NCBI GenBank assembly: GCA_947085185.1
Contig: CAMTVK010000007.1
Coordinates: forward strand, 1-64,000
Direction: 5' to 3'
From: Candidatus Fraserbacteria bacterium
Lineage (GTDB): Bacteria; Bipolaricaulota; Bipolaricaulia; RBG-16-55-9; DRXL01
Length of the DNA stretch: 64,000 nt
In this document: piece after piece, positions 1 through 64,000 of the stretch
Numbering within the stretch: the first letter of the stretch is position 1
Layout: each line of letters begins with the position of its first letter
Translations under genes and position numbers: made by a program
The notes under the pieces: generated by a model
Told to the model about the DNA's origin: nothing
The model's input: the letters and a program-made list of their open reading frames with translations, nothing else
Databases searched by the model: none

Positions 1-726
1 TCCAGAGTTCCAGATCGTTAGGGTCGCTTGCACGCTCTGGCCCTTGAAAGCTGCCAACGCTAAGCTCGTCACCGAGAGGCTGAGCATCGGGGTCGTGCTG
101 GTGCACCAGTAGTCATACCCCCATTGGGATGTGCAGAGCTGCGGCCCTTCATAATTGTACCCCTCAGAATAAGCGCCGCTAGTCGTCGCTCCCTCCCCTT
201 CATAGTACATCTGGGCCTGCATCTTGGCTCCCGTTGGCACAGCTTCCCCAGTTGCCTGCCCGCAGGCCGTCGCTTGGATCGCTGGCTCGGCGTCGTCTTC
301 CGGCTCGTCGTCCTTGCCTGCCTTGAGCTTGATCCGCACCTGATGCGCTATCCTCTCGCTCCCCTCAGCAGCTATCCCAAGAATGGCAATCTTGCTCGTC
401 TCGTCAAAGAGCACACGGACCCTCCCCACGCGCTTCCCCTTCTGGTGGAGCCTCCCCTCAAACTGCTGGAACTTGGGCTTCTCCCGCAGCTTGCGCAGCA
501 GCTTCTCCACCTTCTGTACAGGGAGGAATCTGACGACGCGCTCCTGCCCATCCGCGCTGACGTTGAGCGTCTTGTTCCCTTGACGGATCAAGCCCAGCGC
601 CGCTGTCTGCCCGTTGGTGCGCGTCCAAACGAGATGCGCTCCCTGAGACTGCTTGAAGAGTGAACCGACCAGGACCGAGACGAGACCGACGACCAGGACG
701 AGCTTTCCCAAGGAAGCTGGGCGCAT
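1..726 (-). CDS. Secreted or membrane-anchored hypothetical protein, truncated at the window edge; an Ig-like domain probably begins near the edge
   Basis: Not in the ORF track because it has no stop inside the window. Manual translation from ATG 726 is open for 242 codons (MRPASLGKLVLVVGLVSVLVGS...QATLTIWNSG). GGAGG SD upstream and a hydrophobic N-terminus. Confidence 0.8.
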   Translation of the reverse strand, partial: MRPASLGKLVLVVGLVSVLVGSLFKQSQGAHLVWTRTNGQTAALGLIRQGNKTLNVSADGQERVVRFLPVQKVEKLLRKLREKPKFQQFEGRLHQKGKRVGRVRVLFDETSKIAILGIAAEGSERIAHQVRIKLKAGKDDEPEDDAEPAIQATACGQATGEAVPTGAKMQAQMYYEGEGATTSGAYSEGYNYEGPQLCTSQWGYDYWCTSTTPMLSLSVTSLALAAFKGQSVQATLTIWNSG

Positions 727-775
727 GGCTCCTCCCTCTGGGTGGGGATGGGCGTCTTTCTGGGATTTCAGCTCA

Positions 776-804
776 TATATACCACAACCGAGGGGAAAAG
801 TCAA
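776..804 (-). promoter_or_regulatory. Sigma70-type promoter for the 1-726 gene
   Basis: TTGACT (804-799), 17 bp spacer, TATATA (781-776) with an extended TG. Confidence 0.55.
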
Positions 805-924
805 GAGGACGGTAGAAAAATATCGTATAGATCGATGTTTAGGTTTTGCTCCCTTGAACGAGCAAAGGGGGCGGTAGATCGCTCGGCCAATCAGAGCCCA
901 CAACAATTCTGCTCCGATCGAGCG

Positions 925-1578
925 CTATGAGCTCTGATCGAGCTTGGAAAGCCCCACATCTAAGCGCTCCGGCGCTAAAATCCCCCCGGAGACGACCATC
1001 TTGAGCGCCTCGTCCACGGGGATCGCCGTGGGGTGCACGCTCTCCTTTGGAAGAAATTGCAAGAACCCCGACGTGGGGTTGGGCGTCGTGGGGACGTACA
1101 CACGCACCCATTCGTGGCCCTCGCTTGTCTGGATCGTGCCCACCTGGAACGCTATCGTCCACAGGCCCTTGGAGGGAAATTCAACCAAGACGACTCGTTG
1201 AAACGCCTTCTCCTGCGGCTGGGAGAGCGTGCGCACCACTTGACGGGCTGCGTTATAGATACTATTGACGATGGGCATCCGTGCCAGCACTGACTCCCAA
1301 AACTCTAAGAAGCGTCGCCCCAACATATTCGTGGCCAAAACCCCCGTCACATACAGAGCGAGCAACGTCAGCACCAGCCCCACCCCAGAGGGTAACTCCC
1401 ATCTCAGCGTATATCGAAGCATAGCATTGAGCAGCGAGCGCAGCGGGCCATCTAAGAGATTATAGAGCAGCTGCAAGACCCAAATCGTCAATATAACGGG
1501 CACGACGAAGACCACACCCGTCAACATTCTTGAATAGATATGATGCCAGATCCGCCGCAAGAGCGCTGGTGCCTCCAT
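925..1578 (-). CDS. DUF502 family membrane protein
   Basis: N-terminal TM helices and the motifs PIVNSIY, VVLVEFP and VYVPTTPNPTSGF. Confidence 0.85.
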   Translation of the reverse strand: MEAPALLRRIWHHIYSRMLTGVVFVVPVILTIWVLQLLYNLLDGPLRSLLNAMLRYTLRWELPSGVGLVLTLLALYVTGVLATNMLGRRFLEFWESVLARMPIVNSIYNAARQVVRTLSQPQEKAFQRVVLVEFPSKGLWTIAFQVGTIQTSEGHEWVRVYVPTTPNPTSGFLQFLPKESVHPTAIPVDEALKMVVSGGILAPERLDVGLSKLDQSS

Positions 1579-1658
1579 AGCACATCTATTCTACCTAACT
1601 TCTGAGGAAGAGTCATTGCAGCAGCTTGTTCTAAAGCCGAAGTGGGCTTGCTGCAACT

Positions 1659-2966
1659 TCAGAGGATCACCCAGAGCACATAGAGGAAGATCGCCGCGGG
1701 GATGGTCGCAGCCAAGGTGAACGGCAGTCCGATTCTCCCAAACTCCCGAAATCCCAAGATATGCCCGCGCTGGCGCAGCTGCCCCGCCCCAACAATGTTC
1801 GCCGACGCCCCAATGGGCGTGATGTTCCCCCCTAAGCTCGCCGCAATCAAGAGCCCAAAGAGCAACGCTTCTTGCCCTGCCCCCGGAGCAGCGAGCTTCA
1901 TCACCAGCGGGATCATCGCCATCAAGTACGGAATATTATCAACAAACGCCGACACAAGCATCGAGAGCACAATGATCGCTATATATGAGACGAGCACATT
2001 CTCCCCCAACACCAACTTGAGCCGATCAGCAAAGAGATCGATCCAGCCCTTCTCCACAAGTGCTCCGACGAGCGTAAAGACCCCCATCAGAAAGAGCGCC
2101 GAGTCCCAGTCCAGTCTCTGTAAAATCTGCCACGGGGTGTCGGGAAAACGCTCGCGATCGGTACGCCCCAACAGCTCATACCACACCAGCCCACCCAAAC
2201 CCCAGATCATACAGATCGCGCCCAAAAGATCGTGCGCTTGCAACGACGACGCCGTCGCGAGAGCCAATATCATCGTGGCTAAGAAGATCGTGGGTCCCCA
2301 GCTTATAACTTGCTCTTCGGCGACCAGTTCGACTTTCTGGTTGAGATGACGAAACGTCCAATAGAGCACGGGGAGCGACGTGAGAAACCCAAACTGAATC
2401 GCAAAAAAAACCCCAAGCCCCTGCCCCTTGTACCAAAAGAAATCGTTAAACGAAGCATTGGCGTACTCGGCGAAGATCATGCTCGCGGGGTCGCCGATGA
2501 GCGTCGCCGTCCCTTGTAAGTTCGACGAGATCGTCACCCCGATGATCAACGGGACGGGGCTGGTCTTGAGCTTTTCGGCGAGCGCGAACGCAATCGGCGC
2601 GACGATCAAAACAACAGCGACGTTTTCCGCAAAGATCGAGAGAAATCCCGAGAACGCGCAGACCTTGACCATGGCCCAGCAGACGCTGCGCGACCTATTG
2701 ACTAAGCGCTCGGCGACATAATGGGGCACGCGAGACCAAATAAACAGATCTGCTAAGATGAGCGTGCCCACGAAGATCCCCATCACGTTCCAGCTGATAA
2801 GAGACTCTTTGTCAGCTTCGCCCAAGAAGACGAGCGCCGGAGAGACCACGCCGGTCAGCATGAGCACCAATGCCCCGGCGATAGCCGTCCACGAGCGATA
2901 TTTGGGCAACAAGACAAAGAGCCCATACGCACCGATAAAGACAGCGAGCGCAATATAGCGATCCAT
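1659..2966 (-). CDS. ArsB/NhaD/SLC13-type ion or anion permease
   Basis: About 12 TM segments; motifs SSNLQGTATLIGDP, SAFVDNIP and GGNITPIGASAN. Confidence 0.85.
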   Translation of the reverse strand: MDRYIALAVFIGAYGLFVLLPKYRSWTAIAGALVLMLTGVVSPALVFLGEADKESLISWNVMGIFVGTLILADLFIWSRVPHYVAERLVNRSRSVCWAMVKVCAFSGFLSIFAENVAVVLIVAPIAFALAEKLKTSPVPLIIGVTISSNLQGTATLIGDPASMIFAEYANASFNDFFWYKGQGLGVFFAIQFGFLTSLPVLYWTFRHLNQKVELVAEEQVISWGPTIFLATMILALATASSLQAHDLLGAICMIWGLGGLVWYELLGRTDRERFPDTPWQILQRLDWDSALFLMGVFTLVGALVEKGWIDLFADRLKLVLGENVLVSYIAIIVLSMLVSAFVDNIPYLMAMIPLVMKLAAPGAGQEALLFGLLIAASLGGNITPIGASANIVGAGQLRQRGHILGFREFGRIGLPFTLAATIPAAIFLYVLWVIL

Positions 2967-2970
2967 ATTT

Positions 2971-3015
2971 CCCCCTCACCCTTGACGCCCCTCTCCCTCG
3001 AGAGGGGCTGGGGTG
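2971..3015. repeat. REP-like intergenic palindrome (CCCTCACCC...CCCTCTCCC...GAGAGGGG type)
   Basis: Sequence ccccctcacccttgacgcccctctccctcgagaggggctggggtg: inner gcccctctc/gagaggggc stem and outer tcaccc/gggtga arms. Confidence 0.6.
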
Positions 3016-3076
3016 ATGATGAATCGGTCTGTATTCTAACTGAAATTGAGAGAGCGGGGCAAACGTGCCCAGCATC

Positions 3077-3106
3077 TTGACATCACTGACTTGCTTCTCT
3101 TAAGAT
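3077..3106 (+). promoter_or_regulatory. Sigma70-type promoter, probably giving a leaderless mRNA
   Basis: TTGACA, 18 bp spacer, TAAGAT; ATG 3113 follows after 6 nt with no SD. Confidence 0.55.
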
Positions 3107-3112
3107 AAAACT

Positions 3113-3640
3113 ATGAATAACTCTCTTTGGTGGATTATCCTAGCGGTCGGCGCAGTCCTTGCGGGCGTTGTCTTCTTTTTGCTGAATGCGAGCCCGCCCG
3201 CCAGCGGGCCAGCCCCGGAAACGCTCATCCCCGACTCGATAGAAGGCTTTATCTTAGTAGCGAAAGAACCCCGGATCGATCCGGCCTTCCCCGGCGAAGC
3301 CTACTCTTCCCACGCGTTCTACACGCCCGCGCCCAACTCCTCCTGGAGCGGCAAGATCGAGCGGGTGGGGATCACGATCTTCAAGTTCAAAGACCCCACA
3401 AAGATCGCCGAAGCTCGCGGGCTGCTGCTTCAGGGAGTTCAGACAGAGACACTCGATCTTGATGGGCACACGGTGGAGCTTGCTCCTGAGCCTGATGGGG
3501 TTGGGCTCTTCTGGCAGGATGGGGCGCTCTTCATTGCGATCTTCGTCAGCGCTCCGTCGGGAAGCGAAACCGACACCGGGACTCTCAAAGGCGCAGCGCT
3601 TGTCACTGCACGCGCGGTGCTCGCGAAGATCCCGCGCTGA
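3113..3640 (+). CDS. Hypothetical protein with an N-terminal membrane anchor
   Basis: 175 aa ORF with hydrophobic N-terminus, Pro linker and its own promoter. Confidence 0.75.
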   Translation: MNNSLWWIILAVGAVLAGVVFFLLNASPPASGPAPETLIPDSIEGFILVAKEPRIDPAFPGEAYSSHAFYTPAPNSSWSGKIERVGITIFKFKDPTKIAEARGLLLQGVQTETLDLDGHTVELAPEPDGVGLFWQDGALFIAIFVSAPSGSETDTGTLKGAALVTARAVLAKIPR

Positions 3641-3708
3641 ACTTTGAAGATACACTCGGTTTGCTTTATCCTAGAGACATTCAAAGATCAAAAAGGTGAT
3701 CTCACACT

Positions 3709-4794
3709 ATGGTGACGACAGTGCAGACACGAGAGGACGCCGTCAAGCTCTTCCGAGAGATGGGGTTGATCGGTGCCGGCGGCGCCGGCTTCCCCACATA
3801 CTTTAAATATCTCACGCCCACGAAGATCCTCATCGTCAACGCCGAGGAGGGCGAACCCGGCTACGAAGCCGATAAAATCTTACTGATCAGCCAAGCCGAG
3901 GCCTTCGTCGAGGTCTTCGCGGCGCTGAAGAAGATCTTCGGCTTTGAGCAGATCCTCATCGGGGCCAAAGAGAAAGACAAGAAAATTTTGGAGCCCCTGC
4001 GAGAGAAGTACGGCTTCGACATTCGCTATACCCCGAGCATCTATGGCATGGGCGAGGAGAAATGGCTCACCAAGGCCGTCACAGGCATGGAAGTGCCCCC
4101 CGGCAAAATCCCCATCCACGTCGGGGTCACAGTCAACAACGTCGAAACGATTTATAATATGTACCGCGCGCTTTTCCAGGGCCAGCCCGTCACCGAAAAA
4201 TATTGTAACGTCTACGGCGAGGTCGCTAAACAGACCGTAGTCCTTGCTCCCGTCGGGACTTATCTCATAGATATCTTAGCACTGATCGGCGTGGACACGA
4301 CACGGTATAACAAATTAGCCGTGCTCGATGGCGGCCCCCTGATGGGCGATAGAGTCCACGTCGGCGAGCACGCCGTCACCAAGAAGACCAACGGCTTCTT
4401 AGTGATCGAAGCAGCCAAGTACGTCGCCGACCAAGTGAGCTTGCGGCCCCTGCCGGGCCAGCCCGCCCCAACTTGGGATGACACCCTCCCTGAAGCCATG
4501 AAAAAATTGGGACTCGAACGCTACTTGGATTGGCACCCCACGCCTGCAGATGTCTTAGACATTCGTGACAAAGTCACACGAGTCAAGATCTTTATGCACC
4601 AAGACGGCCCTAGGGGCAAGCCAAGCACCCCCATCGTCAAGGTCGGCGACCACGTGAAGATCGGCGACCCCATCGCCAAACCCCTCGACGGCCCCATCAC
4701 CGACTTCAATCTCTTGAGCGTAGCGCATCACGCTTCTATTGAGGGGGTCGTCACGGAAGTGACTGAGAAGTTCGTGCGAATCGAGAAGAAATAA
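3709..4794 (+). CDS. PduS/RnfC-like flavoprotein (Complex I 51K FMN domain + SLBB + C-terminal RnfC barrel) lacking the ferredoxin domain
   Basis: GAGGAGFPT, NAEEGEPG, NNVET and GGPLMG motifs; C-terminal VKVGDHVKIGD...HASIEGVV; only one Cys. Confidence 0.8.
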   Translation: MVTTVQTREDAVKLFREMGLIGAGGAGFPTYFKYLTPTKILIVNAEEGEPGYEADKILLISQAEAFVEVFAALKKIFGFEQILIGAKEKDKKILEPLREKYGFDIRYTPSIYGMGEEKWLTKAVTGMEVPPGKIPIHVGVTVNNVETIYNMYRALFQGQPVTEKYCNVYGEVAKQTVVLAPVGTYLIDILALIGVDTTRYNKLAVLDGGPLMGDRVHVGEHAVTKKTNGFLVIEAAKYVADQVSLRPLPGQPAPTWDDTLPEAMKKLGLERYLDWHPTPADVLDIRDKVTRVKIFMHQDGPRGKPSTPIVKVGDHVKIGDPIAKPLDGPITDFNLLSVAHHASIEGVVTEVTEKFVRIEKK

Positions 4795-4797
4795 CCA

Positions 4798-5355
4798 ATG
4801 GAACCGCAGCGCAAGCGAGGCCTCACCTACGGACGCTTACTGGTGGTGCTGGGCGCGGCGATCGCCCTGGCTCTGATCGTTGCGCTGGTGCAGTCGCTCT
4901 TGCTCGCTTATCAGAAGAGCTTTGACGAGATCACGTTCGCCATGCTCCAGAGGGCTGACTATGACAAGAGCGAGCTGACGCGTGCAGAGCTCGATAGACA
5001 CAACCCAGACACGGGCAAGATCCAGGGCACCGTGATCTACGTCAAGACGAGCGAGGGCAATTACGCCAAGCTTGCCGTTGAGTTTGGATATCGCTTCTGG
5101 AGCCCCAAGCTCCAGTTTGTCATCTATCAAGGGGTCGTCTACGACGAGCGGGGGAACAAGCTGCGCGAGCTGTTCAACGTCTATATACCCCTCAATGTGA
5201 AGTACGATGTTGATGCCGGACTGATGGATACCGAGGGCGCCAGCGCGCTCGGGGTCGATCTAGTGTTTGCCGAGCGCGGCCCGGCAGAGCAGACCCTGAA
5301 AGCCCACAATGGCGCGCTGTTCTATCTCCCCAAAGCCGAAGAGCTGCGCCGGTAA
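4798..5355 (+). CDS. Hypothetical membrane-anchored protein
   Basis: 185 aa with an N-terminal TM; starts 3 nt after the upstream stop. Confidence 0.75.
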   Translation: MEPQRKRGLTYGRLLVVLGAAIALALIVALVQSLLLAYQKSFDEITFAMLQRADYDKSELTRAELDRHNPDTGKIQGTVIYVKTSEGNYAKLAVEFGYRFWSPKLQFVIYQGVVYDERGNKLRELFNVYIPLNVKYDVDAGLMDTEGASALGVDLVFAERGPAEQTLKAHNGALFYLPKAEELRR

Positions 5356-5364
5356 CCAGGGTTT

Positions 5365-5393
5365 TTGCAACGCTCTTCTCTATGCCCTATAAT
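5365..5393 (+). promoter_or_regulatory. Sigma70 promoter of the lipA-pdh operon
   Basis: TTGCAA, 17 bp spacer, TATAAT. Confidence 0.75.
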
Positions 5394-5428
5394 GCTCCAG
5401 ACCCACTATGTCAAGGGAGTGAGGCACT

Positions 5429-6307
5429 ATCGCGGTCACGACACGTACCAAACCCGATTGGCTCAAGATCCGGCCACCGGCGGGCCAAAATTATATCGCT
5501 ATCAAAGAGACGCTGCGCCGATACGGCCTGCACACCGTCTGCGAAGAAGCCCACTGCCCCAATGTGCACGAGTGTTGGGGCGGCGGCACCGCGACACTTA
5601 TGCTGATGGGCGCCATCTGCACGCGAGGGTGCCGGTTCTGCGCCGTCACCAGCGGCCATCCTCAAGGCTTTTTGGACCCACTGGAGCCCTGGAAGGTCGC
5701 TCAGGTGCTCAGCGAGTGGGGCTTAGATTATGTCGTCTTAACGAGCGTCGCCCGAGATGATCTCCCCGATGGCGGCGCGGAGCATTTTGCCAAAACCATC
5801 CGCGCGATCAAACAGAAGACCCCCCAGATGCTCGTCGAGGTGCTCATCCCGGACTTTCGCGGCGATGGAGACGCCCTGAAAAGAGTCGTAGACGCCCGCC
5901 CTGACGTGATCGGACACAATATCGAGACCGTCGAGCGGCTCACCCCTAAGGTGCGCGACCGGAGAGCCACGTATCGGCAGTCTCTTGCCGTCTTAGAACA
6001 CGTAAAGAAGCTCGACCCCACTCGCTATACGAAGTCTTCTCTTATGGTGGGGCTTGGCGAAACAGACGAAGAGATCTTTCAAACGATGCGCGATCTGCGC
6101 GCCGTTGGCGTAGATATCCTCACGATTGGGCAGTATCTGCGCCCCAGCGCAAGGCACTTGGAAGTCGTCGAGTATGTGCACCCGGACAAATTTGCCCGTT
6201 GGAAAGAGCTTGGCGAAGCTCTGGGGTTTCGCTACGTCGCTTCCGGCCCGTTAGTCCGCAGCAGTTACCGTGCGGGCGAGTTCTTCATCAAGAGCCTACT
6301 GAGATAA
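5429..6307 (+). CDS. lipA: Lipoyl synthase (radical SAM); start codon uncertain, ATC 5429 proposed
   Basis: KPDWLK, the auxiliary cluster motif CEEAHCPNVHEC, CTRGCRFC and C-terminal RSSY. The frame is open from 5423, well upstream of the track's GTG at 5564. Confidence 0.92.
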   Translation: MAVTTRTKPDWLKIRPPAGQNYIAIKETLRRYGLHTVCEEAHCPNVHECWGGGTATLMLMGAICTRGCRFCAVTSGHPQGFLDPLEPWKVAQVLSEWGLDYVVLTSVARDDLPDGGAEHFAKTIRAIKQKTPQMLVEVLIPDFRGDGDALKRVVDARPDVIGHNIETVERLTPKVRDRRATYRQSLAVLEHVKKLDPTRYTKSSLMVGLGETDEEIFQTMRDLRAVGVDILTIGQYLRPSARHLEVVEYVHPDKFARWKELGEALGFRYVASGPLVRSSYRAGEFFIKSLLR

Positions 6308-6321
6308 CGTGGAGGGATACG

Positions 6322-7434
6322 ATGGCAGTCAAGGCAGCGATGGCTCAGCGTGAGCCGCTTGTGCCGTTCATCCAGATTCTCGATCCTGAGGGCATGGCCA
6401 ACCCTAACGATGTGGTGGAGCTTAGGCTCAAGCCCCACGATTTTAAGGCCCTCTATCGCTGGATGGTGCTGGCGCGCACGTTCGACGAGCGCGCTCTGGC
6501 ACTCCAACGGCAAGGGCGCTTGGGAACCTATGCCCCGTTGCTCGGCCAAGAGGCCGCTCAAGTGGGCAGCGCCTACGCCCTCAACCCCGAAGATTGGGTC
6601 TTCCCCAGCTACCGGGAGCACGCGGTGCTCGCCATGCGCGGGCAGAGCTGGGTGCAACTGTTGACGTATTGGGGCGGCAACGAAGAGGGCAACCGCATCC
6701 CTGAGGGCATCAGGAATTTTATGATCTGTGTCCCCATCGCCACGCAGATCCTCCATGCGACCGGGGCGGCCTGGGCCGCCAAGATCCGAGGCGAAAGATC
6801 TTGCGCTATCGCGTACTTTGGCGACGGAGCCACGTCCGAGGGCGACTTCCATGAGGGGCTGAACTTCGCGGGAGTCTTCAAAGCCCCTGTGGTCTTCTTC
6901 TGCCAAAATAATCAATATGCGATCTCGGTGCCACGCACTCGACAGACGGCTTCCCAGACCATCGCCCAGAAGGCGATCGCATATGGGTTTGAAGGGGTGC
7001 AAGTCGACGGCAACGATATCTTTGCCGTCTACAAAGCGACGCGCGATGCTCTCGAGAAGGCGCGCGCCGGCGGCGGCCCCACGCTCATCGAGGCCGTGAC
7101 GTATCGGCTCTCGCATCACACGACGGCCGACGACTGGACGCGCTATCGTCCCGCCGAAGAAGTCGAGATGTGGAAACAGAAAGATCCCCTCAAGAGACTG
7201 AGACTCTATCTCGAAAAACAAGGGCTGTGGAGTGAGCAAGAAGAAGCGAAGCTGCTCGAAGAGGCCAAAAACGAGATCGCGCAGGCCGTCGCCCAGTATG
7301 AGGCGCTTCCTAAGCGCGACGTCGAAGATATCTTCAAGTACATGTACGCCGAGATGCCCTGGAATCTCGAAGAACAGCTCCGCGAGCTCAAAGAATACTT
7401 AGCCCAGCACGGCGGCGACCTGCCCACAGAGTAA
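6322..7434 (+). CDS. pdhA: Pyruvate/branched-chain 2-oxoacid dehydrogenase E1 alpha
   Basis: TPP motif GDGATSEGDFHEGLN...QNN and YRLSHHTTADD; GGAGG SD before ATG 6322. Confidence 0.93.
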   Translation: MAVKAAMAQREPLVPFIQILDPEGMANPNDVVELRLKPHDFKALYRWMVLARTFDERALALQRQGRLGTYAPLLGQEAAQVGSAYALNPEDWVFPSYREHAVLAMRGQSWVQLLTYWGGNEEGNRIPEGIRNFMICVPIATQILHATGAAWAAKIRGERSCAIAYFGDGATSEGDFHEGLNFAGVFKAPVVFFCQNNQYAISVPRTRQTASQTIAQKAIAYGFEGVQVDGNDIFAVYKATRDALEKARAGGGPTLIEAVTYRLSHHTTADDWTRYRPAEEVEMWKQKDPLKRLRLYLEKQGLWSEQEEAKLLEEAKNEIAQAVAQYEALPKRDVEDIFKYMYAEMPWNLEEQLRELKEYLAQHGGDLPTE

Positions 7435-7439
7435 CTCTT

Positions 7440-8417
7440 ATGCCCCAGCTCAATATCGTCCAGGCGATCAACGATGCACTCAAGACCGAGATGCGCCGCG
7501 ACCCAACGGTCATCGTGATGGGCGAAGACGTTGGGGTCAACGGCGGGGTCTTCCGCGCCACAGAGAATCTTTATCAAGAATTCGGGCCAGATCGCTCCAT
7601 CGATACGCCGCTCTCAGAAGCAGGGATTGTGGGCACGGCGATCGGAATGGCGCTCAACGGCCTCAAGCCCGTGGCGGAGATCCAGTTCGACGGGTTTATG
7701 CCCCCGGCATTTGATCAGATCGTTTCGCACGCGGCGCGGATTCGTTGGCGCTCCCGCGGGCGATTCCACGTGCCCCTTGTGATTCGCGCCCCTTACGGCG
7801 GAGGCATCCGCGCTCCAGAGCTCCACTCCGAAAGCCCCGAAGCGTACTACGCTCACACCCCGGGCTTAAAAGTCGTCATCCCATCAAACCCCTACGATGC
7901 CAAAGGGCTGCTCATCGCAGCGATCCGAGACCCAGACCCCGTGATCTATCTGGAACCAAAGAGACTCTATCGCGCGTTCCGCGCCGAAGTCCCCGAAGAA
8001 GATTATGTCGTTCCCATTGGGAAGGCGCGCATCGCCCGTGAGGGCTCCGACGTCACGCTCATCGCGTGGGGCGCGATGATGCCCGTCGCGCTGAACGCCG
8101 CGGAGAGCATGATCGCCCAGAACGTCAGCGTCGAAGTGATCGATCTCAGAACGATCGTGCCGCTCGACGTCGAAACGGTCATAGAGTCCGTCAAGAAGAC
8201 GGGACGAGTCGTGATTGTGCACGAAGCGCCAAAGACGTGCGGGTTTGGCTCAGAACTGGCGGCGCTCGTCAACGATAAAGCGTTTGAGTATCTCCAAGCG
8301 CCGGTGGTGCGCGTGACCAGCCCCGATGCTGTCATCCCCCAAGGACGGATGGAAGACTACTATCTGCCCGATGTGGGGCGCTGCATCACCGGGATTGAGA
8401 AAGTGCTCAGCTACTGA
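7440..8417 (+). CDS. pdhB: 2-oxoacid dehydrogenase E1 beta, copy 1 (RAPELHSE loop)
   Basis: MGEDVG, DTPLSE, EIQF and the transketolase C-terminal domain. Confidence 0.93.
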   Translation: MPQLNIVQAINDALKTEMRRDPTVIVMGEDVGVNGGVFRATENLYQEFGPDRSIDTPLSEAGIVGTAIGMALNGLKPVAEIQFDGFMPPAFDQIVSHAARIRWRSRGRFHVPLVIRAPYGGGIRAPELHSESPEAYYAHTPGLKVVIPSNPYDAKGLLIAAIRDPDPVIYLEPKRLYRAFRAEVPEEDYVVPIGKARIAREGSDVTLIAWGAMMPVALNAAESMIAQNVSVEVIDLRTIVPLDVETVIESVKKTGRVVIVHEAPKTCGFGSELAALVNDKAFEYLQAPVVRVTSPDAVIPQGRMEDYYLPDVGRCITGIEKVLSY

Positions 8418-8431
8418 GAGAGTGACTGCCT

Positions 8432-9403
8432 ATGCCGCAGATGACGCTTGTGCAGGCGATCAACGATGCGCTCAAGACCGAGATGCGCCGCGACCCAACG
8501 GTCATCGTGATGGGCGAAGACGTTGGGGTCAACGGCGGGGTCTTCCGCGCCACTGAAGGGCTTTATCAAGAGTTTGGGCCCGATCGCGCAATTGATACGC
8601 CGTTGGCCGAATCGGGGATTGTGGGAACAGCAATTGGAATGGCGCTCAACGGCCTCAAGCCCGTGGCGGAGATCCAGTTCGACGGGTTTATGCCCCCGGC
8701 ATTTGATCAGATCGTTTCGCACGCGGCGCGGATTCGCTGGCGCTCCCGCGGGCGATTCCACGTGCCTATAGTCATCCGTGTGCCCTACGGCGGCGGGATT
8801 CGCGCGCTCGAGCACCACTCCGAAGCCCCGGAAGCGTATTATGTGCACACCCCGGGCTTAAAAGTCGTCATCCCGTCGAACCCCTACGATGCCAAAGGGC
8901 TGCTCATCGCGGCTATCAGAGACCCCGATCCCGTGATATTCTTTGAGCCCAAGCGCTTATATCGTGCATTTCGCCAAGAGGTCCCCGAAGGCGATTACAC
9001 GGTGCCCCTCGGCAAAGCGAGCATTGTGCGCGAGGGCTCCGACGTCACGGTGATCTCTTGGGGGGCGATGGTGCGCGTCTGTCTGCACGCGATAGAGTCT
9101 CTGGAGAACGTCAGCGTCGAGCTCATAGACCTGCGCACGCTCAAGCCCTTAGACCTCGAGACAGTGCTGAATTCTGTGGCCAAGACCGGACGCGCTGTGA
9201 TCGTCCAAGAGGCGCCGCGCACGTGCAGTTTGAGCTCAGAGCTGACCGCGCTCATCAACGAACGGCTGCTCTTACAGCTGCAAGCTCCAGTCGTGCGCGT
9301 GACCGGATACGACGTGCACATGCCCTATCTGACGATGGAGCAGTACTATCTGCCCGACGCTGGGCGCGTGAAGAAGGGCATCGAAAGGGTGTTGAGTTTC
9401 TGA
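8432..9403 (+). CDS. pdhB: 2-oxoacid dehydrogenase E1 beta, copy 2 (RALEHHSE loop)
   Basis: Full-length paralogue of the upstream gene with the same motifs. Confidence 0.93.
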   Translation: MPQMTLVQAINDALKTEMRRDPTVIVMGEDVGVNGGVFRATEGLYQEFGPDRAIDTPLAESGIVGTAIGMALNGLKPVAEIQFDGFMPPAFDQIVSHAARIRWRSRGRFHVPIVIRVPYGGGIRALEHHSEAPEAYYVHTPGLKVVIPSNPYDAKGLLIAAIRDPDPVIFFEPKRLYRAFRQEVPEGDYTVPLGKASIVREGSDVTVISWGAMVRVCLHAIESLENVSVELIDLRTLKPLDLETVLNSVAKTGRAVIVQEAPRTCSLSSELTALINERLLLQLQAPVVRVTGYDVHMPYLTMEQYYLPDAGRVKKGIERVLSF

Positions 9404-9464
9404 ATCACGGAGAACACAGCACGGAATACACGGGAAACGGCTTTCTCCGTGTCTTCTGTGATTC
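9402..9464. repeat. Intergenic palindromic repeat (GAATCACGGAG...TGATTC family), copy 1
   Basis: Arms gaatcacggag and ttctgtgattc with internal cacgg units; related copy at 23819-23889. Confidence 0.65.
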
Positions 9465-9486
9465 TACTTTAGGGAGTTGATCGCCT

Positions 9487-10923
9487 ATGGTCGTGGGCGA
9501 GATCGCTACGGGAACAGAAGTCCTAGTTGTCGGCGGCGGGCCAGGCGGCTACGTCGCCGCTATCAGAGCCGCACAGTTGGGCAAGGATGTGACGCTCGTC
9601 GAGAAAGACGAGCTTGGCGGAGTCTGTCTCAATGTCGGCTGCATCCCCTCAAAAGCGCTGATCTACGCAGCGTATCTGTACGAAAAGATCAAGCGCGCCG
9701 AACAGTTTGGCATCTCCGCCAAGGAAGTCCAGCTGGACTTTGCGCGTCTTCAAGCATGGAAGGAGAGCGTCATCAAGAAGCTCACAGGCGGCGTCAAGCA
9801 GCTGTGCGAGGGCAACGGCGTCAACATTATCAAGGGCAAGGCGACGTTTGTCGCGCCCAAGAAGTGCCTGGTCGAGAGCGAGCACGGCACCCAAGCGCTC
9901 GAGTTTAAAGATTGTATCATCGCCACGGGATCGGTCCCTATGAATATCCCCGGCTTTGAGAGAGACGGTGAGGTCGTCATAGATTCGACGGGCGCGCTGG
10001 CGCTGAAGAAACCTCCCCAGTCTCTTGTGGTGATCGGCGGGGGCTATATCGGGCTGGAGCTGGGGATGGCCTACGCCAAGTTCGGCAGCAAAGTGACAGT
10101 CGTCGAGATGCTCGATAGCCTGTTGCCGGGCACGGATCCTGAGTTGACGCGCCTTCTCGCTCGAAAAGTCAGAGAGCTGCAGATGGAAGTCCATCTCAAA
10201 TCTCAAGCAAAGGAGCTGAAGGCGGGCTCAGGCGGGGCTGAGCTCCTCGTGCAGACTCCCGACGGAGAGAAGAAGCTCGAAGCGGAAAAGATCTTAGTGA
10301 GCGTGGGGCGCAAGCCCCATACGCCCCCAGACTTGGGGCTGGACAAACTGGGCATACAGCTTGACTCCAAGGGTTTTGTGAAGACAGACTCTCAGAGGCG
10401 CACGAGCAACCCGCACGTCTACGCCATCGGCGATGTTGCTGGGCCACCGTTGCTGGCGCACAAAGCCTCTCATGAGGGGCTTGTCGCTGCCGAAGCGATC
10501 TGCGGGCTCAAGAGCGCTGCGGATTGGCGCACCGTGCCCGCGGTGATCTTCACTGACCCGGAGATCGCCTACGCGGGGATGAGCGAATCCGAAGCGCAGC
10601 AAGCAGGTTATAAGACTATAGCTGGGAAATTTCCGTTTGCCGCGCTGGGGCGAGCGCTGACGATGGGCGAGACAGAGGGCTTTATCAAAGTTATTGCGGA
10701 CGCCGAAACGAGGGTCGTGCTCGGTGTTCAGATTGTCGGCCCAGAAGCGTCGACGCTCATCAGCGAAGGGGTGCTGGCGATCGAGATGGGCGCGACACTA
10801 GAAGACCTGGCGCTCAGTATTCATCCCCATCCGACGCTCCCTGAGGGCCTGATGGAAGCGGCCGAAGCGGCGCTGGGGAAAGCCATTCACATTCTCACTC
10901 CCAAGAGAGAACACAAACTATGA
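9487..10923 (+). CDS. lpdA: Dihydrolipoamide dehydrogenase (E3)
   Basis: GGGPGG, redox-active [17 protein letters not shown] and HPHPTLPE. Confidence 0.96.
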
Positions 10924-12845
10924 TCGCCCCTTACGGCTCGTGGAAGTCGCCGATCACCGCAGAGCTGATCGCCCGTGGCGCCGTCCGGCTGATGCAAGTC
11001 GTGCCGGATGGGACGGATATCTATTGGCTGGAATCGCGCCCCGCCGAAGGCGGCCGCTATGTGATCGTCAGGCGCTCCGCAGACGGCACAATCTCTGATG
11101 TCACCCCCGCGCCGTTCTACGCCCGCACCACCGTGCACGAGTACGGCGGCGGGGATTTTACAGTCTCCAACGGGATCGTCTATTTCTCGAATTTTCGGGA
11201 TCAAAGGCTCTACGTGCAAAAGCCCGGCGCTGCCCCGCAGCCCATCACCCCAGAGGGAGCGTTTCGCTATGCCGACGCCGTGATAGACCCCCAAAGAGCG
11301 CGGCTCATCTGCGTCCGAGAAGATCACACTCTAGCAGGGCGCGAGCCCGTCAACGCTCTCGTGAGTGTAAGACTCGACGGCGACCCCGACGGCGGCACCG
11401 TGCTCGTCTGCGGAAATGACTTCTATGCGTCACCCAGGCTCAGTCCCGACGGCACACGCCTCGCCTGGCTGACGTGGAATCATCCCAACATGCCCTGGGA
11501 CGGCACAGAACTCTGGGTCGCTCAGATCGCCCAAGACGGCTCGCTCACCAACGCCCGCAAGATCGCAGGAGGCCCAACAGAGTCGATCTTTCAGCCCGAA
11601 TGGTCCCCAGATAATAGACTCTATTTTGTCTCCGACAGAACAGGCTGGTGGAACCTCTATCGCTGCAGAGACGGCCAGATCGAAGCGCTTACCCAGTTCG
11701 AAGCCGAGTTTGGCCAGCCCCAGTGGGGCTTTGGCATGTCCACGTATGCGTTCGTCTCCGGGCGAGAGATCATCTGCGCGTATGTGCAGCGGGGCATCTG
11801 GCATCTCGCCCTTCTGGACACAGCTACGAAAACACTCAAAGAGATCGAGACGCCCTATACAGAGATCAGCTACGTGCGGGCGCATTCAGCAGACTATGTC
11901 GTCTTTCGCGGTGGCTCGCCCACAGAGACGCTCGCGATCGTGCGCTTGGGTCTGCACACACAGAAGTGCGACGTCCTGCGCCGCTCGAGCGATCTCTCTC
12001 TAGATTCGGGATATATCTCGACGGCGCAGCCCATCGAGTTCCCTACAGAACAGAATCGGACGGCTCACGCGTTCTTCTATCCCCCAAAGAATAAAGACTT
12101 TCAAGCTCCCCCAGGCGAAAAGCCCCCGCTGTTAGTCTTCAGTCATGGTGGGCCCACCAGCGCCACGACGTCTACGCTCAAATTAGAGATTCAGTATTGG
12201 ACGAGCCGGGGCTTCGCCGTGGTGGACGTCAATTATGGGGGCAGCACCGGCTACGGACGAGCATACCGAGAGAGACTGAAGGGCCAGTGGGGCGTCGTGG
12301 ACGTTGATGACTGTATCAACGCTGCGAAATATTTAGCGCACCAAGGGCTGGTGGACGGGGAGAGATTGGCAATCCGTGGTGGCAGTGCCGGAGGGTACAC
12401 GACGCTCTGTGCCCTGACTTTTAGAAAATTTTTCAAGGCCGGAGCGAGCTACTTCGGCGTGAGCGATCTGGAAGCTCTCGACAGAGATACCCATAAGTTC
12501 GAATCTCGCTATAACCGAACGCTCATCGGGCCGTATCCGGAGCGACGCGATCTGTATTACGAGCGTTCGCCCATTCACTTTGCTGAAAAGATCTCGTGCC
12601 CGGTGATCTTCTTTCAAGGGCTTGAAGACCGAGTCGTTCCGCCCAATCAATCTGAAATGATGGTCGAGGCGCTGCGCAAGAATAAAATCCCCGTGGCGTA
12701 TATAACGTTTGCCGGCGAGCAGCATGGCTTTCGCCAGGCCGAGACTATCAAGCGCTCGCTTGAAGCTGAGCTGTATTTCTACTCAAAAGTCTTTGGGTTT
12801 GAGATCGCTGATCGAGTTGAGCCGGTGCCCATTGAAAATCTTTAG
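10920..12845 (+). CDS. S9 family peptidase (acylaminoacyl/dipeptidyl peptidase-like)
   Basis: [11 protein letters not shown]-terminus, HGGP, GGSAGG nucleophile, D in EDRVV and H in EQHGF. Confidence 0.92.
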
Positions 12846-12908
12846 TGGCACAAATCGCGCCGACCGTTTACAATCTATGGCAATAACTCTGTGCGAAGGA
12901 GTGTTGCG

Positions 12909-14168
12909 ATGCCCTTTGAGTTTAAATTGCCTGACATCGGCGAAGGGATCCACGAAGGCGAAATCGTCAAATGGCTCGTCAAAGAAGGGGACGTTGTCCG
13001 AGAAGATCAGCCTCTGGTCGAAGTGATGACCGATAAAGCGACTGTAGAAATTCCGGCGCCGCGCGCGGGGAAGATCCTCAAGCTCAACGCCAAAGAGGGC
13101 GAGGTCGTCAAGGTCGGATCAGTGCTGGTGATCATTGACGAAGTTGGGGAGGCCAAGCCTGAACCAAAAGGCGAACCCGTCGCAGCTGCCGCACCACAGC
13201 CCAAACCAGAGCCTGTCACAGCGGCTGTCGCCGCGCCTTCGCCCCCATCCCCAGCTCCGCGTGTGTTAGCGACTCCAGCCACGCGCAAGCTCGCGCGTGA
13301 GTTGGGCGTTGACATCTCACAAATTCAGGGGACCGGCCCCGGCGGACGCATCACCGACGAAGACGTGCGTCGGGCAGCGCGCACCGCGCCATCCCCACCC
13401 CCTGCCCCAGCGCCACAGCACCCCACTGCTCCGGCATTCGCGCCCGGCGCTCTCGGCACCGACCGGCGCGAGGAGCGCATCCCCTTGCGGGGCATCCGCA
13501 AGCGCATCGCCGAGCACATGCACCAATCGAAGACAACAGCCGCGCACTTCACCTACGTTGACGAAGTCGACATGACCGAGCTCATCCAGCTGCGCGAGCA
13601 GATGAAACCGTTAGCTGAGCAAAAGGGCGTCAAGCTCACGTATCTGCCGTTCATCGTCAAGGCGAGCGTCGCTGCTCTCAAAGAGATGCCCTTGCTCAAC
13701 GCGTCCTTAGACGAAGCTCAGGGCGAGATCGTCCTGAAAAAATACTATAATATCGGGATCGCCACAGCGACCGAAGATGGGCTCATGGTGCCGGTGATCA
13801 AAGACGCCGACCGAAAGAGCCTGTTGGAGATCGCCTCTGAGATTGAGCGTTTGGCGCGCGCCGCCCGCGAGGGCAAGATCGCCCTCCAAGACCTGCAAGG
13901 GGGCACGTTCACCATCACGAGCTTGGGGGCGCTGGGCGGGCTCTTCGCGACCCCGATCATCAATTACCCCGAAGTGGCGATCTTAGGGATTCACGAGATC
14001 AAGAAGCGTCCTGTCGTCAGAGAGAATCAGATCGTCATGCGCGATATGATGTTTGTGTCGCTCTCGTTCGATCACCGTCTGATTGACGGGGACGTGGGGG
14101 CGCGCTTCTGCAAGAAGATTATAAGCTATCTTGAAGATCCGAAGTTGCTCTTTCTCGAGTTGGTGTAG
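12909..14168 (+). CDS. pdhC: Dihydrolipoamide acyltransferase (E2) with a single lipoyl domain
   Basis: LPDIGEG, lipoyl site TDKA, E3-binding GTGPGGRI, catalytic DHRLIDG and Pro/Ala linkers. Confidence 0.94.
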   Translation: MPFEFKLPDIGEGIHEGEIVKWLVKEGDVVREDQPLVEVMTDKATVEIPAPRAGKILKLNAKEGEVVKVGSVLVIIDEVGEAKPEPKGEPVAAAAPQPKPEPVTAAVAAPSPPSPAPRVLATPATRKLARELGVDISQIQGTGPGGRITDEDVRRAARTAPSPPPAPAPQHPTAPAFAPGALGTDRREERIPLRGIRKRIAEHMHQSKTTAAHFTYVDEVDMTELIQLREQMKPLAEQKGVKLTYLPFIVKASVAALKEMPLLNASLDEAQGEIVLKKYYNIGIATATEDGLMVPVIKDADRKSLLEIASEIERLARAAREGKIALQDLQGGTFTITSLGALGGLFATPIINYPEVAILGIHEIKKRPVVRENQIVMRDMMFVSLSFDHRLIDGDVGARFCKKIISYLEDPKLLFLELV

Positions 14169-14180
14169 AGTCGGGCTGTC

Positions 14181-15920
14181 ATGCGTGGAATCTTTCGCTA
14201 TCTGTGGGCGTACAGGGGTCGTATTTTTCTAGGGCTGGTCGCGCTTTTTATCGTCGACGGCGCTCAGCTGATCGTCCCCCTCATCATCCGCGCCGCCATC
14301 GATGAGCTCTCACAAACGGGCACGGCCCAGCTGGCTCTCTACGCTGGGTATATCGTAGGCATTGCCGTCGTCGTCGCGATCTTTCGCTTCTTCTGGCGCT
14401 ATTTTATCTTTGGGGCGTCACGCATGATCCGCCGTGACCTGCGCGATCGGCTCTACGCCCATTTGGTCAAACTCTCAGCACATTTCTTTGCTAACACCAA
14501 GACCGGGGATCTTATGGCCCACGCGACCAACGACGTCGAGGCCGTGCAGTTTGCGTGCGGCATGGGCATTCTCGCCCTGGCTGACGCTCTCATTATGGTC
14601 TCGTTCTCACTCGCAGCGATGCTCTCTATTCATTGGCAGCTCGTCTTCTATGCGTTCACGCCGTTGCCGTTTGTGACCGTCTTTGTCGTCGTCATCGGTC
14701 GTATGATCCATAGGCGTTTTACGGCCGTGCAAGAAGCGTTCTCGATCTTGACGGAAAAGGTCCGCGAGGCGATCTCCGGGATTCGAGTCATCAAGAGCTT
14801 CGCTCAAGAATCCGGGTTTTCTCAAGACTTCGAGCGCACCAACGCGCTCTTCATCGAGAAGAATCTGAGTTTAGTGCGGGTGCAGGGCTTCTTCGAGCCG
14901 ATGATCGCGCTGTTAGCTGGGCTTTCGAGCGCCATCGTGCTCTTGGTCGGCGGGCAAAAAGTGATCTCCGGGGCGATCAGCTTGGGGGACTTTGTCGCGT
15001 TCACGTCCTATCTTAGCATGCTGACCTGGCCCATGATGGCCCTGGGGTTTGTGATCAATTTGATGCAACGCGGCGCAGCCTCGATGGAGCGCCTCGAAAA
15101 GATTCTCAAGACCGAGCCGGAGATCACCGACGCTCCGGACGCCCAAGCATTTCCCCAAAAAACTTCTCTGGAGTGTCGGCACTTAACGTTCCGATATCCC
15201 GCCACCGAGCCGAGCACAAACGGGCGCCCTGTACTTCATGACATCTCGTTCTCTTTGGAAGAGGGCCAGCGCTTGGGGATCGTCGGGCTGACAGGCTCAG
15301 GCAAGAGTACCTTGGTGCACTTGCTTGTGCGGGTCTTCGATCCCCCAGCAGGGACGCTCTTTATTGGGGGAGTGGACGTGCGCCAGATTCGCCTGAGTGC
15401 GCTGCGCAGGGAGATCGCCCTTGTGCCCCAAGAGCCGTTTCTGTTCTCGACCACGATTCGGGAGAATATTGCTTTTGGGCGGCCGACCGCTTCAGAAGAA
15501 GAGATCATCAAAGCGGCCAAGCTCGCCGGCATCTACGACGAGATCTTAGAATTCCCCCACGGCTTGGAGACGATCGTCGGCGAGCGCGGCGTAAGTCTCT
15601 CTGGGGGGCAGAAGCAGCGGGTCGCCCTGGCGCGGGCGCTCCTTCTCAACCCCAAGATCATCATCTTAGATGACGCGCTCTCCGCGGTGGACGCGAAAAA
15701 AGAAGAAGAGATCTTACAGAACCTCAAAGATTTCATGCGCGCCAAGACCGCGATCGTGATCGCGCATCGCATCTCGGCGGTCAAAGATTCTGATATGATC
15801 TTGGTCTTCGATCAAGGGCGGATCGTGGAGCGCGGACGCCATGACGAACTCTTAGCGCGCGCTGGCATCTACGCGCGCCTCTGGGAGCTCCAGCAAGCCG
15901 AGGAGGCCGTGCGCCTATGA
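14181..15920 (+). CDS. ABC exporter subunit, fused TMD-NBD (MdlA/TmrB-like)
   Basis: Six TM; GLTGSGKS, LSGGQKQR and degenerate Walker B ILDD. Confidence 0.92.
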   Translation: MRGIFRYLWAYRGRIFLGLVALFIVDGAQLIVPLIIRAAIDELSQTGTAQLALYAGYIVGIAVVVAIFRFFWRYFIFGASRMIRRDLRDRLYAHLVKLSAHFFANTKTGDLMAHATNDVEAVQFACGMGILALADALIMVSFSLAAMLSIHWQLVFYAFTPLPFVTVFVVVIGRMIHRRFTAVQEAFSILTEKVREAISGIRVIKSFAQESGFSQDFERTNALFIEKNLSLVRVQGFFEPMIALLAGLSSAIVLLVGGQKVISGAISLGDFVAFTSYLSMLTWPMMALGFVINLMQRGAASMERLEKILKTEPEITDAPDAQAFPQKTSLECRHLTFRYPATEPSTNGRPVLHDISFSLEEGQRLGIVGLTGSGKSTLVHLLVRVFDPPAGTLFIGGVDVRQIRLSALRREIALVPQEPFLFSTTIRENIAFGRPTASEEEIIKAAKLAGIYDEILEFPHGLETIVGERGVSLSGGQKQRVALARALLLNPKIIILDDALSAVDAKKEEEILQNLKDFMRAKTAIVIAHRISAVKDSDMILVFDQGRIVERGRHDELLARAGIYARLWELQQAEEAVRL

Positions 15921-17698
15921 GCTATCACTGGGAAGAAGAGAAGCTCGGCGCAGCGTACGACTCAGCCCTCATGCGCCGCTTGCTCACCTATGTCAAACCG
16001 TATACCAAGCTCTTTGCAGTCTGTCTGGGGCTCATCGGGATCATCACCCTGTGCGAGTTGGCCCTGCCCTATCTGACCAAGATCGCTATCGATCGCTACA
16101 TCCGCACAGGGCAGATCAGTGGACTCTATCTCCTAGCGACGATCTTTGTCGGGATCTTGGTGGTGCGTTTGGTGGCAAGCTTCGCGCAAGTCTATCTCTT
16201 GCAGCTGAGCGGACAAAATATTATGCGCGACATGCGCACCCAGATCTTTGATCACTTGATGAAGCTCCCCACAAAGTTCTTTGACAAAAACCCTGTGGGC
16301 CGACTCGTGACCCGCGCCACTAATGACGTGGCAGCCATCAACGAGATGTACGCGTCTGTCTTGATCTATCTGTTCAAAGACGTCTTCTTGGTCTTGGGAA
16401 TTTTTCTTATTATGCTGCAGCTGAACTGGCAGTTGGGGCTTTTTATCTTAGTGCTGGCACCGATCATCGCCTACGCGACCTGGGAGTTTCGCAAGCGCGC
16501 TCGCGACGCTTATCGGGATTTTCGAAGAAAATTAGCGAAGCTCAACGCGTATATGCAAGAGAGCCTCTCAGGGATGAGGATCATTCAGCTCTTCGCTCAA
16601 GAATCGCGAAGCTATAAGACGTTTCAGTCCATCAACCAAGAGGAGTACGAAGCGAACATGCGCCAACTGATAGTCTTCGCGACCTATCAGCCGATCATTC
16701 ACATGATGAGCGCGATTGCAGTCGCTCTGATTATTTGGTACGGGGGCGGGGGAGTTATCCAAGGCGTTTTTACGCTGGGGAGCTTGGTCGCGTTCTTGAG
16801 TTACGTGGAGATGCTCTTTGCCCCAATTCGCGATCTCGCAGAGAAATATAATATTTTGCAGGGCGCGATGGCTTCTGCGGAGAGGATCTTCATGCTGCTT
16901 GATGAGCCCATCGAGGATCGCGGGCAGGGGCGTGTGCTGCCCAGCGTGCGGGGATCTCTAGAATTTCGGGATGTCTGGTTTGCCTACGAAGACGAGGATT
17001 GGGTGTTGCGGGGGGTCTCGTTCACCGTTGAGCCCAGCCAGCGCGTCGCTATCGTCGGGCCGACGGGCTCAGGAAAGACGACGATCATCAGTCTTCTGAC
17101 GCGGCTCTATGACATTCAAAAGGGCCAGATATTCTTGGACGGCGTGGACATCCGCGAGCTCGATGTGCACTTTTTGCGATCCCAGATAGCCGTCGTCCTG
17201 CAGGACGTCTTTCTCTTCTCCGGGGATGTGCTGAGCAACATCACGCTGCAGAGCGAGAAGATTCCTAAAGAGCGGGCCATCGAGGCTGCGCGGTTCGTCC
17301 AAGCGAGCTCGTTCATTGAGCAGCTTCCCCACGAGTACAGCGCTGAGGTGAAGGAACGCGGCGCGACGCTCTCGGTGGGGCAGCGCCAACTGTTAGCATT
17401 CGCGCGCGCCGTCGCTTTCGATCCTAAGATCTTAATCTTAGATGAAGCCACAGCGAACATTGACTCACAGACCGAGAGCCTCATTCAAGAGTCGTTGCGC
17501 AAGATTCTCCGTGGGCGCACTTCGATCACCATTGCGCATCGACTCTCGACGATTCACGAGTCTGATAAAATTATTGTGCTGCACAAGGGCGCGGTCGTCG
17601 AGCAGGGGACGCATGAAGAGCTCTTAGCCCGCAAAGGGCTCTACTATGCGCTCTACACGCTCCAGTTTGCTGAAGCCGAAGCCGTCAAGACAGAATGA
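15917..17698 (+). CDS. ABC exporter subunit, fused TMD-NBD (MdlB/TmrA-like), heterodimer partner
   Basis: GPTGSGKT, degenerate signature LSVGQ, ILDEAT; ATGA overlap with the upstream gene. Confidence 0.92.
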   Translation: MSYHWEEEKLGAAYDSALMRRLLTYVKPYTKLFAVCLGLIGIITLCELALPYLTKIAIDRYIRTGQISGLYLLATIFVGILVVRLVASFAQVYLLQLSGQNIMRDMRTQIFDHLMKLPTKFFDKNPVGRLVTRATNDVAAINEMYASVLIYLFKDVFLVLGIFLIMLQLNWQLGLFILVLAPIIAYATWEFRKRARDAYRDFRRKLAKLNAYMQESLSGMRIIQLFAQESRSYKTFQSINQEEYEANMRQLIVFATYQPIIHMMSAIAVALIIWYGGGGVIQGVFTLGSLVAFLSYVEMLFAPIRDLAEKYNILQGAMASAERIFMLLDEPIEDRGQGRVLPSVRGSLEFRDVWFAYEDEDWVLRGVSFTVEPSQRVAIVGPTGSGKTTIISLLTRLYDIQKGQIFLDGVDIRELDVHFLRSQIAVVLQDVFLFSGDVLSNITLQSEKIPKERAIEAARFVQASSFIEQLPHEYSAEVKERGATLSVGQRQLLAFARAVAFDPKILILDEATANIDSQTESLIQESLRKILRGRTSITIAHRLSTIHESDKIIVLHKGAVVEQGTHEELLARKGLYYALYTLQFAEAEAVKTE

Positions 17699-17714
17699 CT
17701 GACAAGGAGGCCTC

Positions 17715-18545
17715 ATGCGCACAGTGCTCTCTACTATCCTGACAGCTGCTCTGCTCAGCGTGAGCTTGGCCCAGCCCACTCCACCGTTGCCGTTTCGCGT
17801 CGTCACAGATATAGCGTATTACGATGCCCCCGATGCTCATCCCACAAAACACCGTCTCGATCTATTCGTCCCTGAAGGGCTGAAAGACGCTCCCGTGGTG
17901 ATCTTCGTGCACGGGGGCGGCTGGACCTCGGGAGATAAACGTCTCTATTCGTTTGTGGGGCGGGCGTTCGCACAACAGGGCTTTGTGACAGCAGTGATCA
18001 ATTATCGCTTGAGCCCGCAGGTGCAGCATCCCGCCCATATCGAAGATGTCGCGCGGGCGTTTGTCTGGGTCTATAGAAATATCGCGCAGTACGGGGGCAA
18101 CCCTGAAAAGATCTTCGTGATGGGACACTCCGCAGGCGGGCACCTGACGGCCCTACTGGCGCTGGACGAAAGATATCTGCGCGCGCACGGGCTGTCGCTC
18201 GCCGCGATCAAGGGCGCGATCCCCATCAGCGGCGTCTACGATGTAACAGCAACGCTCGCTCTCTATCGCACGGTCTTCGGCGCTGACCCAGAACAACGAA
18301 GAAATGCCTCACCGATCGCGCACGTCGGCCCCAACAAGCCGCCGTTTCTTATCATATACGCCCAGTTTGACTTCCCCGGCTTCGACGCCCAAGCGCAACA
18401 GCTCCTCTCTCTGCTCAAGCAGTACGACAACGAAGCTGCTCTCGTTGAAATTCCCAACAGAGATCATGTGACGATCATCGCTACTGTTGGCGCGCCCGGC
18501 GATCCCACCACCGAAGAGATTGTAAAATTCTTACGGAGTCACTGA
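17715..18545 (+). CDS. Secreted alpha/beta hydrolase (HSL-like esterase)
   Basis: Signal peptide, HGGGW and GHSAGG; AAGGAGG SD. Confidence 0.88.
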   Translation: MRTVLSTILTAALLSVSLAQPTPPLPFRVVTDIAYYDAPDAHPTKHRLDLFVPEGLKDAPVVIFVHGGGWTSGDKRLYSFVGRAFAQQGFVTAVINYRLSPQVQHPAHIEDVARAFVWVYRNIAQYGGNPEKIFVMGHSAGGHLTALLALDERYLRAHGLSLAAIKGAIPISGVYDVTATLALYRTVFGADPEQRRNASPIAHVGPNKPPFLIIYAQFDFPGFDAQAQQLLSLLKQYDNEAALVEIPNRDHVTIIATVGAPGDPTTEEIVKFLRSH

Positions 18546-19415
18546 GCGCCGACTGCTCAGATAGATTCCGACTAAGATAAGAGCACCGCCGACGGCCTTG
18601 AGCGCCGTGATCGGCTCGCTCAGCAAAAAATACGCGAGCACCGTCGAGCCTACGGGTTCGCCTAAAATAATCACAGCGACGGTGCTCGCCGGCACATGCT
18701 TTAATGCCCAGTTAAGACTTGTGTGCCCGATCAACTGCGGGCCAAAAGCCAACAACGCTAACCACAGATACGTCTCTTTGGGAAAGCCCACCAAGGGCTG
18801 CTGGAGAAGCGCTGCTATCGCGAGTAAAACAATCGCCGCGGCGCCGTAGACCACAAAGATATACGTCACCAGATCCGTATGCGCCCGCAGGCGCCGCCCC
18901 ACTAACAGATACGCCGACGCCATGAGCGCTCCTAGCAACGCCAAGCCGTCGCCAAGAAGCACATTGGGCCCCGCAAGAAAATCTCCGTAGCCGATCAACA
19001 TCCCGCCCACCAGCGAGATTGCAATCCCCACGACCAAGCCCAGCGTGACCGACTCTCTTAGGAAAAATCGCGACCCCAAAGCGACGAAGATCGGGTTGGT
19101 CGTCACCAAGACGACGGAACTCGCGACCGAAGTAAACTCAAGCGAGCTGATCCAAAAAATAAAGTGCAACGCCAAGCAGACTCCGCCAAGCAGCGCATAG
19201 CGCAGATCGCTCCCCGTCAGCGCTTGGAGGTGTTGTCGTCGTGTGCTTAGGGCTAGAGGGGTCAAGAGCAAGGCTGCCAGGCCCACCCGATAGACGGCGA
19301 TCGAGATGGGTGGGGCCTCAGCCCAGCGAATCCAAATAGAAGCGAACGAAATAACAATCAGGGCGCAGCCTAACACTCCCCAGATCAAGATCGGTGAGGA
19401 TCGAATCGCGCTCAC
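18531..19415 (-). CDS. EamA/DMT transporter
   Basis: About 10 TM segments in two EamA repeats. Confidence 0.88.
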   Translation of the reverse strand: MSAIRSSPILIWGVLGCALIVISFASIWIRWAEAPPISIAVYRVGLAALLLTPLALSTRRQHLQALTGSDLRYALLGGVCLALHFIFWISSLEFTSVASSVVLVTTNPIFVALGSRFFLRESVTLGLVVGIAISLVGGMLIGYGDFLAGPNVLLGDGLALLGALMASAYLLVGRRLRAHTDLVTYIFVVYGAAAIVLLAIAALLQQPLVGFPKETYLWLALLAFGPQLIGHTSLNWALKHVPASTVAVIILGEPVGSTVLAYFLLSEPITALKAVGGALILVGIYLSSRRSVTP

Positions 19416-19771
19416 TTCTCTAAGATCGCGCGCACGCGCTCCACCAAATAGCCTGGATCGAAGGGCTTAACAATATAATCCGTCGCCTCGGCCCCACGCT
19501 GCAGATCGCGCTCGGAGGCCCGCGCCGTCAACATCACAATGGGCCGATCACGATACTGCGCATCGGCACGCAGCTCCGCAAGCACAGCAAACCCATCCCG
19601 CCCCGGCATCATCACGTCGAGCAAGATCAGATCAAAGTGCTCCTGACGCGCGCGCTGCAGCGCCTGCTCCCCATCTTCAACCCACTCGACGGAAAAACCC
19701 TCGCGCTCCAACTTAAACTTTATGAGCTGGGCAATATGTCCGTCGTCTTCGGCAAGCAAAATGCGTGTCAT
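19412..19771 (-). CDS. Single-domain response regulator
   Basis: AEDD, LLDVMMP, MLTA and KPF motifs. Confidence 0.92.
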   Translation of the reverse strand: MTRILLAEDDGHIAQLIKFKLEREGFSVEWVEDGEQALQRARQEHFDLILLDVMMPGRDGFAVLAELRADAQYRDRPIVMLTARASERDLQRGAEATDYIVKPFDPGYLVERVRAILEK

Positions 19772-22700
19772 CGCAGGGTGCGCAAGATCTCTTGCACGAG
19801 CGTATGCGGGGAGAGCTTCTTGCTCAAGAACTTCTTCGCCCCCAGAACCTGCGCGGCGTGCGCGACCTCTTCAGGGTGCGCCGAGCCGCTGATGAGGATG
19901 ACCGGCACGCGGCTGAGCGATCTGGTGTTGCGCATCTGTTGGAGGACGTCGAGCCCTGAGCGCTTGGGCAGATTTTTATCTAAGATCACGAGCTGATAGG
20001 GCGTGCTGCGGATCTTGGCGAGGGCTTCGTCGCCGTCGCTGGCGATCTCCGCAGCAAAGCCCTCGCGCTGGAGAAGTCTTTGCAAGAGCTGGGCGTAGTC
20101 ATGATCGTCGTCCACGACCAAGACGGGCTGGCCTTGGGGCTCCAGCAGCGCCCGCACCGTCTCGTAGAACTTGCGCTCGTCTATGGGTTTTGTGAGAAAC
20201 GCCGAGGCTCCTAAGCGCAGCCCTTGCTGCCGATCTTGCACGATCGAGAGAAAGATCACGGGGATATGGGCCGTCTCCGGGTGCCGCTTGAGCTGTTGAA
20301 TGAGCGCGAACCCGTCCAGATCGGGCATGAGCACGTCCAGCGTGATTAAGTCGGGCTTGAGGCGCACGGCGTGATCGAAGCCCTCGCGGGCAGAATAAGC
20401 CATAACCGCGCGATAGCCCATCTTCTCGATATACGTCGCGATCAGTCGAGCGATCGCGACTTCATCTTCAATGACGAGCACCAAGGGGCGCTCAGGGCGA
20501 GCCAGAGCCGGCAAGCGCACCGTGAACGTGCTGCCCTGCCCAAGCTGACTTGTCACAGTAATTGTGCCGTTATGGCGCTCTACGATGGTTTTAGCGATCG
20601 CCAGCCCCAATCCCGTGCCCCCGACCTTGCGCACGTAGGAGTTGTCTGCTCGAAAGAACTTCTGAAAAAGCTTGTGCAGATCGCTCTCGGCGATCCCGAT
20701 CCCCGTGTCGCGCACCGCGACGACAACTGTGCCGTTCTGCTGAGAAGCTTGCAGTTCGACCGTGCCCGCGGGGGTGTATTTGATCGCATTGCTCAAGAGA
20801 TTAAGAAAGACTTGAGCGAGGTGCTCGCGATCCCCGCGCACCTTCAGCCCCGACGCGATCTCCGTGAGAAATTCTAAGCCCTTCTGCTCCGCGCTTATCT
20901 GCAGAGATCGCGCGACGCTGTGCAAGACCTCTGCTAAGTCTAACTCCGTGAACTCAAACTCGATCCTGCCCGACTCCAGACGCTCGATCTCTAGAAGATC
21001 GTTAATGAGCTCTGTCAGTCGAGTGGTGTTCTGGGAGACGATCGTGAGAAATTCTCTCTGTTGTGGGGTGAGGGGGCCGACGTCGCCGGCTAAGACTAAG
21101 TCCACATAGCCCTTGATGGACGTGAGTGGGGTGCGCAGCTCGTGCGAGACGGTGCTGATGAACTCCGACTTGAGTCTTTCTACTTCTTTGCGTTCGGTCA
21201 CGTCGCGCCCGATCCCCTGAATCCCGACGATCTTGCCGTCCTCCCAGATGGGGCGTGTGCTCAGCTCCAGCACGACCTGGCGGCCGTCTTTGCGCGTGAT
21301 CGTCAGTTCGGTCTTATCGGGCTGTCCGCGCATATTTTTGAGAAACGCGCGGCGCGCCTTCTTGCGCTCCGGGCCGGCAGGCACAAAGAGCGTATAGAGC
21401 TGCCCAACAGCCTCTTCGGACGTATACCCGGTGATCTCCTCCGCTTTACGGTTGAGCGAGAGAATACGTCCTGTCCTGTCGAGAATATAGATCCCGTCGT
21501 TGGCGTTCTCGAAGAGATCGCGATAGCGCTCTTCTGAAGCGCGCAATTGCTCTTCCATCTCTCGTTGTTTCGTGATGTCTACCAAGCTCCCATCGTAATA
21601 GAGAATTTTGCCCTGGGGATCACGAATGGCACGCGCCCGGTCCACCACCCAGATGGGGGTGCCGTCGTAGCGCTTGAGCTGAACGACGAAATCTGTGACG
21701 ATGCCCTTGGCGTCCATCTCATCCTGCCAGCGGCGACGCTCCGTGGGGTCAAAAAAGAGCGCCTGGGCGGGGGTCGCCAAGAGCTCTTCACGGCTGGGAT
21801 AGCCGAGTATCTGTACTAAAGCGTCGTTAGCATCAAGAATCTGCCCTTGCGGAGTCGAGCGATAGAGTCCGACGGGCACAGAATCGAAGAGCAAGCGGTA
21901 GCGCATCTCGCTGGCGTGCAGCAGCTCAGCAGAGCGCCAGCGCTCTATGGCGAGCGCAGCCAGATGCGAGGCTTGGTCTATCAATCCCAATTCATACGCG
22001 TGAGGCGCGCGCGGCTCGCGATAGTACATGGCGAACGTCCCCAAGACTTCGCCTTGCTGCCCTAAGATGGGCACAGACCAACACGCCCGCAACCCATATT
22101 TTTGAGCGATGTCGCGAAAGTCCGCCCACAGGGGATCAGAGAGAGTATCGCTGACGATGACGGGCTTTTTCAGATACGCTGCGGTGCCGCAAGACCCAAC
22201 CGCCGGCCCGATCTTCACCCCGTCTACAATCTGATTGTAGTCTTGGGGGAGGCTGGGGGCCGCGCCGTGACGCAGCCTGTCGCCTTCTAGGAGCAAGATC
22301 GAGCAGAGGACACCGGGGGCTATCTCTTCGATAGAGCGACAGATCGTCTCGAGGACTTCGGAGATCGGGGCGTTCTTCATCAGCAGCTCGAGCACTCTAT
22401 TGTGGGTTGCCAGGATCAATTCATGGCGCTTGCGCTCGGTGATGTCGCGGCTGACCCCAAGGACTTCTTTGACTTGGGAGCCCTCTTTAATAAAAGCGAG
22501 GTTGACGTGGAGCCAGCCGGGGGAGCCATCGGGTCGCCGGAAGGGCGCCTCCAGCGGAGGCGGAGGTTCACCGCGCAAGACTGCCTGGCGGATCATCCAT
22601 GAGATGCGCTTGCGCTCTGGATGAGGGAGTGCCAGCAAATCCGCCGAGCGCTTCCCGACGATATCTTCAAGCCGGACGCCGTGAATCTCTAAAAATTTTG

Positions 22701-23052
22701 AGTTAACAAACTTGATGCGTCCATCAAGGTCGCGCACGTAGATGCCGTCGTTGGCAGCATCAAAGAGCACTTCGAAGCGCTGGCGCTCGCGCTCCGTCTT
22801 CTCTAATAAAGAGCCGATAGCGACAAAGAGCGGGATAAGCAAGAAGATCCCGATATACAGCCAAGGCTCACGAGAGATTTCTCTGGCCAGCTCAGCACTG
22901 AAATCTTGAGGATATTTGAGATAATCAAAGATCAAATGGACGAGATTGAAAACGAGCCCAAGACTGCCGATGATGAAGCTGCGACGGCGTCTCCAGAACT
23001 CCTGTACACGTGTCATAAGTGTGAGTCTCTTCAAATATACCCCAAAGAGCAT
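19768..23052 (-). CDS. Hybrid histidine kinase: TM-PAS-GAF-PAS-PAS-HisKA-HATPase-REC-REC
   Basis: DITE/DITK/DVTE PAS ends, GAF (GSCGTAA), SHELRTPL, N/G boxes and two receiver domains. The start could be 23016. Confidence 0.92.
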   Translation of the reverse strand: MLFGVYLKRLTLMTRVQEFWRRRRSFIIGSLGLVFNLVHLIFDYLKYPQDFSAELAREISREPWLYIGIFLLIPLFVAIGSLLEKTERERQRFEVLFDAANDGIYVRDLDGRIKFVNSKFLEIHGVRLEDIVGKRSADLLALPHPERKRISWMIRQAVLRGEPPPPLEAPFRRPDGSPGWLHVNLAFIKEGSQVKEVLGVSRDITERKRHELILATHNRVLELLMKNAPISEVLETICRSIEEIAPGVLCSILLLEGDRLRHGAAPSLPQDYNQIVDGVKIGPAVGSCGTAAYLKKPVIVSDTLSDPLWADFRDIAQKYGLRACWSVPILGQQGEVLGTFAMYYREPRAPHAYELGLIDQASHLAALAIERWRSAELLHASEMRYRLLFDSVPVGLYRSTPQGQILDANDALVQILGYPSREELLATPAQALFFDPTERRRWQDEMDAKGIVTDFVVQLKRYDGTPIWVVDRARAIRDPQGKILYYDGSLVDITKQREMEEQLRASEERYRDLFENANDGIYILDRTGRILSLNRKAEEITGYTSEEAVGQLYTLFVPAGPERKKARRAFLKNMRGQPDKTELTITRKDGRQVVLELSTRPIWEDGKIVGIQGIGRDVTERKEVERLKSEFISTVSHELRTPLTSIKGYVDLVLAGDVGPLTPQQREFLTIVSQNTTRLTELINDLLEIERLESGRIEFEFTELDLAEVLHSVARSLQISAEQKGLEFLTEIASGLKVRGDREHLAQVFLNLLSNAIKYTPAGTVELQASQQNGTVVVAVRDTGIGIAESDLHKLFQKFFRADNSYVRKVGGTGLGLAIAKTIVERHNGTITVTSQLGQGSTFTVRLPALARPERPLVLVIEDEVAIARLIATYIEKMGYRAVMAYSAREGFDHAVRLKPDLITLDVLMPDLDGFALIQQLKRHPETAHIPVIFLSIVQDRQQGLRLGASAFLTKPIDERKFYETVRALLEPQGQPVLVVDDDHDYAQLLQRLLQREGFAAEIASDGDEALAKIRSTPYQLVILDKNLPKRSGLDVLQQMRNTRSLSRVPVILISGSAHPEEVAHAAQVLGAKKFLSKKLSPHTLVQEILRTLR

Positions 23053-23109
23053 GTTTCTATCAAGAGCCGGCGTCCGGGCTGAGGGTGTCGGAGTTCTCAG
23101 CCGACAGAG

Positions 23110-23144
23110 AAAAAAGCGCGGACGGGAGCCATTCCCGTCCGCGC
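23110..23144 (-). terminator. Intrinsic terminator after the pilin-like gene
   Basis: 12 bp stem gcgcggacggga/tcccgtccgcgc followed by T6 on the minus strand. Confidence 0.85.
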
Positions 23145-23167
23145 CTGCGTATTCTCTATGACGTCTC

Positions 23168-23710
23168 TTACTTCTTCGTCGCGGTGTAGGTGAACGTCAC
23201 GCTGTAGGCCGTGTTGGCGCTGAGGGCTCCCAGGGTGTTTGGCTCTCCCAGAGCACCGCCCCGCAGGGCATAGCAGATCTGGAAGACCTCATTGCCCTTG
23301 CCCTCGACCTGGCCGGAGTTCGTGCCGAAGTCCACAAGCACCGTGCCGCCGGGCAGGTTCTGTGTAGGGCCATTTCGGCAATTGGGCGAATCGGAGACAC
23401 GGATGACCGGGCGCGGATCGGGCGACCCAGTAAAGGCCGACTTCACCGTCTTGAGCACCCACTCCCCGTTGCTCTTCACTTGGAGGTGAGCCTTGGGATT
23501 ACACAGATAGTTTGGAATGGGGTTGTCAATCTGGCCGAAGTCGCAGTCCAAGCTGGTGCCGCCGATGACGTTCAGCTCGATATAGTTGCCCATATTCCAT
23601 GTGGCCGTGCCGCTCACCTGTGCCTGCCCCGAGATGAGGCTCAGCACTCCCGTCAACGTCACGATCCCTAGTGTTAGTCCGATTCTCTTGATGTTCTTCA
23701 TGCGCATCAT
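23168..23710 (-). CDS. Secreted beta-rich pilin/fimbrial-subunit-like protein
   Basis: Signal peptide ending near AQ, DFG motifs, VKSN, four Cys and C-terminal YSVTFTYTAT; AAGGAG SD and a strong terminator. Confidence 0.7.
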   Translation of the reverse strand: MMRMKNIKRIGLTLGIVTLTGVLSLISGQAQVSGTATWNMGNYIELNVIGGTSLDCDFGQIDNPIPNYLCNPKAHLQVKSNGEWVLKTVKSAFTGSPDPRPVIRVSDSPNCRNGPTQNLPGGTVLVDFGTNSGQVEGKGNEVFQICYALRGGALGEPNTLGALSANTAYSVTFTYTATKK

Positions 23711-23818
23711 GCTCCTTTGTGAGTGTTGTCGCCCATATTGTAAGAAAGAGTCTATCCCAAAACGATAGCAGCAAGAAGAAAAAAACCTTCCAGAAAGATG
23801 GAAATTTTATGGAAGATA

Positions 23819-23889
23819 GAATCACGGAGCCCACGGAAAGGCTCTCAGCTCTGTGCCTTCCGTGGATTATTCAGTGCTTTCCGTGATTC
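23819..23889. repeat. Intergenic palindromic repeat (GAATCACGGAG...TGATTC family), copy 2
   Basis: Outer arms gaatcacgga/tccgtgattc and inner ccacggaa/ttccgtgg. Confidence 0.65.
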
Positions 23890-23899
23890 AAAGGCTCAG

Positions 23900-24571
23900 C
23901 TAGGTCGCTAATTTATACCCGAACCCCCGAACTGTCAGAATATATTTGGGGGTGTCGGGGTCGTCTTCGAGCTTCTCCCGCAACAGATAGATATATTTGG
24001 TCACATCGCTCGAGGTGATGAGGGGCTTATTCTGCCAGACCGCCGCGATGATCTCTTGGTGGGAGAAGACGCGTCCCGGCTCCGACGCTAAGAGCTTCAA
24101 CAGCTCATACTCTTTGGGCGAGAGGGAGACTGTGCGGCCCTTAAGCTTGGCCTGCTTGGTCTTATCGTCAATCTCAAGCTCGCCTACCTTGATGGCCCTG
24201 GGGTGCGCCAGGGCCTGATAGCGCCTCATGACCGCAGTGATGCGCGCTTCTAATTCCCCAAGATCGAAGGGCTTGGGTATATAATCGTCGGCTCCGGAGA
24301 GCAGCCCTTTGACTTTATCGGTTGGCGTGTCCTTGCCGGTGAGCATGAGCACGGGCACTTGAGAAGATTCGCGAATCTTCTTGAGCACGGCCCAGCCGTC
24401 CATCCCCGGCAGCATCACGTCTAAGATCACTAAATCGGGCTGGTCTTTTCGGAAGAGCTCGAGCGCTTGCGCCCCATCAGCAGCCGTTTGCACGCAGCGA
24501 CCTTTGGCCTCGAGGAAGTGCTTGAGCAGGCCCGCAATGTCGGGGTCGTCGTCCACCACAAGGATCTTCAT
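23900..24571 (-). CDS. OmpR/PhoB family response regulator
   Basis: Receiver domain plus winged helix ending TVRGFGY. Confidence 0.94.
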   Translation of the reverse strand: MKILVVDDDPDIAGLLKHFLEAKGRCVQTAADGAQALELFRKDQPDLVILDVMLPGMDGWAVLKKIRESSQVPVLMLTGKDTPTDKVKGLLSGADDYIPKPFDLGELEARITAVMRRYQALAHPRAIKVGELEIDDKTKQAKLKGRTVSLSPKEYELLKLLASEPGRVFSHQEIIAAVWQNKPLITSSDVTKYIYLLREKLEDDPDTPKYILTVRGFGYKLAT

Positions 24572-24707
24572 AGGGAACCCATCCGATACAGCTCTTATTG
24601 TAGCATAGATCGCACACAGCTACCAAGCACCCCTGTCCTCCTGGGCCTTCCCACGTGCTCCCTCTCTTGGTAGAATAGTCTCATCACTGTGAGGGGGTAG
24701 AGAGCAC

Positions 24708-25484
24708 ATGGACTTAGGACTTTCTGGGAAGGTCGCGATGGTCGCAGCGGCGAGCAAGGGCTTGGGCAAGGCCATCGCCAAGCGATTCGCCTCTGAGGGC
24801 ATGAACGTAGCGATCTGCGCCCGCGATGAGCGCACCCTGCACACCACTGCACAAGAGATCGCGCAACACACCGGCGCTGCAGTCCTTCCCGTCCGCGCCG
24901 ACGTCACCCACTCTGACGACATTCGGCGCTTTGTCGCCCAGACGGTCGAGCGATTTGGCAGTCTCGATGTGCTCGTGACCAACGCAGGCGGCCCGCCGCC
25001 TGGGAATTTCTTCGCTCTTGAAGACTCCCACTGGGAAGACGCGTTCTATCTTACGCTCATGAGCGTCGTCCGTCTCTGTCGCGAAGCGATCCCACATATG
25101 CAAAAACGCGGGGGCGGACGCATCATCAATATCGCGTCTGTGTCAGTAAAACAGCCCATCGAGAATTTAATCCTCTCCAACTCGCTGCGCCTGGCGGTCG
25201 TGGGCTTGGCCAAGAGCTTAGCGAACGAGCTGGCCCCCATGAAGATTACAGTCAACACCGTCTGTCCTGGCCCGACCCAGACCGAGCGCATGGAGCAGCT
25301 CTTGCGCGCCATGGGCAACGTCGAAGAAGCACGACGCTTCTGGACCAAAGATATCCCCATGGGCCGGATGGGCCAGCCCGAAGAGCTCGCCGACCTTGTC
25401 GCGTTCTTAGCTTCAGAGAACGCCCGCTACATCACCGGGACGGTCATCCAAGTTGACGGCGGGCTGGTGAAGAGCATCTTCTGA
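24708..25484 (+). CDS. Short-chain dehydrogenase/reductase
   Basis: AASKGLG, TNAGGPP, SNSLR (atypical catalytic site) and VDGG. Confidence 0.9.
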   Translation: MDLGLSGKVAMVAAASKGLGKAIAKRFASEGMNVAICARDERTLHTTAQEIAQHTGAAVLPVRADVTHSDDIRRFVAQTVERFGSLDVLVTNAGGPPPGNFFALEDSHWEDAFYLTLMSVVRLCREAIPHMQKRGGGRIINIASVSVKQPIENLILSNSLRLAVVGLAKSLANELAPMKITVNTVCPGPTQTERMEQLLRAMGNVEEARRFWTKDIPMGRMGQPEELADLVAFLASENARYITGTVIQVDGGLVKSIF

Positions 25485-25493
25485 AGCCTTGAC

Positions 25494-25522
25494 TTGCACA
25501 AAATGCACTCAAATACTACAAT
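25494..25522 (+). promoter_or_regulatory. Promoter of the vapBC-like operon
   Basis: TTGCAC, 17 bp spacer, TACAAT; ATG follows after 9 nt. Confidence 0.6.
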
Positions 25523-25531
25523 GCTTATGCT

Positions 25532-25783
25532 ATGAGAACCACGATTGAACTGAAGGAAGAACATCGAGCTTTGCTTCATGCCTTGGCGGCACGCCGCGGC
25601 TGGCGGGGCTTCTCACGCGTTGTGCAAGAGGCCATTGACTTTTATCTTCAGCACCACGCCGATGCGGAGAAGGCTCGCCGCGCTATACTGGACCGCAAGG
25701 GTCGGTGGTCCGCCAACGAGGTTGAACGCATGAGGGCCGCTCTCGCCGAGCTCCGGCAGCAATGGAGAACCGCGTCGTCGTAG
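25532..25783 (+). CDS. vapB: Antitoxin, RHH/VapB-like
   Basis: MRTTIEL RHH strand; 83 aa; overlaps the PIN toxin gene. Confidence 0.75.
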   Translation: MRTTIELKEEHRALLHALAARRGWRGFSRVVQEAIDFYLQHHADAEKARRAILDRKGRWSANEVERMRAALAELRQQWRTASS

Positions 25784-26172
25784 ACACAGATCTTCTCATT
25801 GACTACTTTGCCGGGGTTTCCCCTGGGACAGAGGCCATCGCGCAGCTCCTGCGGGAAGATCGACTGGCGGTCACTACCTTGTCCCTCTTTGAGCTGGCCT
25901 GTGGTGCCCAGACCCCAGATCAGATACGCGATCTGGAACTTCTCCTGCAAGCCGTCTCTCTGATCCCCTTGGACGCTGCAGCAGCACTGAGGGCTGGGGC
26001 CGTCTACCGCCAACTGAAGGCCAAGGGACAGCTTATCGAGATCCCCGATCTCTTGATCGCTGGGTGCTGCCTTGCAGCAGAAATGCCCCTACTGACCCGT
26101 AATAGAGCTCACTTTCAACGAATCGAGGGGTTAGCGCTGCCGACGGCCTCTGATATCCTTAAGGAGAACTAA
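25762..26172 (+). CDS. vapC: PIN-domain toxin
   Basis: VDTD, FEL, DLLIA and TRN..HF PIN motifs. Confidence 0.9.
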
Positions 26173-26194
26173 GTCACTCATCCACGGGAAAAAC

Positions 26195-26223
26195 TTGACA
26201 AAATTAGTCCGATTTTTTATACT
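26195..26223 (+). promoter_or_regulatory. Near-consensus sigma70 promoter
   Basis: TTGACA, 17 bp spacer, TATACT. Confidence 0.85.
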
Positions 26224-26254
26224 TGCTCTGTGCCCTGTGACAGGAGGCGATCTT

Positions 26255-27115
26255 ATGGGCTACGCACGTCCCGATGTCTTAGTAGAACCAAGCTGGGTCG
26301 CCGAGCATCTCCATGACCCTTCGGTGCGCCTTGTCGAATCGGACGAAGATGTGCTGCTCTACGAGCAAGGGCACATCCCCGGCGCCGTCAAGATCGATTG
26401 GTTCACGGAGTTACAACACCCCCTCAAGCGCGATTTTCTCACCACAGAAGAGTTTGAGAGACTGATGAGCGAGAAGGGCATCGCGAACGAGACTACCGTG
26501 GTCTTCTACGGGGACAAACACAATTGGTACGCGGCGTACACGTTCTGGCTCTTCCGGTATTTTGGCCATGACGACACTAAACTTAAGATTCTCAACGGCG
26601 GGCGCAAGAGATGGCTCGACGAGCAGCGTCCGCTCTCTCGAGAGATCCCCAGCTATCCCAAGACCGCCTATCGCGCCAAGGAGCCCGATCTCTCCATCCG
26701 CGCGTTCCGCGACGAAGTCCTAGAGAGCTTAGGCCGCACCGATCGCATCTTAATTGACGTGCGCACCCCCAAAGAGTACACAGGGGAGCTTCTTCACATG
26801 CCCGAATACCCCCAAGAGGGCGCGCAGCGCGGCGGCCACATCCCCGGCGCATTGAATATCCCTTGGGCCCAGGCCGTCAACCCCCACGACAGCACCTTCA
26901 AGCCCGCAGAAGAACTGAAAAAGCTCTACGAAAGCTACAGGATCACCCCCGACAGAGACGTCATCGCCTACTGTCGCATCGGGGAGCGCAGCGCCCACAC
27001 CTGGTTCGTGCTCACGTATCTGTTGGGGTATCCCAAAGTCAAAAATTACGATGGCTCCTGGACGGAGTGGGGCAACTTAGTAAACGTGCCGATCAAGAAG
27101 GGGCCAGAGCCCTAA
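26255..27115 (+). CDS. Double-domain rhodanese / thiosulfate sulfurtransferase (SseA/CysA type)
   Basis: Two GHIPGA motifs, active loop YCRIGERS and [16 protein letters not shown] before ATG 26255. Confidence 0.93.
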
Positions 27116-27122
27116 AAGGAGA

Positions 27123-27521
27123 ATGGACCGCCAAGCGCAGATCGAGTTCTTGCTCGATCACTATGAGCACCCTCGCAATCGCGGTGCGCTCCAAGACCCC
27201 GATGTCCAGATGAGCTGGGGCAACCCAGGCTGCGGCGACGTCGTCACGCTCTATCTCAAGATAGACAAGACCAACCGTATCACCGAGATCTCTTTTGAGG
27301 GTGAGGGCTGCACCATCAGCCAAGCTGCGGCTTCGATTCTCACCGAAAATCTGAAGGGCAAAACCCTCTCCGAGGCGGAGGCGCTGAGCCCCCATGACGT
27401 GATGGAGCTTCTGGGGCGCGAAGTAGTCCTAACGCGCCCCCGCTGCGCTATGCTCGCCCTCGATACCCTGAAACTCGCCCTCAAAGAGCACCGGCGCCAT
27501 TTGCCAAAAACATCGAGCTGA
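27123..27521 (+). CDS. sufU: SufU/IscU-like scaffold or sulfur acceptor
   Basis: DHY.HPRN, NPGCGD, GCTISQA and R.RCA; no LPPVK motif. Confidence 0.85.
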   Translation: MDRQAQIEFLLDHYEHPRNRGALQDPDVQMSWGNPGCGDVVTLYLKIDKTNRITEISFEGEGCTISQAAASILTENLKGKTLSEAEALSPHDVMELLGREVVLTRPRCAMLALDTLKLALKEHRRHLPKTSS

Positions 27522-27550
27522 GCTATAGTACAAGTCGGGAGGTGGAAGGC

Positions 27551-28081
27551 ATGATGCACGCCAAAACGCTCGCCGACTTGCTGACAGCGTTGCGGTTCTT
27601 CTGCGCTCTCTATCTGATCTGGCTGGGATTACAGCCCAACAGCGTCGAGGCCGCGATGCTCACCCTATGGATCGCCTGGGTGACGGATTTGATCGATGGG
27701 GCGATAGCGCGTCGCGATCCGCGTCAGATCCATACGTTCATGAGCGATCATGATCTCACGGCCGATATGACGCTGGCGTTTGGGTGCTGGAGCTATCTGG
27801 CGTTGGCGGGGTTTATCTCGCCGGGGGTCGCGCTGGGGTATATCGCGCTGGTGGCACTGGCGCTCTGGTACTTTCGTGCGGTGCACCTGCGCTGGGCCGT
27901 CCAAGTCCCCCCATACTTTGGGATGCTGTTAGTCGCCGTGACGATGGTGCCGCAGTATGGGGCATTGCTGATCGGGTGGCTGCTCTTTGTCGTCGTGGTC
28001 ATCTGGCCGAGGTTCTCTAAGAAAGTTGTTCCGGAGTTCCTCACGGGGATGCGCAATCTCTGGCGTACGCGGCGTTATTAA
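27551..28081 (+). CDS. CDP-alcohol phosphatidyltransferase family protein
   Basis: LT.LR and DLIDGAIARR...D..AD signature; multiple TM. Confidence 0.75.
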   Translation: MMHAKTLADLLTALRFFCALYLIWLGLQPNSVEAAMLTLWIAWVTDLIDGAIARRDPRQIHTFMSDHDLTADMTLAFGCWSYLALAGFISPGVALGYIALVALALWYFRAVHLRWAVQVPPYFGMLLVAVTMVPQYGALLIGWLLFVVVVIWPRFSKKVVPEFLTGMRNLWRTRRY

Positions 28082-28084
28082 GAT

Positions 28085-29278
28085 ATGGGCGCTCTTGCGG
28101 GAAAGCGGATCGTCGCGGGCATCTGTGGTGGGATCGCTGCGTATAAAGCTGCCCATATCGTCAGTAAGCTTGCTCAGGCCGGCGCGAACGTGCGCGTGAT
28201 CATGACCAGGGCAGCGTGTCAGTTCGTTGCACCCATGACGTTTGAGGCACTCTCCCATCGAAAGGTGCTCACAGATCTCTGGGAGGAGCCGTTAGCGCAC
28301 ATCGAGCTGGCCTATAGCGCCGATCTCTTTGTGATAATGCCCGCGACGTATGATATCGTGGGGAAGCTCGCGCATGGGATCGCCGATGATCTCTTGACGA
28401 CGACGCTCGCTGCGACGCGTGCGCCCGTCTTGGTGATCCCCGCCATGGAATCCCAGATGTACACAAATCCCATCTTTCACGAGAACAAAAAGAGACTGTC
28501 TGAGCTGGGGTATCGCTTTCTTGAGCCGGAGACGGGGCATTTGGCCAGCGGGCGGGAGGGGATCGGGCGTTTCCCTGCTGAAGAGAAAGTGCTCGAGGCC
28601 ATAGAGAAGATCCTCGCTGAGGGCGCGCTCTTGCAAGGCCATCGGGTGCTGGTGACGGCGGGACCCACCCGCGAGATGCTCGATCCCATGCGCTGCATCA
28701 CCAACAAGAGCTCGGGGAAGATGGGCTATGCCCTCGCGGAGCAAGCGCGCAACCTTGGAGCCGACGCGGTCTGTCTCATCAGCGGGCCGACGCAGCTGGC
28801 TCCCCCACCGGGCGTAGAGTGTCTCAGGGTCGAGAGCGCCGCAGAGATGAAAGAAGCTGTGCTCACACGATCTTCGCAGGCTGATCTCATTCTCATGGCC
28901 GCGGCCGTCGCCGACTGGCGGCCTAAGAGAGCTCTCTCCCAGAAGCTCCAAAAGTCCGGCGCACGCGCGCTCACTATCGTTTTAGAGAAGACCCCTGATA
29001 TCTTAGCAGAGCTGGGCAGGCGCAAGAGAAAAGATCAAATCTTAGTGGGCTTCGCCGCAGAGACAGAAAAACTCTTAGAGCACGCGCGCGCAAAGCTCAG
29101 GGAGAAGAATCTCGATCTCGTGGTCGCCAATGACATTACCATGGCTGGGGCTGGACCGGAAGTTGAGACAAATATCGTGACGCTGCTCTATCGCGACGGG
29201 CGCAGCGAGACGCTGCCGTGCATGTCCAAACAAGAGCTAGCTCGCCAAATCTTGCACCGGGTAGCCCAGCTCTTTTAA
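28085..29278 (+). CDS. coaBC: Bifunctional phosphopantothenoylcysteine decarboxylase/ligase
   Basis: GGIAAYK, TAGPTRE, SSGKMG, AAVAD, GFAAET and VAND motifs. Confidence 0.94.
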   Translation: MGALAGKRIVAGICGGIAAYKAAHIVSKLAQAGANVRVIMTRAACQFVAPMTFEALSHRKVLTDLWEEPLAHIELAYSADLFVIMPATYDIVGKLAHGIADDLLTTTLAATRAPVLVIPAMESQMYTNPIFHENKKRLSELGYRFLEPETGHLASGREGIGRFPAEEKVLEAIEKILAEGALLQGHRVLVTAGPTREMLDPMRCITNKSSGKMGYALAEQARNLGADAVCLISGPTQLAPPPGVECLRVESAAEMKEAVLTRSSQADLILMAAAVADWRPKRALSQKLQKSGARALTIVLEKTPDILAELGRRKRKDQILVGFAAETEKLLEHARAKLREKNLDLVVANDITMAGAGPEVETNIVTLLYRDGRSETLPCMSKQELARQILHRVAQLF

Positions 29279-30178
29279 GATGCGCGATACTTCGTCTATC
29301 AGTTGGCCTTGAGACTTCCCTGTGGCATCCACCCAGTGGACGCCCGGCTCGCGCTTAAAATAAATTATTTGACGCTTGGCGTATTCGCGCGTGTGCTTTT
29401 TGATCAATCTCACGGCTTCGTCGTACGAGATCTCCCCGTCGAGATACTGAAAGAGCTCTTCATAGCCGATCGTTCTGTATGCGGGCATCTCTGGTGTGAG
29501 CTTAGCTCTGAGCGCTTTCGCTTCTTCCAAGAGTCCTTGGGCGAGCATTTGATCAACGCGAGCGTTGATGCGTTCATAGAGAATTTTTCGGTCGAGTGTG
29601 AGCCCGATCTTTGTAAATTTATATGGGAACGGGATTTTAGATTCTTTGTGCCATCGACTGATGGGCACTCCTGTCAGCTCGAAGACTTCCAACGCGCGCA
29701 CGGTGCGGACTTTGTCGTTGGGGTGGATGCGCTGGGCGGCTTGCGGATCAATCTCTTCAAGGCGCTTTCGCAGGAGCTCTTGAGGGTGGGCTTCCAAGCG
29801 CTGGCGTATGCGGGGATCGGCCTTGGGACCGGCAAAGAACGTCCCCGTCAGCGCAGAGATATAGAGCGTGCTCCCCCCTACGACGATGGGCAGCTTCCCC
29901 CGCGCGCGAATGGCTTCGAGCGCTGTGAGGGCGTCATGTCGGAATTGCATCACGTCGTAGCGCTGCGTGGGCTCGAGAAAATCTATGAGATGATGCGGAA
30001 CACGCTCGCGCAGGTGGAGGGGGGGTTTGGCCGTCCCGATAGTGAGCTCTTTATAGATCGCACGAGCGTCAGCGGAGATGATCTCGCCATCGAGGCGTTG
30101 GGCGAGCGCGACGGCCAGCTCCGATTTGCCCGTGGCAGTCGGCCCAAGGATCAAGACAGAAGACTGCTCACTCTTCAC
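29237..30178 (-). CDS. miaA: tRNA dimethylallyltransferase
   Basis: [21 protein letters not shown] and YAKRQ. Confidence 0.95.
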
Positions 30179-31178
30179 TCATCAGGAGCTGTCGGAATTT
30201 TTGCAGCTCTTCTTTTCGTGTGGGATGCTTCAGCTTCTCTAAGGCTTTGATCTCGATCTGGCGCACTCGCTCGCGCGTGATATTGAAGACCCTCGCGACG
30301 TCCTTGAGCGTGCGCGGATGCCCGTCATCGAGACCATAGCGTAACCTGAGAATATCTTTCTCCCGCTCGGTCAGCTGATCGAGCGCTCGGCCAAGCTCCT
30401 CGACCAAAAACATTCGGTAGGTCTCTCTGGTGGGCGAAGGAGCGTCCTTGTCTTCTATGAAATCACCAAGGGTATCTTCTTCGTCCTCGCCGACGGGGCG
30501 CTCCAGCGACGTCGTGTACTGAGAGACGTTTTCTACTTGCTTGATCTTCTCTTCGGGGATGCCTAACTCGCTTGAGAGCGACTGCAAGTCTGGCGCGGCC
30601 CCGTGCTCTTGAAGGTGCTCCTTCTTGAGGCGCTGCAGTTCTCGAACCGTCTCGATCATGTGCACGGGAATCCGGATCGTCCTGGATTGATCAGCGATCG
30701 CCCGCGTGATCGCCTGGCGGATCCACCATGTCGCGTACGTGCTGAACTTAAAGCCCTTGCTCGGGTCGAACTTCTCCACCGCGCGCATCAATCCCAGATT
30801 GCCCTCTTGAATGAGATCTAAAAACGAGAGCCCACGGCCCATATATTTCTTGGCGATCGAGACCACCAGGCGCAAATTGGCCGTGATCAGCGCATCGCGG
30901 GCGCCCTTCTCCCCAGCCACGACCCGACTGGCTAATTCCACCTCTTGCTCCCGAGAGAGCAAACTGATCTTGCCGATCTCATGTAGGTACATCTTGACGG
31001 GGTCAGAAGAAGGCTCAACGCCTAGGGCTTCGCCGTCTTCTTCGAAGTCTTCGTCGGCCTCTTCTTCGAACTGCTCTTCGAGCTCCTCTTCAGTGAACTC
31101 CGGGATGTCGTAGATCGCGGCGTCATCGGGGACGCCGTTGGAAGAGAACTCGTGCTCCAACCCTCTGCTGATGTTCAC
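30168..31178 (-). CDS. sigA: Primary sigma70 factor
   Basis: [36 protein letters not shown] and TRERVRQIE; lies downstream of dnaG. Confidence 0.95.
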
Positions 31179-31181
31179 ACA

Positions 31182-32894
31182 CTACCTCCTTCCCCCGTGG
31201 AGGAGTTGCTGTTGCTGGTGGACTAGCTCTGCTTGAAGGCGCCATACCCTCTCTCGATCCCCCGCGCGCTCGGCAGCACGCACCTCCTCGCGCAGCCGCG
31301 CGATCCGCTCTTCGACCCGCACCGCTCTCAGTCGCCACGGTGCCTCAGCGAGGGCCCGAGACCGATCACTCTCTTTCAAGGGCGGCTGCATCAACACCAG
31401 CCGCCGCACCGTTACTTGGTCCTCAGCCGAGAGCTTCTCCACAAGCTCTTCGACTCTCCACCCCTCACTCAGTTCCCAGAGCGCTCGGGCGATCTCAGGG
31501 TACCGAGTAAAGTCCTGCACGTCCAGGTGCTCGCGGAGCCGGTCCAGCGGCAGTTCCCCCTGGAGCACAAAGTACAACACTTGCTCTTCCGGTCCCCAGG
31601 CGGACTCTTCTGCCACAGGCGCGGTCATTATACCCACTCGCTTGCCGGATTTCACGGCCCGTGCGACCTCTTCCTCGGGTAAGTTGAGCACCCGCCCAAG
31701 CTCCCGAATGATCTCATGCCGCACGGCCACACTGGCCAACATCGGCAAAAACTCCCTCACACTCTGCAAAATCTTCTCTTGCCCCGCAACCGTCCGCACC
31801 GGCTGGCCTTCTAAGACGCTCTGCAGATAGAACTCATGAAAGGGGATCGCTTGGGCTATGACCTGAAGAAAGGCCTCGCCCCCACGAGCACGCACCAGGC
31901 TATCAGGGTCGTGTCCCGGAGGCAGCACGGCCACGGAGACGTCGAGCTCGGCGTTGCGCAAGTGAGCCAAGCCGCGCAGGGTCGCTGCTCGCCCTGCCGC
32001 ATCGTGATCATACGCCAAGATGACTCGCGACGCGTAGCGTCGCAGCAGCTGAGCCTGCTGAGCGGTCAGGGCCGTCCCCATGCCCGCGACGACGTGCTCG
32101 ATGCCCGCTTGATGGGCGCTGATGACGTCGGTGTAGCCCTCAACGATAATGAGAGTTTCGCAGGCGCGCACGGCCTGGCGCGCGAAGTTCAGCCCATACA
32201 GCACAGACCCTTTCTCAAAGAGCGGGGTGTTGGAGATATTCAGATACTTCGGCTCTTCTTCCGCCAGAGCTCGCCCCGCAAAACCGATCATATCTCCTGC
32301 TGGCGACCAGATGGGAAAGATCAGACGATCGCGAAAGCGATCGTAGAGTGAGCCGTCTTTGCCGCGCAGGGCCAAGCCGAGCGTCTCGAGGGCTTCTGCA
32401 TATTCAGAGAATTTTTTCACCACATCATCCCAGCGGGGCAGGGCATAGCCCAGTCTGAATCTCTCGAGCATATCTTTGGAGAAGCCGCGCTGCTTGAGAT
32501 ATTCGCGCGCCTTCTGGCCCGCGGGGCTCACAAGATTCGTCTGAAAATAGAGACAGACGCGCTCATTGAGCTCTATGAGCTTTCGCAGGGGAGAAGCCTG
32601 CTCGCGCCGGATTGGCACACCCGTCTGGGCCGCCAGCCGCGCCAGCGCCTCCCCAAAATCAATGCGCTCGATCTTCATCAAAAACTGAAAGAGATCGCCG
32701 CCCTCGTTGCAGCCGAAACAGTGAAAGAGTTTTTTATCGGGGCTGACCGTAAAACTTGGCGTCTTATCTTGGTGGAACGGGCATAAGCCAATATAATTCT
32801 TCCCGGCCCTCTTGAGCGTGACATAGCGCGACACGATCTCAAGCATATCTGCACGTTCACGAATGAGCTCAATCTCGTCGCGATGGGCCATCAT
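31182..32894 (-). CDS. dnaG: DNA primase
   Basis: CPFH...CFGC zinc finger, KYLN, EGYTD and TOPRIM DHDAAG. Confidence 0.96.
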   Translation of the reverse strand: MMAHRDEIELIRERADMLEIVSRYVTLKRAGKNYIGLCPFHQDKTPSFTVSPDKKLFHCFGCNEGGDLFQFLMKIERIDFGEALARLAAQTGVPIRREQASPLRKLIELNERVCLYFQTNLVSPAGQKAREYLKQRGFSKDMLERFRLGYALPRWDDVVKKFSEYAEALETLGLALRGKDGSLYDRFRDRLIFPIWSPAGDMIGFAGRALAEEEPKYLNISNTPLFEKGSVLYGLNFARQAVRACETLIIVEGYTDVISAHQAGIEHVVAGMGTALTAQQAQLLRRYASRVILAYDHDAAGRAATLRGLAHLRNAELDVSVAVLPPGHDPDSLVRARGGEAFLQVIAQAIPFHEFYLQSVLEGQPVRTVAGQEKILQSVREFLPMLASVAVRHEIIRELGRVLNLPEEEVARAVKSGKRVGIMTAPVAEESAWGPEEQVLYFVLQGELPLDRLREHLDVQDFTRYPEIARALWELSEGWRVEELVEKLSAEDQVTVRRLVLMQPPLKESDRSRALAEAPWRLRAVRVEERIARLREEVRAAERAGDRERVWRLQAELVHQQQQLLHGGRR

Positions 32895-33499
32895 ATCCCT
32901 CCCACAAGACTCTCAAGATCTTGCAAGAACGGGTTGGTCCAGCGCTCGACGGAGAGCTGTGTCACCGGGCCATGCCCAGGGTAGATCGTATAATCCCCAG
33001 GGAGCTCTAAGACCCTCTTGAGCGAGCGGACCATCTGTGATGGGTTGCCCCCGGGGAAATCCGTGCGCCCGATGCTGCCGGCAAAGAGCAAGTCCCCAGT
33101 GAAAAGAATCTTCTCGCTTTCGACCTTGAAGACGACGCTCCCGGGCGAGTGCCCCGGCGTGTGCCAGACCTCAAAGAGCACCCCATTGAGCGCGATGGTC
33201 TGCCCTTCGGTAAGATAGCCGTCGGGCTCAACTCTTTGAGACATAAAATAGTCGAAGATCGGCCGGTCGTCAGGGTGAAAGAGCAGCTTGGCTCCGCAGC
33301 GTTTGCGCAGAAACTCATCGCCCCCGATGTGATCTGGATGGCAGTGCGTGTTGAGAATATAGAGAATCTTCGAATCTCCGAGCAGTTCCAAAAGCTGAGG
33401 GCTCTCCTCGCCGGGATCAATGACTACGCCCACGTCATCGCAGATGACGACGTAGCAATTCGACCGATATTCGCTCAGGACGATGCTGTGAATCTTCAT
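32891..33499 (-). CDS. MBL-fold metallo-hydrolase (glyoxalase II-like)
   Basis: THCHPDH, PGHSPG, TGD and PGHG motifs. Confidence 0.9.
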   Translation of the reverse strand: MKIHSIVLSEYRSNCYVVICDDVGVVIDPGEESPQLLELLGDSKILYILNTHCHPDHIGGDEFLRKRCGAKLLFHPDDRPIFDYFMSQRVEPDGYLTEGQTIALNGVLFEVWHTPGHSPGSVVFKVESEKILFTGDLLFAGSIGRTDFPGGNPSQMVRSLKRVLELPGDYTIYPGHGPVTQLSVERWTNPFLQDLESLVGGI

Positions 33500-33510
33500 A
33501 CGCGCTCACG

Positions 33511-34242
33511 CTATGCTAGCGATGACGCCCGCGCGACGGTGAGCCCGTAGACTCTCGCGATCCCACTCTCTTTTAAGATCTGGCCACACTCGGTCAGCGT
33601 CGCGCCGGTGGTGCAGACGTCATCCACTATGAGAATACTAGCGCACGGGACAGATTTTGCAAGTCGGAACGCCCCGCGGATGTTCTCCCGACGCGCCTCA
33701 TGAGGGAGGCTCGCTTGGGGATGAGTCTGTCTCGTTTTTTCTACTGTGCGCACCACGGGGATTCCCCAGAGCTTTCCCAGCTCACGGGCCAAGAGTTCTG
33801 CGTGGTTGAAGCCGCGCCGGCGCTCGTCCTTGGGAGTCATCGGCACAAACGTGATCTGCTCGACCAGCGGGCGCAGCGTCTGCCCCGCCCCATCGAGATA
33901 CGTTGCCAGCAGAGGCGCAAGGGCGCGCTCGCCCCCGTACTTAAAAATCTTTATCAGAGTGCTCAGCACGTGATCGGGGTCCTCGCGCTCCTCGTACCAG
34001 CCAAAAGCGCGTATTTCCTCAAGAATGGGCGCACTCTGGGCACACGAGGGACACAGATCGAGCCCCTCCAGCAAGGGGACGCCGCAGCGACAGACGCGGC
34101 TCTGATCTATACGCTCGATCTTGCTCTCGCAGGCGGTGCATAAAAAAGCTCGCTCGCCCTCGGGGAAGGGCGCGGCGCAGGCCGCACAATGCGGCGGATA
34201 GAAGAGATCAAGTACAGCATACGCCAGGGTTCTCGAGCGCAT
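33511..34242 (-). CDS. comF: ComF/GntX family protein (zinc ribbon + PRTase)
   Basis: CxxC pairs, RRRGFNH and VDDVCTTGAT. Confidence 0.9.
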   Translation of the reverse strand: MRSRTLAYAVLDLFYPPHCAACAAPFPEGERAFLCTACESKIERIDQSRVCRCGVPLLEGLDLCPSCAQSAPILEEIRAFGWYEEREDPDHVLSTLIKIFKYGGERALAPLLATYLDGAGQTLRPLVEQITFVPMTPKDERRRGFNHAELLARELGKLWGIPVVRTVEKTRQTHPQASLPHEARRENIRGAFRLAKSVPCASILIVDDVCTTGATLTECGQILKESGIARVYGLTVARASSLA

Positions 34243-34255
34243 ACCCTGCCTCCTC

Positions 34256-34648
34256 CTAAAAGAGCGAGCCGCGTACCGCGTAGATGCCCAAGAGCACCAA
34301 GAGCAGGCTTATAAGATACGCTAAGAGCTGAACATACTGGCGACGACGGTCGTCGGAGAGCCGTCGCGCCAGGACCACCCCAAGATGGACGCTGAGGGCC
34401 GCCCCCAACATCAGCGCAGGGTGCCAGAGCGTAGGACGGGTCTCAGGCGCTAGCACAAAGAAGATCACCAGCCCCAAGAGAATCTGGAGGTCCATCACCC
34501 CAGCAGAGAGCGCCCCCCACAGACGGTCGAGCTTCGTGTACGATGGTGAGCTCAGCCAGGCCCAGCCCGCTCGTCCAATCCCTAAAGCTATCAAGGCGAG
34601 CACCATCCAGTACACCCCCTCATGCGCTTTGATGAGTATCTCAATCAT
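34256..34648 (-). CDS. Small 4-TM membrane protein with His residues
   Basis: ATG 34648 overlaps the gap stop (ATGA); DLQILLG..WHP pattern. Confidence 0.7.
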   Translation of the reverse strand: MIEILIKAHEGVYWMVLALIALGIGRAGWAWLSSPSYTKLDRLWGALSAGVMDLQILLGLVIFFVLAPETRPTLWHPALMLGAALSVHLGVVLARRLSDDRRRQYVQLLAYLISLLLVLLGIYAVRGSLF

Positions 34649-35637
34649 AGATATTTGACGAGATCGACAAGCCGCGCCGAATACCCCCACTCGTTATCGT
34701 AGAACGCCACGATCTTGGCCAAGCTCTTCTCTAGCACTTTGGTCGAGCTCAGGTCAACGATCGCTGAGTGTGGGTCACCGATGCAATCGCTGGAGACCAA
34801 GGGCCACGTCGAGACCGCCAAGATATGCTTCATCGGCCCGTCGGCGTAGCGCGTGAACGTCTCATTGAGCTGCTCAACTGTGACGCTTCTTTCTAATTCG
34901 GCGACTAGATCGGTCACCGAGCCTGTAGCGACGGGCACCCGGAAGGCCATGCCGTCGAGCTTTCCCTTCAGTTCTGGGATCACCAACCCGATGGCGCTGG
35001 CAGCCCCTGTTGTCGTAGGGATGATATTGATCGCGGCGGCGCGGCCCTCGACCATATCTGTGTTGCTGCCGTCTACTAAGTTCTGGCTGGCCGTGTAGGC
35101 GTGCACCGTCGTCATGAACCCCCTCTTGATCCCGAACTCCTTGTGCAGAATATACGCAATGGGAGCGAGACAGTTCGTGGTACACGAGGCCGCCGAAACG
35201 ATCGTGTGCTTGGCTCTATTATAGATGTTTTCGTTGACCCCCCAGACGATCGTGGGGATATCGCCTTTGGCCGGTGCAGAGATTAAGACTCTCTGAGCGC
35301 CCGCTTGCAGATGCTTTCCGGCTTTTTGGGCGTCGCGAAAGACCCCCGTTGCTTCTACAACGACGTCGACTTTCAGCTCGCCCCAGGGGAGCTTGGCGGG
35401 GTCTTCGACCTGCAAGAGTACAATCTTCTCACCGTCTACAGCGATACAATCTTCGCCGAAGGTCACATCGCCCTCGAAGCGCCCGTAGACCGAATCGTAC
35501 TTGCAGAGATACGCAGCTTGCTCAGGGGTTTGCGACCGAACGTTGATCGCGACGACTTCGATCTGAGGGTCTTGGTGCGCGATCCGGAAGAACGTGCGCG
35601 CGGTGCGCCCAAACCCGTTGAGGGCGACACGGATCAT
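34645..35637 (-). CDS. gap: Type I glyceraldehyde-3-phosphate dehydrogenase
   Basis: NGFGR, ASCTTNC, TTGAA and YDNEWGY. Confidence 0.95.
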   Translation of the reverse strand: MIRVALNGFGRTARTFFRIAHQDPQIEVVAINVRSQTPEQAAYLCKYDSVYGRFEGDVTFGEDCIAVDGEKIVLLQVEDPAKLPWGELKVDVVVEATGVFRDAQKAGKHLQAGAQRVLISAPAKGDIPTIVWGVNENIYNRAKHTIVSAASCTTNCLAPIAYILHKEFGIKRGFMTTVHAYTASQNLVDGSNTDMVEGRAAAINIIPTTTGAASAIGLVIPELKGKLDGMAFRVPVATGSVTDLVAELERSVTVEQLNETFTRYADGPMKHILAVSTWPLVSSDCIGDPHSAIVDLSSTKVLEKSLAKIVAFYDNEWGYSARLVDLVKYL

Positions 35638-35656
35638 GTGAGCCTCCTTCAGATTT

Positions 35657-36265
35657 TTATATGAGTTTCAGCTCTTTGAGCACGTCGAGCACGCGCGGCA
35701 GGGGCCGCTGCCACAGCCACTCGACCTTCAGCCAAAATCCGGGAATTACTTCGGAGCGATAGATGCCCTGAGCGTCAGGAGAGATCAATTCGTATCTGTG
35801 TTGTTTGTTGAGACGATAGAACTCGGCGTGCTGGCGGTCGGGATCAATGAGCCAATACTCCCGCACGCCGGCGGCCTCGTATTCGTAATACTTTTCGCCG
35901 CGATCGCGCGGGCCGCTCTCCGGCGAGACGATCTCGATCACGACGTCCGCTGGGCCGTCAAGATAAGTCTCTCTCAGTCTGTCTGAATGCTCCTTAGCGA
36001 CGAAGAGCACGTCCGGCTCCCGCCCACGATGCAGCTTGGCCAAGTGCATCTGAAAGGGAGCACTCACGACTTCGCCCACATCATATCGTTCTACATAGTG
36101 ACGCAGAAGAACCAAAAGAAAGTTACCAATACGCTGATGCGGCAATGACGCCGGTGAGACCATAACCACCTCCCCATCCACCCATTCCGCCCATGTATCT
36201 TCGGTGCACCACGCCAAAAACTCCTCGTAGGTCATCTTCTGTGTTGGCGCTTCGATCTGGGCCAT
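35657..36265 (-). CDS. Uma2 family endonuclease
   Basis: EWVDG, EPDV, IEIVSP and K..EY...GVREYWLID motifs. Confidence 0.92.
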   Translation of the reverse strand: MAQIEAPTQKMTYEEFLAWCTEDTWAEWVDGEVVMVSPASLPHQRIGNFLLVLLRHYVERYDVGEVVSAPFQMHLAKLHRGREPDVLFVAKEHSDRLRETYLDGPADVVIEIVSPESGPRDRGEKYYEYEAAGVREYWLIDPDRQHAEFYRLNKQHRYELISPDAQGIYRSEVIPGFWLKVEWLWQRPLPRVLDVLKELKLI

Positions 36266-36269
36266 GCGT

Positions 36270-36839
36270 TCACCCCCTCGCCACCATCTCCAGAAAATAT
36301 TTGTGCACTCTGGGATCGCCTGTCAATTCGGGATGGAAGCTGCTTGCCAAAAGATTTCTCTGGCTCACCAGCACGGGAGCGCCATCATGCTCTGCTAAGA
36401 TTTCGACGGCTGATCCCACGCGCACGATCTTGGGAGCCCGAATGAAGATCGCGTGAAACGGCCCAATATGCTTGATCTGAAGATCAGCTTCGAAGCTGTC
36501 GCGCTGTCGTCCATAGGCGTTTCGCTTTACTGAGATGTCCATCAAAGCTAAGCGATTCTCCGGATAGGAATCGTTCAGTTCGCGCGCTAAGAGAATCATT
36601 CCCGCACACGTCCCATAGATGGGGAAGCCCCGCGCGCCGCGCTCGCGTAAGACCGAGAGCATCCCTGTCTTCTCCAACAGATACGCTATCGTCGTGCTCT
36701 CGCCCCCGGGGATGATCAAGCCGTCGATCTCGTCGAGCTGAGAGCGCGTGCGCACATCGAGGGCGTCCACTCCCAGCGAGCGCAAGACGCTCAAGTGTTC
36801 GCGAAAATCCCCTTGCAAGCCGAGCACTCCAATGCGCAT
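36270..36839 (-). CDS. pdxT: PLP synthase glutaminase subunit
   Basis: GVLGLQG, PGGEST, GTCAG and FHPE; start at MRIG (36839). Confidence 0.95.
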   Translation of the reverse strand: MRIGVLGLQGDFREHLSVLRSLGVDALDVRTRSQLDEIDGLIIPGGESTTIAYLLEKTGMLSVLRERGARGFPIYGTCAGMILLARELNDSYPENRLALMDISVKRNAYGRQRDSFEADLQIKHIGPFHAIFIRAPKIVRVGSAVEILAEHDGAPVLVSQRNLLASSFHPELTGDPRVHKYFLEMVARG

Positions 36840-36843
36840 GGCG

Positions 36844-37731
36844 TCAGTTCCCACGCACTTGCAGAAGCTCCCTCTCGCTGAGCTGAGCCGCGCTGATGCT
36901 GCGCATCGGCTCACCCAAGCCCTCGGAGACTTCTGCCAAGACCTTGGGGTCAGTATAGTACGTCGTGGCTAAGACGATGGCGCGCGCGCGTCTTTCTGGG
37001 TCTTCAGACTTAAAAATCCCTGAGCCGACAAAGATCCCATCGCACCCCAGCTGCATCATCAGGGCAGCATCCGCAGGGGTGGCGATCCCTCCCGCAGCGA
37101 AGTTGACCACCGGGAGCCGTCCCATCTCTTTAATGAGTCTCAAAACCTCGACAGGCGCGCCCCACTCCTTGCCCAATGAGACCAACTCTTCATCGGAGGC
37201 CTGACGCACGAGGCGCATCTGTTTATTCATCAAGCGCATATGGCGAACAGCTTCGATGACATCGCCGGTGCCGGCCTCGCCCTTGGTTCGGATCATCGCG
37301 GCGCCCTCAGCAATGCGCCGACACGCTTCGGGAAGATCGCGCGCCCCGCAGACGAACGGCACTTTGAATCGCCATTTGTCTATATGATTCTCAGGGTCAG
37401 CCGGCGTGAGCACCTCAGATTCATCAATATAGTCCACGCCCAGAGCTTCGAGAATTTGAGCTTCGACGAAGTGTCCGATGCGGCACTTGGCCATGACAGG
37501 GATCGTGACCGCGTCCATAATCTCTTTAATTTTTTTGGGGTCCGCCATGCGAGCTACGCCCCCAGCAGCGCGAATGTCCGCGGGGACGCGCTCCAGCGCC
37601 ATCACGGCCACAGCACCGGCCTTTTCGGCGATCACGGCTTGCTCCGCGTTGACCACGTCCATGATGACGCCACCTTTGAGCATCTCTGCCAGCCCAGACT
37701 TGACCTTAAACGTCCCGGTGAGTCGTTCCAT
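36844..37731 (-). CDS. pdxS: PLP synthase lyase subunit
   Basis: [18 protein letters not shown] and [16 protein letters not shown] before ATG 37731. Confidence 0.97.
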
Positions 37732-37949
37732 AAGCCCTCCCTTCAAGAGAGTATCAGCTCCATTATACTGGGGCTATAGGAAGACGCAAGGCTCTTTGAG
37801 CGGGGCGCTTGCGGCAAGACAGCGCGCACGTACCCGGGCGTCGTCCCCATCCCCACGGGACAGGCGTCCTTGGAAGCTCCTCAAACTGCTCACACAATAG
37901 CACCAAGCCATTGTGCTGGCAAGCCATCACACCTGGACGAGGTGAGAGG

Positions 37950-38714
37950 ATGCGTAAGATCGCGATTATCAACCAAAAAGGGGGCACAGCCAAGACGACA
38001 ACGGCCGTCAATCTCGCGGCAGCTCTAGCGCTCCACGACAGAAAAGTCTTGTTGATCGACATGGACCCGCAAGGTAACGTTGCTACCTGGTTCGACGTCG
38101 TCCCGCAGAAATCTCTGTATCATCTCCTGGTCGAGGAAATGACGACACCCCACGAATGTATTCTCCCCGTGCGCGAGAAGATAGATATCCTGCCAAGCAC
38201 CAAGACCGCCGCCCAAGCCGAGCTTATCCTCACGGGGCTGCCGGGGCGTGAGCGCGTCTTAAGCCGCAAGCTCGCGCGTCTTGCTGAGTACGACTTCGTG
38301 CTGCTGGACTGCCCACCGAGTTTGAATCTCTTAAATCAGAATGCGATCGTCTATGCTGATGAAGCGTTCATCCCCGTGAGCATGGACTATCTCGCGCTCG
38401 TCGGCGTCAGGCAGATCTTAGAGAATCTCAAGATGGTTCGGGAGATCTTAGAACATCCCATTGATGTGTCCTTGGTCATCCCGACGTTCTATGATGGGCG
38501 CAACCGCAAGAGCCGCGAAGTCTTCGACAAATTAGAGCTGCACTTCGACGGCAAAGTCACAGAGCCCATCCGCGCCAATGTCAGATTAGCCGAGGCCGCC
38601 AGCCATCATCAGACGATCTTCGAGTACGACCCCGACTCCTACGGAGCCAAAGATTATAGACGCTTAGCTGAGCGTGTGCTCAGCGAGACGAAAGTGCAGG
38701 TGATCCGGCGATGA
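37950..38714 (+). CDS. ParA/Soj family ATPase (no parB adjacent)
   Basis: NQKGGTAKTTT, DMDPQGN and DCPPSL; start at MRKI (37950). Confidence 0.93.
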   Translation: MRKIAIINQKGGTAKTTTAVNLAAALALHDRKVLLIDMDPQGNVATWFDVVPQKSLYHLLVEEMTTPHECILPVREKIDILPSTKTAAQAELILTGLPGRERVLSRKLARLAEYDFVLLDCPPSLNLLNQNAIVYADEAFIPVSMDYLALVGVRQILENLKMVREILEHPIDVSLVIPTFYDGRNRKSREVFDKLELHFDGKVTEPIRANVRLAEAASHHQTIFEYDPDSYGAKDYRRLAERVLSETKVQVIRR

Positions 38715-38971
38715 AGCCGCGACGTTCTATCGCCCACGACCCGCTCGCCGAAAGCGAGATCATGAAGGATTTTTACAGACCACCATCTCCAAAACACCCT
38801 GAAGGGCCCGCACCGGGACTCGTCAAAGCGACGTTCTATCTGGCCCCGCAGGACATCATTGCTTTAGAAGAGCTCCAGCTTTCCATTCGCAAGCGCACCG
38901 GGCGCAAAGCGAACAAGTCTGAGCTGATGCGCGAGGCCATCGCCCTGCTCGTCAAAGAGTATTCTCTGTGA
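38711..38971 (+). CDS. Small ParA partner with a probable C-terminal ribbon-helix-helix
   Basis: ATGA-coupled to ParA; basic disordered N-terminus; VKATFYL...KSELMREAI. Confidence 0.7.
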   Translation: MKPRRSIAHDPLAESEIMKDFYRPPSPKHPEGPAPGLVKATFYLAPQDIIALEELQLSIRKRTGRKANKSELMREAIALLVKEYSL

Positions 38972-38995
38972 TATGATAGGCGTGGGAGGCCCAGA

Positions 38996-39985
38996 ATGCT
39001 CGCCCTGCCCGATATCGAGAAGATCACGCTGGAGCTGGTCGCTCAAATCCCTCGGGGGAGAATCTCGACATTTCGTGAGATCGCCATCGCTCTTGGGGAC
39101 CCCATCGCTGCTCGCGCGGTCGGTTCTATCATTGCCCAGCACAGACGAGACTGCCCCAGCCATCGCGTCGTGAGCTTCGACGGCACGGTGACTCCAGAGC
39201 AAGCCCAGCTCCTCCAAGCCGAAGGGATCCCCGTCAAAGACGGCCGCGTGCTCTCTTTCACAACAGTGCTCTTCCGCGAGTTTCGCAGCGACAACCCCCT
39301 GCAAAAACTCCAAGAGATCCAACACGACATCCGCGCGCGCATGCGCTTAGTTCCCGATACGAAGGAGTATCACACAGTCGGCGGGATTGATCTCTCCTAT
39401 GCTGGGGCTTTGGGCGTCGCGGCGTACGTGCGCCTTGAACTGAACTCACTGAGAGTGCTCGATGTGCAGACGCTTGCCCAAGAGGTGCACTTCCCCTATA
39501 TCCCAAGCTATCTGGCGTTCCGTGAGCTGCCGGTGATGCTGGCGCTCCTCCAGAAGCTCAAAGAGCAGAACGCCCTGGCAGATATAACATTTGTGGACGG
39601 CACAGGGACGCTCCACCATCGCCAGGCGGGAATCGCCTCTCAGTTGGGTGTGATGCTCAATATTCCCACTATTGGGATTACGAAATCGCTCTTGCATGGC
39701 CAGCCCGAAAGAGACGTAAAGACTTTAGCGCCTGGGGAGATCTGTTTTATTGAGATCGAAGGGCGGCGGGCCGGCGCAGCAATCCGCCCCACACAAGACG
39801 CCGAGCCGTTCTTCGTCTCCCCGGGGCATCGCGTAGACTTAGAGACCGCGCTCCACTTAGCCCAGTGCACTCTCACGAGCGCCAGTCTCTTGCCGGAGCC
39901 CATCCAACATGCCCATACTGCGAGCCGCCAAAGAGCCCGGGCGTTGCAGCAACACTCTACACAATTGGAGCTGTTCAATCATTAG
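38996..39985 (+). CDS. nfi: Fusion of an alkyltransferase-like (MGMT DNA-binding) domain and endonuclease V
   Basis: IPRG...ARAVG...PSHRVV, then GIDLSY, FPYIP.YLAFRE, VDG.G.LH, SPGH and LPEP. Confidence 0.9.
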   Translation: MLALPDIEKITLELVAQIPRGRISTFREIAIALGDPIAARAVGSIIAQHRRDCPSHRVVSFDGTVTPEQAQLLQAEGIPVKDGRVLSFTTVLFREFRSDNPLQKLQEIQHDIRARMRLVPDTKEYHTVGGIDLSYAGALGVAAYVRLELNSLRVLDVQTLAQEVHFPYIPSYLAFRELPVMLALLQKLKEQNALADITFVDGTGTLHHRQAGIASQLGVMLNIPTIGITKSLLHGQPERDVKTLAPGEICFIEIEGRRAGAAIRPTQDAEPFFVSPGHRVDLETALHLAQCTLTSASLLPEPIQHAHTASRQRARALQQHSTQLELFNH

Positions 39986-40473
39986 CTCTCCGACGGCCGA
40001 AAGCCAATCCCAAAGTCGTTCCCCGGCTTGTGCTGCCCTCCCAACTCCTTCTGCAACAGCCATTGGGACTGCAAGAATGCTTTGTACACGTTTTGGATAG
40101 CCGTAAAGAGCACGTGCTTGGTGAGGCCATCGGAAAAGATCTCTTGCTGGAGGACCAACTGTCTGAGAACCCCCTGCGGGTGGATCATCCCAAAGCTGAT
40201 GGGAAAGCGATTCAGCTCCATGCTCAAATTTCTGAGCAGGCTCTCGCGCTGGGGTTGGGTGAGCTTGTGAAAGAGCTGTTGCACGTCGTCAGCGATGGTG
40301 ACGCTCACTTCGACTAAGATTCGGTCTGGGCTGATTTTGGGATTGACGATGCTGACGGTCGTGGGCTGGTTCTTGGGGTGATTGGCCAATAAGACCCAAT
40401 TGGCGTTGGGGTGCTCGACATATCGGTTGAACTGTCCTTCTTCAACAAGCCAGCTCTCGATCTTCTCTCTCAT
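39982..40473 (-). CDS. DUF2299-like protein
   Basis: MREKIESWLVEEG...IFSDGLTK pattern; TATAAT 6 nt before ATG 40473. Confidence 0.65.
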   Translation of the reverse strand: MREKIESWLVEEGQFNRYVEHPNANWVLLANHPKNQPTTVSIVNPKISPDRILVEVSVTIADDVQQLFHKLTQPQRESLLRNLSMELNRFPISFGMIHPQGVLRQLVLQQEIFSDGLTKHVLFTAIQNVYKAFLQSQWLLQKELGGQHKPGNDFGIGFRPSES

Positions 40474-40480
40474 AGCTTGA

Positions 40481-41437
40481 TTATAGATCAGATCGGGGAC
40501 GATTGCACAGAGCAAGCACCAGATCGAAGAGGGACTCCTCCGGGGTGCGCTCGCCTGTCTTGATAGCAATATCTTCTTCGTGCAGCCGGTGGAGCAGCGC
40601 GATGAGCTCAGCCTCCGAGAAGTTGTGCGCCATCTTGCGTTGCTTGCCCACAAGCCAGGCGAACCGCCCCAGCTCTGCGGCGATCTCTTCGCTCGATCTC
40701 TTCTGAGCGACAAGGGATTTCACGGCTAACAATCCACGAACGTGCGACGCGAGCATGAAGAAGATTTTATGAGGATCTTCGCCGGACCGCAGCAACTGGC
40801 GCAAATATTTTACGCTCTGAGGGGTGCGTTCCCCAACGATATCGAGAAATTTGAGGACGCTCTCGCTCTGATCGCTGAAGAGCAACTCGCGCAGCTCCGC
40901 GACGTCCAGCTCTTTGGTGGTGCTGTAGCACGCAAGCTTCTCGATCTCTTTGGCGATACGAGCCGGCTCCGGCTCGACCGCTCCTAGAAGATATGTGATC
41001 GCTGAGGGCGTTAATCTCACAGAGTGCTCGGCGAGCAGCTCGCGCACGAGCTTGGGGAGGCTGCGCCGGTCGGGCTTGGGGAACTCCTCGACGACCCCGT
41101 GTGTGCTGAGGGTTTTATAGAGCTTGGAGCGTTTATCGAGCTTCTCAGCGTCAAGGATGAGCACGAGCGATGCTGCAAGCCCCGCGGCAATCCGCGCGGC
41201 GATCCGGTCAGGCTCGGGCATCTCATCGGCCCGTCGCACGTAGAGAATTTTCGCCTCATCGAAGAGCGATGCCCCACTGAAGTGCTCGTGAGATTCCGTG
41301 AGCTCGCGCCCCTCGAGAGAGATCAGAGCGCGTTTGCGCCCGTGCTGGAGCTGGGCGATGAGCTTCCTCGCCGCGCGCTCCCGTAGGTACCCATCGCCTA
41401 AGAACGCAAAGACGTTCTGCTCTCTTTTCTGCTTCAT
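40481..41437 (-). CDS. holA: DNA polymerase III delta subunit
   Basis: SLFD, KLDKRSK, EIEKLA.Y and D..IKTG; 318 aa. Confidence 0.85.
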   Translation of the reverse strand: MKQKREQNVFAFLGDGYLRERAARKLIAQLQHGRKRALISLEGRELTESHEHFSGASLFDEAKILYVRRADEMPEPDRIAARIAAGLAASLVLILDAEKLDKRSKLYKTLSTHGVVEEFPKPDRRSLPKLVRELLAEHSVRLTPSAITYLLGAVEPEPARIAKEIEKLACYSTTKELDVAELRELLFSDQSESVLKFLDIVGERTPQSVKYLRQLLRSGEDPHKIFFMLASHVRGLLAVKSLVAQKRSSEEIAAELGRFAWLVGKQRKMAHNFSEAELIALLHRLHEEDIAIKTGERTPEESLFDLVLALCNRPRSDL

Positions 41438-42993
41438 CAGAAGACCATCCCGACGCCGATCACCCAGCCTCGGCGATTGTGCACCCCCACACTCAAGATA
41501 AGATTCTCTGAGCGCAGGCTGAGCCCGATCAGCCCCGTCAGATAGACTTTTTCGGTCTGATACCCATTGGGCTTCACGACGACATCGAGCGTGCCCAGCC
41601 CCGATGACACCAAAGGCAACGCGATGTGGGCTTCTCTCTGAACGGCCAGCCCGCCGGCAACGTCAATCCCAAGCCCCCCTAGGAGCGCCAGCGAGAATCT
41701 CCCGTAAAACTCAGTTTCCGGCCCCTCACGATAAGTTTGCGCCGGCCCTATATCTATGGGAATTCCAATATTCTCGTACTCTGGGACGTCTTCACCGGTC
41801 ATCAAGAACGAGACGCCAAGCCCAACGAGATTCGCCCGGGTCGAAATCACAAAACCAAAGTCGAACCCTACGCTGGGGATCTGGGCGGTGTTCAAGCCCC
41901 CGTTGAGCCCCAACGCCAGAGTTGGCTTGAGCCGTGCTGGTGGTGATATGGGCGTCGGAGGAGTCGGGGGTATGGGCGGTGTTGGCAGCACTGGTAGGGA
42001 CGGTGGTACGAGCAACGGCTTCAGCGTCGCTTCGAGGGTGATCTCCGAGTCACCCTTGAGCTCGATCGTCTGATTCCAGGTCTCATAGGTGGCTTTGGCG
42101 ACGACGATGCGATAGCGTCCTGGGGCAATCTCGAGACTGAGGGGGGTCCTGCCCGCGAAAGCATTATTGATAAAGACGTCTGCGTCGTCGGGGTCGGAGA
42201 CGATGCGCAGCCGCGCAGTGCGCCCTAAGGGGCGGAAGAACGGGCTTGCCATAAGCTGGGCTTCGAGCTGCAAAACCGCGCCTGGCGCTATGTCGAGGGT
42301 TCGGGACCATTCTTCGTAGCCGAAGCGCGAGAGCACGATGCGATAGCGTCCGGGGGCGAGCACAACTTCGAGCGGTGTCTGTCCCAGTGCTATCCCGTTG
42401 AGAGAGACGAGCGCGCCCGGTGGATCGGAGACGACGCGCAAGCGCCCCTCAGGTGCCATAATCTGAAAGCACGTCCAGGCCGCAGCCCACCCCGTGGCGC
42501 TCACCGCTCCCAAGAGCAGCTCTTGCATCTTCGACTTAAATTCTTGAGGCTTCTGGCTCAGCAGCGGAAACGGATTCTGTACAGAGAATTGCCCTTGGGG
42601 GATCAGCTGCTCTAACGGGAGCGGCGCGGCCAAAGCTAAGACTTGGATGCACTCCACCCCCGTGGGCGGGGAGATGACGAGACTGTATCGCTGATTTGGG
42701 ATCGTGTGCGTTCCCGCTGATAAGAAATTGACAGGCTGATACGCATTGGGAAACAAGAGATTCACTCGACGGTCAGGCGTGATATTATAAATATAGACGT
42801 ACGAGCTCTGATTGAGAGCGATGGTCAAGCGCAGCTTATCGCCGGGTCTGTACGAAGTTTTCTCCAAGCCGAGCTGAATAGCTAAGGGAGTCTGAGCCGG
42901 CTGGATGATGATCCCTTCGGGGACTGGTTGCTGTTGGGCTACTCCTAACAGGCTGAAGCATACGAGTCCTACCAAGACACAGAGTCGGCGCAT
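41437..42993 (-). CDS. Secreted protein: DUF4384-like domain, two PEGA domains, Pro linker and a putative C-terminal beta-barrel
   Basis: Signal peptide, YVYIYN...LLFPN, two SDP..A.V...G.TP repeats and amphipathic strands ending in Phe. Confidence 0.8.
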   Translation of the reverse strand: MRRLCVLVGLVCFSLLGVAQQQPVPEGIIIQPAQTPLAIQLGLEKTSYRPGDKLRLTIALNQSSYVYIYNITPDRRVNLLFPNAYQPVNFLSAGTHTIPNQRYSLVISPPTGVECIQVLALAAPLPLEQLIPQGQFSVQNPFPLLSQKPQEFKSKMQELLLGAVSATGWAAAWTCFQIMAPEGRLRVVSDPPGALVSLNGIALGQTPLEVVLAPGRYRIVLSRFGYEEWSRTLDIAPGAVLQLEAQLMASPFFRPLGRTARLRIVSDPDDADVFINNAFAGRTPLSLEIAPGRYRIVVAKATYETWNQTIELKGDSEITLEATLKPLLVPPSLPVLPTPPIPPTPPTPISPPARLKPTLALGLNGGLNTAQIPSVGFDFGFVISTRANLVGLGVSFLMTGEDVPEYENIGIPIDIGPAQTYREGPETEFYGRFSLALLGGLGIDVAGGLAVQREAHIALPLVSSGLGTLDVVVKPNGYQTEKVYLTGLIGLSLRSENLILSVGVHNRRGWVIGVGMVF

Positions 42994-43078
42994 AGATATC
43001 ACCCCGGCTTAAGTATAAACGAAGGGAGGGCGGTTTGAAAAATAGTTGATGCGCTCTAGACTTATAGTCGGACTCAAG

Positions 43079-43975
43079 ATGAAAACTTCAGCGCTGGCTT
43101 CCGCGCGGACGGTTGAACTACTTCTTGTGATCGTTGTTCTTATTTGGGGTACAAACTTCATCGTGATCAAATGGGCTTTTCGCGAGTTTCCTCCGTTCGC
43201 ATTTAACGCGATACGCATGACGTTAGCAGCCGTGATCCTGGGGGCCATCTGGGTGGCGCGCGAGAAGGACAGAGCCATGCCCTGGCGCGATTGGGTGAAG
43301 TTCTTGGGGGTAGGGCTGGTGGGCAACACGCTGTATCAGATCTTCTTTGCCGCGGGATTGGACTTGACGACCTCAGCGATCTCCTCGCTGTTGATCGGGA
43401 CGATCCCCATCTGGACGGCACTCCTTGCGATGGCGCTCGGTTGGGAGAAGATCACTCAAAAGACATGGCGTGGAATCGTGATGGCGTTTGTGGGGGTAGC
43501 GCTTGTGGCGCTGGGGAGCTCGTGGGGGAATTCCTCGGCGAAAGATCCCCTGATAGGGAACGGGCTTACGCTCTTGGCAGCGATCTGTTGGGCGGCGTAT
43601 ACGGTGCTCTCCAAGGAGCTCTTGGAGAGATACTCCGCGCTGCGCGTCTCTGCCGTTGGGCTTGTAGTGGGGGTTCCGTGGTTGTGGCTCTTCGCTGTGC
43701 CTGAGCTGCTCTCACTCACGTGGCACTCGATATCGCCGCTTCTGTGGGGAAGCTTCGTATATACGAGCGGCTTTCCTATTGTTTTGGCATACCTCATCTG
43801 GTCTTACAGCATCCAAAAGCTTGGGGCAGCGCGCACCGCCGTCTTTAATAACTTAGTCCCGGTGGTGACCTTCGCGCTCGCCTATATCGTCTTGCGCGAG
43901 CCGATCACATGGGCACAGATCATCGGGGGAGCGCTCGTCTTGATCGGCGTCTTTCAGACGACGAAAAAGACGTAG
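43079..43975 (+). CDS. EamA/DMT transporter
   Basis: IWGTNF motif and about 10 TM segments. Confidence 0.88.
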   Translation: MKTSALASARTVELLLVIVVLIWGTNFIVIKWAFREFPPFAFNAIRMTLAAVILGAIWVAREKDRAMPWRDWVKFLGVGLVGNTLYQIFFAAGLDLTTSAISSLLIGTIPIWTALLAMALGWEKITQKTWRGIVMAFVGVALVALGSSWGNSSAKDPLIGNGLTLLAAICWAAYTVLSKELLERYSALRVSAVGLVVGVPWLWLFAVPELLSLTWHSISPLLWGSFVYTSGFPIVLAYLIWSYSIQKLGAARTAVFNNLVPVVTFALAYIVLREPITWAQIIGGALVLIGVFQTTKKT

Positions 43976-43999
43976 GGGCACGCCAAGCGTGCCCCTTAC
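43972..43999. repeat. GTAG-type REP-like hairpin between convergent genes (possible terminator)
   Basis: gtaggggcacgc-caa-gcgtgcccct-tac. Confidence 0.65.
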
Positions 44000-44010
44000 G
44001 TCGAATAGTC

Positions 44011-45288
44011 TTATGCGTACAGTCCGCGAGCGCGCGCGGCCTCCGCAACACGTGATACCGCCGTCATGAACGCCGCAGTGCGCATGTCAACTTTCTCCTT
44101 GAGATGCATAGCGAGCACTCGCTTGAACGCCTCCGTCATGAAGAGCTTGAGACGCTCATCTACTCTCTCAGCGTCCCAGAAATACCGATAGCGATCTTGC
44201 ACCCACTCAAAGTACGAGACGGTCACCCCGCCGGAGTTCGCCAAGATATCGGGGATCACGAAAATCCCGCGCTCGTGCAAGATCGCATCGGCCTCTTGGG
44301 TCGTGGGGCCGTTGGCCAGCTCGCAGATGACCTTCGCTTTGATCTTTGGAGCATTGTGCTCATGGAGCTGGTCTTCTAATGCCGCTGGCGCTAAGATATC
44401 ACACGGGAGCTCCAACAGCTCTGCGTTGGTGATCTGGTCTGCCCCTTTGAAACCGACGACCGTGCCCGTCTCCTTCTTGAAGGCGAGCACAGCTTTGTAG
44501 TCCAAGCCCTTGCTGTTGTAGATGCCGCCCGTGGAGTCGCTGACGGCGATGATCTTGGCCCCGGCATCCTGCATGAATTGAGCATAGTACGAGCCGGCAT
44601 TGCCAAAGCCCTGAATCGCGACGGCGGCGCCCTCCAACTTCATCTTGAGGTGATCGAGTGCTTCGAGGGTACAGAAGAAGCCGCCGCGGGCTGTCGCCGT
44701 CTCGCGTCCCACTGAGCCCCCTAACAACAACGGCTTGCCCGTCACCAGACCCGGCATGAATTCCCCATGATGGTGCATGCTAATTGTATCAACGATCCAG
44801 GCCATCTCCCGCGAGCCTGTATAGACGTCGGGTGCGGGGATGTCCATATCCGGCCCGATGATCACAGAGATCTCGGATGCATAGCGTCGCGTGAGCCGCT
44901 CGATCTCCCCAATGGACATCTCCTTGGGGTTGCACCGGACGCCCCCCTTGGCCCCGCTGAAGGGCAGCCCCGCGACCGCGCACTTCCAGTTCATCAGGAT
45001 CGCGAGCGCCTCGACTTCTTCTAACGTCGTGTTGGGGTGATAGCGAATGCCGCCCTTGCCCGGCCCCAATACGGGATGACACTGCACCCGATAGCCCTCA
45101 AAATTGATCGTCCGGCCATCGTCCATGCGCACCGGAAAGTTGACGATCAGCTTGCGCTTGGGATACCGCAACAGCTCGACTAAGCTGTCTTCCAGCTTGA
45201 GCTTTCGCGCAGCCACGTCGAAGAAGTACCGCGCGGTCTTGAGCATCTTCAGCTCGCCTTCCCGTTTGACATCTGCTGTGGTGGCCAT
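44011..45288 (-). CDS. gdhA: Glutamate dehydrogenase (Glu/Leu/Phe/Val family)
   Basis: KGGIRY, GAKGG, DIPAPD, QGFGNAG and GGVTVSYFEW. Confidence 0.94.
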   Translation of the reverse strand: MATTADVKREGELKMLKTARYFFDVAARKLKLEDSLVELLRYPKRKLIVNFPVRMDDGRTINFEGYRVQCHPVLGPGKGGIRYHPNTTLEEVEALAILMNWKCAVAGLPFSGAKGGVRCNPKEMSIGEIERLTRRYASEISVIIGPDMDIPAPDVYTGSREMAWIVDTISMHHHGEFMPGLVTGKPLLLGGSVGRETATARGGFFCTLEALDHLKMKLEGAAVAIQGFGNAGSYYAQFMQDAGAKIIAVSDSTGGIYNSKGLDYKAVLAFKKETGTVVGFKGADQITNAELLELPCDILAPAALEDQLHEHNAPKIKAKVICELANGPTTQEADAILHERGIFVIPDILANSGGVTVSYFEWVQDRYRYFWDAERVDERLKLFMTEAFKRVLAMHLKEKVDMRTAAFMTAVSRVAEAARARGLYA

Positions 45289-45291
45289 AGA

Positions 45292-45837
45292 TCAGACCTC
45301 CTTTGTCTGAGTCTTCTGAACCAACTGACGACCGATCTCCAAAGCGCGCAGGTTCTGCTCACGGAACTTGGCGGGAGTGCGCCTCTCTACAGCCTTGTGC
45401 AAACTCTCCCAAGAGACGAGCTCCGCCAAGGCGTTCAGCGCTCCCAGAGCTACAACATTGGCTACCACCTTATTGCCCACATGCTCAACTGCCATGCGCA
45501 CCAACGGAAGCTTATGAATCGCCGTAAGAGATGGGGCCTGCACTTGTGCGGAGTCTACGACAATCAGACCGTGATCGTTCATGGCGGGGAAGTATCTGTC
45601 GAACGCATCTTGCGAGAGACAGAGCAAGATATCGGGTTTGGTCACTTGGGGATAGGCGATCTTCTCAGAAGAGATAATCACTTCGGCTTTGCTGGCTCCC
45701 AGGCGCGCCTCGGGGCCGTAGCTCTGCGCCACCGCGACGTTCTTGCCGTCGCGCATCGCCGCTTCGGCCAAGATAATCCCAGCTAAGACCAGCCCCTGCC
45801 CCCCAGACCCACTCAATTGAATCTGCTTAGTCGCCAT
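45292..45837 (-). CDS. korC: 2-oxoacid:ferredoxin oxidoreductase gamma subunit (Kor-type)
   Basis: GSGGQG and QSYGPEAR.G.S motifs. Confidence 0.88.
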   Translation of the reverse strand: MATKQIQLSGSGGQGLVLAGIILAEAAMRDGKNVAVAQSYGPEARLGASKAEVIISSEKIAYPQVTKPDILLCLSQDAFDRYFPAMNDHGLIVVDSAQVQAPSLTAIHKLPLVRMAVEHVGNKVVANVVALGALNALAELVSWESLHKAVERRTPAKFREQNLRALEIGRQLVQKTQTKEV

Positions 45838-46663
45838 CCATCTTCACCCGCTGGCCCTGCATCTGTGCTATCAGCCCGTAATAGCTCTCCACAAACTCCG
45901 GACGCTCCTGTCGATGCAGTTCCCCAATGACTATCTTCTCAGCGCGCTCCTCCTCACTGAGCTGCTCCCACTCTTCGATGGGCACAGTTTGCTCTTTGAT
46001 ATTGTGCAGCATCTCATAGGGATCGCGCAAGTCGTTCAGCCGCCCATAATATGTCGGGCAGTGCGTGAGCACCTCGATCACGGAGAAGCCCTTATGGGCG
46101 ATCCCGCGCTTGATCAAGTGCACCATATCACGGAAGTCGAAGCTGGTGGTGCGCGCGACGTAGGTCGCTCCGGCGGCGATGGCGAGCCGAGCGATATCGA
46201 AGGGGTGTTCGAGATTTCCATAGGGGCTGGTCATGCTCTTCTTCTGACGGGGAGTCGTGGGCGCGACCTGCCCGCCCGTCTGGCCGTAAATCGAATTGTT
46301 ATAGATAATCGCTGTTAAATCTAAATTCCGCCGGCACGCGTGAATGAAGTGATTCCCCCCAATGCCCACGGCGTCGCCGTCGCCGAGGGCGAGCACGACT
46401 GTTAAGTCTGGGCGCACCAGCTTGAGCCCCGTGGCAAAGACGAGCGCCCGCCCGTGCGTCGTGTGCATCGCGTCGGTATTGAAGAGAAAAGCTGTGCGCC
46501 CCGAGCACCCGATCCCACCGACGACCGCCGTTTGGTTGGGATCGAGCTTGAGCTCGGCCATGGCGCACGCCAACGCGTGCGTGATCATGCCGTGCCCACA
46601 CCCGGGACACCAGACATGGGGCAACTTCTCTACTCTCAAATATTCTAGAAACTCATGCGCCAT
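45827..46663 (-). CDS. korB: 2-oxoacid:ferredoxin oxidoreductase beta subunit (Kor-type)
   Basis: WCPGCG, GIGCS, GDGD and CPT motifs. Confidence 0.92.
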   Translation of the reverse strand: MAHEFLEYLRVEKLPHVWCPGCGHGMITHALACAMAELKLDPNQTAVVGGIGCSGRTAFLFNTDAMHTTHGRALVFATGLKLVRPDLTVVLALGDGDAVGIGGNHFIHACRRNLDLTAIIYNNSIYGQTGGQVAPTTPRQKKSMTSPYGNLEHPFDIARLAIAAGATYVARTTSFDFRDMVHLIKRGIAHKGFSVIEVLTHCPTYYGRLNDLRDPYEMLHNIKEQTVPIEEWEQLSEEERAEKIVIGELHRQERPEFVESYYGLIAQMQGQRVKMDGD

Positions 46664-47792
46664 AGCGTCCCCCCTTGCTACAGTGTATGCGATCGGACAC
46701 GCGCTGACATATCTGTTCTGGAGTGATCAAGTATCCGTCAACGCGCCCCAGGTGTTCCACGGGGGCTTGGCCGCCCACGGCGCGCTCGACCTCTCGCACG
46801 AGTTGCCCTAAATTGAGCTCCGGGACCAGCACATACCGAGCACGCTCTGTACACGAACGCACGATCTTGTCTGGAAAGGGCCACAGCGTCTTCAGATCGA
46901 GCCAGCCGACGGCCACCCCTTCGGCTCGCAGAGCACGCACAGCTTCTTCTACCGCTCGGCTGGTGATGCCATAGCTGACGATCACGACCTCCGCGTCGTC
47001 CACATAATAAGCGTGATAGAGCGCGAGTTCTTCGGCGCGGCTCTCGATCTTCGTTAAAATCCTCTGAAGCTGTTCGGCAGCTTTCTTCCCCTGCGCGGGA
47101 AACCCGAGCTCATCGTGAGCCATCCCCGTGACCATAAGGCGCCCGCCCTCGCCAAAAGCGCAGAACGTCTCATCGGAGAACGGCTTGAAATCTTCAAGGC
47201 GCTCAGGGCGCTGTCGCGAGATGACCTCGAGTTCTCCGGGCTCAGGGAGAATAACATTCTCGCGCAGGTGCGCCAAGACTTCGTCGAGGAGCAGGATGAC
47301 CGGCACGCGATATCTTTCCGCGAGATTAAAAGCTCGGACGGTCATCTCGAAGACCTCGCGCACCCAGGAAGCCGTCAGCACGATGACAGGGTGATCGCCG
47401 TGGGTGCCCCAGCGGGCTTGCATGACATCGCCTTGGGAGACCTTGGTGGGCTGGCCGGTGCTCGGCCCGCCACGCTGCGCATCTACGATGACGCACGGAG
47501 TCTCTGTAATCGCGGCGTACCCAATAGACTCCTGCATGAGCGAAAATCCGGGCCCGCTCGTCGCCGTCATCGCTTTCACACCGCCCCACGACGCCCCGAT
47601 GACCGCCGAAATAGATGCGATCTCGTCTTCCATCTGAATACAGACGCCGCCGACCTTGGGCAGCTCGCGCGCTAAGTATTCCATGATCTCGCTGCTGGGC
47701 GTGATGGGGTACCCCGCAAAGAACCGACAGCCCGCGTAGATCGCCCCGCGCGCACACGCCTCGTTCCCCTGGACAAGCTCTAGCTCTCTCAT
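46653..47792 (-). CDS. korA: 2-oxoacid:ferredoxin oxidoreductase alpha subunit (Kor-type)
   Basis: GYPITP, EDEI, TSGPG and RGGPSTG motifs. Confidence 0.92.
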   Translation of the reverse strand: MRELELVQGNEACARGAIYAGCRFFAGYPITPSSEIMEYLARELPKVGGVCIQMEDEIASISAVIGASWGGVKAMTATSGPGFSLMQESIGYAAITETPCVIVDAQRGGPSTGQPTKVSQGDVMQARWGTHGDHPVIVLTASWVREVFEMTVRAFNLAERYRVPVILLLDEVLAHLRENVILPEPGELEVISRQRPERLEDFKPFSDETFCAFGEGGRLMVTGMAHDELGFPAQGKKAAEQLQRILTKIESRAEELALYHAYYVDDAEVVIVSYGITSRAVEEAVRALRAEGVAVGWLDLKTLWPFPDKIVRSCTERARYVLVPELNLGQLVREVERAVGGQAPVEHLGRVDGYLITPEQICQRVSDRIHCSKGGRYGA

Positions 47793-48022
47793 ACAAGCGC
47801 CGGCTGAGAGACCCTGTTCTTATGGACCGAGATAGCAAAATCAGGACACCGCTGCTCGCAGATGCCGCAGAAGACACAGCGAGCGATCTCCTTGGCCTCG
47901 ACCTTCCCCTCGCCGTTGAGCACCAATACGCCCATGGGACAGCTCTGAACACACACTTCGCATCCCTTGCACCGACGCGGCTCGATGACTAAGAAAAAGC
48001 CCCCTTGCTCGTAACGTATCAT
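47789..48022 (-). CDS. korD: 2x[4Fe-4S] delta subunit / ferredoxin (Kor-type)
   Basis: CKGCEVCVQSCP and CVFCGICEQRCP; ATGA-coupled start at 48022. Confidence 0.88.
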   Translation of the reverse strand: MIRYEQGGFFLVIEPRRCKGCEVCVQSCPMGVLVLNGEGKVEAKEIARCVFCGICEQRCPDFAISVHKNRVSQPALV

Positions 48023-48951
48023 AGAGATCTGCTCCTCTGCAGCAATCTCTCCCAGTCTTCGTCCACTTGCTGTTGGATCTGCATCACGAGCGCCTCGTTT
48101 CCTGGCGCCAGCAGATGGGCAAAGCGCTTCTGCGGGCGCAGCCACTCCGTGATGGGGAGCTTCTCCTCGGGAATAGAGTTTATGTGCCAGCGCCCGTCCA
48201 TGATCTCATAGAGGGGCCAGTAGCACGTCTCCACGGCTAGACGAGCGATCTTGACGCTCGCCTCGGGCGGGTGGCCCCAGCCGCGTGGGCAGGTCGAGAG
48301 CACATTGAGAAACGCTGGGCCATCTACAGAAGCAGCCTTGCGCGCCTTCAGCGCGAGATCGTACCAATCGCTGATGGACGCTTGCGCCACATACGGGATG
48401 TGGTGCGCCGCGACAATCTCTGTTAAGTCTTTGCGGCGCTGGGGCTTGCCAAAGCTCTTCTCGCCCACCGGGACGGTGCTCGTGTGCGCGGCAAACGGCG
48501 TCGCCCCGGAACGCTGATTGCCTGTGTTCATATACGCTTCGTTGTCGTAGCAGACGTATATGAATCTATGGCCACGCTCGAGCGCTCCAGAGAGCGCCTG
48601 CAGCCCGATATCGTAGGTGCCGCCGTCGCCCCCAAACGCCACAAACCGAATCTCTTTGGTGAGCTGGCCTCGCCGTCGTAAGACCCTATAGGCCGTCTCA
48701 ACCCCGCTGGCGACGGCCGCGGCGTTCTCGAACGCCACATGGATCCACGGGACGTTCCAGGCTGTCGTGGGATAGCGCGTCGTGGCCACCTCAAGACAGC
48801 CCGTCGCGTTTATAACCACGACGGGCTCTTCAATGGCGTTGAGGATCGTGCGTACGCAGATGGGGACCCCACAGCCGGCACAGAGGGCATGAGCCCCGGT
48901 GAAGCGTTTGTGGAGCTCCTCGCGTTGTGCGAGTTCTTTCGTATTGGGCAT
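48019..48951 (-). CDS. porB: Pyruvate:ferredoxin oxidoreductase beta subunit
   Basis: CAGCG, TGCLE, GGDGG and NEAYMNTG.Q; GTG 48960 is an alternative start. Confidence 0.92.
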   Translation of the reverse strand: MPNTKELAQREELHKRFTGAHALCAGCGVPICVRTILNAIEEPVVVINATGCLEVATTRYPTTAWNVPWIHVAFENAAAVASGVETAYRVLRRRGQLTKEIRFVAFGGDGGTYDIGLQALSGALERGHRFIYVCYDNEAYMNTGNQRSGATPFAAHTSTVPVGEKSFGKPQRRKDLTEIVAAHHIPYVAQASISDWYDLALKARKAASVDGPAFLNVLSTCPRGWGHPPEASVKIARLAVETCYWPLYEIMDGRWHINSIPEEKLPITEWLRPQKRFAHLLAPGNEALVMQIQQQVDEDWERLLQRSRSL

Positions 48952-48956
48952 AGAGA

Positions 48957-50150
48957 TCACTCCCGCAGGCCAAGATAGCGCAACACCGTCGGGTCGAGGT
49001 CGTTCTGCAAGTCCGTCACGACGGACGTTAAGAGCTCTGGGGGCGTGTCGCGCCCGCCCAGCCCATAGATATAGTTATAGAGCGCGGGTCTTTTGTGGAG
49101 ATAGCGTCCGAGCGCCGCAGCGATTTCTAAATAGAGCGGCCCCCAACTGCCCAGTGAGATCGCGCGATCTAAGACGGCCACGGCGCGCTTGCCCGCAAGC
49201 GCCTGCGCGATCTCGCGGGCGGGGAAGGGGCGAAAGACCCAAGGCTTCAACAGCCCGACTTTGATCCCCTTGCGCCGCAGCCGATCTATGGCGACTTTGG
49301 CCGTGCCCGCCGTCGAACTCAAGATCACGAGCGCGTACTCCGCATCGCTGAGCTTATACTCTTCAAAGAAGCCCTCATAACGACGGCCTGAAATCTCCGC
49401 AAACCCTCTCTGAAGCTCAAGCCAGACAGTCCGTGCTGCTTCAAGGGCATCAACTTGTTGGCGCTTGAGCTCAAAATAATAGTCGGGCAGGGCAAACGGC
49501 CCTTGGGTCGTGGGATGCTCTACGTCCAAGAGAGGATAGAGCGGTTTGTATTCGCCCACGAATGCTTTGACGGCTTCATCGGGAAGAAGAGCTACGGGCT
49601 CGGCCGAGTGCGTGATCGTGAATCCATCTTGCATCACCATCACCGGGGCTAAGACCCTACGGTCCTCCGCGAGCCGCTGGGCGACGATCATGAAGTCATA
49701 GGCTTCTTGGGCGTTTTCGGCAAAGAGCTGCACACACCCGGCATCGCGGGCCATCATGCTGTCGGAGTGATCGCAATGAATATTAATGGGGCCGGAGAGC
49801 GCCCGGCTCCCTACGGCAATGACGATGGGGCAGCGCATGGACGCTGCGATATAGACGATCTCGAGCATCAGCGCCAACCCTTGGGAGCTCGTAGCGGTCA
49901 TCACGCGCGCCCCAGCGCACGACGCGCCCACAGCCGCGCTCATGGCGCTATGCTCGCTCTCCACGTTGATGATCTCTGTATCGCACTGGCCGTCGGCGAC
50001 GAACTGTGCGAATGTCTCGATAATAGGGGTCTGGGGCGTGATGGGATAGACGGGCACGACATCGGGATGGATCTGGCGCATCGCGTGTGCCGCAGCTTCC
50101 GCTCCTGTCAAGAGAAGCAGTTCTGTTGCTGATGTCATGGCCGCGCCCAT
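48957..50150 (-). CDS. porA: Pyruvate:ferredoxin oxidoreductase alpha subunit
   Basis: YPITPQT, ESEHSA, TSSQGL and GLGGRD. Confidence 0.92.
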   Translation of the reverse strand: MGAAMTSATELLLLTGAEAAAHAMRQIHPDVVPVYPITPQTPIIETFAQFVADGQCDTEIINVESEHSAMSAAVGASCAGARVMTATSSQGLALMLEIVYIAASMRCPIVIAVGSRALSGPINIHCDHSDSMMARDAGCVQLFAENAQEAYDFMIVAQRLAEDRRVLAPVMVMQDGFTITHSAEPVALLPDEAVKAFVGEYKPLYPLLDVEHPTTQGPFALPDYYFELKRQQVDALEAARTVWLELQRGFAEISGRRYEGFFEEYKLSDAEYALVILSSTAGTAKVAIDRLRRKGIKVGLLKPWVFRPFPAREIAQALAGKRAVAVLDRAISLGSWGPLYLEIAAALGRYLHKRPALYNYIYGLGGRDTPPELLTSVVTDLQNDLDPTVLRYLGLRE

Positions 50151-50156
50151 ACTTCT

Positions 50157-50438
50157 TCACCCGGCTTCTTCTTCGATCATCGTGATCGCTCCGGTGGGAC
50201 AGACTTGCGAGCAGATCCCGCACCCCTTACAGTGATCGTAGCTGATCCCACGCATCTGCAGGCGCTCGACCAAGATCGTGGCTTCCGGGCAGTGGACCCA
50301 GCAGAGCAGACAATTGACGCAGAGCCTCTCGGTGAAGATGGGCTTTTTGCCGGCTCGCCACCCTCCGGTCTGTACGAGCTGAGGCGTCGCACCGCCAGGG
50401 ATGACCCCGCCAATGGGGAGCTCTTGATAGCGCCTCAT
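50157..50438 (-). CDS. porD: Pyruvate:ferredoxin oxidoreductase delta subunit
   Basis: TGGWR, CVNCLLCWVHCP and CKGCGICSQVCP. Confidence 0.92.
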   Translation of the reverse strand: MRRYQELPIGGVIPGGATPQLVQTGGWRAGKKPIFTERLCVNCLLCWVHCPEATILVERLQMRGISYDHCKGCGICSQVCPTGAITMIEEEAG

Positions 50439-50998
50439 AGCGATGCCTCACTGTCGTCAAGCGCAGCAAAGCCTGCGCGCAGCGCCGCGATGTTGGTCGC
50501 CAGCGCCTTCTCGCCGAACATGTGAGCAAGCTCTCTCTCTAAATCTTCAAGGACGAGATCGCCGAGCACGCGCACCAGCGCCCCCACCATCACCACGTTG
50601 GAGAAGCGCACGCCCACCGAACGCGCGAGCGCGTCCGCATCGAGCGTGATGATCTTCCCTGAAAACCCCGTGAGCGCCCGGATCTCTTGTGGGGTCTTTG
50701 GGCTGTTCACCAAGAGAACCCCGTGGCGCTTGAGCCCTTCGGTGACCCGGGCTTCTTTTGCTGTCAGCAATGTCGGGTCGAGCACCACGACGATGTCTGG
50801 TTCGTAGACGCTGCAGTGCAAGCGGATCTCTTTGGTATCGAGGCGATTGAACGCTTTGACGGGTGCGCCGCTGCGCTCTGGGCCGTATTCAGGGAAAGCC
50901 TGGACGAAGCGCCCGCGGCGCAGCGCCGCTCCAGCTAAGAGCTGGGAGACGGTCTTAGCTCCTTGGCCGCCGCGCCCGTGCCAGCGAATCTCTATCAC
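50435..50998 (-). CDS. porC: Pyruvate:ferredoxin oxidoreductase gamma subunit
   Basis: EIRWHGRGGQG and PEYGPERSGAP. Confidence 0.92.
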   Translation of the reverse strand: MIEIRWHGRGGQGAKTVSQLLAGAALRRGRFVQAFPEYGPERSGAPVKAFNRLDTKEIRLHCSVYEPDIVVVLDPTLLTAKEARVTEGLKRHGVLLVNSPKTPQEIRALTGFSGKIITLDADALARSVGVRFSNVVMVGALVRVLGDLVLEDLERELAHMFGEKALATNIAALRAGFAALDDSEASL

Positions 50999-51004
50999 CG
51001 CGCG

Positions 51005-52345
51005 TCACCCCTTGGTGAGAAACTTCGCGATCCCTTGCGCCGCGAGCTTCCCGTCTCTCACGGCTTCGACGACGGTAGCGCCGCCGTTGATGCAATCGCC
51101 GCCGGCAAAGTATTTCTCTCGGTTCGTCTGAAAATTCTCGTGCACTTTCACAAGGCCGCCCTCGGTCTCCAGGCCCAACGCGTTAAAGAGCTCGACCCGC
51201 TTCTCTTGCCCGATCGCTTTGATAACCGTGTCGACTTCTAAAGTGAACTCGGTGCCGGGGACGGGCTGCGGGGCTGGGCGACCGGACTTGTCTGGCGTTC
51301 CCAACTTCATATGAATACATTCGATCTGTCTGACCTTGCCGTCGCCAAGGAGGCGCACAGGGGCCGTCAAGAAGTAGAAGTGGACGCCCTCCTTGCGCGC
51401 CGCTTTGACTTCATACTTGAACGCAGGCATCTCACGCTCGGTGCGCCGATAGAGCACCATCACGTCGGTCGCGCCCAGGCGCACCGCCTCGCGCGCCACG
51501 TCAATCGCCGTGTTGCCCCCTCCGATGACCGCGACCGTCGGGCCGATCTTAGGAGGATGCCCCTCCTTGATGCGCTCAATAAACTCAAGCGCATCCCAGA
51601 CCCCCAAGAGCTCTTCCCCTGGGATGCGCGCCTTCGCGTCCGCTCCCAAGCCGACCCCAAGAAAGATCGCATGGTGGCGACGCTCCAACTCCTCACGAGA
51701 GATGTCTTTGCCAACAGTCACGCCGTAGTGGAGCTTAACCCCCAAGCGTTCGATCATAGCGACTTCAGCGGGCAGTGGGTCTTTCATCTGTTTGTAGGGA
51801 GCGATGGCAGACGTGACCAAGCCCCCAGGTTCATGCCGACTCTCGTAGACCACGACTTCATAGCCGAGTTTGGCCAGCTCTGCCGCGCAGGCCAACCCCG
51901 CCGGCCCCGCCCCAACGACCCCGATGCTCCAGGGCTTCCACGACGGGCGCGCAAAGAAATTGAGCTGCCGCGAGAGCGCCACGTCCGTCGCATAGCGCTG
52001 CAGACGCCCGATGGAGACAGCGCGTCGTCCTTCTTTGGTGAGTACGCAGGCACCCTCACAGAGCTCCTCGACAGGACAGACGCGCGCGCAGCTGCCTCCT
52101 AAGATATTGGCCTCAAAGATAAGCCGAGCGGCCTCCTCAGGACGCCCCTCGCGGATCGCTCGGATGAACTGGGGGACGGGGACGCGCGCTGGACAAGCCG
52201 CAACGCACGGAGCAGGCGCATACGGACCTCCACACTCCAAACAACGATCAGATTCGATCTGAGCGGTGGCGTCATCGAGAGGCGGATGGATCTCTTGATA
52301 GATCGGAGGTAGTGGCCCTTGTCGTGAGCCCAATAAGACGCTCAT
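51005..52345 (-). CDS. GltD/NfnB(SudA)/PreT-like Fe-S flavoprotein NAD(P)H oxidoreductase
   Basis: RCLEC...PCVAACP, CARVCP...CEGAC, GAGPAG, GGGNTAID, YRR and AGGD. Confidence 0.9.
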   Translation of the reverse strand: MSVLLGSRQGPLPPIYQEIHPPLDDATAQIESDRCLECGGPYAPAPCVAACPARVPVPQFIRAIREGRPEEAARLIFEANILGGSCARVCPVEELCEGACVLTKEGRRAVSIGRLQRYATDVALSRQLNFFARPSWKPWSIGVVGAGPAGLACAAELAKLGYEVVVYESRHEPGGLVTSAIAPYKQMKDPLPAEVAMIERLGVKLHYGVTVGKDISREELERRHHAIFLGVGLGADAKARIPGEELLGVWDALEFIERIKEGHPPKIGPTVAVIGGGNTAIDVAREAVRLGATDVMVLYRRTEREMPAFKYEVKAARKEGVHFYFLTAPVRLLGDGKVRQIECIHMKLGTPDKSGRPAPQPVPGTEFTLEVDTVIKAIGQEKRVELFNALGLETEGGLVKVHENFQTNREKYFAGGDCINGGATVVEAVRDGKLAAQGIAKFLTKG

Positions 52346-52375
52346 GCAGCCCCCTTTCGTTCCAGCTCTGAAGCT

Positions 52376-52439
52376 ATCTTAGGGGGCTTGGGCGACTTAA
52401 GCCATGATGTCGGTCATCACTATTATTGATCAAAATCAA
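52376..52439 (-). promoter_or_regulatory. Promoter with tandem FNR/Crp-family boxes
   Basis: Perfect TTGAT-CAAA-ATCAA at 52426-52439; degenerate ATGAT-GTCG-GTCAT at 52404-52417; -10 TAAGAT at 52381-52376. Confidence 0.7.
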
Positions 52440-52465
52440 ACGGGACGGCCTGGGGGGCCGTCCCG
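52432..52465 (-). terminator. Intrinsic terminator after the small protein and its structured 3' region
   Basis: 10 bp stem cgggacggcc/ggccgtcccg followed by tttgatttt on the minus strand. Confidence 0.7.
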
Positions 52466-52559
52466 CGGGAAAGGGGGTTCCGACCTGATAGGAATCCCTA
52501 TCAGGTCGCTTCCAGGGATGAGGTAGGGATAATGACGCTCACGCTCCCTGGATCAATCT

Positions 52560-52748
52560 TTACAGCGCCTTGCTTTTGCGAATCCACTCGTACCCAACCC
52601 AACCGCCAATGACAAAAGCCAGAAGCACCAAGATGAAGACCATCTCTGGCCCGCTGGGCTGGAAAGAATTCGTTTGCTGGGCCATGCCGATACGATCCAC
52701 GGTGAGGCCGACCAAGCTCCCACCGAGTATGCGCACTGCCTTGCTCAT
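52560..52748 (-). CDS. Small 62-aa membrane protein
   Basis: AAGGGGG SD, its own promoter (TTGACT, 18 bp, TATAAT at 52810-52781) and a C-terminal TM followed by basic residues. Confidence 0.65.
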   Translation of the reverse strand: MSKAVRILGGSLVGLTVDRIGMAQQTNSFQPSGPEMVFILVLLAFVIGGWVGYEWIRKSKAL

Positions 52749-52849
52749 GAGACCCCCTTGTCAAACTTTATGAGCTCATTATTATAGCCTGTTGGGGAAG
52801 CTAAAGTCAAGTTTGGAATAATTCAGATCCCTTGCGAGAAATTTTTATT

Positions 52850-54157
52850 TTACCGCCACAGATTCTGCTCTTCTCCAGGGCCCACAGAGATCATCGAGAT
52901 GGGGATGCCGAGCTCATCTTCGATGAGCTGCACGTAGTGTTGGGCTGCTTTGGGGAGCTCGGAGAACTCTCGGCAATCCGAGAGCGGTTCCTCCCAGCCA
53001 GGCACTCGTTCGTAGATGGGCTCGCACTCTTGGAGGATCTCACAGACGGTGGGGAAGTCGTGCAGGACGCTCCCGTGATAGCGATAGCGGGTCGCTATAG
53101 GGATCTCAGCGAAGCCGCTGAGCACGTCGAGCTTGGTGAGGGCCAGCTCCGTGAAGCCGTTGACCATAGTAGCATAGCGCAGGGCGACGAGATCGAGCCA
53201 GCCGCAGCGGCGCGGCCGCCCTGTGGTCGTGCCGAACTCATGCCCTTGGACGCGCAAGCGCTCCCCAGCGCCGTCAAGCGCCTCCGTGGGAAACGGCCCA
53301 TAGCCCACTCGGGTCGTATACGCCTTGGCCACTCCAATCACCCGACCGACTCGCTGCGGCGGCACCCCAGCCCCAGTCCCAATCCCGCCAATAGTCGGCG
53401 TCGAAGACGTCACATACGGATACGTCCCCAGGTCGAGATCGAGTAAAGTCGCTTGAGCCCCTTCAAAGATTATATATTTATTCTGATCCAGAGCGTCGTT
53501 GAGCAAGCGCACGGTGTCTACAATGCGATCCCGAAAGCTCTCGGAGAGCCGCAGCACGTCTTCGGCGAGCGCATCGGCGCGCAGGCGCACAAGCTCAGGC
53601 TGATCGGGCCAAAGTCTCTGATAGCGCTCCAAGACAGCCGCGAGTCTTTCCGCAAATCTCTGGGGGAAGAGCAAGTCCGACATTCTCAGTCCGATGCGGG
53701 CAGCCTTATCACGATAAGCTGGGCCGATTCCCTTGGCGGTCGTATCGAGGGCCGTCTGGGAGCCCTCGAGTCTCTCAACAATGGGATGATAGGGCAGAAG
53801 GAGATGCGCGTTGGAGCTGATAGAGATCTGGGGCTCGCTGCCGCGCAGCTCACGGAGCGCATTGAGCTCTTGGACGAGCGCGTAAGGGTCAATGACCATG
53901 CCGTGGGCCAAGACCCCAGCACAGCCCTCATGGAGCGCTCCGGAGGGGATCAAATGAAACTTAAACTCTTGCGCTGTCTGGTCGCTTTCTGCTCCTGCTC
54001 CGACCGTCAGGGGGACGCGGCTGGCAACCACACGATGTCCGGCATTGGTACCCCCGTTGAAACGCACACAATAGTCGGCGCCTCTGCAAAGCACATGGAC
54101 GATCTTGCCCTTGCCCTCATCGCCCCATTGAGCGCCCAAGACAGCTACAGCTGGCAT
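52850..54157 (-). CDS. purA: Adenylosuccinate synthetase
   Basis: QWGDEGKGK, GIGPAY, EGAQ and GTTTGRPRRCGW. Confidence 0.96.
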   Translation of the reverse strand: MPAVAVLGAQWGDEGKGKIVHVLCRGADYCVRFNGGTNAGHRVVASRVPLTVGAGAESDQTAQEFKFHLIPSGALHEGCAGVLAHGMVIDPYALVQELNALRELRGSEPQISISSNAHLLLPYHPIVERLEGSQTALDTTAKGIGPAYRDKAARIGLRMSDLLFPQRFAERLAAVLERYQRLWPDQPELVRLRADALAEDVLRLSESFRDRIVDTVRLLNDALDQNKYIIFEGAQATLLDLDLGTYPYVTSSTPTIGGIGTGAGVPPQRVGRVIGVAKAYTTRVGYGPFPTEALDGAGERLRVQGHEFGTTTGRPRRCGWLDLVALRYATMVNGFTELALTKLDVLSGFAEIPIATRYRYHGSVLHDFPTVCEILQECEPIYERVPGWEEPLSDCREFSELPKAAQHYVQLIEDELGIPISMISVGPGEEQNLWR

Positions 54158-54912
54158 AGCATCACGTCCTCACTGGCGAGCTCGCGCACGCCCTCTGGAG
54201 TGCGCACGACCAGTGTACCCGATCGCCCTAGCCCAAGCACCTTGGCTTCTATCTTGCTCTTTGTGTCCGTCAGGATCGCGATGCGCTTGGGAAGCACCGA
54301 GAGCTCTTGCCAATATGTACGGACAAAATCGAATCCCTCTGAGAGAAATCGCTCGTAGCTCTGCGCCATGGCCCATAAAGCTATCTCAAAGAACTCCCCG
54401 AGAGAGACGGGCTTGCCCAACTCACGAGCCAGGGATGTCGCTGGGATGCGCGTCTCTTTGGGCAGCTCGTTATTGACGTTGACGCCAATCCCGGCGATGA
54501 GCCACTCAATCGTGTGGGCACGGCTGCTCAGCTCGAGCAAAATTCCCCCAAGCTTGTGATACTTCACCCCGGCCCCGCCAAGGGAGAGGGAATGGGGGTG
54601 AGGTACATACAGATCGTTGGGCCACTTGACGCCCACGCCCAGCCCCCAGCGCTCTCTCAGCGCTTGCGCCAGCGAGACCGCGATGAGCATCGCGATACAA
54701 CTGGCTTGCTCAACTGGGATCGGCGGCCTCAAGAGGATCGAGAACCATGCGCCACCCCACGATGACGTCCAGCTGCGCCCCCAGCGGCCCTTCCCGGCTG
54801 TCTGCTCGCGCGCGATGATCACCGTCCCTTCGGGAGCTCCAGAGCATGCCAGCTCTCTCAGATATTCATTGGTCGAGCCCAGCTTGGGAAATATCTCAAT
54901 CTGATAGGTCAT
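54145..54912 (-). CDS. birA: Biotin protein ligase, class I (no HTH)
   Basis: STN, QTAGKGRWGRSW, KWPND, KLGGIL and GIGVN. Confidence 0.93.
   Translation of the reverse strand: MTYQIEIFPKLGSTNEYLRELACSGAPEGTVIIAREQTAGKGRWGRSWTSSWGGAWFSILLRPPIPVEQASCIAMLIAVSLAQALRERWGLGVGVKWPNDLYVPHPHSLSLGGAGVKYHKLGGILLELSSRAHTIEWLIAGIGVNVNNELPKETRIPATSLARELGKPVSLGEFFEIALWAMAQSYERFLSEGFDFVRTYWQELSVLPKRIAILTDTKSKIEAKVLGLGRSGTLVVRTPEGVRELASEDVMLCQL
54562..54603. repeat. Palindromic element in frame inside birA
   Basis: 42 bp with arms cttcacccc/ggggtgagg and a gggagaggg core; encodes PHPHSLSLGGAGVK. Confidence 0.75.
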
Positions 54913-57900
54913 CGTGTGCGCACCAGGCCGATCTTGGCGGGATGGCCATTGACATCGAGTTCCTTAGTGAACTCGACCCTCTCAAAAGAGCTGTTGCGCT
55001 GCAGCGTGACTGCCAGGGTCTCTTCTTGAATGGCCTTCGCAGACCGCTCGATCGCTGCCTGAAGTTCTTGGTCAGCCTCGTAGTAGAGCTCAATGCGATC
55101 GGAGACTTCAAAGCCCGCTTCTTTTCGGCTCTCTTGCACAAGTCTGATGAACTCCCGCATCAAGCCCTCTTGGCGCAGCTCATCGTCAATCTGGGTGTTG
55201 ATCAAGACCTTCACGTCGCCCTCAGCGCCTTCAGCAAAGCCCTCGCGCGGAACAAGCACGACGCGCACATGCGTACCCTCGACAAGCTCGATCTCCTGGC
55301 CTTCTACGGCCAGGCGCAGCCTCTTTTGGGCTTTCAGCTCCCCTGCAAGCTGCACACGCTTGTCATGATCAGCCCCGTTCAGCTCCTCTAGGACAGCCAG
55401 AGCTTTAGGGGCTAAACCGCGAAGATCCTTCCCCAGCGCAGACTTCTCGTATGCAAACTTGGGAGTATAGAACGCATACAGCTTCTCTTCGGTGATCCAT
55501 TCGAGCTTCTTCACGTTCAACTCCCGCTTAATTAAATCCAGATAGGCTTGTTCAAGTGGCGGTCTTCTCTCAAGCACGATAGCGCCAGACAGCGGCTGTC
55601 GGACCTTGATCTGCACTCTATTGCGCGCTTGCAGGCCTGCCGTGACGATCTGCCGCGCCCGCTCCATCTGCCTTTCAAGTTCCGTATCGCGCAGGGACTC
55701 GTTCACCGACGGCCACTCGCACAGATGGACGCTCTCGGGCATCTCTTCTGTCTTTAAATTCTGATAGATCGCCTCGGCCAAGAAGGGCACAAACGGCGCA
55801 AGCAGCTTGGCAAAATCTACCAAGATTTCGTAGAGCGTCATGTACGCGGAAGTCTTATCAGCGTTCCACCCACTGCCCCAAAAGCGTGCCCGAGAATTCC
55901 GCACGTACCAATTGCTGAGGTCGTCCACGAACGTCTTGATTGCTCCTGTAGCCGCGACAGGGTCGTACTCGTCCAGCGCTTTTGTAGTCACGCTCACCGT
56001 GTGAGAAAAGCGCGAAAGAATCCAGCGATCAAGCAAAGCGCGCTCTGACAGACTCTGTCGCGCGGGATCAAAATCATCTATCTTCGCGTAGAGCGCGAAG
56101 AAGTTATAGACATTGCGCACGGTCTCCAAGACCCCGCGCGCTTCGACGACTTCCTTGGGATCAAGCCGCCGGTCACGCCACGGCGCGCTCCCCGCATAGA
56201 AGAACCAGCGCACGGCATCCGCGCCGTAGACGTTCACCACATCCCAAGGGTCGAGCACGTTGCCCAAGCTCTTGGACATCTTCTTGCCCGATTCGTCCAA
56301 GCCCATCCCCGTCACCACCACGTGCTTATACGGATGGGGATAGGGATGCTCTTCGTAAAGCAGCGTGCTTGTGACTAAGAGCGAGTAGAACCAGCCGCGC
56401 GTCTGGTCAATCCCTTCGGCAATGAAATCTGCAGGGAACTGCTCTGCAAAGAGCTCTTGGTTTTCGAAGGGGTAATGCCATTGGGCAGTGTGCATCATCC
56501 CCGAATCGAACCAACAGTCAATGACATAGGGGACGCGGCGCATCGTGCCGCCACACGAACACTTCAAGAGCACATCGTCAATCCAAGGACGATGAAACTC
56601 GACGGAGCGCGCGCGCTCCCCCTCGACAGCTAAGTCCACAAGCTCTTGGCGGCTCCCAATACAATGCTCTCTGCGACACTGCTCGCACACCCATAAGGGC
56701 AAGGGCGTCCCCCAGTAGCGGTCGCGCGAGAGCGCCCAGTCTTTCATAGTCTCTAAGAAATTACCAAAGCGCCCATCGCGAAAGTGCTCCGGATGCCAGC
56801 GAATCTGTTTGTTGTTCTCGATGATCTGCTTCTGTTTGGCGGTCGTCTTGATGAAGTACGAATCCAAAGCATAGTAGAGCAGCGGGGTCTTGCAGCGCCA
56901 ACAGAACGGATAATCGTGCTCGTACCTCCCAGACTTATAGAGCACCCCACGTTGCTTGAGATCTTGGATGATGAGGGCGTCGGCGTCTTTGACAAACTTC
57001 CCTGCAGCCAATGGGAATTCTTCGGTGAACTTCCCTTCTAAGTCCACAGGGTTGACGAAGGGCAGCCCTTCAGCCTGTCCAAGTTGATAGTCCTCCTCGC
57101 CGAACGCCGGCGCAATATGCACAATGCCCGTGCCTTCTTTGAGTGAGACAAAATCTGCCGCGACGACGCGATAAGCTCTAGGGTCGTTGCTCAGTCTATA
57201 AGCGGGTTCGTAGCGCCAGCCCACAAGCTCTGCCCCGCGCATCGTGCCGACGATCTGAGGAGTGTGCTTCCCCAAGATGGGCTCGACAAGTTCTTGGGCG
57301 AGAATGAAGATCTCTTCGCCGACTTTGGCCAGAGCATACGTATAGTCGGGGCCGACAGCCAGCGCGACGTTGCTGGGCACCGTCCAGGGGGTCGTCGTCC
57401 AGACAAGAAACCAGACTTCGTCTGGACTATTCGCCGTGCCGCCTTCGGCGGCACGATGTACAGTCCAGGCGAAGCCTGGCCAGCCTCTGGCCGGCGAAGA
57501 TGAATGGTCTAGGCGGAGCCTAGCCTGGAGTTTGAGGAAGATGGACGGGTCTTTGACGGTCTCGTAGCCTTGAGCAACTTCGTGGGAGCTGAGAGGCGTG
57601 CCGCAGCGTGGGCAGTAGGGCAGAACTTTATGCCCTTTATACAGCAAGCCCTTCTCCCAGATCCTCTTGAGCGCCCACCATACCGACTCAATATAGTCGT
57701 TGGTGTACGTGATATATGCGTTCTCTTGGTCGTACCAGAAGCCCATTCTGGGGTCGAAGGCGATCCAGTCGTTCTTATACTTCCAGACGTTTTCCTTGCA
57801 TTTTCTCACGAAGTTTTCGACCCCAAACGCCTCGATCTCGCGCTTGCTGTTGAGCCCGAGCTCTTTCTCCACTTTGAGCTCGACGGGCAGGCCGTGGGTA

Positions 57901-58163
57901 TCCCAGCCCCCCTTCTTGATGACATGATACCCTTGCATCAGCTTGTATCTGGGGAAGAGATCTTTATAGACGCGCGGGATGAGATGCCCGAAGTGGGGCT
58001 TATCGTTGGCGGTGGGCGGGCCCTCGTAGAAGACGAAGCGCTTCTTTTCTCTGTGTGGTTCGTTGCGACTCAGGCTCTTTTGGGGAATGATGGCCTGCTC
58101 CCAAAACTGCAGCACGGCTTCTTCGAGCGCCAGGGGGTCTTTGAGCTTCTCGTATTTGGGCAT
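54909..58163 (-). CDS. ileS: Isoleucine--tRNA ligase, type 2
   Basis: HFGH, GWDTHGLP, WTTTPW, DQTRGWF, KMSKS and a long IleRS2-type C-terminus. Confidence 0.96.
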   Translation of the reverse strand: MPKYEKLKDPLALEEAVLQFWEQAIIPQKSLSRNEPHREKKRFVFYEGPPTANDKPHFGHLIPRVYKDLFPRYKLMQGYHVIKKGGWDTHGLPVELKVEKELGLNSKREIEAFGVENFVRKCKENVWKYKNDWIAFDPRMGFWYDQENAYITYTNDYIESVWWALKRIWEKGLLYKGHKVLPYCPRCGTPLSSHEVAQGYETVKDPSIFLKLQARLRLDHSSSPARGWPGFAWTVHRAAEGGTANSPDEVWFLVWTTTPWTVPSNVALAVGPDYTYALAKVGEEIFILAQELVEPILGKHTPQIVGTMRGAELVGWRYEPAYRLSNDPRAYRVVAADFVSLKEGTGIVHIAPAFGEEDYQLGQAEGLPFVNPVDLEGKFTEEFPLAAGKFVKDADALIIQDLKQRGVLYKSGRYEHDYPFCWRCKTPLLYYALDSYFIKTTAKQKQIIENNKQIRWHPEHFRDGRFGNFLETMKDWALSRDRYWGTPLPLWVCEQCRREHCIGSRQELVDLAVEGERARSVEFHRPWIDDVLLKCSCGGTMRRVPYVIDCWFDSGMMHTAQWHYPFENQELFAEQFPADFIAEGIDQTRGWFYSLLVTSTLLYEEHPYPHPYKHVVVTGMGLDESGKKMSKSLGNVLDPWDVVNVYGADAVRWFFYAGSAPWRDRRLDPKEVVEARGVLETVRNVYNFFALYAKIDDFDPARQSLSERALLDRWILSRFSHTVSVTTKALDEYDPVAATGAIKTFVDDLSNWYVRNSRARFWGSGWNADKTSAYMTLYEILVDFAKLLAPFVPFLAEAIYQNLKTEEMPESVHLCEWPSVNESLRDTELERQMERARQIVTAGLQARNRVQIKVRQPLSGAIVLERRPPLEQAYLDLIKRELNVKKLEWITEEKLYAFYTPKFAYEKSALGKDLRGLAPKALAVLEELNGADHDKRVQLAGELKAQKRLRLAVEGQEIELVEGTHVRVVLVPREGFAEGAEGDVKVLINTQIDDELRQEGLMREFIRLVQESRKEAGFEVSDRIELYYEADQELQAAIERSAKAIQEETLAVTLQRNSSFERVEFTKELDVNGHPAKIGLVRTR
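57422..57523. repeat. Multi-hairpin palindromic element in frame inside ileS
   Basis: Four short inverted repeats plus imperfect outer arms within 102 bp, coinciding with an extra peptide before WTTTPW. Confidence 0.75.
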
Positions 58164-58230
58164 AGCGCAGGCCACCTCCAGTTGACAGTTCTGAGTGAGT
58201 CAGTTTCACACTGACGAACTGACCAAGGGA

Positions 58231-58259
58231 ATGATACTGCACTCTCTGCGGGGCGTCAA
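58231..58259 (-). promoter_or_regulatory. Sigma70 promoter of ileS-birA-purA
   Basis: TTGACG, 17 bp spacer, TATCAT. Confidence 0.75.
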
Positions 58260-58260
58260 G

Positions 58261-59046
58261 CTACTCCACAAAGTGCCACGCTATGGCCAGCAGCCCTAGC
58301 ACAAGACAGTATACAGCAAACGGCGTCAAGCGGCGCTCGCGCAGGAACTGCATAAAGAAGCGAATCGCGACGATTCCTGAGAGAAACGCCACGATCGTCC
58401 CGATCACATAGCTGCTCCACAGGGCGCTGTGCGCAGAAGGGTTTGAGAGGGCTTGGGTCAGTTTGAGCAGTGTCGCTCCCAAGATCGCGGGGATGAACAA
58501 CAAGAACGAGAACTCCGCAGCGTCGGTGCGGCGCAACCCGCACAGCAGCCCCAGAGCAATGGTGCTCCCGCTGCGCGAAATCCCCGGAAGCACCGCGACC
58601 CCTTGGGCAAGACCGATCCAGAGCGCCTCACGCCACGTGAGCTGCTCTAGGGATTTAGTGACGTCTCGAAGACGCTCAGCCATAATGAGCACGGCTGCCG
58701 TGACGAGCAGCCCCAGCCCCACCGCCCAACTGCGCACAAACGCCGCCTCGGCCACAGAGTCTAACGCAAGCCCCAAAATGCCCGTGGGAAGAGACCCCAC
58801 GACGAGCAACCCCAACAGCCTCAGATCTGCTCCACCGCGCACGGGCGCCCACACCAACCGAAGTATCCTCTGACGAAAGACCCACAACACCGAGAGCACC
58901 GTGCCAAAGTGCACAAAGATATTGAAGACGATCCCAGGCTTGCGCACCCCAAAGAGCTGTTCAGCGAGTGCCAAGTGCCCCGAACTGCTGATGGGCAGAA
59001 ATTCCGTCAGCCCCTGCAACAGCCCTAAGAGTATAAACGTCAGCAT
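58261..59046 (-). CDS. uppP: Undecaprenyl-diphosphatase
   Basis: QGLTEFLPISSSGH and PGISRSG. Confidence 0.96.
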   Translation of the reverse strand: MLTFILLGLLQGLTEFLPISSSGHLALAEQLFGVRKPGIVFNIFVHFGTVLSVLWVFRQRILRLVWAPVRGGADLRLLGLLVVGSLPTGILGLALDSVAEAAFVRSWAVGLGLLVTAAVLIMAERLRDVTKSLEQLTWREALWIGLAQGVAVLPGISRSGSTIALGLLCGLRRTDAAEFSFLLFIPAILGATLLKLTQALSNPSAHSALWSSYVIGTIVAFLSGIVAIRFFMQFLRERRLTPFAVYCLVLGLLAIAWHFVE

Positions 59047-59051
59047 TGCTT

Positions 59052-59095
59052 ATCTTAGCCGACGACTAGCGTGCGCTCAAGGGGCGTGCTATAAT
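59052..59095. promoter_or_regulatory. Overlapping divergent promoters for uppP and metK
   Basis: Minus strand: TTGAGC, 17 bp, TAAGAT, with the uppP ATG 5 nt later. Plus strand: extended -10 TGCTATAAT at 59087-59095. Confidence 0.65.
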
Positions 59096-59136
59096 GTCAG
59101 ACAAGAATGCTCCGGCTTACCGCCGAGTGAATCTCT

Positions 59137-60306
59137 ATGAGCACATATCTTTTTACTTCTGAATCTGTAGCCGAGGGCCATCCCGATAAGATGTGCGATC
59201 AGATCTCCGACGCGATCTTAGACGCTGTCTTAGCCCAAGACCCCTCCGCCCGCGTCGCGTGCGAGACGTTCGCCACGAACGGACTTGTCCTGATCGCCGG
59301 GGAGATCACCACGACAGCCCGTGTAGACTACGCCGCGATCGCCCGCGAGACCATCCGAAGGATCGGCTATGATAAGCCCGAGTACGGCTTCGACGCCGAT
59401 CACTGTGGAGTGCTCGTCTCCATTCACGAACAATCGCGGGACATCGCACAAGCTGTTATAAAAGAATCTTCAGAGGACCCCTATGACGCCATAGGCGCAG
59501 GGGATCAAGGGATCATGTACGGCTATGCGTGTAAAGAAACTCCCGAGCTGATGCCACTTCCTATCATGCTTGCGCATCAATTAGTACGGAAGCTCGCGGA
59601 GCTGCGGCGCACCAAGAAGCTTCCCTATCTGCGCCCCGACGGGAAATCCCAAGTGACGATCGAATACGACGAGAAGGGCCACCCGGTGCGCGCGCACACC
59701 GTCGTGCTCTCCGCCCAACATACCCCAGACACTTCGCAAGAGCAGATCCGGCGCGATTTGACTGAGTATGTCATTCGGCCCGTCCTGGGAAAGTGGCTCG
59801 ATGCGAAGACAGTTATTCTCATCAATCCATCAGGGCGATTTGAGGTGGGCGGCCCATGCGGCGACACCGGCATGACCGGGCGCAAGATCGAAGTCGACAC
59901 CTATGGGGGCTACGGCAGCCACGGCGGTGGAGCATTTTCTGGGAAAGACCCAACGAAAGTAGACCGTTCAGCCAGTTACTATGCGCGGTACGTCGCGAAG
60001 AATATCGTCGCCGCGGGATTGGCTACAGAATGCGAAGTCCAAGTCGCTTATGCGATCGGGCAAGCCCGCCCCTTGGCGATTACCGTTGACACTTTTGGAA
60101 GCGGAAAACTCCCCAACGGCGAGCTGACACAGATTATCTACGAGCACTTTGACTTCCGTCCCGCCGCGATCATCGAGCACTTCAAGCTACGTCGGCCCAT
60201 CTACACACCACTGGCTGCATATGGGCACTTTGGACGCACCGATCTCGATGTGCCGTGGGAGCGCACTGATAAGACCGAAGCCCTGCGTAAAGCTGCCGGC
60301 TGCTGA
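59137..60306 (+). CDS. metK: S-adenosylmethionine synthetase
   Basis: FTSESV.EGHPDK, GAGDQG and GGGAFSGKD. Confidence 0.97.
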
Positions 60307-60347
60307 CGCCCACGTGATGTCCGTTACATTGTTGGCCTTGTCCGATA

Positions 60348-60356
60348 TGCTATAAT
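60348..60356 (+). promoter_or_regulatory. Extended -10 promoter element
   Basis: TGCTATAAT upstream of an AAGGAGG SD and ATG 60389. Confidence 0.6.
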
Positions 60357-60388
60357 GCCCTTAGAGCGTATCTCATGAAGGAGGATAT

Positions 60389-62650
60389 ATGGATCGGAAA
60401 ACTATCAAGATTCTTCTCTTGAGTTTGGGAGTCTTCAGTCTCTTGGTGAGTGCCCCTCAAGCTCAGACCGAAAATGTCAAATTCCAGATCGTCATTATCT
60501 TAGACGGCTCAGGCAGCATCTCTAACCAAGACTTCAAGACGATGGTCGAAGGGATCGCCAAGAACCTCGAAGAACCTGGGGTCGTCCCGCGCAACGGCAC
60601 GGTCGAGTTCGGATTAGTGCAGTTCTCCAGCAACTTGCGAGATCAGCGCTTCGATGTCGTCGGCGCTGCCGTAGAGGTCCCCATGACGGTGATCACCGAG
60701 ACGAGCGTGACTACTGTTATTCAGCGAGTGCGCGCCACAATCCAAGCTGGGGGATTTACCCCGCTGGTATCGGGAATTCAATTGGCTACGAAGATGGTCA
60801 CTCAAGACGCCCGTGCCGCAGCAAGCCAGATCTTCAATATCATTACTGATGGGAACCCCAATCTGCCCGGAGGGCGTGAACAAGCCAAGCAAGCCGCTCT
60901 CCAAGCCCGCGATGAGGCGGTCGCCGCGGGCGTCGATCAAGTGGACGCGGAGGGCATCGGTGATGCTCTCGCCGAGCAAGACTTCGTCAATTTCTTGCTT
61001 CAGCTCGTCTGGCCCCAACCGGGAGTGCTTGTGCAAAATGGACAATTCCCTCCCAAAGGAAAGAATGGGTTCGTGATCATGGCTCGGACATTCGCCGATC
61101 TGGAGCGAGCTCTCCGGCAGAAACTCATATTTATCTTGAACCAGTCCCCTGTGGCCGACCCCGGCCCAATCCCAGACGGCAAGCCCGACAAAGACCCCTA
61201 CACATGCACCACTGGGGAGACGATCACCCTCGACGGCTCAGGCTCGTTCGACCCCGATGGCCCCATCGCAAAATATGAGTGGGACTTCGACGGCGACGGC
61301 AAACCCGACGCCACCGGACCCAAAGTCAGCTTCACCTGCCCCGCTACCCCAGGGAGCGTCACTATAACCCTCACAGTCACCGACAGCGCCGGAACGACAG
61401 CGACCGCCCAGCAGACTATTACCGTGAGCCAAGCTCCACCATCTAACCAACCTCCGACAGCCAACTGTGGTACCGTCCCCGCAGAAGTCCTCGTGGGCCA
61501 GACTGTACAGTTAGATGGCTCAGGCTCTTCTGATCCTGAAGGAAAGACCTTGACCTATCAATGGGCGTTCGTGAGCAAGCCCACCGACAGCCAAGCCGTC
61601 ATCGAGAACCCCACCAGCGCGACGGCGTCGTTCAAGGCCGACAAAGAGGGCCCTTACACGGTGAAGCTGTCTGTCACCGACCCTGAGGGCGCAAGCGCCT
61701 CGTGCACAGTTTCCGTCACCGCGAAGAAGCTCGCCCCAGGAGGTCGCGAGGAGCTGGGCGCCATGAAACGCGATATTATCGAGCATGGGCGCACACTCAG
61801 GCTCTCTAAGCCCCTGGAAGATCTGCGATTGGCGCTCAACTTGGTGAAGAGCTTCGGTGCTCTGTCGTCAGCGCGCCAACTCATCAGCCAGACCCAAGAG
61901 ACCGTCAACGAGCTGCTCGTCTCACTCGCCGATACACGGCTGCTGATGGAATCCCTGGCACAGCGAGCTGAAGGAGTGCGCTTCCAAGTCGACGCCTTCG
62001 TCGAAACCAATACGATCAGCACCGAGCGCGCCAATCGTATCTATAAGAGTATAGATGCGCTGATCGCGCTCACCGATGGCGCTGGCGATTCTCTTGACGA
62101 GATCGAAACGCTCATCAATGATGCGCTTGATCTCTTAGCTGAAGCCAGTGACGCTCTAGGAGCGTCGGGAGCGCTGGCCGTCGAGCCCGCCCCCATCGCA
62201 GCGATGTCACCGTCAGAACTGATCCAGAGCGCTCGCGATAAGCTCGTGATGGCCTTTGCCCAATGGCGCGCCCTGCTCAATGGGGCCATCGCGCGCATTG
62301 ATAAAATCTCTTCACAGATGCGCGCAGCACTCAAGCTCGCGGAGCGGCGCAACCGCTTCCGGCTCGTCAAGCCCCAAGAGTTTATCACCCTGAACGCCCT
62401 CGGACAGACGGTACGCTTTGTGCCGAGCGCGCTGCGCTGGAGCGCACACAATTGTCAAGGGTGCTCTCTGAAAGTCACCGTGTACGGGTTAGATGGGCGG
62501 CGTCTCGTCGAGCAAGAGAGCGCCGGACCGACACTCACCCTACACTGGAGGCGCACCCCCGCTAACGGGCTCTACTGGTACGTGCTCACCATCACCAGAC
62601 CCGATGGGCAGCAGACCCAGCTCGTGAGCAAGTTCGTGCTGCTGCGTTGA
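60389..62650 (+). CDS. Secreted surface protein: VWA, two PKD-like domains, helical region and a C-terminal T9SS-CTD/FlgD-like domain
   Basis: Signal peptide, MIDAS DGSGS...T...ITDG, two LDGSGS.DP.G...Y.W repeats and tail VYGLDGR...NGLY...KFVLLR. Confidence 0.85.
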   Translation: MDRKTIKILLLSLGVFSLLVSAPQAQTENVKFQIVIILDGSGSISNQDFKTMVEGIAKNLEEPGVVPRNGTVEFGLVQFSSNLRDQRFDVVGAAVEVPMTVITETSVTTVIQRVRATIQAGGFTPLVSGIQLATKMVTQDARAAASQIFNIITDGNPNLPGGREQAKQAALQARDEAVAAGVDQVDAEGIGDALAEQDFVNFLLQLVWPQPGVLVQNGQFPPKGKNGFVIMARTFADLERALRQKLIFILNQSPVADPGPIPDGKPDKDPYTCTTGETITLDGSGSFDPDGPIAKYEWDFDGDGKPDATGPKVSFTCPATPGSVTITLTVTDSAGTTATAQQTITVSQAPPSNQPPTANCGTVPAEVLVGQTVQLDGSGSSDPEGKTLTYQWAFVSKPTDSQAVIENPTSATASFKADKEGPYTVKLSVTDPEGASASCTVSVTAKKLAPGGREELGAMKRDIIEHGRTLRLSKPLEDLRLALNLVKSFGALSSARQLISQTQETVNELLVSLADTRLLMESLAQRAEGVRFQVDAFVETNTISTERANRIYKSIDALIALTDGAGDSLDEIETLINDALDLLAEASDALGASGALAVEPAPIAAMSPSELIQSARDKLVMAFAQWRALLNGAIARIDKISSQMRAALKLAERRNRFRLVKPQEFITLNALGQTVRFVPSALRWSAHNCQGCSLKVTVYGLDGRRLVEQESAGPTLTLHWRRTPANGLYWYVLTITRPDGQQTQLVSKFVLLR

Positions 62651-62677
62651 TACATCTTAAGCTGAGCTTATGAGCGA

Positions 62678-62711
62678 GAAGACCCCCGCTTAGGCGGGGG
62701 TCTTCCATTTT
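62678..62711 (+). terminator. Intrinsic terminator
   Basis: 12 bp stem gaagacccccgc/gcgggggtcttc followed by catttt. Confidence 0.7.
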
Positions 62712-62855
62712 CACGAGATTTTCACGTGACGAGCACAGATTCGGCACCCGCGTCGCGCTATACTGAGCCCGGTACGATGCCCAAGGAGGAACACGAGATG
62801 AAGACGCTCTCACGCGCGCGACAGATAGGGCTCGCCGGCTCGGCGCTCTTCACTT

Positions 62856-64000
62856 TTACAGCTCCAAGGATCGCGTGGCGATCTTCTCTTGGATCCTCGC
62901 GATGACCCCAACCAGGGGCTGCGGCCCAAGATCCTGCCCCGTCCGCAATCTCACGGCCACGTGATCACACGAGGCTTCGCGCTCCCCAACCACCAAGAGA
63001 TACGGGACTTTCTGCGACTGATGGTGCCGGATACGATAGTTGAGCGTGTGGCTGCTGCTGTCGAGCTCGGCACGAATGTTCGCGGCTTTCAGCCTCTGTA
63101 AGACCCTCTGCGCGTATTCGTGCTGGCGATCGGTGATGGGCAGGACGACCGCTTGCACTGGAGAGAGCCACACCGGGAACGCCCCTGCATAGTGCTCAAT
63201 CAAGAAGCCAATCAATCGTTCATGGGTGCTCAGCGGCGCCCGATGTATACAGATAGGAGTCTCGTCTTGCCCTTGGGCGTTCTTGTAGACCAACCCGAAG
63301 CGCCTGGGCACAGCAAAGTCTACTTGGTTGGTCGCCAAAGTAAACTCTTTGCCGATAGCGCTCCAGACCTGCACGTCAATCTTTGGCCCGTAGAACGCCG
63401 CTTCGCCGGGAACTTCAACATAATTGATCCCCCCGTGCTGAAGCGCCCGACGGACCAGCTCTTCGGTCTGCTTCCAAAGCTCGGGCTCATTGACGTATTT
63501 CTTGCCGAGTTCTTTGGGGTCGTGCGTGCTAAAGCGCATCAGATACCTCTCGATCCCAAAGAGCTTGAAGTACTCCAAATACATGCGGCAGACCGCAAGA
63601 AACTCTTCTTCGAATTGCTCGAGCGTACAATAGATATGGGCGTCGTTCATCTGCATGCTGCGCACGCGCATCAGTCCGAAGAGCTCGCCTGATTTCTCGT
63701 AGCGATAGCATGTGCCGTACTCAGCCAAGCGCAACGGCAGATCGCGATAGCTTCGCGGGAGCGCTGCGAAGATCTTATGATGGTGCGGGCAGTTCATGGG
63801 CTTTAAGTAATATTTGACGCCCTCAAGCTCCATGGGTGGATACATCGAGTCTTGATAATACGGGAGATGCCCACTCTTCAGATACATAGACTCTTTACAG
63901 ATGTGCGGCGTGCGCACCCGCAGATACCCTGCCCGCGCTTCGGTCTCCTTGGCTAATCTCTCGAGCTCTTCGATGATGACCGCGCCTTTGGGCAACCAGA
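62856..64000 (-). CDS. thrS: Threonine--tRNA ligase, 5' part outside the window
   Basis: KPMNCP, RYEKSG..GLMRVR, FYGPK, HRAPL and the anticodon-binding domain. Confidence 0.96.
   Translation of the reverse strand, partial: WLPKGAVIIEELERLAKETEARAGYLRVRTPHICKESMYLKSGHLPYYQDSMYPPMELEGVKYYLKPMNCPHHHKIFAALPRSYRDLPLRLAEYGTCYRYEKSGELFGLMRVRSMQMNDAHIYCTLEQFEEEFLAVCRMYLEYFKLFGIERYLMRFSTHDPKELGKKYVNEPELWKQTEELVRRALQHGGINYVEVPGEAAFYGPKIDVQVWSAIGKEFTLATNQVDFAVPRRFGLVYKNAQGQDETPICIHRAPLSTHERLIGFLIEHYAGAFPVWLSPVQAVVLPITDRQHEYAQRVLQRLKAANIRAELDSSSHTLNYRIRHHQSQKVPYLLVVGEREASCDHVAVRLRTGQDLGPQPLVGVIARIQEKIATRSLEL

What the first reader, a model, noticed from the sequence alone, without database searches (positions are those of the whole stretch)
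6322..9403. One E1-alpha with two E1-beta paralogues carrying different active-site loops
Seen: two intact tandem beta genes that differ in the loop holding the catalytic His, IRAPELHSE (about 7806-7832) versus IRALEHHSE (about 8798-8824), and in their C-terminal halves. Known: this loop lines the substrate pocket; PELHS is typical of Bacillus-type PDH, while EHHS occurs in actinobacterial and archaeal branched-chain-type enzymes. Inference: a modular complex in which swapping or mixing beta subunits on a shared alpha, E2 and E3 changes 2-oxoacid specificity.
Basis: partly seen in the sequence, partly recalled or inferred. Interest (0 to 1): 0.7.

Follow-up and report, generated by a model that had tools for sequence, protein, structure and literature searches.

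The report
One E1-alpha, two conserved beta partners
A hot-spring-type uncultured bacterium encodes its 2-oxoacid dehydrogenase with one alpha subunit gene and two different, side-by-side beta subunit genes, a pairing kept in nearly all readable genomes of four related families, and the two betas likely build a mixed enzyme whose two active sites would differ, though probably not as a simple pyruvate versus branched-chain switch.

Summary
Observation confirmed. One E1-alpha (the only one found in this 97%-complete genome) is followed by two intact betas, 257/325 identical, with the quoted loops at the quoted coordinates. The pair is old: adjacent on one contig in 25 of 31 genomes of four Ca. 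Bipolaricaulota families, both copies at dN/dS about 0.05, and not seen outside this lineage in two motif-limited scans. Gene conversion homogenises the N-terminal halves, while a few sites stay different: 126 (Pro/Leu, in the catalytic-His nest), helix 274-284 beside the E2-docking residue, and loop 298-302. Beta2 is the invariant, ancestral-like copy; beta1 is variable and never found alone. Best reading (0.4, inferred): both betas use the one alpha and co-assemble into an asymmetric alpha2-beta1-beta2 E1 with two unlike sites on a shared E2/E3. Main rival (0.3): two separate homo-beta isoenzymes. No assembly or activity was shown. New variant of a known kind; the scan's earlier notes held no such finding.

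The parts
5429..6307 (+). lipA, lipoyl synthase; start probably a non-canonical ATC at 5429 (first ATG/GTG/TTG is only at 5564)
   Evidence: TIGR00510 over cut-off; N-terminal homology and ATC at the same place in 9 genomes of family f1; start codon inferred
6322..7434 (+). E1-alpha (alpha1), PDH_E1_alph_x type; the only E1-alpha found in the genome
   Evidence: TIGR03181 510.9 bits, cut-off 411; best solved match Geobacillus E1p alpha 1w85; single copy
7440..8417 (+). E1-beta1, the variable copy (Pro126, Asp279, Phe282, no Tyr301)
7806..7832 (+). beta1 catalytic-His loop IRAPELHSE; Pro126 at 7815-7817, His129 at 7824-7826
   Evidence: equals P125beta/H128beta of Geobacillus E1 by alignment and PMC2663715
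8259..8291 (+). beta1 residues 274-284, patch kept different from beta2, just before the position that carries the E2-docking acidic residue in human E1
   Evidence: position mapped and PMC5554223
8331..8348 (+). beta1 residues 298-303, second C-terminal patch kept different from beta2
8432..9403 (+). E1-beta2, the conserved, ancestral-like copy (ALEHHS invariant in 27 of 27; Leu283 27 of 27; Tyr301 25 of 27, beta1 numbering)
8798..8824 (+). beta2 catalytic-His loop IRALEHHSE; Leu126 at 8807-8809, His129 at 8816-8818
9245..9277 (+). beta2 residues 272-282, counterpart of the 274-284 patch
7479..7746 (+). N-terminal part of beta1 holding two tracts (83 and 101 nt; about codons 14-41 and 69-102) identical at DNA level to beta2: gene conversion
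9487..10923 (+). E3, dihydrolipoyl dehydrogenase
   Evidence: TIGR01350 over cut-off
10920..12845 (+). S9-family peptidase inside the cluster; in G012 and G016 a third beta (beta3) lies between this gene and E2, absent here
   Evidence: PF00326
12909..14168 (+). E2 acyltransferase with one lipoyl domain and a peripheral subunit-binding domain (about residues 116-158); the only E2 found

Best explanation
One alpha gene is followed by two intact beta genes that selection has kept different at a few sites, and both betas likely pair with that alpha and co-assemble, which would give mixed alpha2-beta1-beta2 E1 tetramers with two unlike active sites docked on the single E2/E3. Shown: one alpha, one E2, one E3; both betas intact, under purifying selection and with Glu60/His129; N-terminal halves homogenised by gene conversion; differences retained at 126, 274-284 and 298-302; beta2 invariant in the His loop and alone in one genome, beta1 variable and never alone. 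Inferred: shared N-terminal halves keep alpha-beta and beta-beta contacts compatible, so alpha-beta1 and alpha-beta2 protomers mix; beta2 supplies the housekeeping site; beta1 supplies a site of altered shape (126 with 301-302) that would widen or shift the 2-oxoacid range or fix the half-of-sites asymmetry; the 274-284 patch would orient the single E2 binding domain on the beta-beta two-fold. Which substrates each site prefers is not determined; a clean pyruvate versus branched-chain split is unlikely.
For: Single alpha and E2. Pair adjacent in 25 of 31 genomes of four families, lost in 1 readable genome, whereas the separate alpha2/beta3 enzyme is not found in 16 of the 31. dN/dS 0.052 and 0.050 over 78 within-genus pairs each. 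Same-genome paralogues are closer than orthologues at synonymous sites in codons 10-120 (pS 0.44 versus 0.60-0.61) but not in 201-325 (0.65 versus 0.53-0.61); between families, only segments 121-135 and 256-290 show orthologues at least as alike as same-genome paralogues for both copies. Position 126 differs in 25 of 26 genomes, 282 and 283 in 24, 284 in 25, 301 and 302 in 24. P125beta is a nest residue of catalytic H128beta, and one E2 binding domain sits asymmetrically on the E1 two-fold (PMC2663715). Position 286, next to the patch, aligns with human beta D289/D319, the E2 salt-bridge residue. C-terminal halves stay distinct in all 23 contig-paired sets, including the 4 with identical His loops. 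The single beta of G028 is beta2-like but carries beta1-type Asp279, Lys280 and Leu301.
Against: No direct evidence of assembly, expression or activity. Each patch type also occurs in betas that have their own alpha and presumably homodimerise (beta3 resembles beta1 at 281 and 283; the outgroup single beta resembles beta2), so the patches do not prove complementarity. G028 has one beta only, so a mixed tetramer is not universally obligatory. Neither beta1 nor beta2 is monophyletic in trees (5-6 changes; weak support), so repeated duplication is not excluded. Long identical tracts in G011 (355 nt) and G025 (536 nt) may be assembly collapse rather than conversion. That 298-302 lines the active site is inferred only from its covariation with 126.
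Confidence: 0.4

Rival explanations
1. Two separate isoenzymes, alpha2-beta1(2) and alpha2-beta2(2), with orthogonal beta-beta surfaces and different 2-oxoacid ranges (for example 2-oxobutyrate, aromatic or methylthio 2-oxoacids versus pyruvate), sharing E2 and E3.
For: Pro/Leu126 kept against flanking gene conversion; 126 covaries with 301-302 also in unrelated betas that have their own alpha; beta1 pocket residues 125, 128, 130 vary while beta2's do not; the 274-284 differences could prevent mixing; hybrid complexes with several E1s on one E2 are known (PMC8146983 passages).
Against: 4 of 23 pairs have identical His loops yet persist; much of the pocket comes from the shared alpha (established knowledge; PMC2663715); an accessory specificity would be expected to be lost more often, as alpha2/beta3 was.
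Confidence: 0.3
2. One reading: beta1 makes a pyruvate dehydrogenase and beta2 a branched-chain dehydrogenase.
For: In this genome beta1 has PELHS like Geobacillus E1p, and this genome lacks alpha2/beta3, leaving room for another branched-chain route; all 9 Leu128 copies are in genomes where alpha2/beta3 was not found.
Against: Leu128 in only 9 of 26 beta1; pair coexists with canonical alpha2/beta3 in up to 14 genomes; beta1-like APEHHSES occurs in a Methylocella leucine-catabolism cluster and in haloarchaeal betas; both betas match Geobacillus E1p about equally (396 and 401 bits); the genome has 5 matches to 2-oxoacid:ferredoxin oxidoreductase alpha.
Confidence: 0.1
3. Beta1 alters or abolishes docking on E2, giving a free or differently recruited E1, as in crucian carp where a beta paralogue loses the E2 salt bridge and E1 acts as a pyruvate decarboxylase.
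For: The strongest conserved C-terminal differences (282-284) lie next to the docking position 286; 11 of 26 beta1 have Lys/Arg at 286, 0 of 27 beta2; precedent PMC5554223.
Against: Beta3, which lies next to E2 and presumably docks, also has Lys/Arg at 286 in 9 of 14, and in this genome both betas have Gln; no dedicated second alpha.
Confidence: 0.08
4. Redundant duplicates kept for dosage, with neutral divergence.
For: Frequent gene conversion shows N-terminal halves are interchangeable; G028 has one beta.
Against: With one alpha gene there is no need for doubled beta; type-specific residues are kept across four families; tandem copies that recombine should be lost often.
Confidence: 0.05

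Closest known systems
Geobacillus stearothermophilus pyruvate dehydrogenase E1p alpha2beta2 (PDB 1w85, 3duf; PMC2663715)
   Same: Best solved match of alpha1, beta1 and beta2; same catalytic Glu, His and nest positions; E2 with a binding domain of the same kind
   Different: One beta gene, symmetric beta2 dimer; here two beta paralogues for one alpha; substrate here unknown
Branched-chain 2-oxoacid dehydrogenase E1b of Thermus thermophilus (1um9) and human (1dtw)
   Same: Same fold and chemistry; best solved matches of the relatives' alpha2 and beta3
   Different: alpha1/beta1/beta2 of this window are a different subfamily (TIGR03181-type alpha); the E1b-type genes are absent here
Haloarchaeal 2-oxoacid dehydrogenase E1 (OadhAB1 type)
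   Same: Closest named betas in the plasmid collection, about 60% identical, with the beta1-like APEHHSES loop
   Different: One beta per alpha in the records read; Haloferax volcanii OadhAB1 has isoleucine only indirectly assigned (PMC8305020 table passage); I did not read the H. volcanii sequence itself
Crucian carp E1beta1/E1beta2 paralogues (PMC5554223)
   Same: Two beta paralogues that differ near the E2-docking site
   Different: Carp also has a dedicated alpha paralogue and loses a specific salt bridge; here one alpha, and position 286 does not separate the betas in this genome
Hybrid complexes with several E1s on one E2 (human OGDH/DHTKD1; Corynebacterium AceE/OdhA; PMC8146983 passages)
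   Same: One E2/E3 serving more than one E1; this holds in relatives with alpha2/beta3
   Different: There whole E1 enzymes differ; here only the beta chain is duplicated

Membership tests
Heterotetrameric (alpha/beta) E1 of 2-oxoacid dehydrogenase complexes | alpha with E1_dh domain and GDG...NN ThDP motif | tested here: met
   PF00676 318.5 bits, TIGR03181 over cut-off, motif
Heterotetrameric (alpha/beta) E1 of 2-oxoacid dehydrogenase complexes | beta with activating Glu (E59beta) and catalytic His (H128beta) | tested here: met
   Glu60 and His129 in both copies and in all orthologues read
Heterotetrameric (alpha/beta) E1 of 2-oxoacid dehydrogenase complexes | E2 with lipoyl and binding domains, E3 and lipoylation genes available | tested here: met
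Heterotetrameric (alpha/beta) E1 of 2-oxoacid dehydrogenase complexes | two identical beta chains from one gene | tested here: inconclusive
   two beta genes for one alpha; composition of the tetramer not determined
Pyruvate dehydrogenase, Bacillus type | pyruvate as preferred substrate | not testable with these tools
   alpha passes TIGR03181 but this names annotation, not tested function
Pyruvate dehydrogenase, Bacillus type | PELHS loop as conserved mark of beta1 | tested here: not met
   Leu128 in 9 of 26 beta1
Canonical branched-chain E1b (Thermus/human type) | alpha and beta closest to solved E1b, with the GG-x-(Y/H)HSQS loop and the alpha GRQMP insertion | tested here: not met
   met by the relatives' alpha2/beta3, not by alpha1/beta1/beta2
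Carp-type E1-derived pyruvate decarboxylase | paralogue-specific loss of the acidic E2-docking residue | tested here: not met
   Gln286 in both betas here; beta3 also often basic

The most novel reading that the evidence does not exclude
An obligate or strongly preferred alpha2-beta1-beta2 E1: a naturally asymmetric thiamine enzyme in which the two communicating active sites and the two halves of the E2 dock are encoded by different genes, kept for the whole history of a bacterial order by gene conversion plus selection on three small patches. It would be a ready-made tool to test the half-of-sites / proton-wire model one site at a time.
Probability: 0.25. Interest if true: 0.78.

Novelty: new variant of a known kind. 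Interest (0 to 1): 0.56.

Why it matters
Textbook E1 is a symmetric alpha2beta2 enzyme whose half-of-sites behaviour and one-sided E2 docking arise from identical chains (PMC2663715). A lineage that keeps two beta genes for one alpha offers either a natural asymmetric E1, which would let each active site be mutated and measured separately, or proof that the beta chain alone can retune 2-oxoacid specificity, useful for annotating the large alpha_x subfamily whose substrates cannot be read from sequence. It also shows that many relatives run up to three betas and two alphas on one E2.

Tried and rejected
Complex prediction of alpha, E2 binding domain, beta1 and beta2 gave no verdict (score not specific against a control) and no contacts; not used as evidence. 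No RNA holder listed. Beta-beta fusion proteins: none convincing among the best 120 longer hits (two hits flagged by a motif count, P0136 and P0147, were not examined further; P0037 and P0072 hold partial internal repeats). Tandem betas outside the lineage: pattern scan of 185,579 genomes gave 12 loci, all read as this lineage by title or gene order (3 have non-committal or Thermotogae titles); metagenome scan gave 42 loci, of which 2 were true tandem betas, both with this lineage's gene order and 70-74% identity, 2 were a distant alpha-beta fusion followed by a beta, 1 looked misassembled; both patterns are motif- and codon-limited, so this is 'not found', not absence. Idea that beta1 descends from the second alpha-beta pair of the outgroup G035: rejected, no consistent closeness. 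Carp-like loss of the docking residue: not supported. A second hidden alpha for beta2 in this genome: not found. Full maximum-likelihood tree did not finish; quick tree used. Two papers on the E1-E2 interface were not held, so the beta-beta and docking residues other than 286 are not mapped from a source. Paper searches (listings and abstract starts only) showed no report of one alpha with two tandem betas; subscription journals are not covered and no supplements were read. Earlier scan notes: none on this arrangement.
Full report
Observation. The window carries lipA, E1-alpha (6322-7434), beta1 (7440-8417), beta2 (8432-9403), E3, an S9 peptidase and E2 on the + strand. Both loops are at the stated coordinates. 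The betas are 257/325 identical, with most differences after residue 175. The genome (96.8% complete) shows one E1-alpha and one E2, so both betas depend on the same partners. Record titles of matching loci place the lineage in Ca. Bipolaricaulota.

Distribution. Of 61 genomes searched, 30 had a beta match; of 184 in the phylum, 32. Among the 31 genomes of families f1, f2, f3 and f5 (own included) the two betas are adjacent on one contig in 25, split over contig ends in 2 (G015, G027), single in 1 (G028, alpha-beta-E3 contiguous) and unreadable in 3. The outgroup G035 has single betas, each with its own alpha. A motif pattern spanning a beta-beta junction found 12 loci in 185,579 genomes, all of this lineage by title or order; a second pattern found 42 metagenome loci, only 2 of them true tandem betas, again of this type. 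Both patterns are narrow, so restriction to this order is likely, not shown.

A third beta and second alpha. Fourteen of the 31 genomes also have beta3, directly before E2, and a stand-alone alpha2; G017 has alpha2 only; 16, including this genome, have neither. Their best solved matches are Thermus and human branched-chain E1. In G012 and G016 beta3 lies between the peptidase and E2, where this window has nothing. So the beta1/beta2 pair mostly coexists with a canonical branched-chain E1 on what is usually one close E2, which undercuts the idea that beta2 exists to supply branched-chain activity.

Selection and gene conversion. Within the genus dN/dS is 0.052 for beta1 and 0.050 for beta2 (78 pairs each; dS is large, so these are rough). 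Same-genome paralogues share identical DNA tracts (83 and 101 nt here) and have lower synonymous divergence than orthologues in codons 10-120 (0.44 versus 0.60-0.61), not in 201-325. The 355- and 536-nt tracts of G011 and G025 could be assembly collapse. Trees group copies partly by family (5-6 label changes; weak support), as expected under conversion; repeated duplication is not excluded, though the fixed gene order and type-specific residues favour one old event.

What stays different. In 26 genomes with both copies, positions differing in at least 85% are 126, 225, 227, 248, 249, 252, 274, 282-284, 298, 301, 302; several of these (225-252) are simply variable. Beta2 has ALEHHS in 27 of 27, Glu279 and Leu283 in 27 of 27, Tyr301 in 25 of 27. 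Beta1 has Pro126 in 25 of 26 but varies at 125, 128 (His 16, Leu 9, Tyr 1) and 130. Both keep Glu60, Gln82, Phe83, Phe86, His129. The G028 single beta and the outgroup's operon beta are beta2-like; beta1 was never found alone.

Structural meaning. In Geobacillus E1, H128beta sits in a nest of P125, T124, F85, F82, and one E2 binding domain lies asymmetrically on the two-fold axis; the enzyme shows half-of-sites reactivity (PMC2663715: introduction, first parts of results and discussion read). By alignment P125beta is our 126. Human beta D289/D319, the E2 salt bridge (PMC5554223 passages), aligns to our 286, so patch 274-284 adjoins the dock; that it also forms beta-beta contacts is recalled, not checked. 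Pro126 tends to go with Leu/Gln301 and Leu126 with Tyr301, in this lineage and in unrelated betas, suggesting, by inference only, that both shape one wall of the active site.

Leu128 is a local state of part of one genus. Five of six named relatives read from plasmids (three haloarchaea, Methylocella, Caballeronia) have the beta1-like (R/H)APEHHSES loop; the Methylocella genes follow methylcrotonyl-CoA carboxylase and HMG-CoA lyase. Recalled and untested: Mollicutes pyruvate dehydrogenase betas carry an ALEHH loop like beta2. The loop therefore does not sort pyruvate from branched-chain enzymes. The genome also has five 2-oxoacid:ferredoxin oxidoreductase alpha matches, two haem-copper oxidase subunit I matches and five acyl-CoA dehydrogenase matches, so context does not fix the substrate.

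Mechanism. Best reading (0.4): both betas are made from one tightly packed operon (5 and 14 nt gaps), bind the one alpha, and, because their N-terminal halves are kept alike, mix into alpha2-beta1-beta2 with two unlike sites and a one-sided E2 dock; beta2 is the housekeeping copy. Rivals: separate isoenzymes (0.3), the pyruvate/branched-chain split (0.1), altered E2 docking (0.08), redundancy (0.05). Against the best reading: each patch type occurs in ordinary homodimeric betas, G028 has one beta, and nothing was shown about assembly.

Novelty. All parts belong to known families; hybrid complexes sharing E2 are known (PMC8146983 passages) and carp has beta paralogues. I found no report of one alpha with two conserved tandem betas in nine paper searches (listings only, subscription journals not covered) or in the scan's notes. 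Verdict: real, conserved, new variant of a known kind; interest 0.56.

Noticed in passing
window 5429-5431: lipA probably starts at an ATC codon behind a GGAGTGAGG ribosome-binding-like motif; ATC is at the same place in 9 family-f1 genomes, while others have ATG/GTG/TTG there. A promoter-like site (10 of 12) lies at 5364-5393.
   Followed up: partly
L036:1777-2395 (G014) and L050:2820-3206 (G002): A small 78-aa gene plus a retroviral-like aspartyl protease gene (PF13975) is inserted between beta1 and beta2 in G014; a shorter, apparently broken version sits at the same place in G002.
   Followed up: partly
L051, L053-L065 and L073-L087: In 14 relatives a canonical branched-chain E1 is split: beta3 before E2, alpha2 alone elsewhere; both are not found in most of this genus and in G028, G030, G032.
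   Followed up: yes
window 3709-4794: Stand-alone RnfC/PrdC-like flavoprotein (PF01512, RnfC_N; below NCBIfam cut-offs) close upstream of lipA in many relatives; could be an NADH outlet for the complex.
   Followed up: no
window 44011-52345: Cluster of glutamate dehydrogenase, a KorAB-like and a PorAB-like 2-oxoacid:ferredoxin oxidoreductase and a GltD-like flavoprotein.
   Followed up: partly
L046:7925-9053 (G031); L089 (G034): alpha1 is in three frames in G031 and has one in-frame TAG in G034; sequencing error or decay not resolved.
   Followed up: no
L114, L121: Metagenome loci where a distant alpha-beta fusion gene is followed by a second, different-subfamily beta (and E2 in L121).
   Followed up: no

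Follow-up and report, generated by a model that had tools for sequence, protein, structure and literature searches.

The purA-birA-ileS locus

The window that we analysed is a stretch of 64,000 nucleotides, positions 1 to 64,000 of contig CAMTVK010000007.1 from the source genome of Candidatus Fraserbacteria (Bipolaricaulota; GCA_947085185.1; G000 below). Three consecutive housekeeping genes lie near its end:

54909 to 58163, minus strand, ileS, overlapping the end of birA
54145 to 54912, minus strand, birA (biotin-protein ligase), a single match in the genome
52850 to 54157, minus strand, purA (adenylosuccinate synthetase), a single match in the genome

A sequence-only reading had described these as co-transcribed genes that each carry an extra peptide beside a conserved motif. 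We found extra residues in all three; their co-transcription we infer from the overlapping gene ends only.

The ileS insert holds two copies of a dispersed hairpin repeat

The sole full IleRS match in G000 is encoded by ileS, and its HFGH, WTTTPWT, GTGIVHIAPAFGEED and KMSKS motifs are intact. The spacing from SxHE to WTTTPWT+5 is 75 aa here and 44-47 aa in 14 of 23 parsed orthologues. The insert responsible is 118 bp long, in frame (net +30 aa), and contains two copies of a repeat, family A (strand is not given for repeat features here or below):

57411 to 57479, full 69-bp copy of family A, in frame in IleRS
57480 to 57528, second copy of family A, truncated, of a 73-bp subtype, abutting the first

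Both copies together correspond to IleRS residues 213-251 (39 aa), which stand in for some 9 native residues where the CP1 editing domain begins. The 69-bp unit consists of three triloop hairpins, one of 6 bp at each end and one of 9 bp in the center, within a 33-bp imperfect inverted repeat. These 33-bp arms, along with fold scores of z -6.6 as RNA and z -7.9 as DNA, bear out the palindrome that had been claimed for ileS.

Profile searches found family A at 12 sites in G000, 7 beside tRNAs and 4 in genes; searches of the reversed genome as a control gave 0-1 matches per repeat profile. In the class-wide search, family A was confined to the taxonomic family of the source organism (17 of 184 genomes), and there was no real match to plasmids. 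It is read in at least four frames and on both strands. One allele of purL, in relative G002, is fused to another gene at a family A copy, through either misassembly or rearrangement.

The short hairpins of family A are 98.9% paired, with one compensatory change, and in 62 of 62 copies one strand of the central triloop reads R-N-A. A long fold-back was rejected as the conserved structure in favor of these three hairpins, since it is 86.5% paired, below its shuffles. At tRNA 3' ends, 20 of 22 copies start precisely at either of two positions at the CCA. These exact positions, and stems and a triloop type that are strictly kept across species, suggest that family A is recognized by a protein.

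We found no partner gene for family A among the GIY-YIG genes, REP-associated tyrosine transposase (RAYT) genes and orphan reading frames examined. The 18 family genomes hold GIY-YIG domains only in UvrC and in one standalone gene with a different repeat, and across the phylum family A is absent beside 16 further GIY-YIG loci. RAYT flanks hold GTAG repeats only. Among orphan reading frames beside family A (66 genome loci and 136 metagenome loci), no recurrent nuclease was recognizable by eye.

The birA insert matches the ends of a DUF559 element

The birA insert belongs to an unrelated family:

54560 to 54605, remnant of family B in birA, 46 bp, net +13 aa

As had been claimed, the extra DNA keeps the frame in birA as in ileS. 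Its 13 residues (BirA 104-116) lie between KWPNDLY and KLGG and are absent in 20 of 24 genomes; the alleles of G002 and G006 are longer than that of G000. Calling the birA insert clearly palindromic was an overstatement: we found an 11-bp outer inverted repeat with one mismatch and fold scores of z -0.86 for the mRNA strand, -3.2 for the opposite strand and -0.3 with DNA parameters. Its repeat origin follows instead from homology to family B, as the remnant joins the left end of a DUF559 element (27 of 31 positions identical) to the tip of the right end (13 of 14). In an alignment-based structure model with a confident core (mean pLDDT 89.9; insert residues 108-114 below 50), the insert extends a predicted beta-hairpin just ahead of the KLGG lysine; this model was used in place of a single-sequence model that was uninformative (pLDDT 39).

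Profile searches placed family B at 20 sites in G000 (7 inside called genes) and at 37 sites in relative G009 (13 inside called genes). Family B matches the BoxC-like hairpin ends of an element, intact in relatives, of ~470 bp (450-505 bp) that has a DUF559 endonuclease-like gene in its middle, whose protein is homologous to PF04480 and to PDB 3HRL, an 'endonuclease-like protein'. A BoxC-like motif stands in at least one flank of 17 of the 19 top-scoring DUF559 loci, compared with 3 of 3,000 random windows. Further afield, the family B profile matches DUF559 flanks on both sides in Synechocystis, Azospirillum and Deinococcus, the downstream flank in an E. coli record and, weakly, the flanks in Sinorhizobium.

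Internally deleted DUF559 elements also occur (L163 and L179), at three DUF559-element sites G000 has nothing or just a remnant, and the ileS insert of relative G012 is identical at 38 of 38 positions to the right end of that genome's own DUF559 element. G000 itself lacks an intact standalone element of the DUF559 or GxxExxY kind. Across 15 family B elements there was no consistent target-site duplication. The ends are about equally conserved between species and within one genome, so end identity does not date insertions. From these sequences, family B looks like a gene-less, internal-deletion derivative of the DUF559 element. The search that had been proposed for a mobilizing nuclease yielded a candidate for family B and none for family A.

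Other repeat families flank genes of their own

Further palindromes in the window are intergenic:

2973 to 3021, family B (profile search)
9400 to 9465, family E (profile search)
23818 to 23892, family E (profile search)
58180 to 58226, imperfect palindrome of C-like type (AGTT/AACT), immediately upstream of the ribosome-binding site of ileS, below the threshold of the family C profile
52437 to 52510, single-copy hairpins

The statement that at least three palindrome families are intergenic in the window holds through B, E and the C-like copy, while family A has no intergenic copy there. The C-like palindrome is missing in the three relatives checked (G007, G012 and G016).

Each of four families (B, C, D and E) flanks its own small gene. 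Read directly from the flanks, the partner of C is a four-helix bundle and that of E a GxxExxY nuclease-fold protein; D, which bears a terminal GTAG tag and occupies the PurL loop in G000, lies inside and beside RAYT genes. The four-helix-bundle gene is present in G000 only as a truncated copy, and the RAYT genes are the only apparently full-length candidate movers found in that genome. For families C, E and F, which have fewer open frames, the profile search found no copies inside G000 genes.

The purA loop is older and not palindromic

The third extra peptide is of another kind:

53972 to 54025, minus strand, extended PurA loop, family-wide, non-palindromic in G000

PurA has 15 additional residues after NAGH relative to solved structures. 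A palindrome was rejected here, as fold scores (z +0.84, 0.0 and -0.2) show no symmetry and none of the seven repeat profiles matches. All 14 family members compared have the extended loop, as do 8 of 10 other members of the order. By these comparisons, the purA loop is an old loop that is not palindromic in G000. The sequence-only reading had named ancient loops with neither symmetry nor similarity to dispersed repeats as evidence against its case, and purA is such a loop, save for a weak hint and for relative G004, in which a C-family palindrome sits inside it. The hint is a VGANG stretch in PurA of G012 and G016 that resembles a translated variant of the GTAG repeat present in the lineage; every difference falls at saturated third positions. 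We regard a GTAG origin for this stretch as a weak lead and, on balance, doubtful.

Unrelated families succeed each other in the same loops

Across congeners, the loops of IleRS, PurL and ArgRS are occupied by three to four unrelated repeat families, or by none, per loop, and both filled and empty orthologous alleles were seen in ileS, birA, purL and argS. The minimum number of changes on the tree is 6 for IleRS, 7 for PurL, 4 for ArgRS and 4 for BirA, counted on a tree with some weak nodes (0.1-0.45) and with family labels of the shortest remnants given by eye. Sister species have occupants of differing family, strand, frame and peptide, and in many congeners the loops hold no insert. Alleles at a single site may be nested, flipped or duplicated, and eroded alleles of ileS and birA that have lost the hairpin remain in frame. 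In the comparison of orthologue indels that had been suggested, 1,092 pairs between G000 and G009 gave 96 indels of at least 7 aa, and the 11 best-folding ones are all A or B by by-eye assignment. The elements are thus likely mobile, and they are probably translated and, within the same protein loops, replaced time and again. Repeat-driven peptide insertion in surface loops, as first proposed, is supported for ileS and birA, and also genome-wide and genus-wide, but not for purA in G000. What had been overlooked is that ileS and birA hold inserts of two unrelated families, that the same loops have other families in relatives and that B matches the ends of a DUF559 element.

How the repeats may insert

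Target-site duplication was rejected for family A: 80 of 111 flank pairs have none, compared with 78.9 expected, and flank repeat lengths match the control. Insertion into existing hairpin loops was rejected as a general rule, the preference being about twofold (13 of 87 vs 7.8%).

We consider it probable that the inserts in ileS and birA arose as in-frame copies of dispersed hairpin repeats from two unrelated families, with selection for frame and turnover of the loops. The repeats likely move as derivatives, without a gene, of small mobile elements, and the inserts probably appear in the proteins as surface loops. The most likely route would be that a small element-encoded protein nicks or cuts the DNA and that recombination then copies the repeat in; the missing target-site duplication and the replacement of a few native codons point to this route. 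Selection would retain only in-frame, stop-free copies in tolerant places, such as surface loops, tRNA spacers and helices of RNase P RNA and rRNA. Copies would then erode by three-base steps, flip, duplicate, nest or be overwritten by another family, and a few permissive loops would thereby change occupant again and again within one genus. The purA loop would be an older permissive loop that is colonized only occasionally.

An unlikely alternative is that coding sites need no dedicated enzyme. Hairpins would stall or break replication, and host repair would gene-convert one palindrome over another through short shared junction words, the small genes having done no more than start the families in the distant past. 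In E. coli, BoxC/TMECO sites are unstable, as far as the available text of PMC4666352 describes them, and host repair would suit the lack of target-site duplication, the replaced native codons, the nested, flipped or duplicated alleles, the lack of a partner found for family A and the absence of intact B, C and E parents from G000. Against it, family A starts at two exact CCA positions in 20 of 22 cases at tRNA 3' ends and strictly keeps its stems and triloop type across species.

It is less probable again that the resident RAYTs, as the only apparently full-length candidates in G000, mobilize every family in trans, in the form of single-stranded hairpins. HUH enzymes do not duplicate their target, and the DNA-type triloops of family A would fit single-stranded recognition, given the stability of DNA triloops. 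However, RAYT flanks bear GTAG repeats, neither A nor B; B, C and E flank a different gene each; and no RAYT was found in three of five A-rich genomes searched, those three being 61-92% complete.

Removal of the inserts at the RNA level, also suggested originally, is very improbable. Under this account they would be cut out like intervening sequences, or bypassed by the ribosome, leaving the enzymes unmodified. The RNA hairpin of the ileS insert is indeed very stable in the RNA fold (-74 kcal/mol over 141 nt), and family A also lies within RNase P RNA and 23S rRNA of relatives. However, all 23 full-length intragenic A copies tested are in frame and free of stops, which argues for translation over RNA removal, as do the in-frame eroded alleles without a hairpin and the lack of C, E and F copies in G000 genes. 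The slimmest chance falls to loops that are adaptive, their hairpin peptides or mRNA pauses being selected for, e.g., folding or regulation: the same loops are occupied repeatedly and the VGA motif kept in the PurA loop might be a domesticated GTAG-repeat peptide, but occupants change in family, strand, frame and peptide between sisters, and many congeners have none.

Relation to known systems

Rickettsia palindromic elements (RPEs) were reportedly described by Ogata in 2000 and 2002. As presented in the available parts of PMC10969869 and PMC3184786, RPEs are ~105-150 bp long and, like the repeats here, are dispersed palindromes that lie between genes and in frame in housekeeping genes. In contrast, the units here are shorter (46-118 bp), and RPEs give one conserved peptide, whereas family A is read in several frames and on both strands; moreover, a single loop passes here from one family to another, unrelated one, and four families have visible parents that bear a gene. 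Intragenic GTAG/CGTC REPs that encode 20-30 aa in frame are reported from many species, tRNA synthetases included, and the accessible text of PMC3733652 places REPs in genes of one functional class at differing sites, except in recB of two Xanthomonas species; in the present lineage, several families use the same site. Family D is a GTAG REP with its RAYT, whereas A and B lack the GTAG tag and do not flank RAYT genes. The mode resembles that of RPEs and intragenic REPs, and the basic phenomenon is already known.

The ends of family B fit the TMECO consensus of the BoxC/PIT triplex repeats exactly in three copies from G000 and on both sides of the DUF559 gene L154, and loosely in most others (G009: 0 strict, 38 loose); the birA remnant is too collapsed for the consensus. 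TMECO is always intergenic in E. coli MG1655 and has no link to mobile elements according to the portions available of PMC4666352, whereas B is often coding, as counted above, and brackets DUF559 genes. Prokaryotic MITEs, as outlined in the available part of PMC10969869, are likewise short and non-autonomous with terminal inverted repeats; unlike DDE-type MITEs, A shows no target-site duplication and B no consistent one, and the parent genes are not DDE transposases. Our literature search, mostly without subscription papers, found no link of DUF559 to palindromes or BoxC and no report of such repeats in Bipolaricaulota.

Significance

The origin and movement of coding palindromes such as RPEs are a long-standing open question. 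Here, the natural alleles of one family span a gene-bearing parent, an internal deletion, a gene-less copy, an in-frame insert, an eroded remnant and an empty site, and DUF559 is a small, expressible candidate enzyme with defined hairpin substrates, which makes the question testable. Particular loops in essential single-copy enzymes, one adjoining the editing motif of IleRS and another the active-site lysine of BirA, repeatedly take unrelated inserts of 6-39 residues.

More tentatively, and with the chances somewhat against it, the genus may host an ecosystem of mini-elements that have no transposase. In each, hairpin ends would enclose a small gene for a nuclease-fold or helical-bundle protein, as with DUF559 (BoxC-like ends), GxxExxY and the four-helix bundle. 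Derivatives that lack the gene would insert with no target duplication, vie for the same permissive loops and overwrite one another there. Family A would be one more such element, directed precisely at tRNA CCA ends and moved in single-stranded form by another enzyme. If so, a mobilizer would be named for the long-unexplained BoxC repeat, and these genomes would show, as a natural map, which loops of essential enzymes tolerate insertions.

Repeat-derived inserts in ileS and birA

The sequence-only reading had noted an extra peptide in each of three genes of the window (contig C7:1-64000 of the 1.72-Mb source genome, G000), with palindromic DNA in ileS and birA, and had proposed repeat-driven insertion. 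Each gene is the sole full match within that genome:

purA, extra loop at 53972-54025
birA, insert at 54560-54605
ileS, insert at 57411-57528

We found the inserts are real in two of the three: those of ileS and birA derive from dispersed hairpin repeats, the purA loop shows no such origin in G000, and the phenomenon extends beyond the window.

The ileS insert encodes 39 residues (213-251), which replace about nine immediately N-terminal of FLVWTTTPWT and map between residues 209 and 223 of Thermus thermophilus IleRS, where the CP1 editing domain begins. Its core is a 69-bp element, named family A. The site was covered in 23 of 30 loci and is 44-47 aa long in 14 of these, with an unrelated 51-aa loop in one and repeat-derived sequence in eight. 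Relative G006 has another in-frame A insert in IleRS, separate from the first and near residue 705 (L012:1877-1945). A palindrome resembling family C (58180-58226) lies between the putative ileS promoter and ribosome-binding site and is absent from the three relatives checked.

The birA insert (net +13 aa) had also been called palindromic; its self-complementarity is weak, and it is its repeat origin that stands. The insert is identical to the left end of a DUF559-gene-bearing element at 27 of 31 positions and to the right tip at 13 of 14, and it matches a profile built from element ends alone (E 0.002). The site is empty in 20 of 24 genomes, and G002 and G006 carry longer, more symmetric alleles with junctions identical to those of G000; the G015 insertion is separate and of a different subtype. 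In an alignment-based model, the BirA core is confident (mean pLDDT 89.9) and the insert is below 50; the model places the insert on a hairpin between two strands, just N-terminal of the KLGG lysine. A second B-type site lies in the BirA C-terminal domain of G010, G015 and G016.

In contrast, the PurA loop is an old permissive loop rather than a recent insert: every one of the 14 family members has 25-38 aa there, and 8 of the 10 members of the order outside the family have 17-25 aa (the short form is 11), and in G000 the loop has neither symmetry nor a repeat-profile match. In G004 it holds a C palindrome (fold z -4.0); for G012 and G021, z goes down to -2.4. VGA is kept in the loop (orthologues L068, L070), as VGANG in G012 and G016, which resembles a translated GTAG repeat variant; it is possibly a very old domesticated insert. 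Downstream of purA, two neighbouring intergenic hairpins (52437-52510) are single-copy, with no second copy in G000.

Family B as the end of a DUF559 element

A mobilising nuclease had been suggested as something to look for, and family B has a candidate. In relatives, GC-rich hairpins stand on both sides of standalone DUF559 genes, forming units of mostly 450-505 bp. Of the 19 best-scoring DUF559 loci, several of which are orthologous sites, 17 have a BoxC-like motif in one flank or both, and nine have it in both, compared with 3 of 3,000 random windows. The motif test covered these 19; of the 11 lower-scoring loci, the 4 viewed all lacked repeats. Two loci hold internally deleted elements. 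The G015 birA and G012 ileS inserts consist of the left and right element ends with the gene absent, and the latter is identical (38/38) to G012's own DUF559 element. A genome search of G000 found no intact standalone element; of the element sites, three are vacant there or retain a remnant alone. By these matches, family B corresponds to the end of the DUF559 element.

Among the five DUF559 records from other phyla examined out of 32 matches, three have B-like hairpins on both sides; in one from Escherichia coli they lie downstream and include a strict TMECO (the consensus of BoxC-type triplex repeats), and the remaining one has weak B matches alone. The strict motif of the E. coli record (L535:908-944) lies about 185 bases downstream of the gene, and a partial hairpin lies at the gene end. 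Family B belongs to the BoxC/TMECO type, described in E. coli MG1655 as intergenic and without a link to mobile elements (PMC4666352). Our literature search found no paper on a DUF559-repeat link or on the repeats of this lineage.

Gene-bearing parents were likewise established for families C, D and E. C repeats flank four-helix-bundle genes in four of five genomes searched, and a G012 C variant matches, by eye, the ArgRS and PurL inserts of that genome. D is a GTAG REP associated with genes for REP-associated tyrosine transposases (RAYTs). The gene flanked by E in G004 is of the GxxExxY type, and G013 has a truncated version. In three genomes a C-flanked PF05635 four-helix-bundle gene lies between tRNA-Ile and tRNA-Ala (L375, L376, L378); that of G000 (C21:13250-13610, L378) is truncated. 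E repeats and small genes (toxin-antitoxin, Uma2, DUF433) follow one another in alternation at C1:139800-143100 (L132) and C7:113870-119450 (L133) of G000, resembling a cassette array. Elsewhere in the class, outside this family, some GIY-YIG genes carry short inverted ends of their own and are nested in four-helix-bundle-like genes; others form in-frame fusions within larger proteins (nested or fused: L385, L394 and L398 of G181; L383, L391, L392).

Distribution and structure of family A

Family A occupies 12 sites in G000: seven beside tRNA genes, one other intergenic and four in frame within genes (ileS, argS, recO and a TPP-binding oxidoreductase subunit). By genome search, 16 of the 17 remaining family genomes contain it, and it was not found in any of the 166 class genomes outside the family. 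The exact ileS-repeat pattern has 53 matching stretches in GTDB genomes, which by depositors' MAG labels are Bipolaricaulota, Bipolaricaulia or Acetothermia (47), Fraserbacteria (3) and uncultured Thermotogae (3).

The structure model with three short triloop hairpins is 98.9% paired over an alignment of 27 copies; seven of these inherited a single compensatory change. A long fold-back was rejected (86.5% paired, scoring below its own shuffles). On one strand the central loop is R-N-A in all 62 of 62 copies, spelled by seven words; the terminal loops fit this pattern in 231 of 231 and 173 of 174 cases, with orthologous copies counted. Triloops of the GNA and ANA type are stable in DNA. Since R-N-A triloops are kept and such triloops are DNA-stable, A may be recognised as single-stranded DNA.

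Direct repeats are absent from 80 of 111 distinct A flank pairs, compared with 78.9 expected; therefore, A inserts without target-site duplication. At tRNA 3' ends, 20 of 22 copies start by supplying CCA or directly after it. Non-coding copies, which are not independent, average 5.25 of six open frames in G000 and 4.5 in G009, compared with 3.5 in shuffles. The search for a partner gene for A found none; at several loci A sits between the B left and right ends, the expected position of the DUF559 gene. Two species can carry A at the same site but in opposite orientation. Several relatives also have one or two A sites in or at RNase P RNA, and A lies inside one 23S rRNA gene (loci L342, L351, L369, L319, L340, L356).

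Turnover of loop occupants

Aligning orthologues for lineage-specific indels, as had been suggested, revealed repeat-derived indels beyond the window: 1,092 orthologue pairs between G000 and G009 (1.46 Mb in this comparison) gave 96 indels of at least 7 aa, and the 11 best-folding were, assigned by eye, all A or B. The birA remnant ranks low (z -0.8). Profile scans placed 4 A, 7 B and 1 D clusters inside called genes of G000 (plus 2 D in RAYT genes) and 5 A, 13 B and 1 E in G009 (1.58 Mb in these scans); the gene calls are our own model's, and B matches were checked against orthologues in part.

The same loops are reused by several families. The IleRS loop holds A in G000, G007 and G008, B in G012, G016, G003 and G006, C in G004 and native sequence elsewhere; the sisters G006 and G007 (support 1.0) thus differ in occupant. 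Across 14 genomes, the PurL linker holds A in six, B in five, D in G000, F in G016 and native sequence in G014, and the ArgRS loop holds A in five (one with a nested B), B in one, C in one and native sequence in seven. On a five-gene FastTree tree, some nodes of which are weak, with short-remnant labels assigned by eye, the minimum changes are 6 (IleRS), 7 (PurL), 4 (ArgRS) and 4 (BirA), fewer than with shuffled labels for ArgRS alone (P 0.03). The G002 purL allele (L277, G002:C184) is not intact: at an A copy, its 5' half runs into the end of a different gene, by either misassembly or repeat-mediated rearrangement.

Translation and relation to known systems

Removal of the inserts at the RNA level had been offered as an alternative. 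Among 101 full-length A copies with sufficient flank, 23 lie between matches to one gene, every one of them in frame and without a stop; eroded alleles without a hairpin also stay in frame. Because of both, RNA-level removal is unlikely.

Repeat identity, filled and empty alleles, replaced native codons and a conserved frame are established. Insertion would proceed by enzyme-assisted copy-in, a nick followed by recombination; the inserts are probably translated and would be neutral. The target duplication of MITEs is absent here. As reviews describe them, Rickettsia RPEs work alike, although their one peptide per element does not hold here (PMC10969869, PMC3184786), and so do intragenic REPs (PMC3733652).

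Follow-up and report, generated by a model that had tools for sequence, protein, structure and literature searches.

The window, as we call the whole 64,000-nucleotide stretch of DNA analysed, carries ileS on its minus strand. The encoded isoleucyl-tRNA synthetase (IleRS) was assigned to type 2 by Pfam, by sequence search of the PDB and by fold search, and its nearest named relatives belong to Candidatus Bipolaricaulota / Acetothermia. Inside the gene, beside a motif of the CP1 editing domain, lies a stretch of repeat-derived DNA, and the features of the locus are as follows.

54909..58175, minus strand: ileS, type-2 isoleucyl-tRNA synthetase, 1088 aa as called (ORF call with Pfam tRNA-synt_1 and Anticodon_1; best solved relatives are type-2 IleRS)
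57384..57401, minus strand: Thr-rich WTTTPW motif of the CP1 editing domain, intact (invariant in a 73-sequence alignment; pLDDT about 97)
57411..57528, no strand assigned: all repeat-derived DNA, 1.5 copies plus a cassette remnant (orthologue spacer, fold controls, copy census, run X5 contig)
57411..57479, plus strand: complete 69-bp unit of a dispersed three-hairpin repeat, subfamily 1 (83-96% identity to six further full-length copies in G000, the genome of the window; 33-copy alignment)
57411..57425, plus strand: left terminal hairpin CCAGAC-TTC-GTCTGG, loop cGAAg on the minus strand
57435..57455, plus strand: central 9-bp triloop hairpin, cGAAg on the minus strand, found in either orientation among copies
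57465..57479, plus strand: right terminal hairpin of the 69-bp unit, loop cGAAg on the plus strand
57479..57523, plus strand: right half of a subfamily-2 copy, probably older (matches 70-73 bp copies; whole in the X5 relative)
57479-57495, plus strand: central hairpin of the subfamily-2 half, TCT loop by family pattern
57509-57523, plus strand: degenerate terminal hairpin of the subfamily-2 half

The spacer between DPSI and WTTTPW measured 50 aa here versus 20 in most orthologues, which bears out the roughly 30 extra residues before WTTTPW reported in a preliminary description of this DNA. The ileS reading frame stays open across all the hairpins in the ORF call, and the GTGIVH and GEED columns of the editing domain were also intact in the 73-sequence alignment. 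The repeat-derived DNA encodes IleRS residues ~217-255 and takes the place of an 8-residue ancestral turn. An AlphaFold model of residues 174-518, run with 73 sequences, placed the insert between two beta-strands at a pLDDT of about 45-53, with flanks of 85-98 and a mean of 88.5; a low value is expected at an insert without aligned homologues and is no proof of disorder. In this model the insert is predicted to form a harmless surface loop. The left terminal hairpin end gives the Trp codon preceding FLVW, and in all four ileS genes occupied by the three-hairpin repeat the TGG of the element replaces the Tyr, His or Phe before FLVW. By supplying the aromatic residue that opens the next beta-strand, this TGG would explain why one junction recurs in four unrelated lineages, and a terminal TGG at this junction is what selection would favour.

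The 69-bp unit has two terminal hairpins of 6 bp and a central one of 9 bp, each with a triloop. The four hairpins of the preliminary description were all found where it had placed them; a fifth, at 57411-57425, had been missed and forms the true left end, with the element DNA running from 57411 to 57528. The cGNAg loops it described are present, divided between the strands (two on plus, two on minus) rather than all on one, and its third hairpin exists and is better read by family pattern as 57479-57495 with a TCT loop. Its outer arms (57422-57432 and 57502-57512) are likewise present, match at 9 of 11 positions and turn out to be arms of the older subfamily-2 copy.

We compared the folding of this region with that of several controls. 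For 57415-57530, the DNA fold reached a z of -6.9 and the RNA fold a z of -6.0, and none of 200 dinucleotide shuffles was as good in either case. Folding was also stronger than in synonymous-codon controls, a comparison proposed in the preliminary description, with z from -3.7 to -7.7 over 12 tests and 0 or 1 of 500 controls as good per test. The insert folded better than all 194 other ileS windows of equal length.

Contigs from two sequencing runs covered the site. A contig from run X3 spans 57306-57801 with zero differences (the run may be the window's own sample), and because of this match the insert is not an assembly artefact. A contig from run X5, a run of another study, comes from a close relative. 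It has a depth of 3 and shows 12 differences; positions 57432-57478 are missing, with 7 other letters in their place, and 10 extra letters stand at 57528. The allele of this relative, read from that one low-depth contig, is a single subfamily-2 copy, net 30 nt shorter and in frame, with ~50 nt read in another frame. The G000 allele therefore likely descends from a subfamily-2 copy whose left arm was later overwritten by a copy of subfamily 1, the direction being our reconstruction. These results agree with the earlier proposal of a nested, DNA-structured mobile element, since the core is a dispersed repeat and the X5 relative has a single copy at the site.

Units of the repeat family were 66-73 bp long and contained three triloop hairpins. 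In 33 aligned copies, which are kin and so give counts that are not independent, 691 of 693 cells of the three-hairpin fold were paired, with 17 double-sided changes at two pairs and neither a one-sided change nor a G-U variant in any of the three stems. Four copies carry a swap from C-G to G-C that leaves the small terminal hairpin intact and breaks an alternative long-rod fold, and the three-hairpin fold is favoured over the rod. The 3' loop was GNA in 75 of 77 distinct copies and the central triloop read R-N-A on one strand in 58 of 72 (16 of the 64 triplets qualify; both orientations occur), counts to which the kinship of copies also applies, while the 5' loop is partly fixed by the search pattern. 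Either strand finishes in a cGNAg hairpin. Triloops of the cGNAg or GNA kind are a DNA motif and form unusually stable DNA hairpins. Both ends of the repeat are paired, CCAG/CTGG-type stems; they are imperfectly inverted, with 92% of outer-helix cells paired, like the terminal inverted repeats of a classical MITE. The stems are conserved through double-sided changes only while the middles of the loops vary, and the encoded ileS peptide is unlike among relatives, as the earlier view that this is not a protein-selected loop had anticipated.

A genome search suggested earlier located 13 copies of the repeat in G000; the profile, built from 77 distinct copies, listed 15 loci, and two weak matches below 9 bits were dropped. 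Eight copies are no more than 25 nt away from a tRNA gene. Four sit in frame inside genes (IleRS, ArgRS, RecO and a TPP enzyme), and the remaining one is intergenic. Across taxonomic family f1, 17 of 18 genomes contained the terminal hairpin, with 3-67 matches each and 0 in the reversed control, and no genome outside f1 gave a strong match among 151 sampled from the phylum. In samples of three other phyla the genomes with matches (0/351, 1/24 and 2/301, the last with 3 control hits) did not exceed the control. Plasmids and phages gave no meaningful match, and the search of viral contigs returned a single terminal hairpin linked to a tRNA, besides two chance matches. An exact terminal hairpin follows a tRNA 3' end directly in seemingly unrelated organisms (L162 / L242 and L191), and one of these adjoins an integrase-like ORF on a viral contig. 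In G003, the RNase P RNA gene (L116 802-1305) holds two repeat copies, in helices P3 and P12.

Six of the G000 copies sit at a tRNA 3' end, with gaps of -3 to 1 nt and a chance per site of ~0.002, and altogether 10 of the 46 tRNA/tmRNA genes are touched. Together with the RNase P RNA copies and the strong RNA folding, this placement would suit a repeat kept for a role in RNA, namely tRNA precursor processing, stability or termination, with the ileS copy regulating its mRNA. However, the same sites, tRNA junctions included, carry both orientations, the stems are devoid of G-U variants, GNA triloops are a motif of DNA, and the ileS loop is short in several close relatives, so we regard an RNA role as improbable.

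We then examined how copies sit at their sites. The target-site duplication of a classical MITE was absent at 87 of 112 sites, the same as in the null (847/1120). Copies often lay in boxC or CACGG palindromes or beside their own cassettes, and flank complementarity was slightly above chance (11 of 112 under the 5% threshold), which hints faintly at a general rule of insertion at hairpin centres. For reading frames, 180 distinct sites from relatives were mapped onto G000. Of the 58 intragenic sites, which lie inside long ORFs (33 hosts), 55 changed in net length by a multiple of three, compared with 37 of the 122 sites elsewhere; orthologous sites are not independent of one another. The element is stop-poor, with 5.0 of 6 frames open on average versus 3.2 in shuffles, and several frames on both strands are used across host genes.

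An insert in an essential gene, adjoining an editing motif, might be removed at the RNA or protein level, as an intron or intein is, or might encode a selected peptide. Frame was kept at nearly all intragenic sites, though, which makes the RNA-level excision raised in the preliminary description unlikely and speaks against the other variants. Precise loss would moreover leave a spacer ~9 residues below the usual 20, the ancestral turn having been replaced, and a selected peptide is at odds with the same DNA being read in different frames in close relatives and across host genes. We consider removal or peptide selection very improbable; as judged from the sequence, the ileS insert is likely translated rather than excised.

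The comparison of orthologues, another check suggested at the outset, showed that the occupant of the ileS loop differs among relatives and is not conserved at the protein level. With classes labelled by eye, the loop held the three-hairpin repeat in G000, G007, G008 and L190, boxC-like repeats in G006, G012, G016, G017 and L008, a third, short-period repeat type in G004, and a short turn in G005, G009, G001 and G015. Sister taxa differed in occupant, and on a 16-row tree built without the loop its state changed 8 times (minimum 3; shuffled mean 8.4). A single ancestral insertion was rejected, the four occupants of the three-hairpin repeat failing to form a clade (p-AU 4e-57). The changes reflect repeated insertion or inter-species recombination, which the count takes together, as it does gain and loss. 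A second ileS loop (window ~56027; L400 878-946) holds a full in-frame copy in G006, adding 45 nt. Elsewhere in the window, birA contains a short in-frame C-rich/G-rich, boxC-like stretch (54544-54615, minus strand), and purA has an apparent extra stretch near the N-terminus with no obvious hairpin (53954-54037, minus strand).

Different repeat families also occupied the same loop in different species in dxr (L371, L376, L382-L385), in the TPP-enzyme gene (L334, L347-L350) and in argS (L335, L338-L341). In recO (L336 in G000; also L342-L346 and L377-L381), the element is present in G000 and G007, and 9 orthologues are 17 aa shorter than G000. Within the genus, recO alleles that lack the element agree with its end at 10-13 of 14 nt, where 28 of 5000 random windows reach 11, and recO in other genera matches at only 8 of 14. 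From these sequences, the resemblance may be an insertion guide or the scar of an earlier copy. The ends of the element were not notably similar to empty ileS loops (8-10 of 14), and a general microhomology rule would thus have strong support at recO and none at ileS.

To identify a mobilising enzyme, we searched G000 and its relatives, the genomes covered being incomplete. No Y1_Tnp was found in G000. The 35 genomes searched in the order gave 13 Y1 loci, and the three-hairpin repeat flanked none of them, as it would in a REPIN/RAYT system. The only GIY-YIG protein of G000 has 619 aa. A search with a GIY-YIG protein gave no relatives on viral contigs and two plasmid matches. No GIY-YIG partner linked to the repeat was found in G000, in 18 genomes of the family or in 184 of the phylum, and among 23 hits in the 184 phylum genomes, none of the 14 loci tested was flanked by it, as the single-domain GIY-YIG gene of an Ssn/SRM system would be. 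The two DUF559 hits in G000 had no repeat copy nearby. No nuclease motif appeared in 465 short ORFs near 292 copies (245 loci), and Pfam on 105 of 317 short-ORF cluster representatives returned only Uma2 and a BFN nuclease, each beside few sites. Several small nuclease genes with other repeats were seen along the way. A 130-aa Ssn-like GIY-YIG ORF in G012 (L144 1495-1887) lies inside an ABC transporter operon and ends in a CGTC-type repeat pair. In G183, small GIY-YIG genes with a different inverted repeat are apparently nested in another small gene, three times (L165, L178, L182); their host gene presumably encodes a four-helix-bundle protein. RAYT-like Y1 genes of the genus (L328, L330, L331) have GTAG-type repeats beside or inside the CDS.

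The failure of these searches to find a partner enzyme favours an account without any dedicated enzyme, in which palindromes are replication-fragile and host repair (template switching, microhomology-guided patching, gene conversion between copies and DNA exchange among co-occurring species) spreads, flips and swaps cassettes. Such repair would fit the overwriting of the same loops in ileS, dxr, argS and the TPP-enzyme gene by unrelated families, the resemblance of empty recO alleles of the genus to the element end, and the inversion in place of whole elements and central hairpins. Against it, terminal sequences are near-invariant at many unlinked sites, as expected of an enzyme recognition site, copy number varies 20-fold among congeners, and the recO resemblance, which falls to 8 of 14 in other genera, may be the scar of an earlier copy. 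We hold pure host repair to be quite possible, if short of probable; it concerns only how the repeat moves and leaves the identity of the insert unaffected.

Our main reading, to which we give a probability of roughly three in four, is that the ileS insert comprises 1.5 copies of the three-hairpin repeat, that this repeat is likely a selfish element of the non-autonomous kind, and that the insert is likely translated into a surface loop, predicted to be disordered, which hardly affects the enzyme. Within this reading of a selfish element, we tentatively favour a trans-acting hairpin nuclease with replacement-type integration over pure host repair. A single-stranded copy would fold into GNA-triloop hairpins and be nicked in trans by a small ssDNA nuclease, specific for hairpins and akin to Ssn or RAYT. 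The nicked copy would be pasted by strand invasion, the target stretch being replaced and not duplicated, and integration would favour hairpin-prone places such as tRNA ends, other palindromes and earlier copies. In essential genes, selection would retain only frame-preserving events in tolerant loops. That the element acts as ssDNA and is mobile at present we infer.

We compared the repeat with described families. Rickettsia RPEs are in-frame palindromic repeats in conserved proteins and RNA genes (PMC2229807, PMC10969869), and an RPE-bearing guanylate kinase is translated and active as an enzyme (PMC2229807). As far as the available portions of these papers describe them, RPEs resemble the present repeat in being lineage-specific palindromes that occur between genes, in frame in conserved proteins and in the RNase P RNA gene, and in being apparently near-neutral. 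As in an RPE-like functional class, the repeat is a dispersed multi-copy palindrome inserted in frame relative to orthologues (ileS +30 aa, recO +17 aa). By description, not by sequence match, it is set apart from the RPE families in those portions: it has 66-73 bp and three short triloop hairpins versus 105-150 bp and one long stem, lacks a conserved peptide, uses several frames on both strands, replaces its target and has a strong tRNA-end bias.

With GTAG/CGTC REPs and REP dimers the repeat shares short hairpins, tandem cassettes, nesting in palindromes and intragenic positions, including tRNA synthetases; in the part of PMC3733652 drawn on here, REPs are found within tRNA synthetase genes, and some lie nested inside other palindromes. 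No target-site duplication was seen here. Unlike REPs so described, it has no unpaired GTAG/CGTC foot, CGTC lying inside the terminal stem, and the RAYT-like genes of the genus carry the different, GTAG-type repeat. According to the excerpt of PMC11893778 used, Ssn GIY-YIG nucleases cut their own cognate hairpin repeats as ssDNA, and this hairpin family (NTS/SRM repeats) serves as a model for the proposed mobiliser, although the Ssn-like genes of the phylum are flanked by CGTC-type repeats and not by the three-hairpin repeat. BoxC / TMECO repeats are described in PMC4666352, also drawn on in part. BoxC-like repeats fill the same IleRS loop in sister species and the three-hairpin repeat nests inside them; the two are unrelated in sequence, with the purine/pyrimidine tracts of BoxC in that source contrasting with GNA triloop hairpins.

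In Rfam, matches stayed below the gathering threshold (best 20 bits, E about 0.1), and neither there nor in the literature covered, with subscription journals largely outside coverage, was a description of the repeat family or of serial overwriting found. Lacking the REP foot, linkage to RAYT or Ssn genes and target-site duplication, the repeat works like an RPE or REP and stands outside those families. It is apparently an undescribed family of a known kind, for which replacement-type insertion, tRNA-end bias, fast turnover of occupants and the missing mobiliser are the notable traits.

Taken singly, the ileS insert is what a known process ordinarily yields, and it is probably neutral. Unrelated repeats have repeatedly rewritten the same loops of IleRS, ArgRS, Dxr and the TPP enzyme, fast enough to saturate the gene tree, and such loop indels are unsuited as phylogenetic markers in this group. 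Loop rewriting maps those loops of essential enzymes that tolerate arbitrary peptides, and it raises the question of what moves a hairpin repeat that has no REP foot, target duplication or linked nuclease. A more far-reaching idea, which we think rather unlikely, is an undescribed 'overwrite' form of ssDNA transposition in f1 Bipolaricaulota, in which a candidate enzyme would recognise GNA-triloop hairpins and swap the repeat for resident hairpins or tRNA-end sequence without duplication, several repeat families competing for the same loops of dozens of essential proteins and rewriting them serially. If this were true, these genomes would hold a natural, replicated loop-replacement screen across the core proteome.
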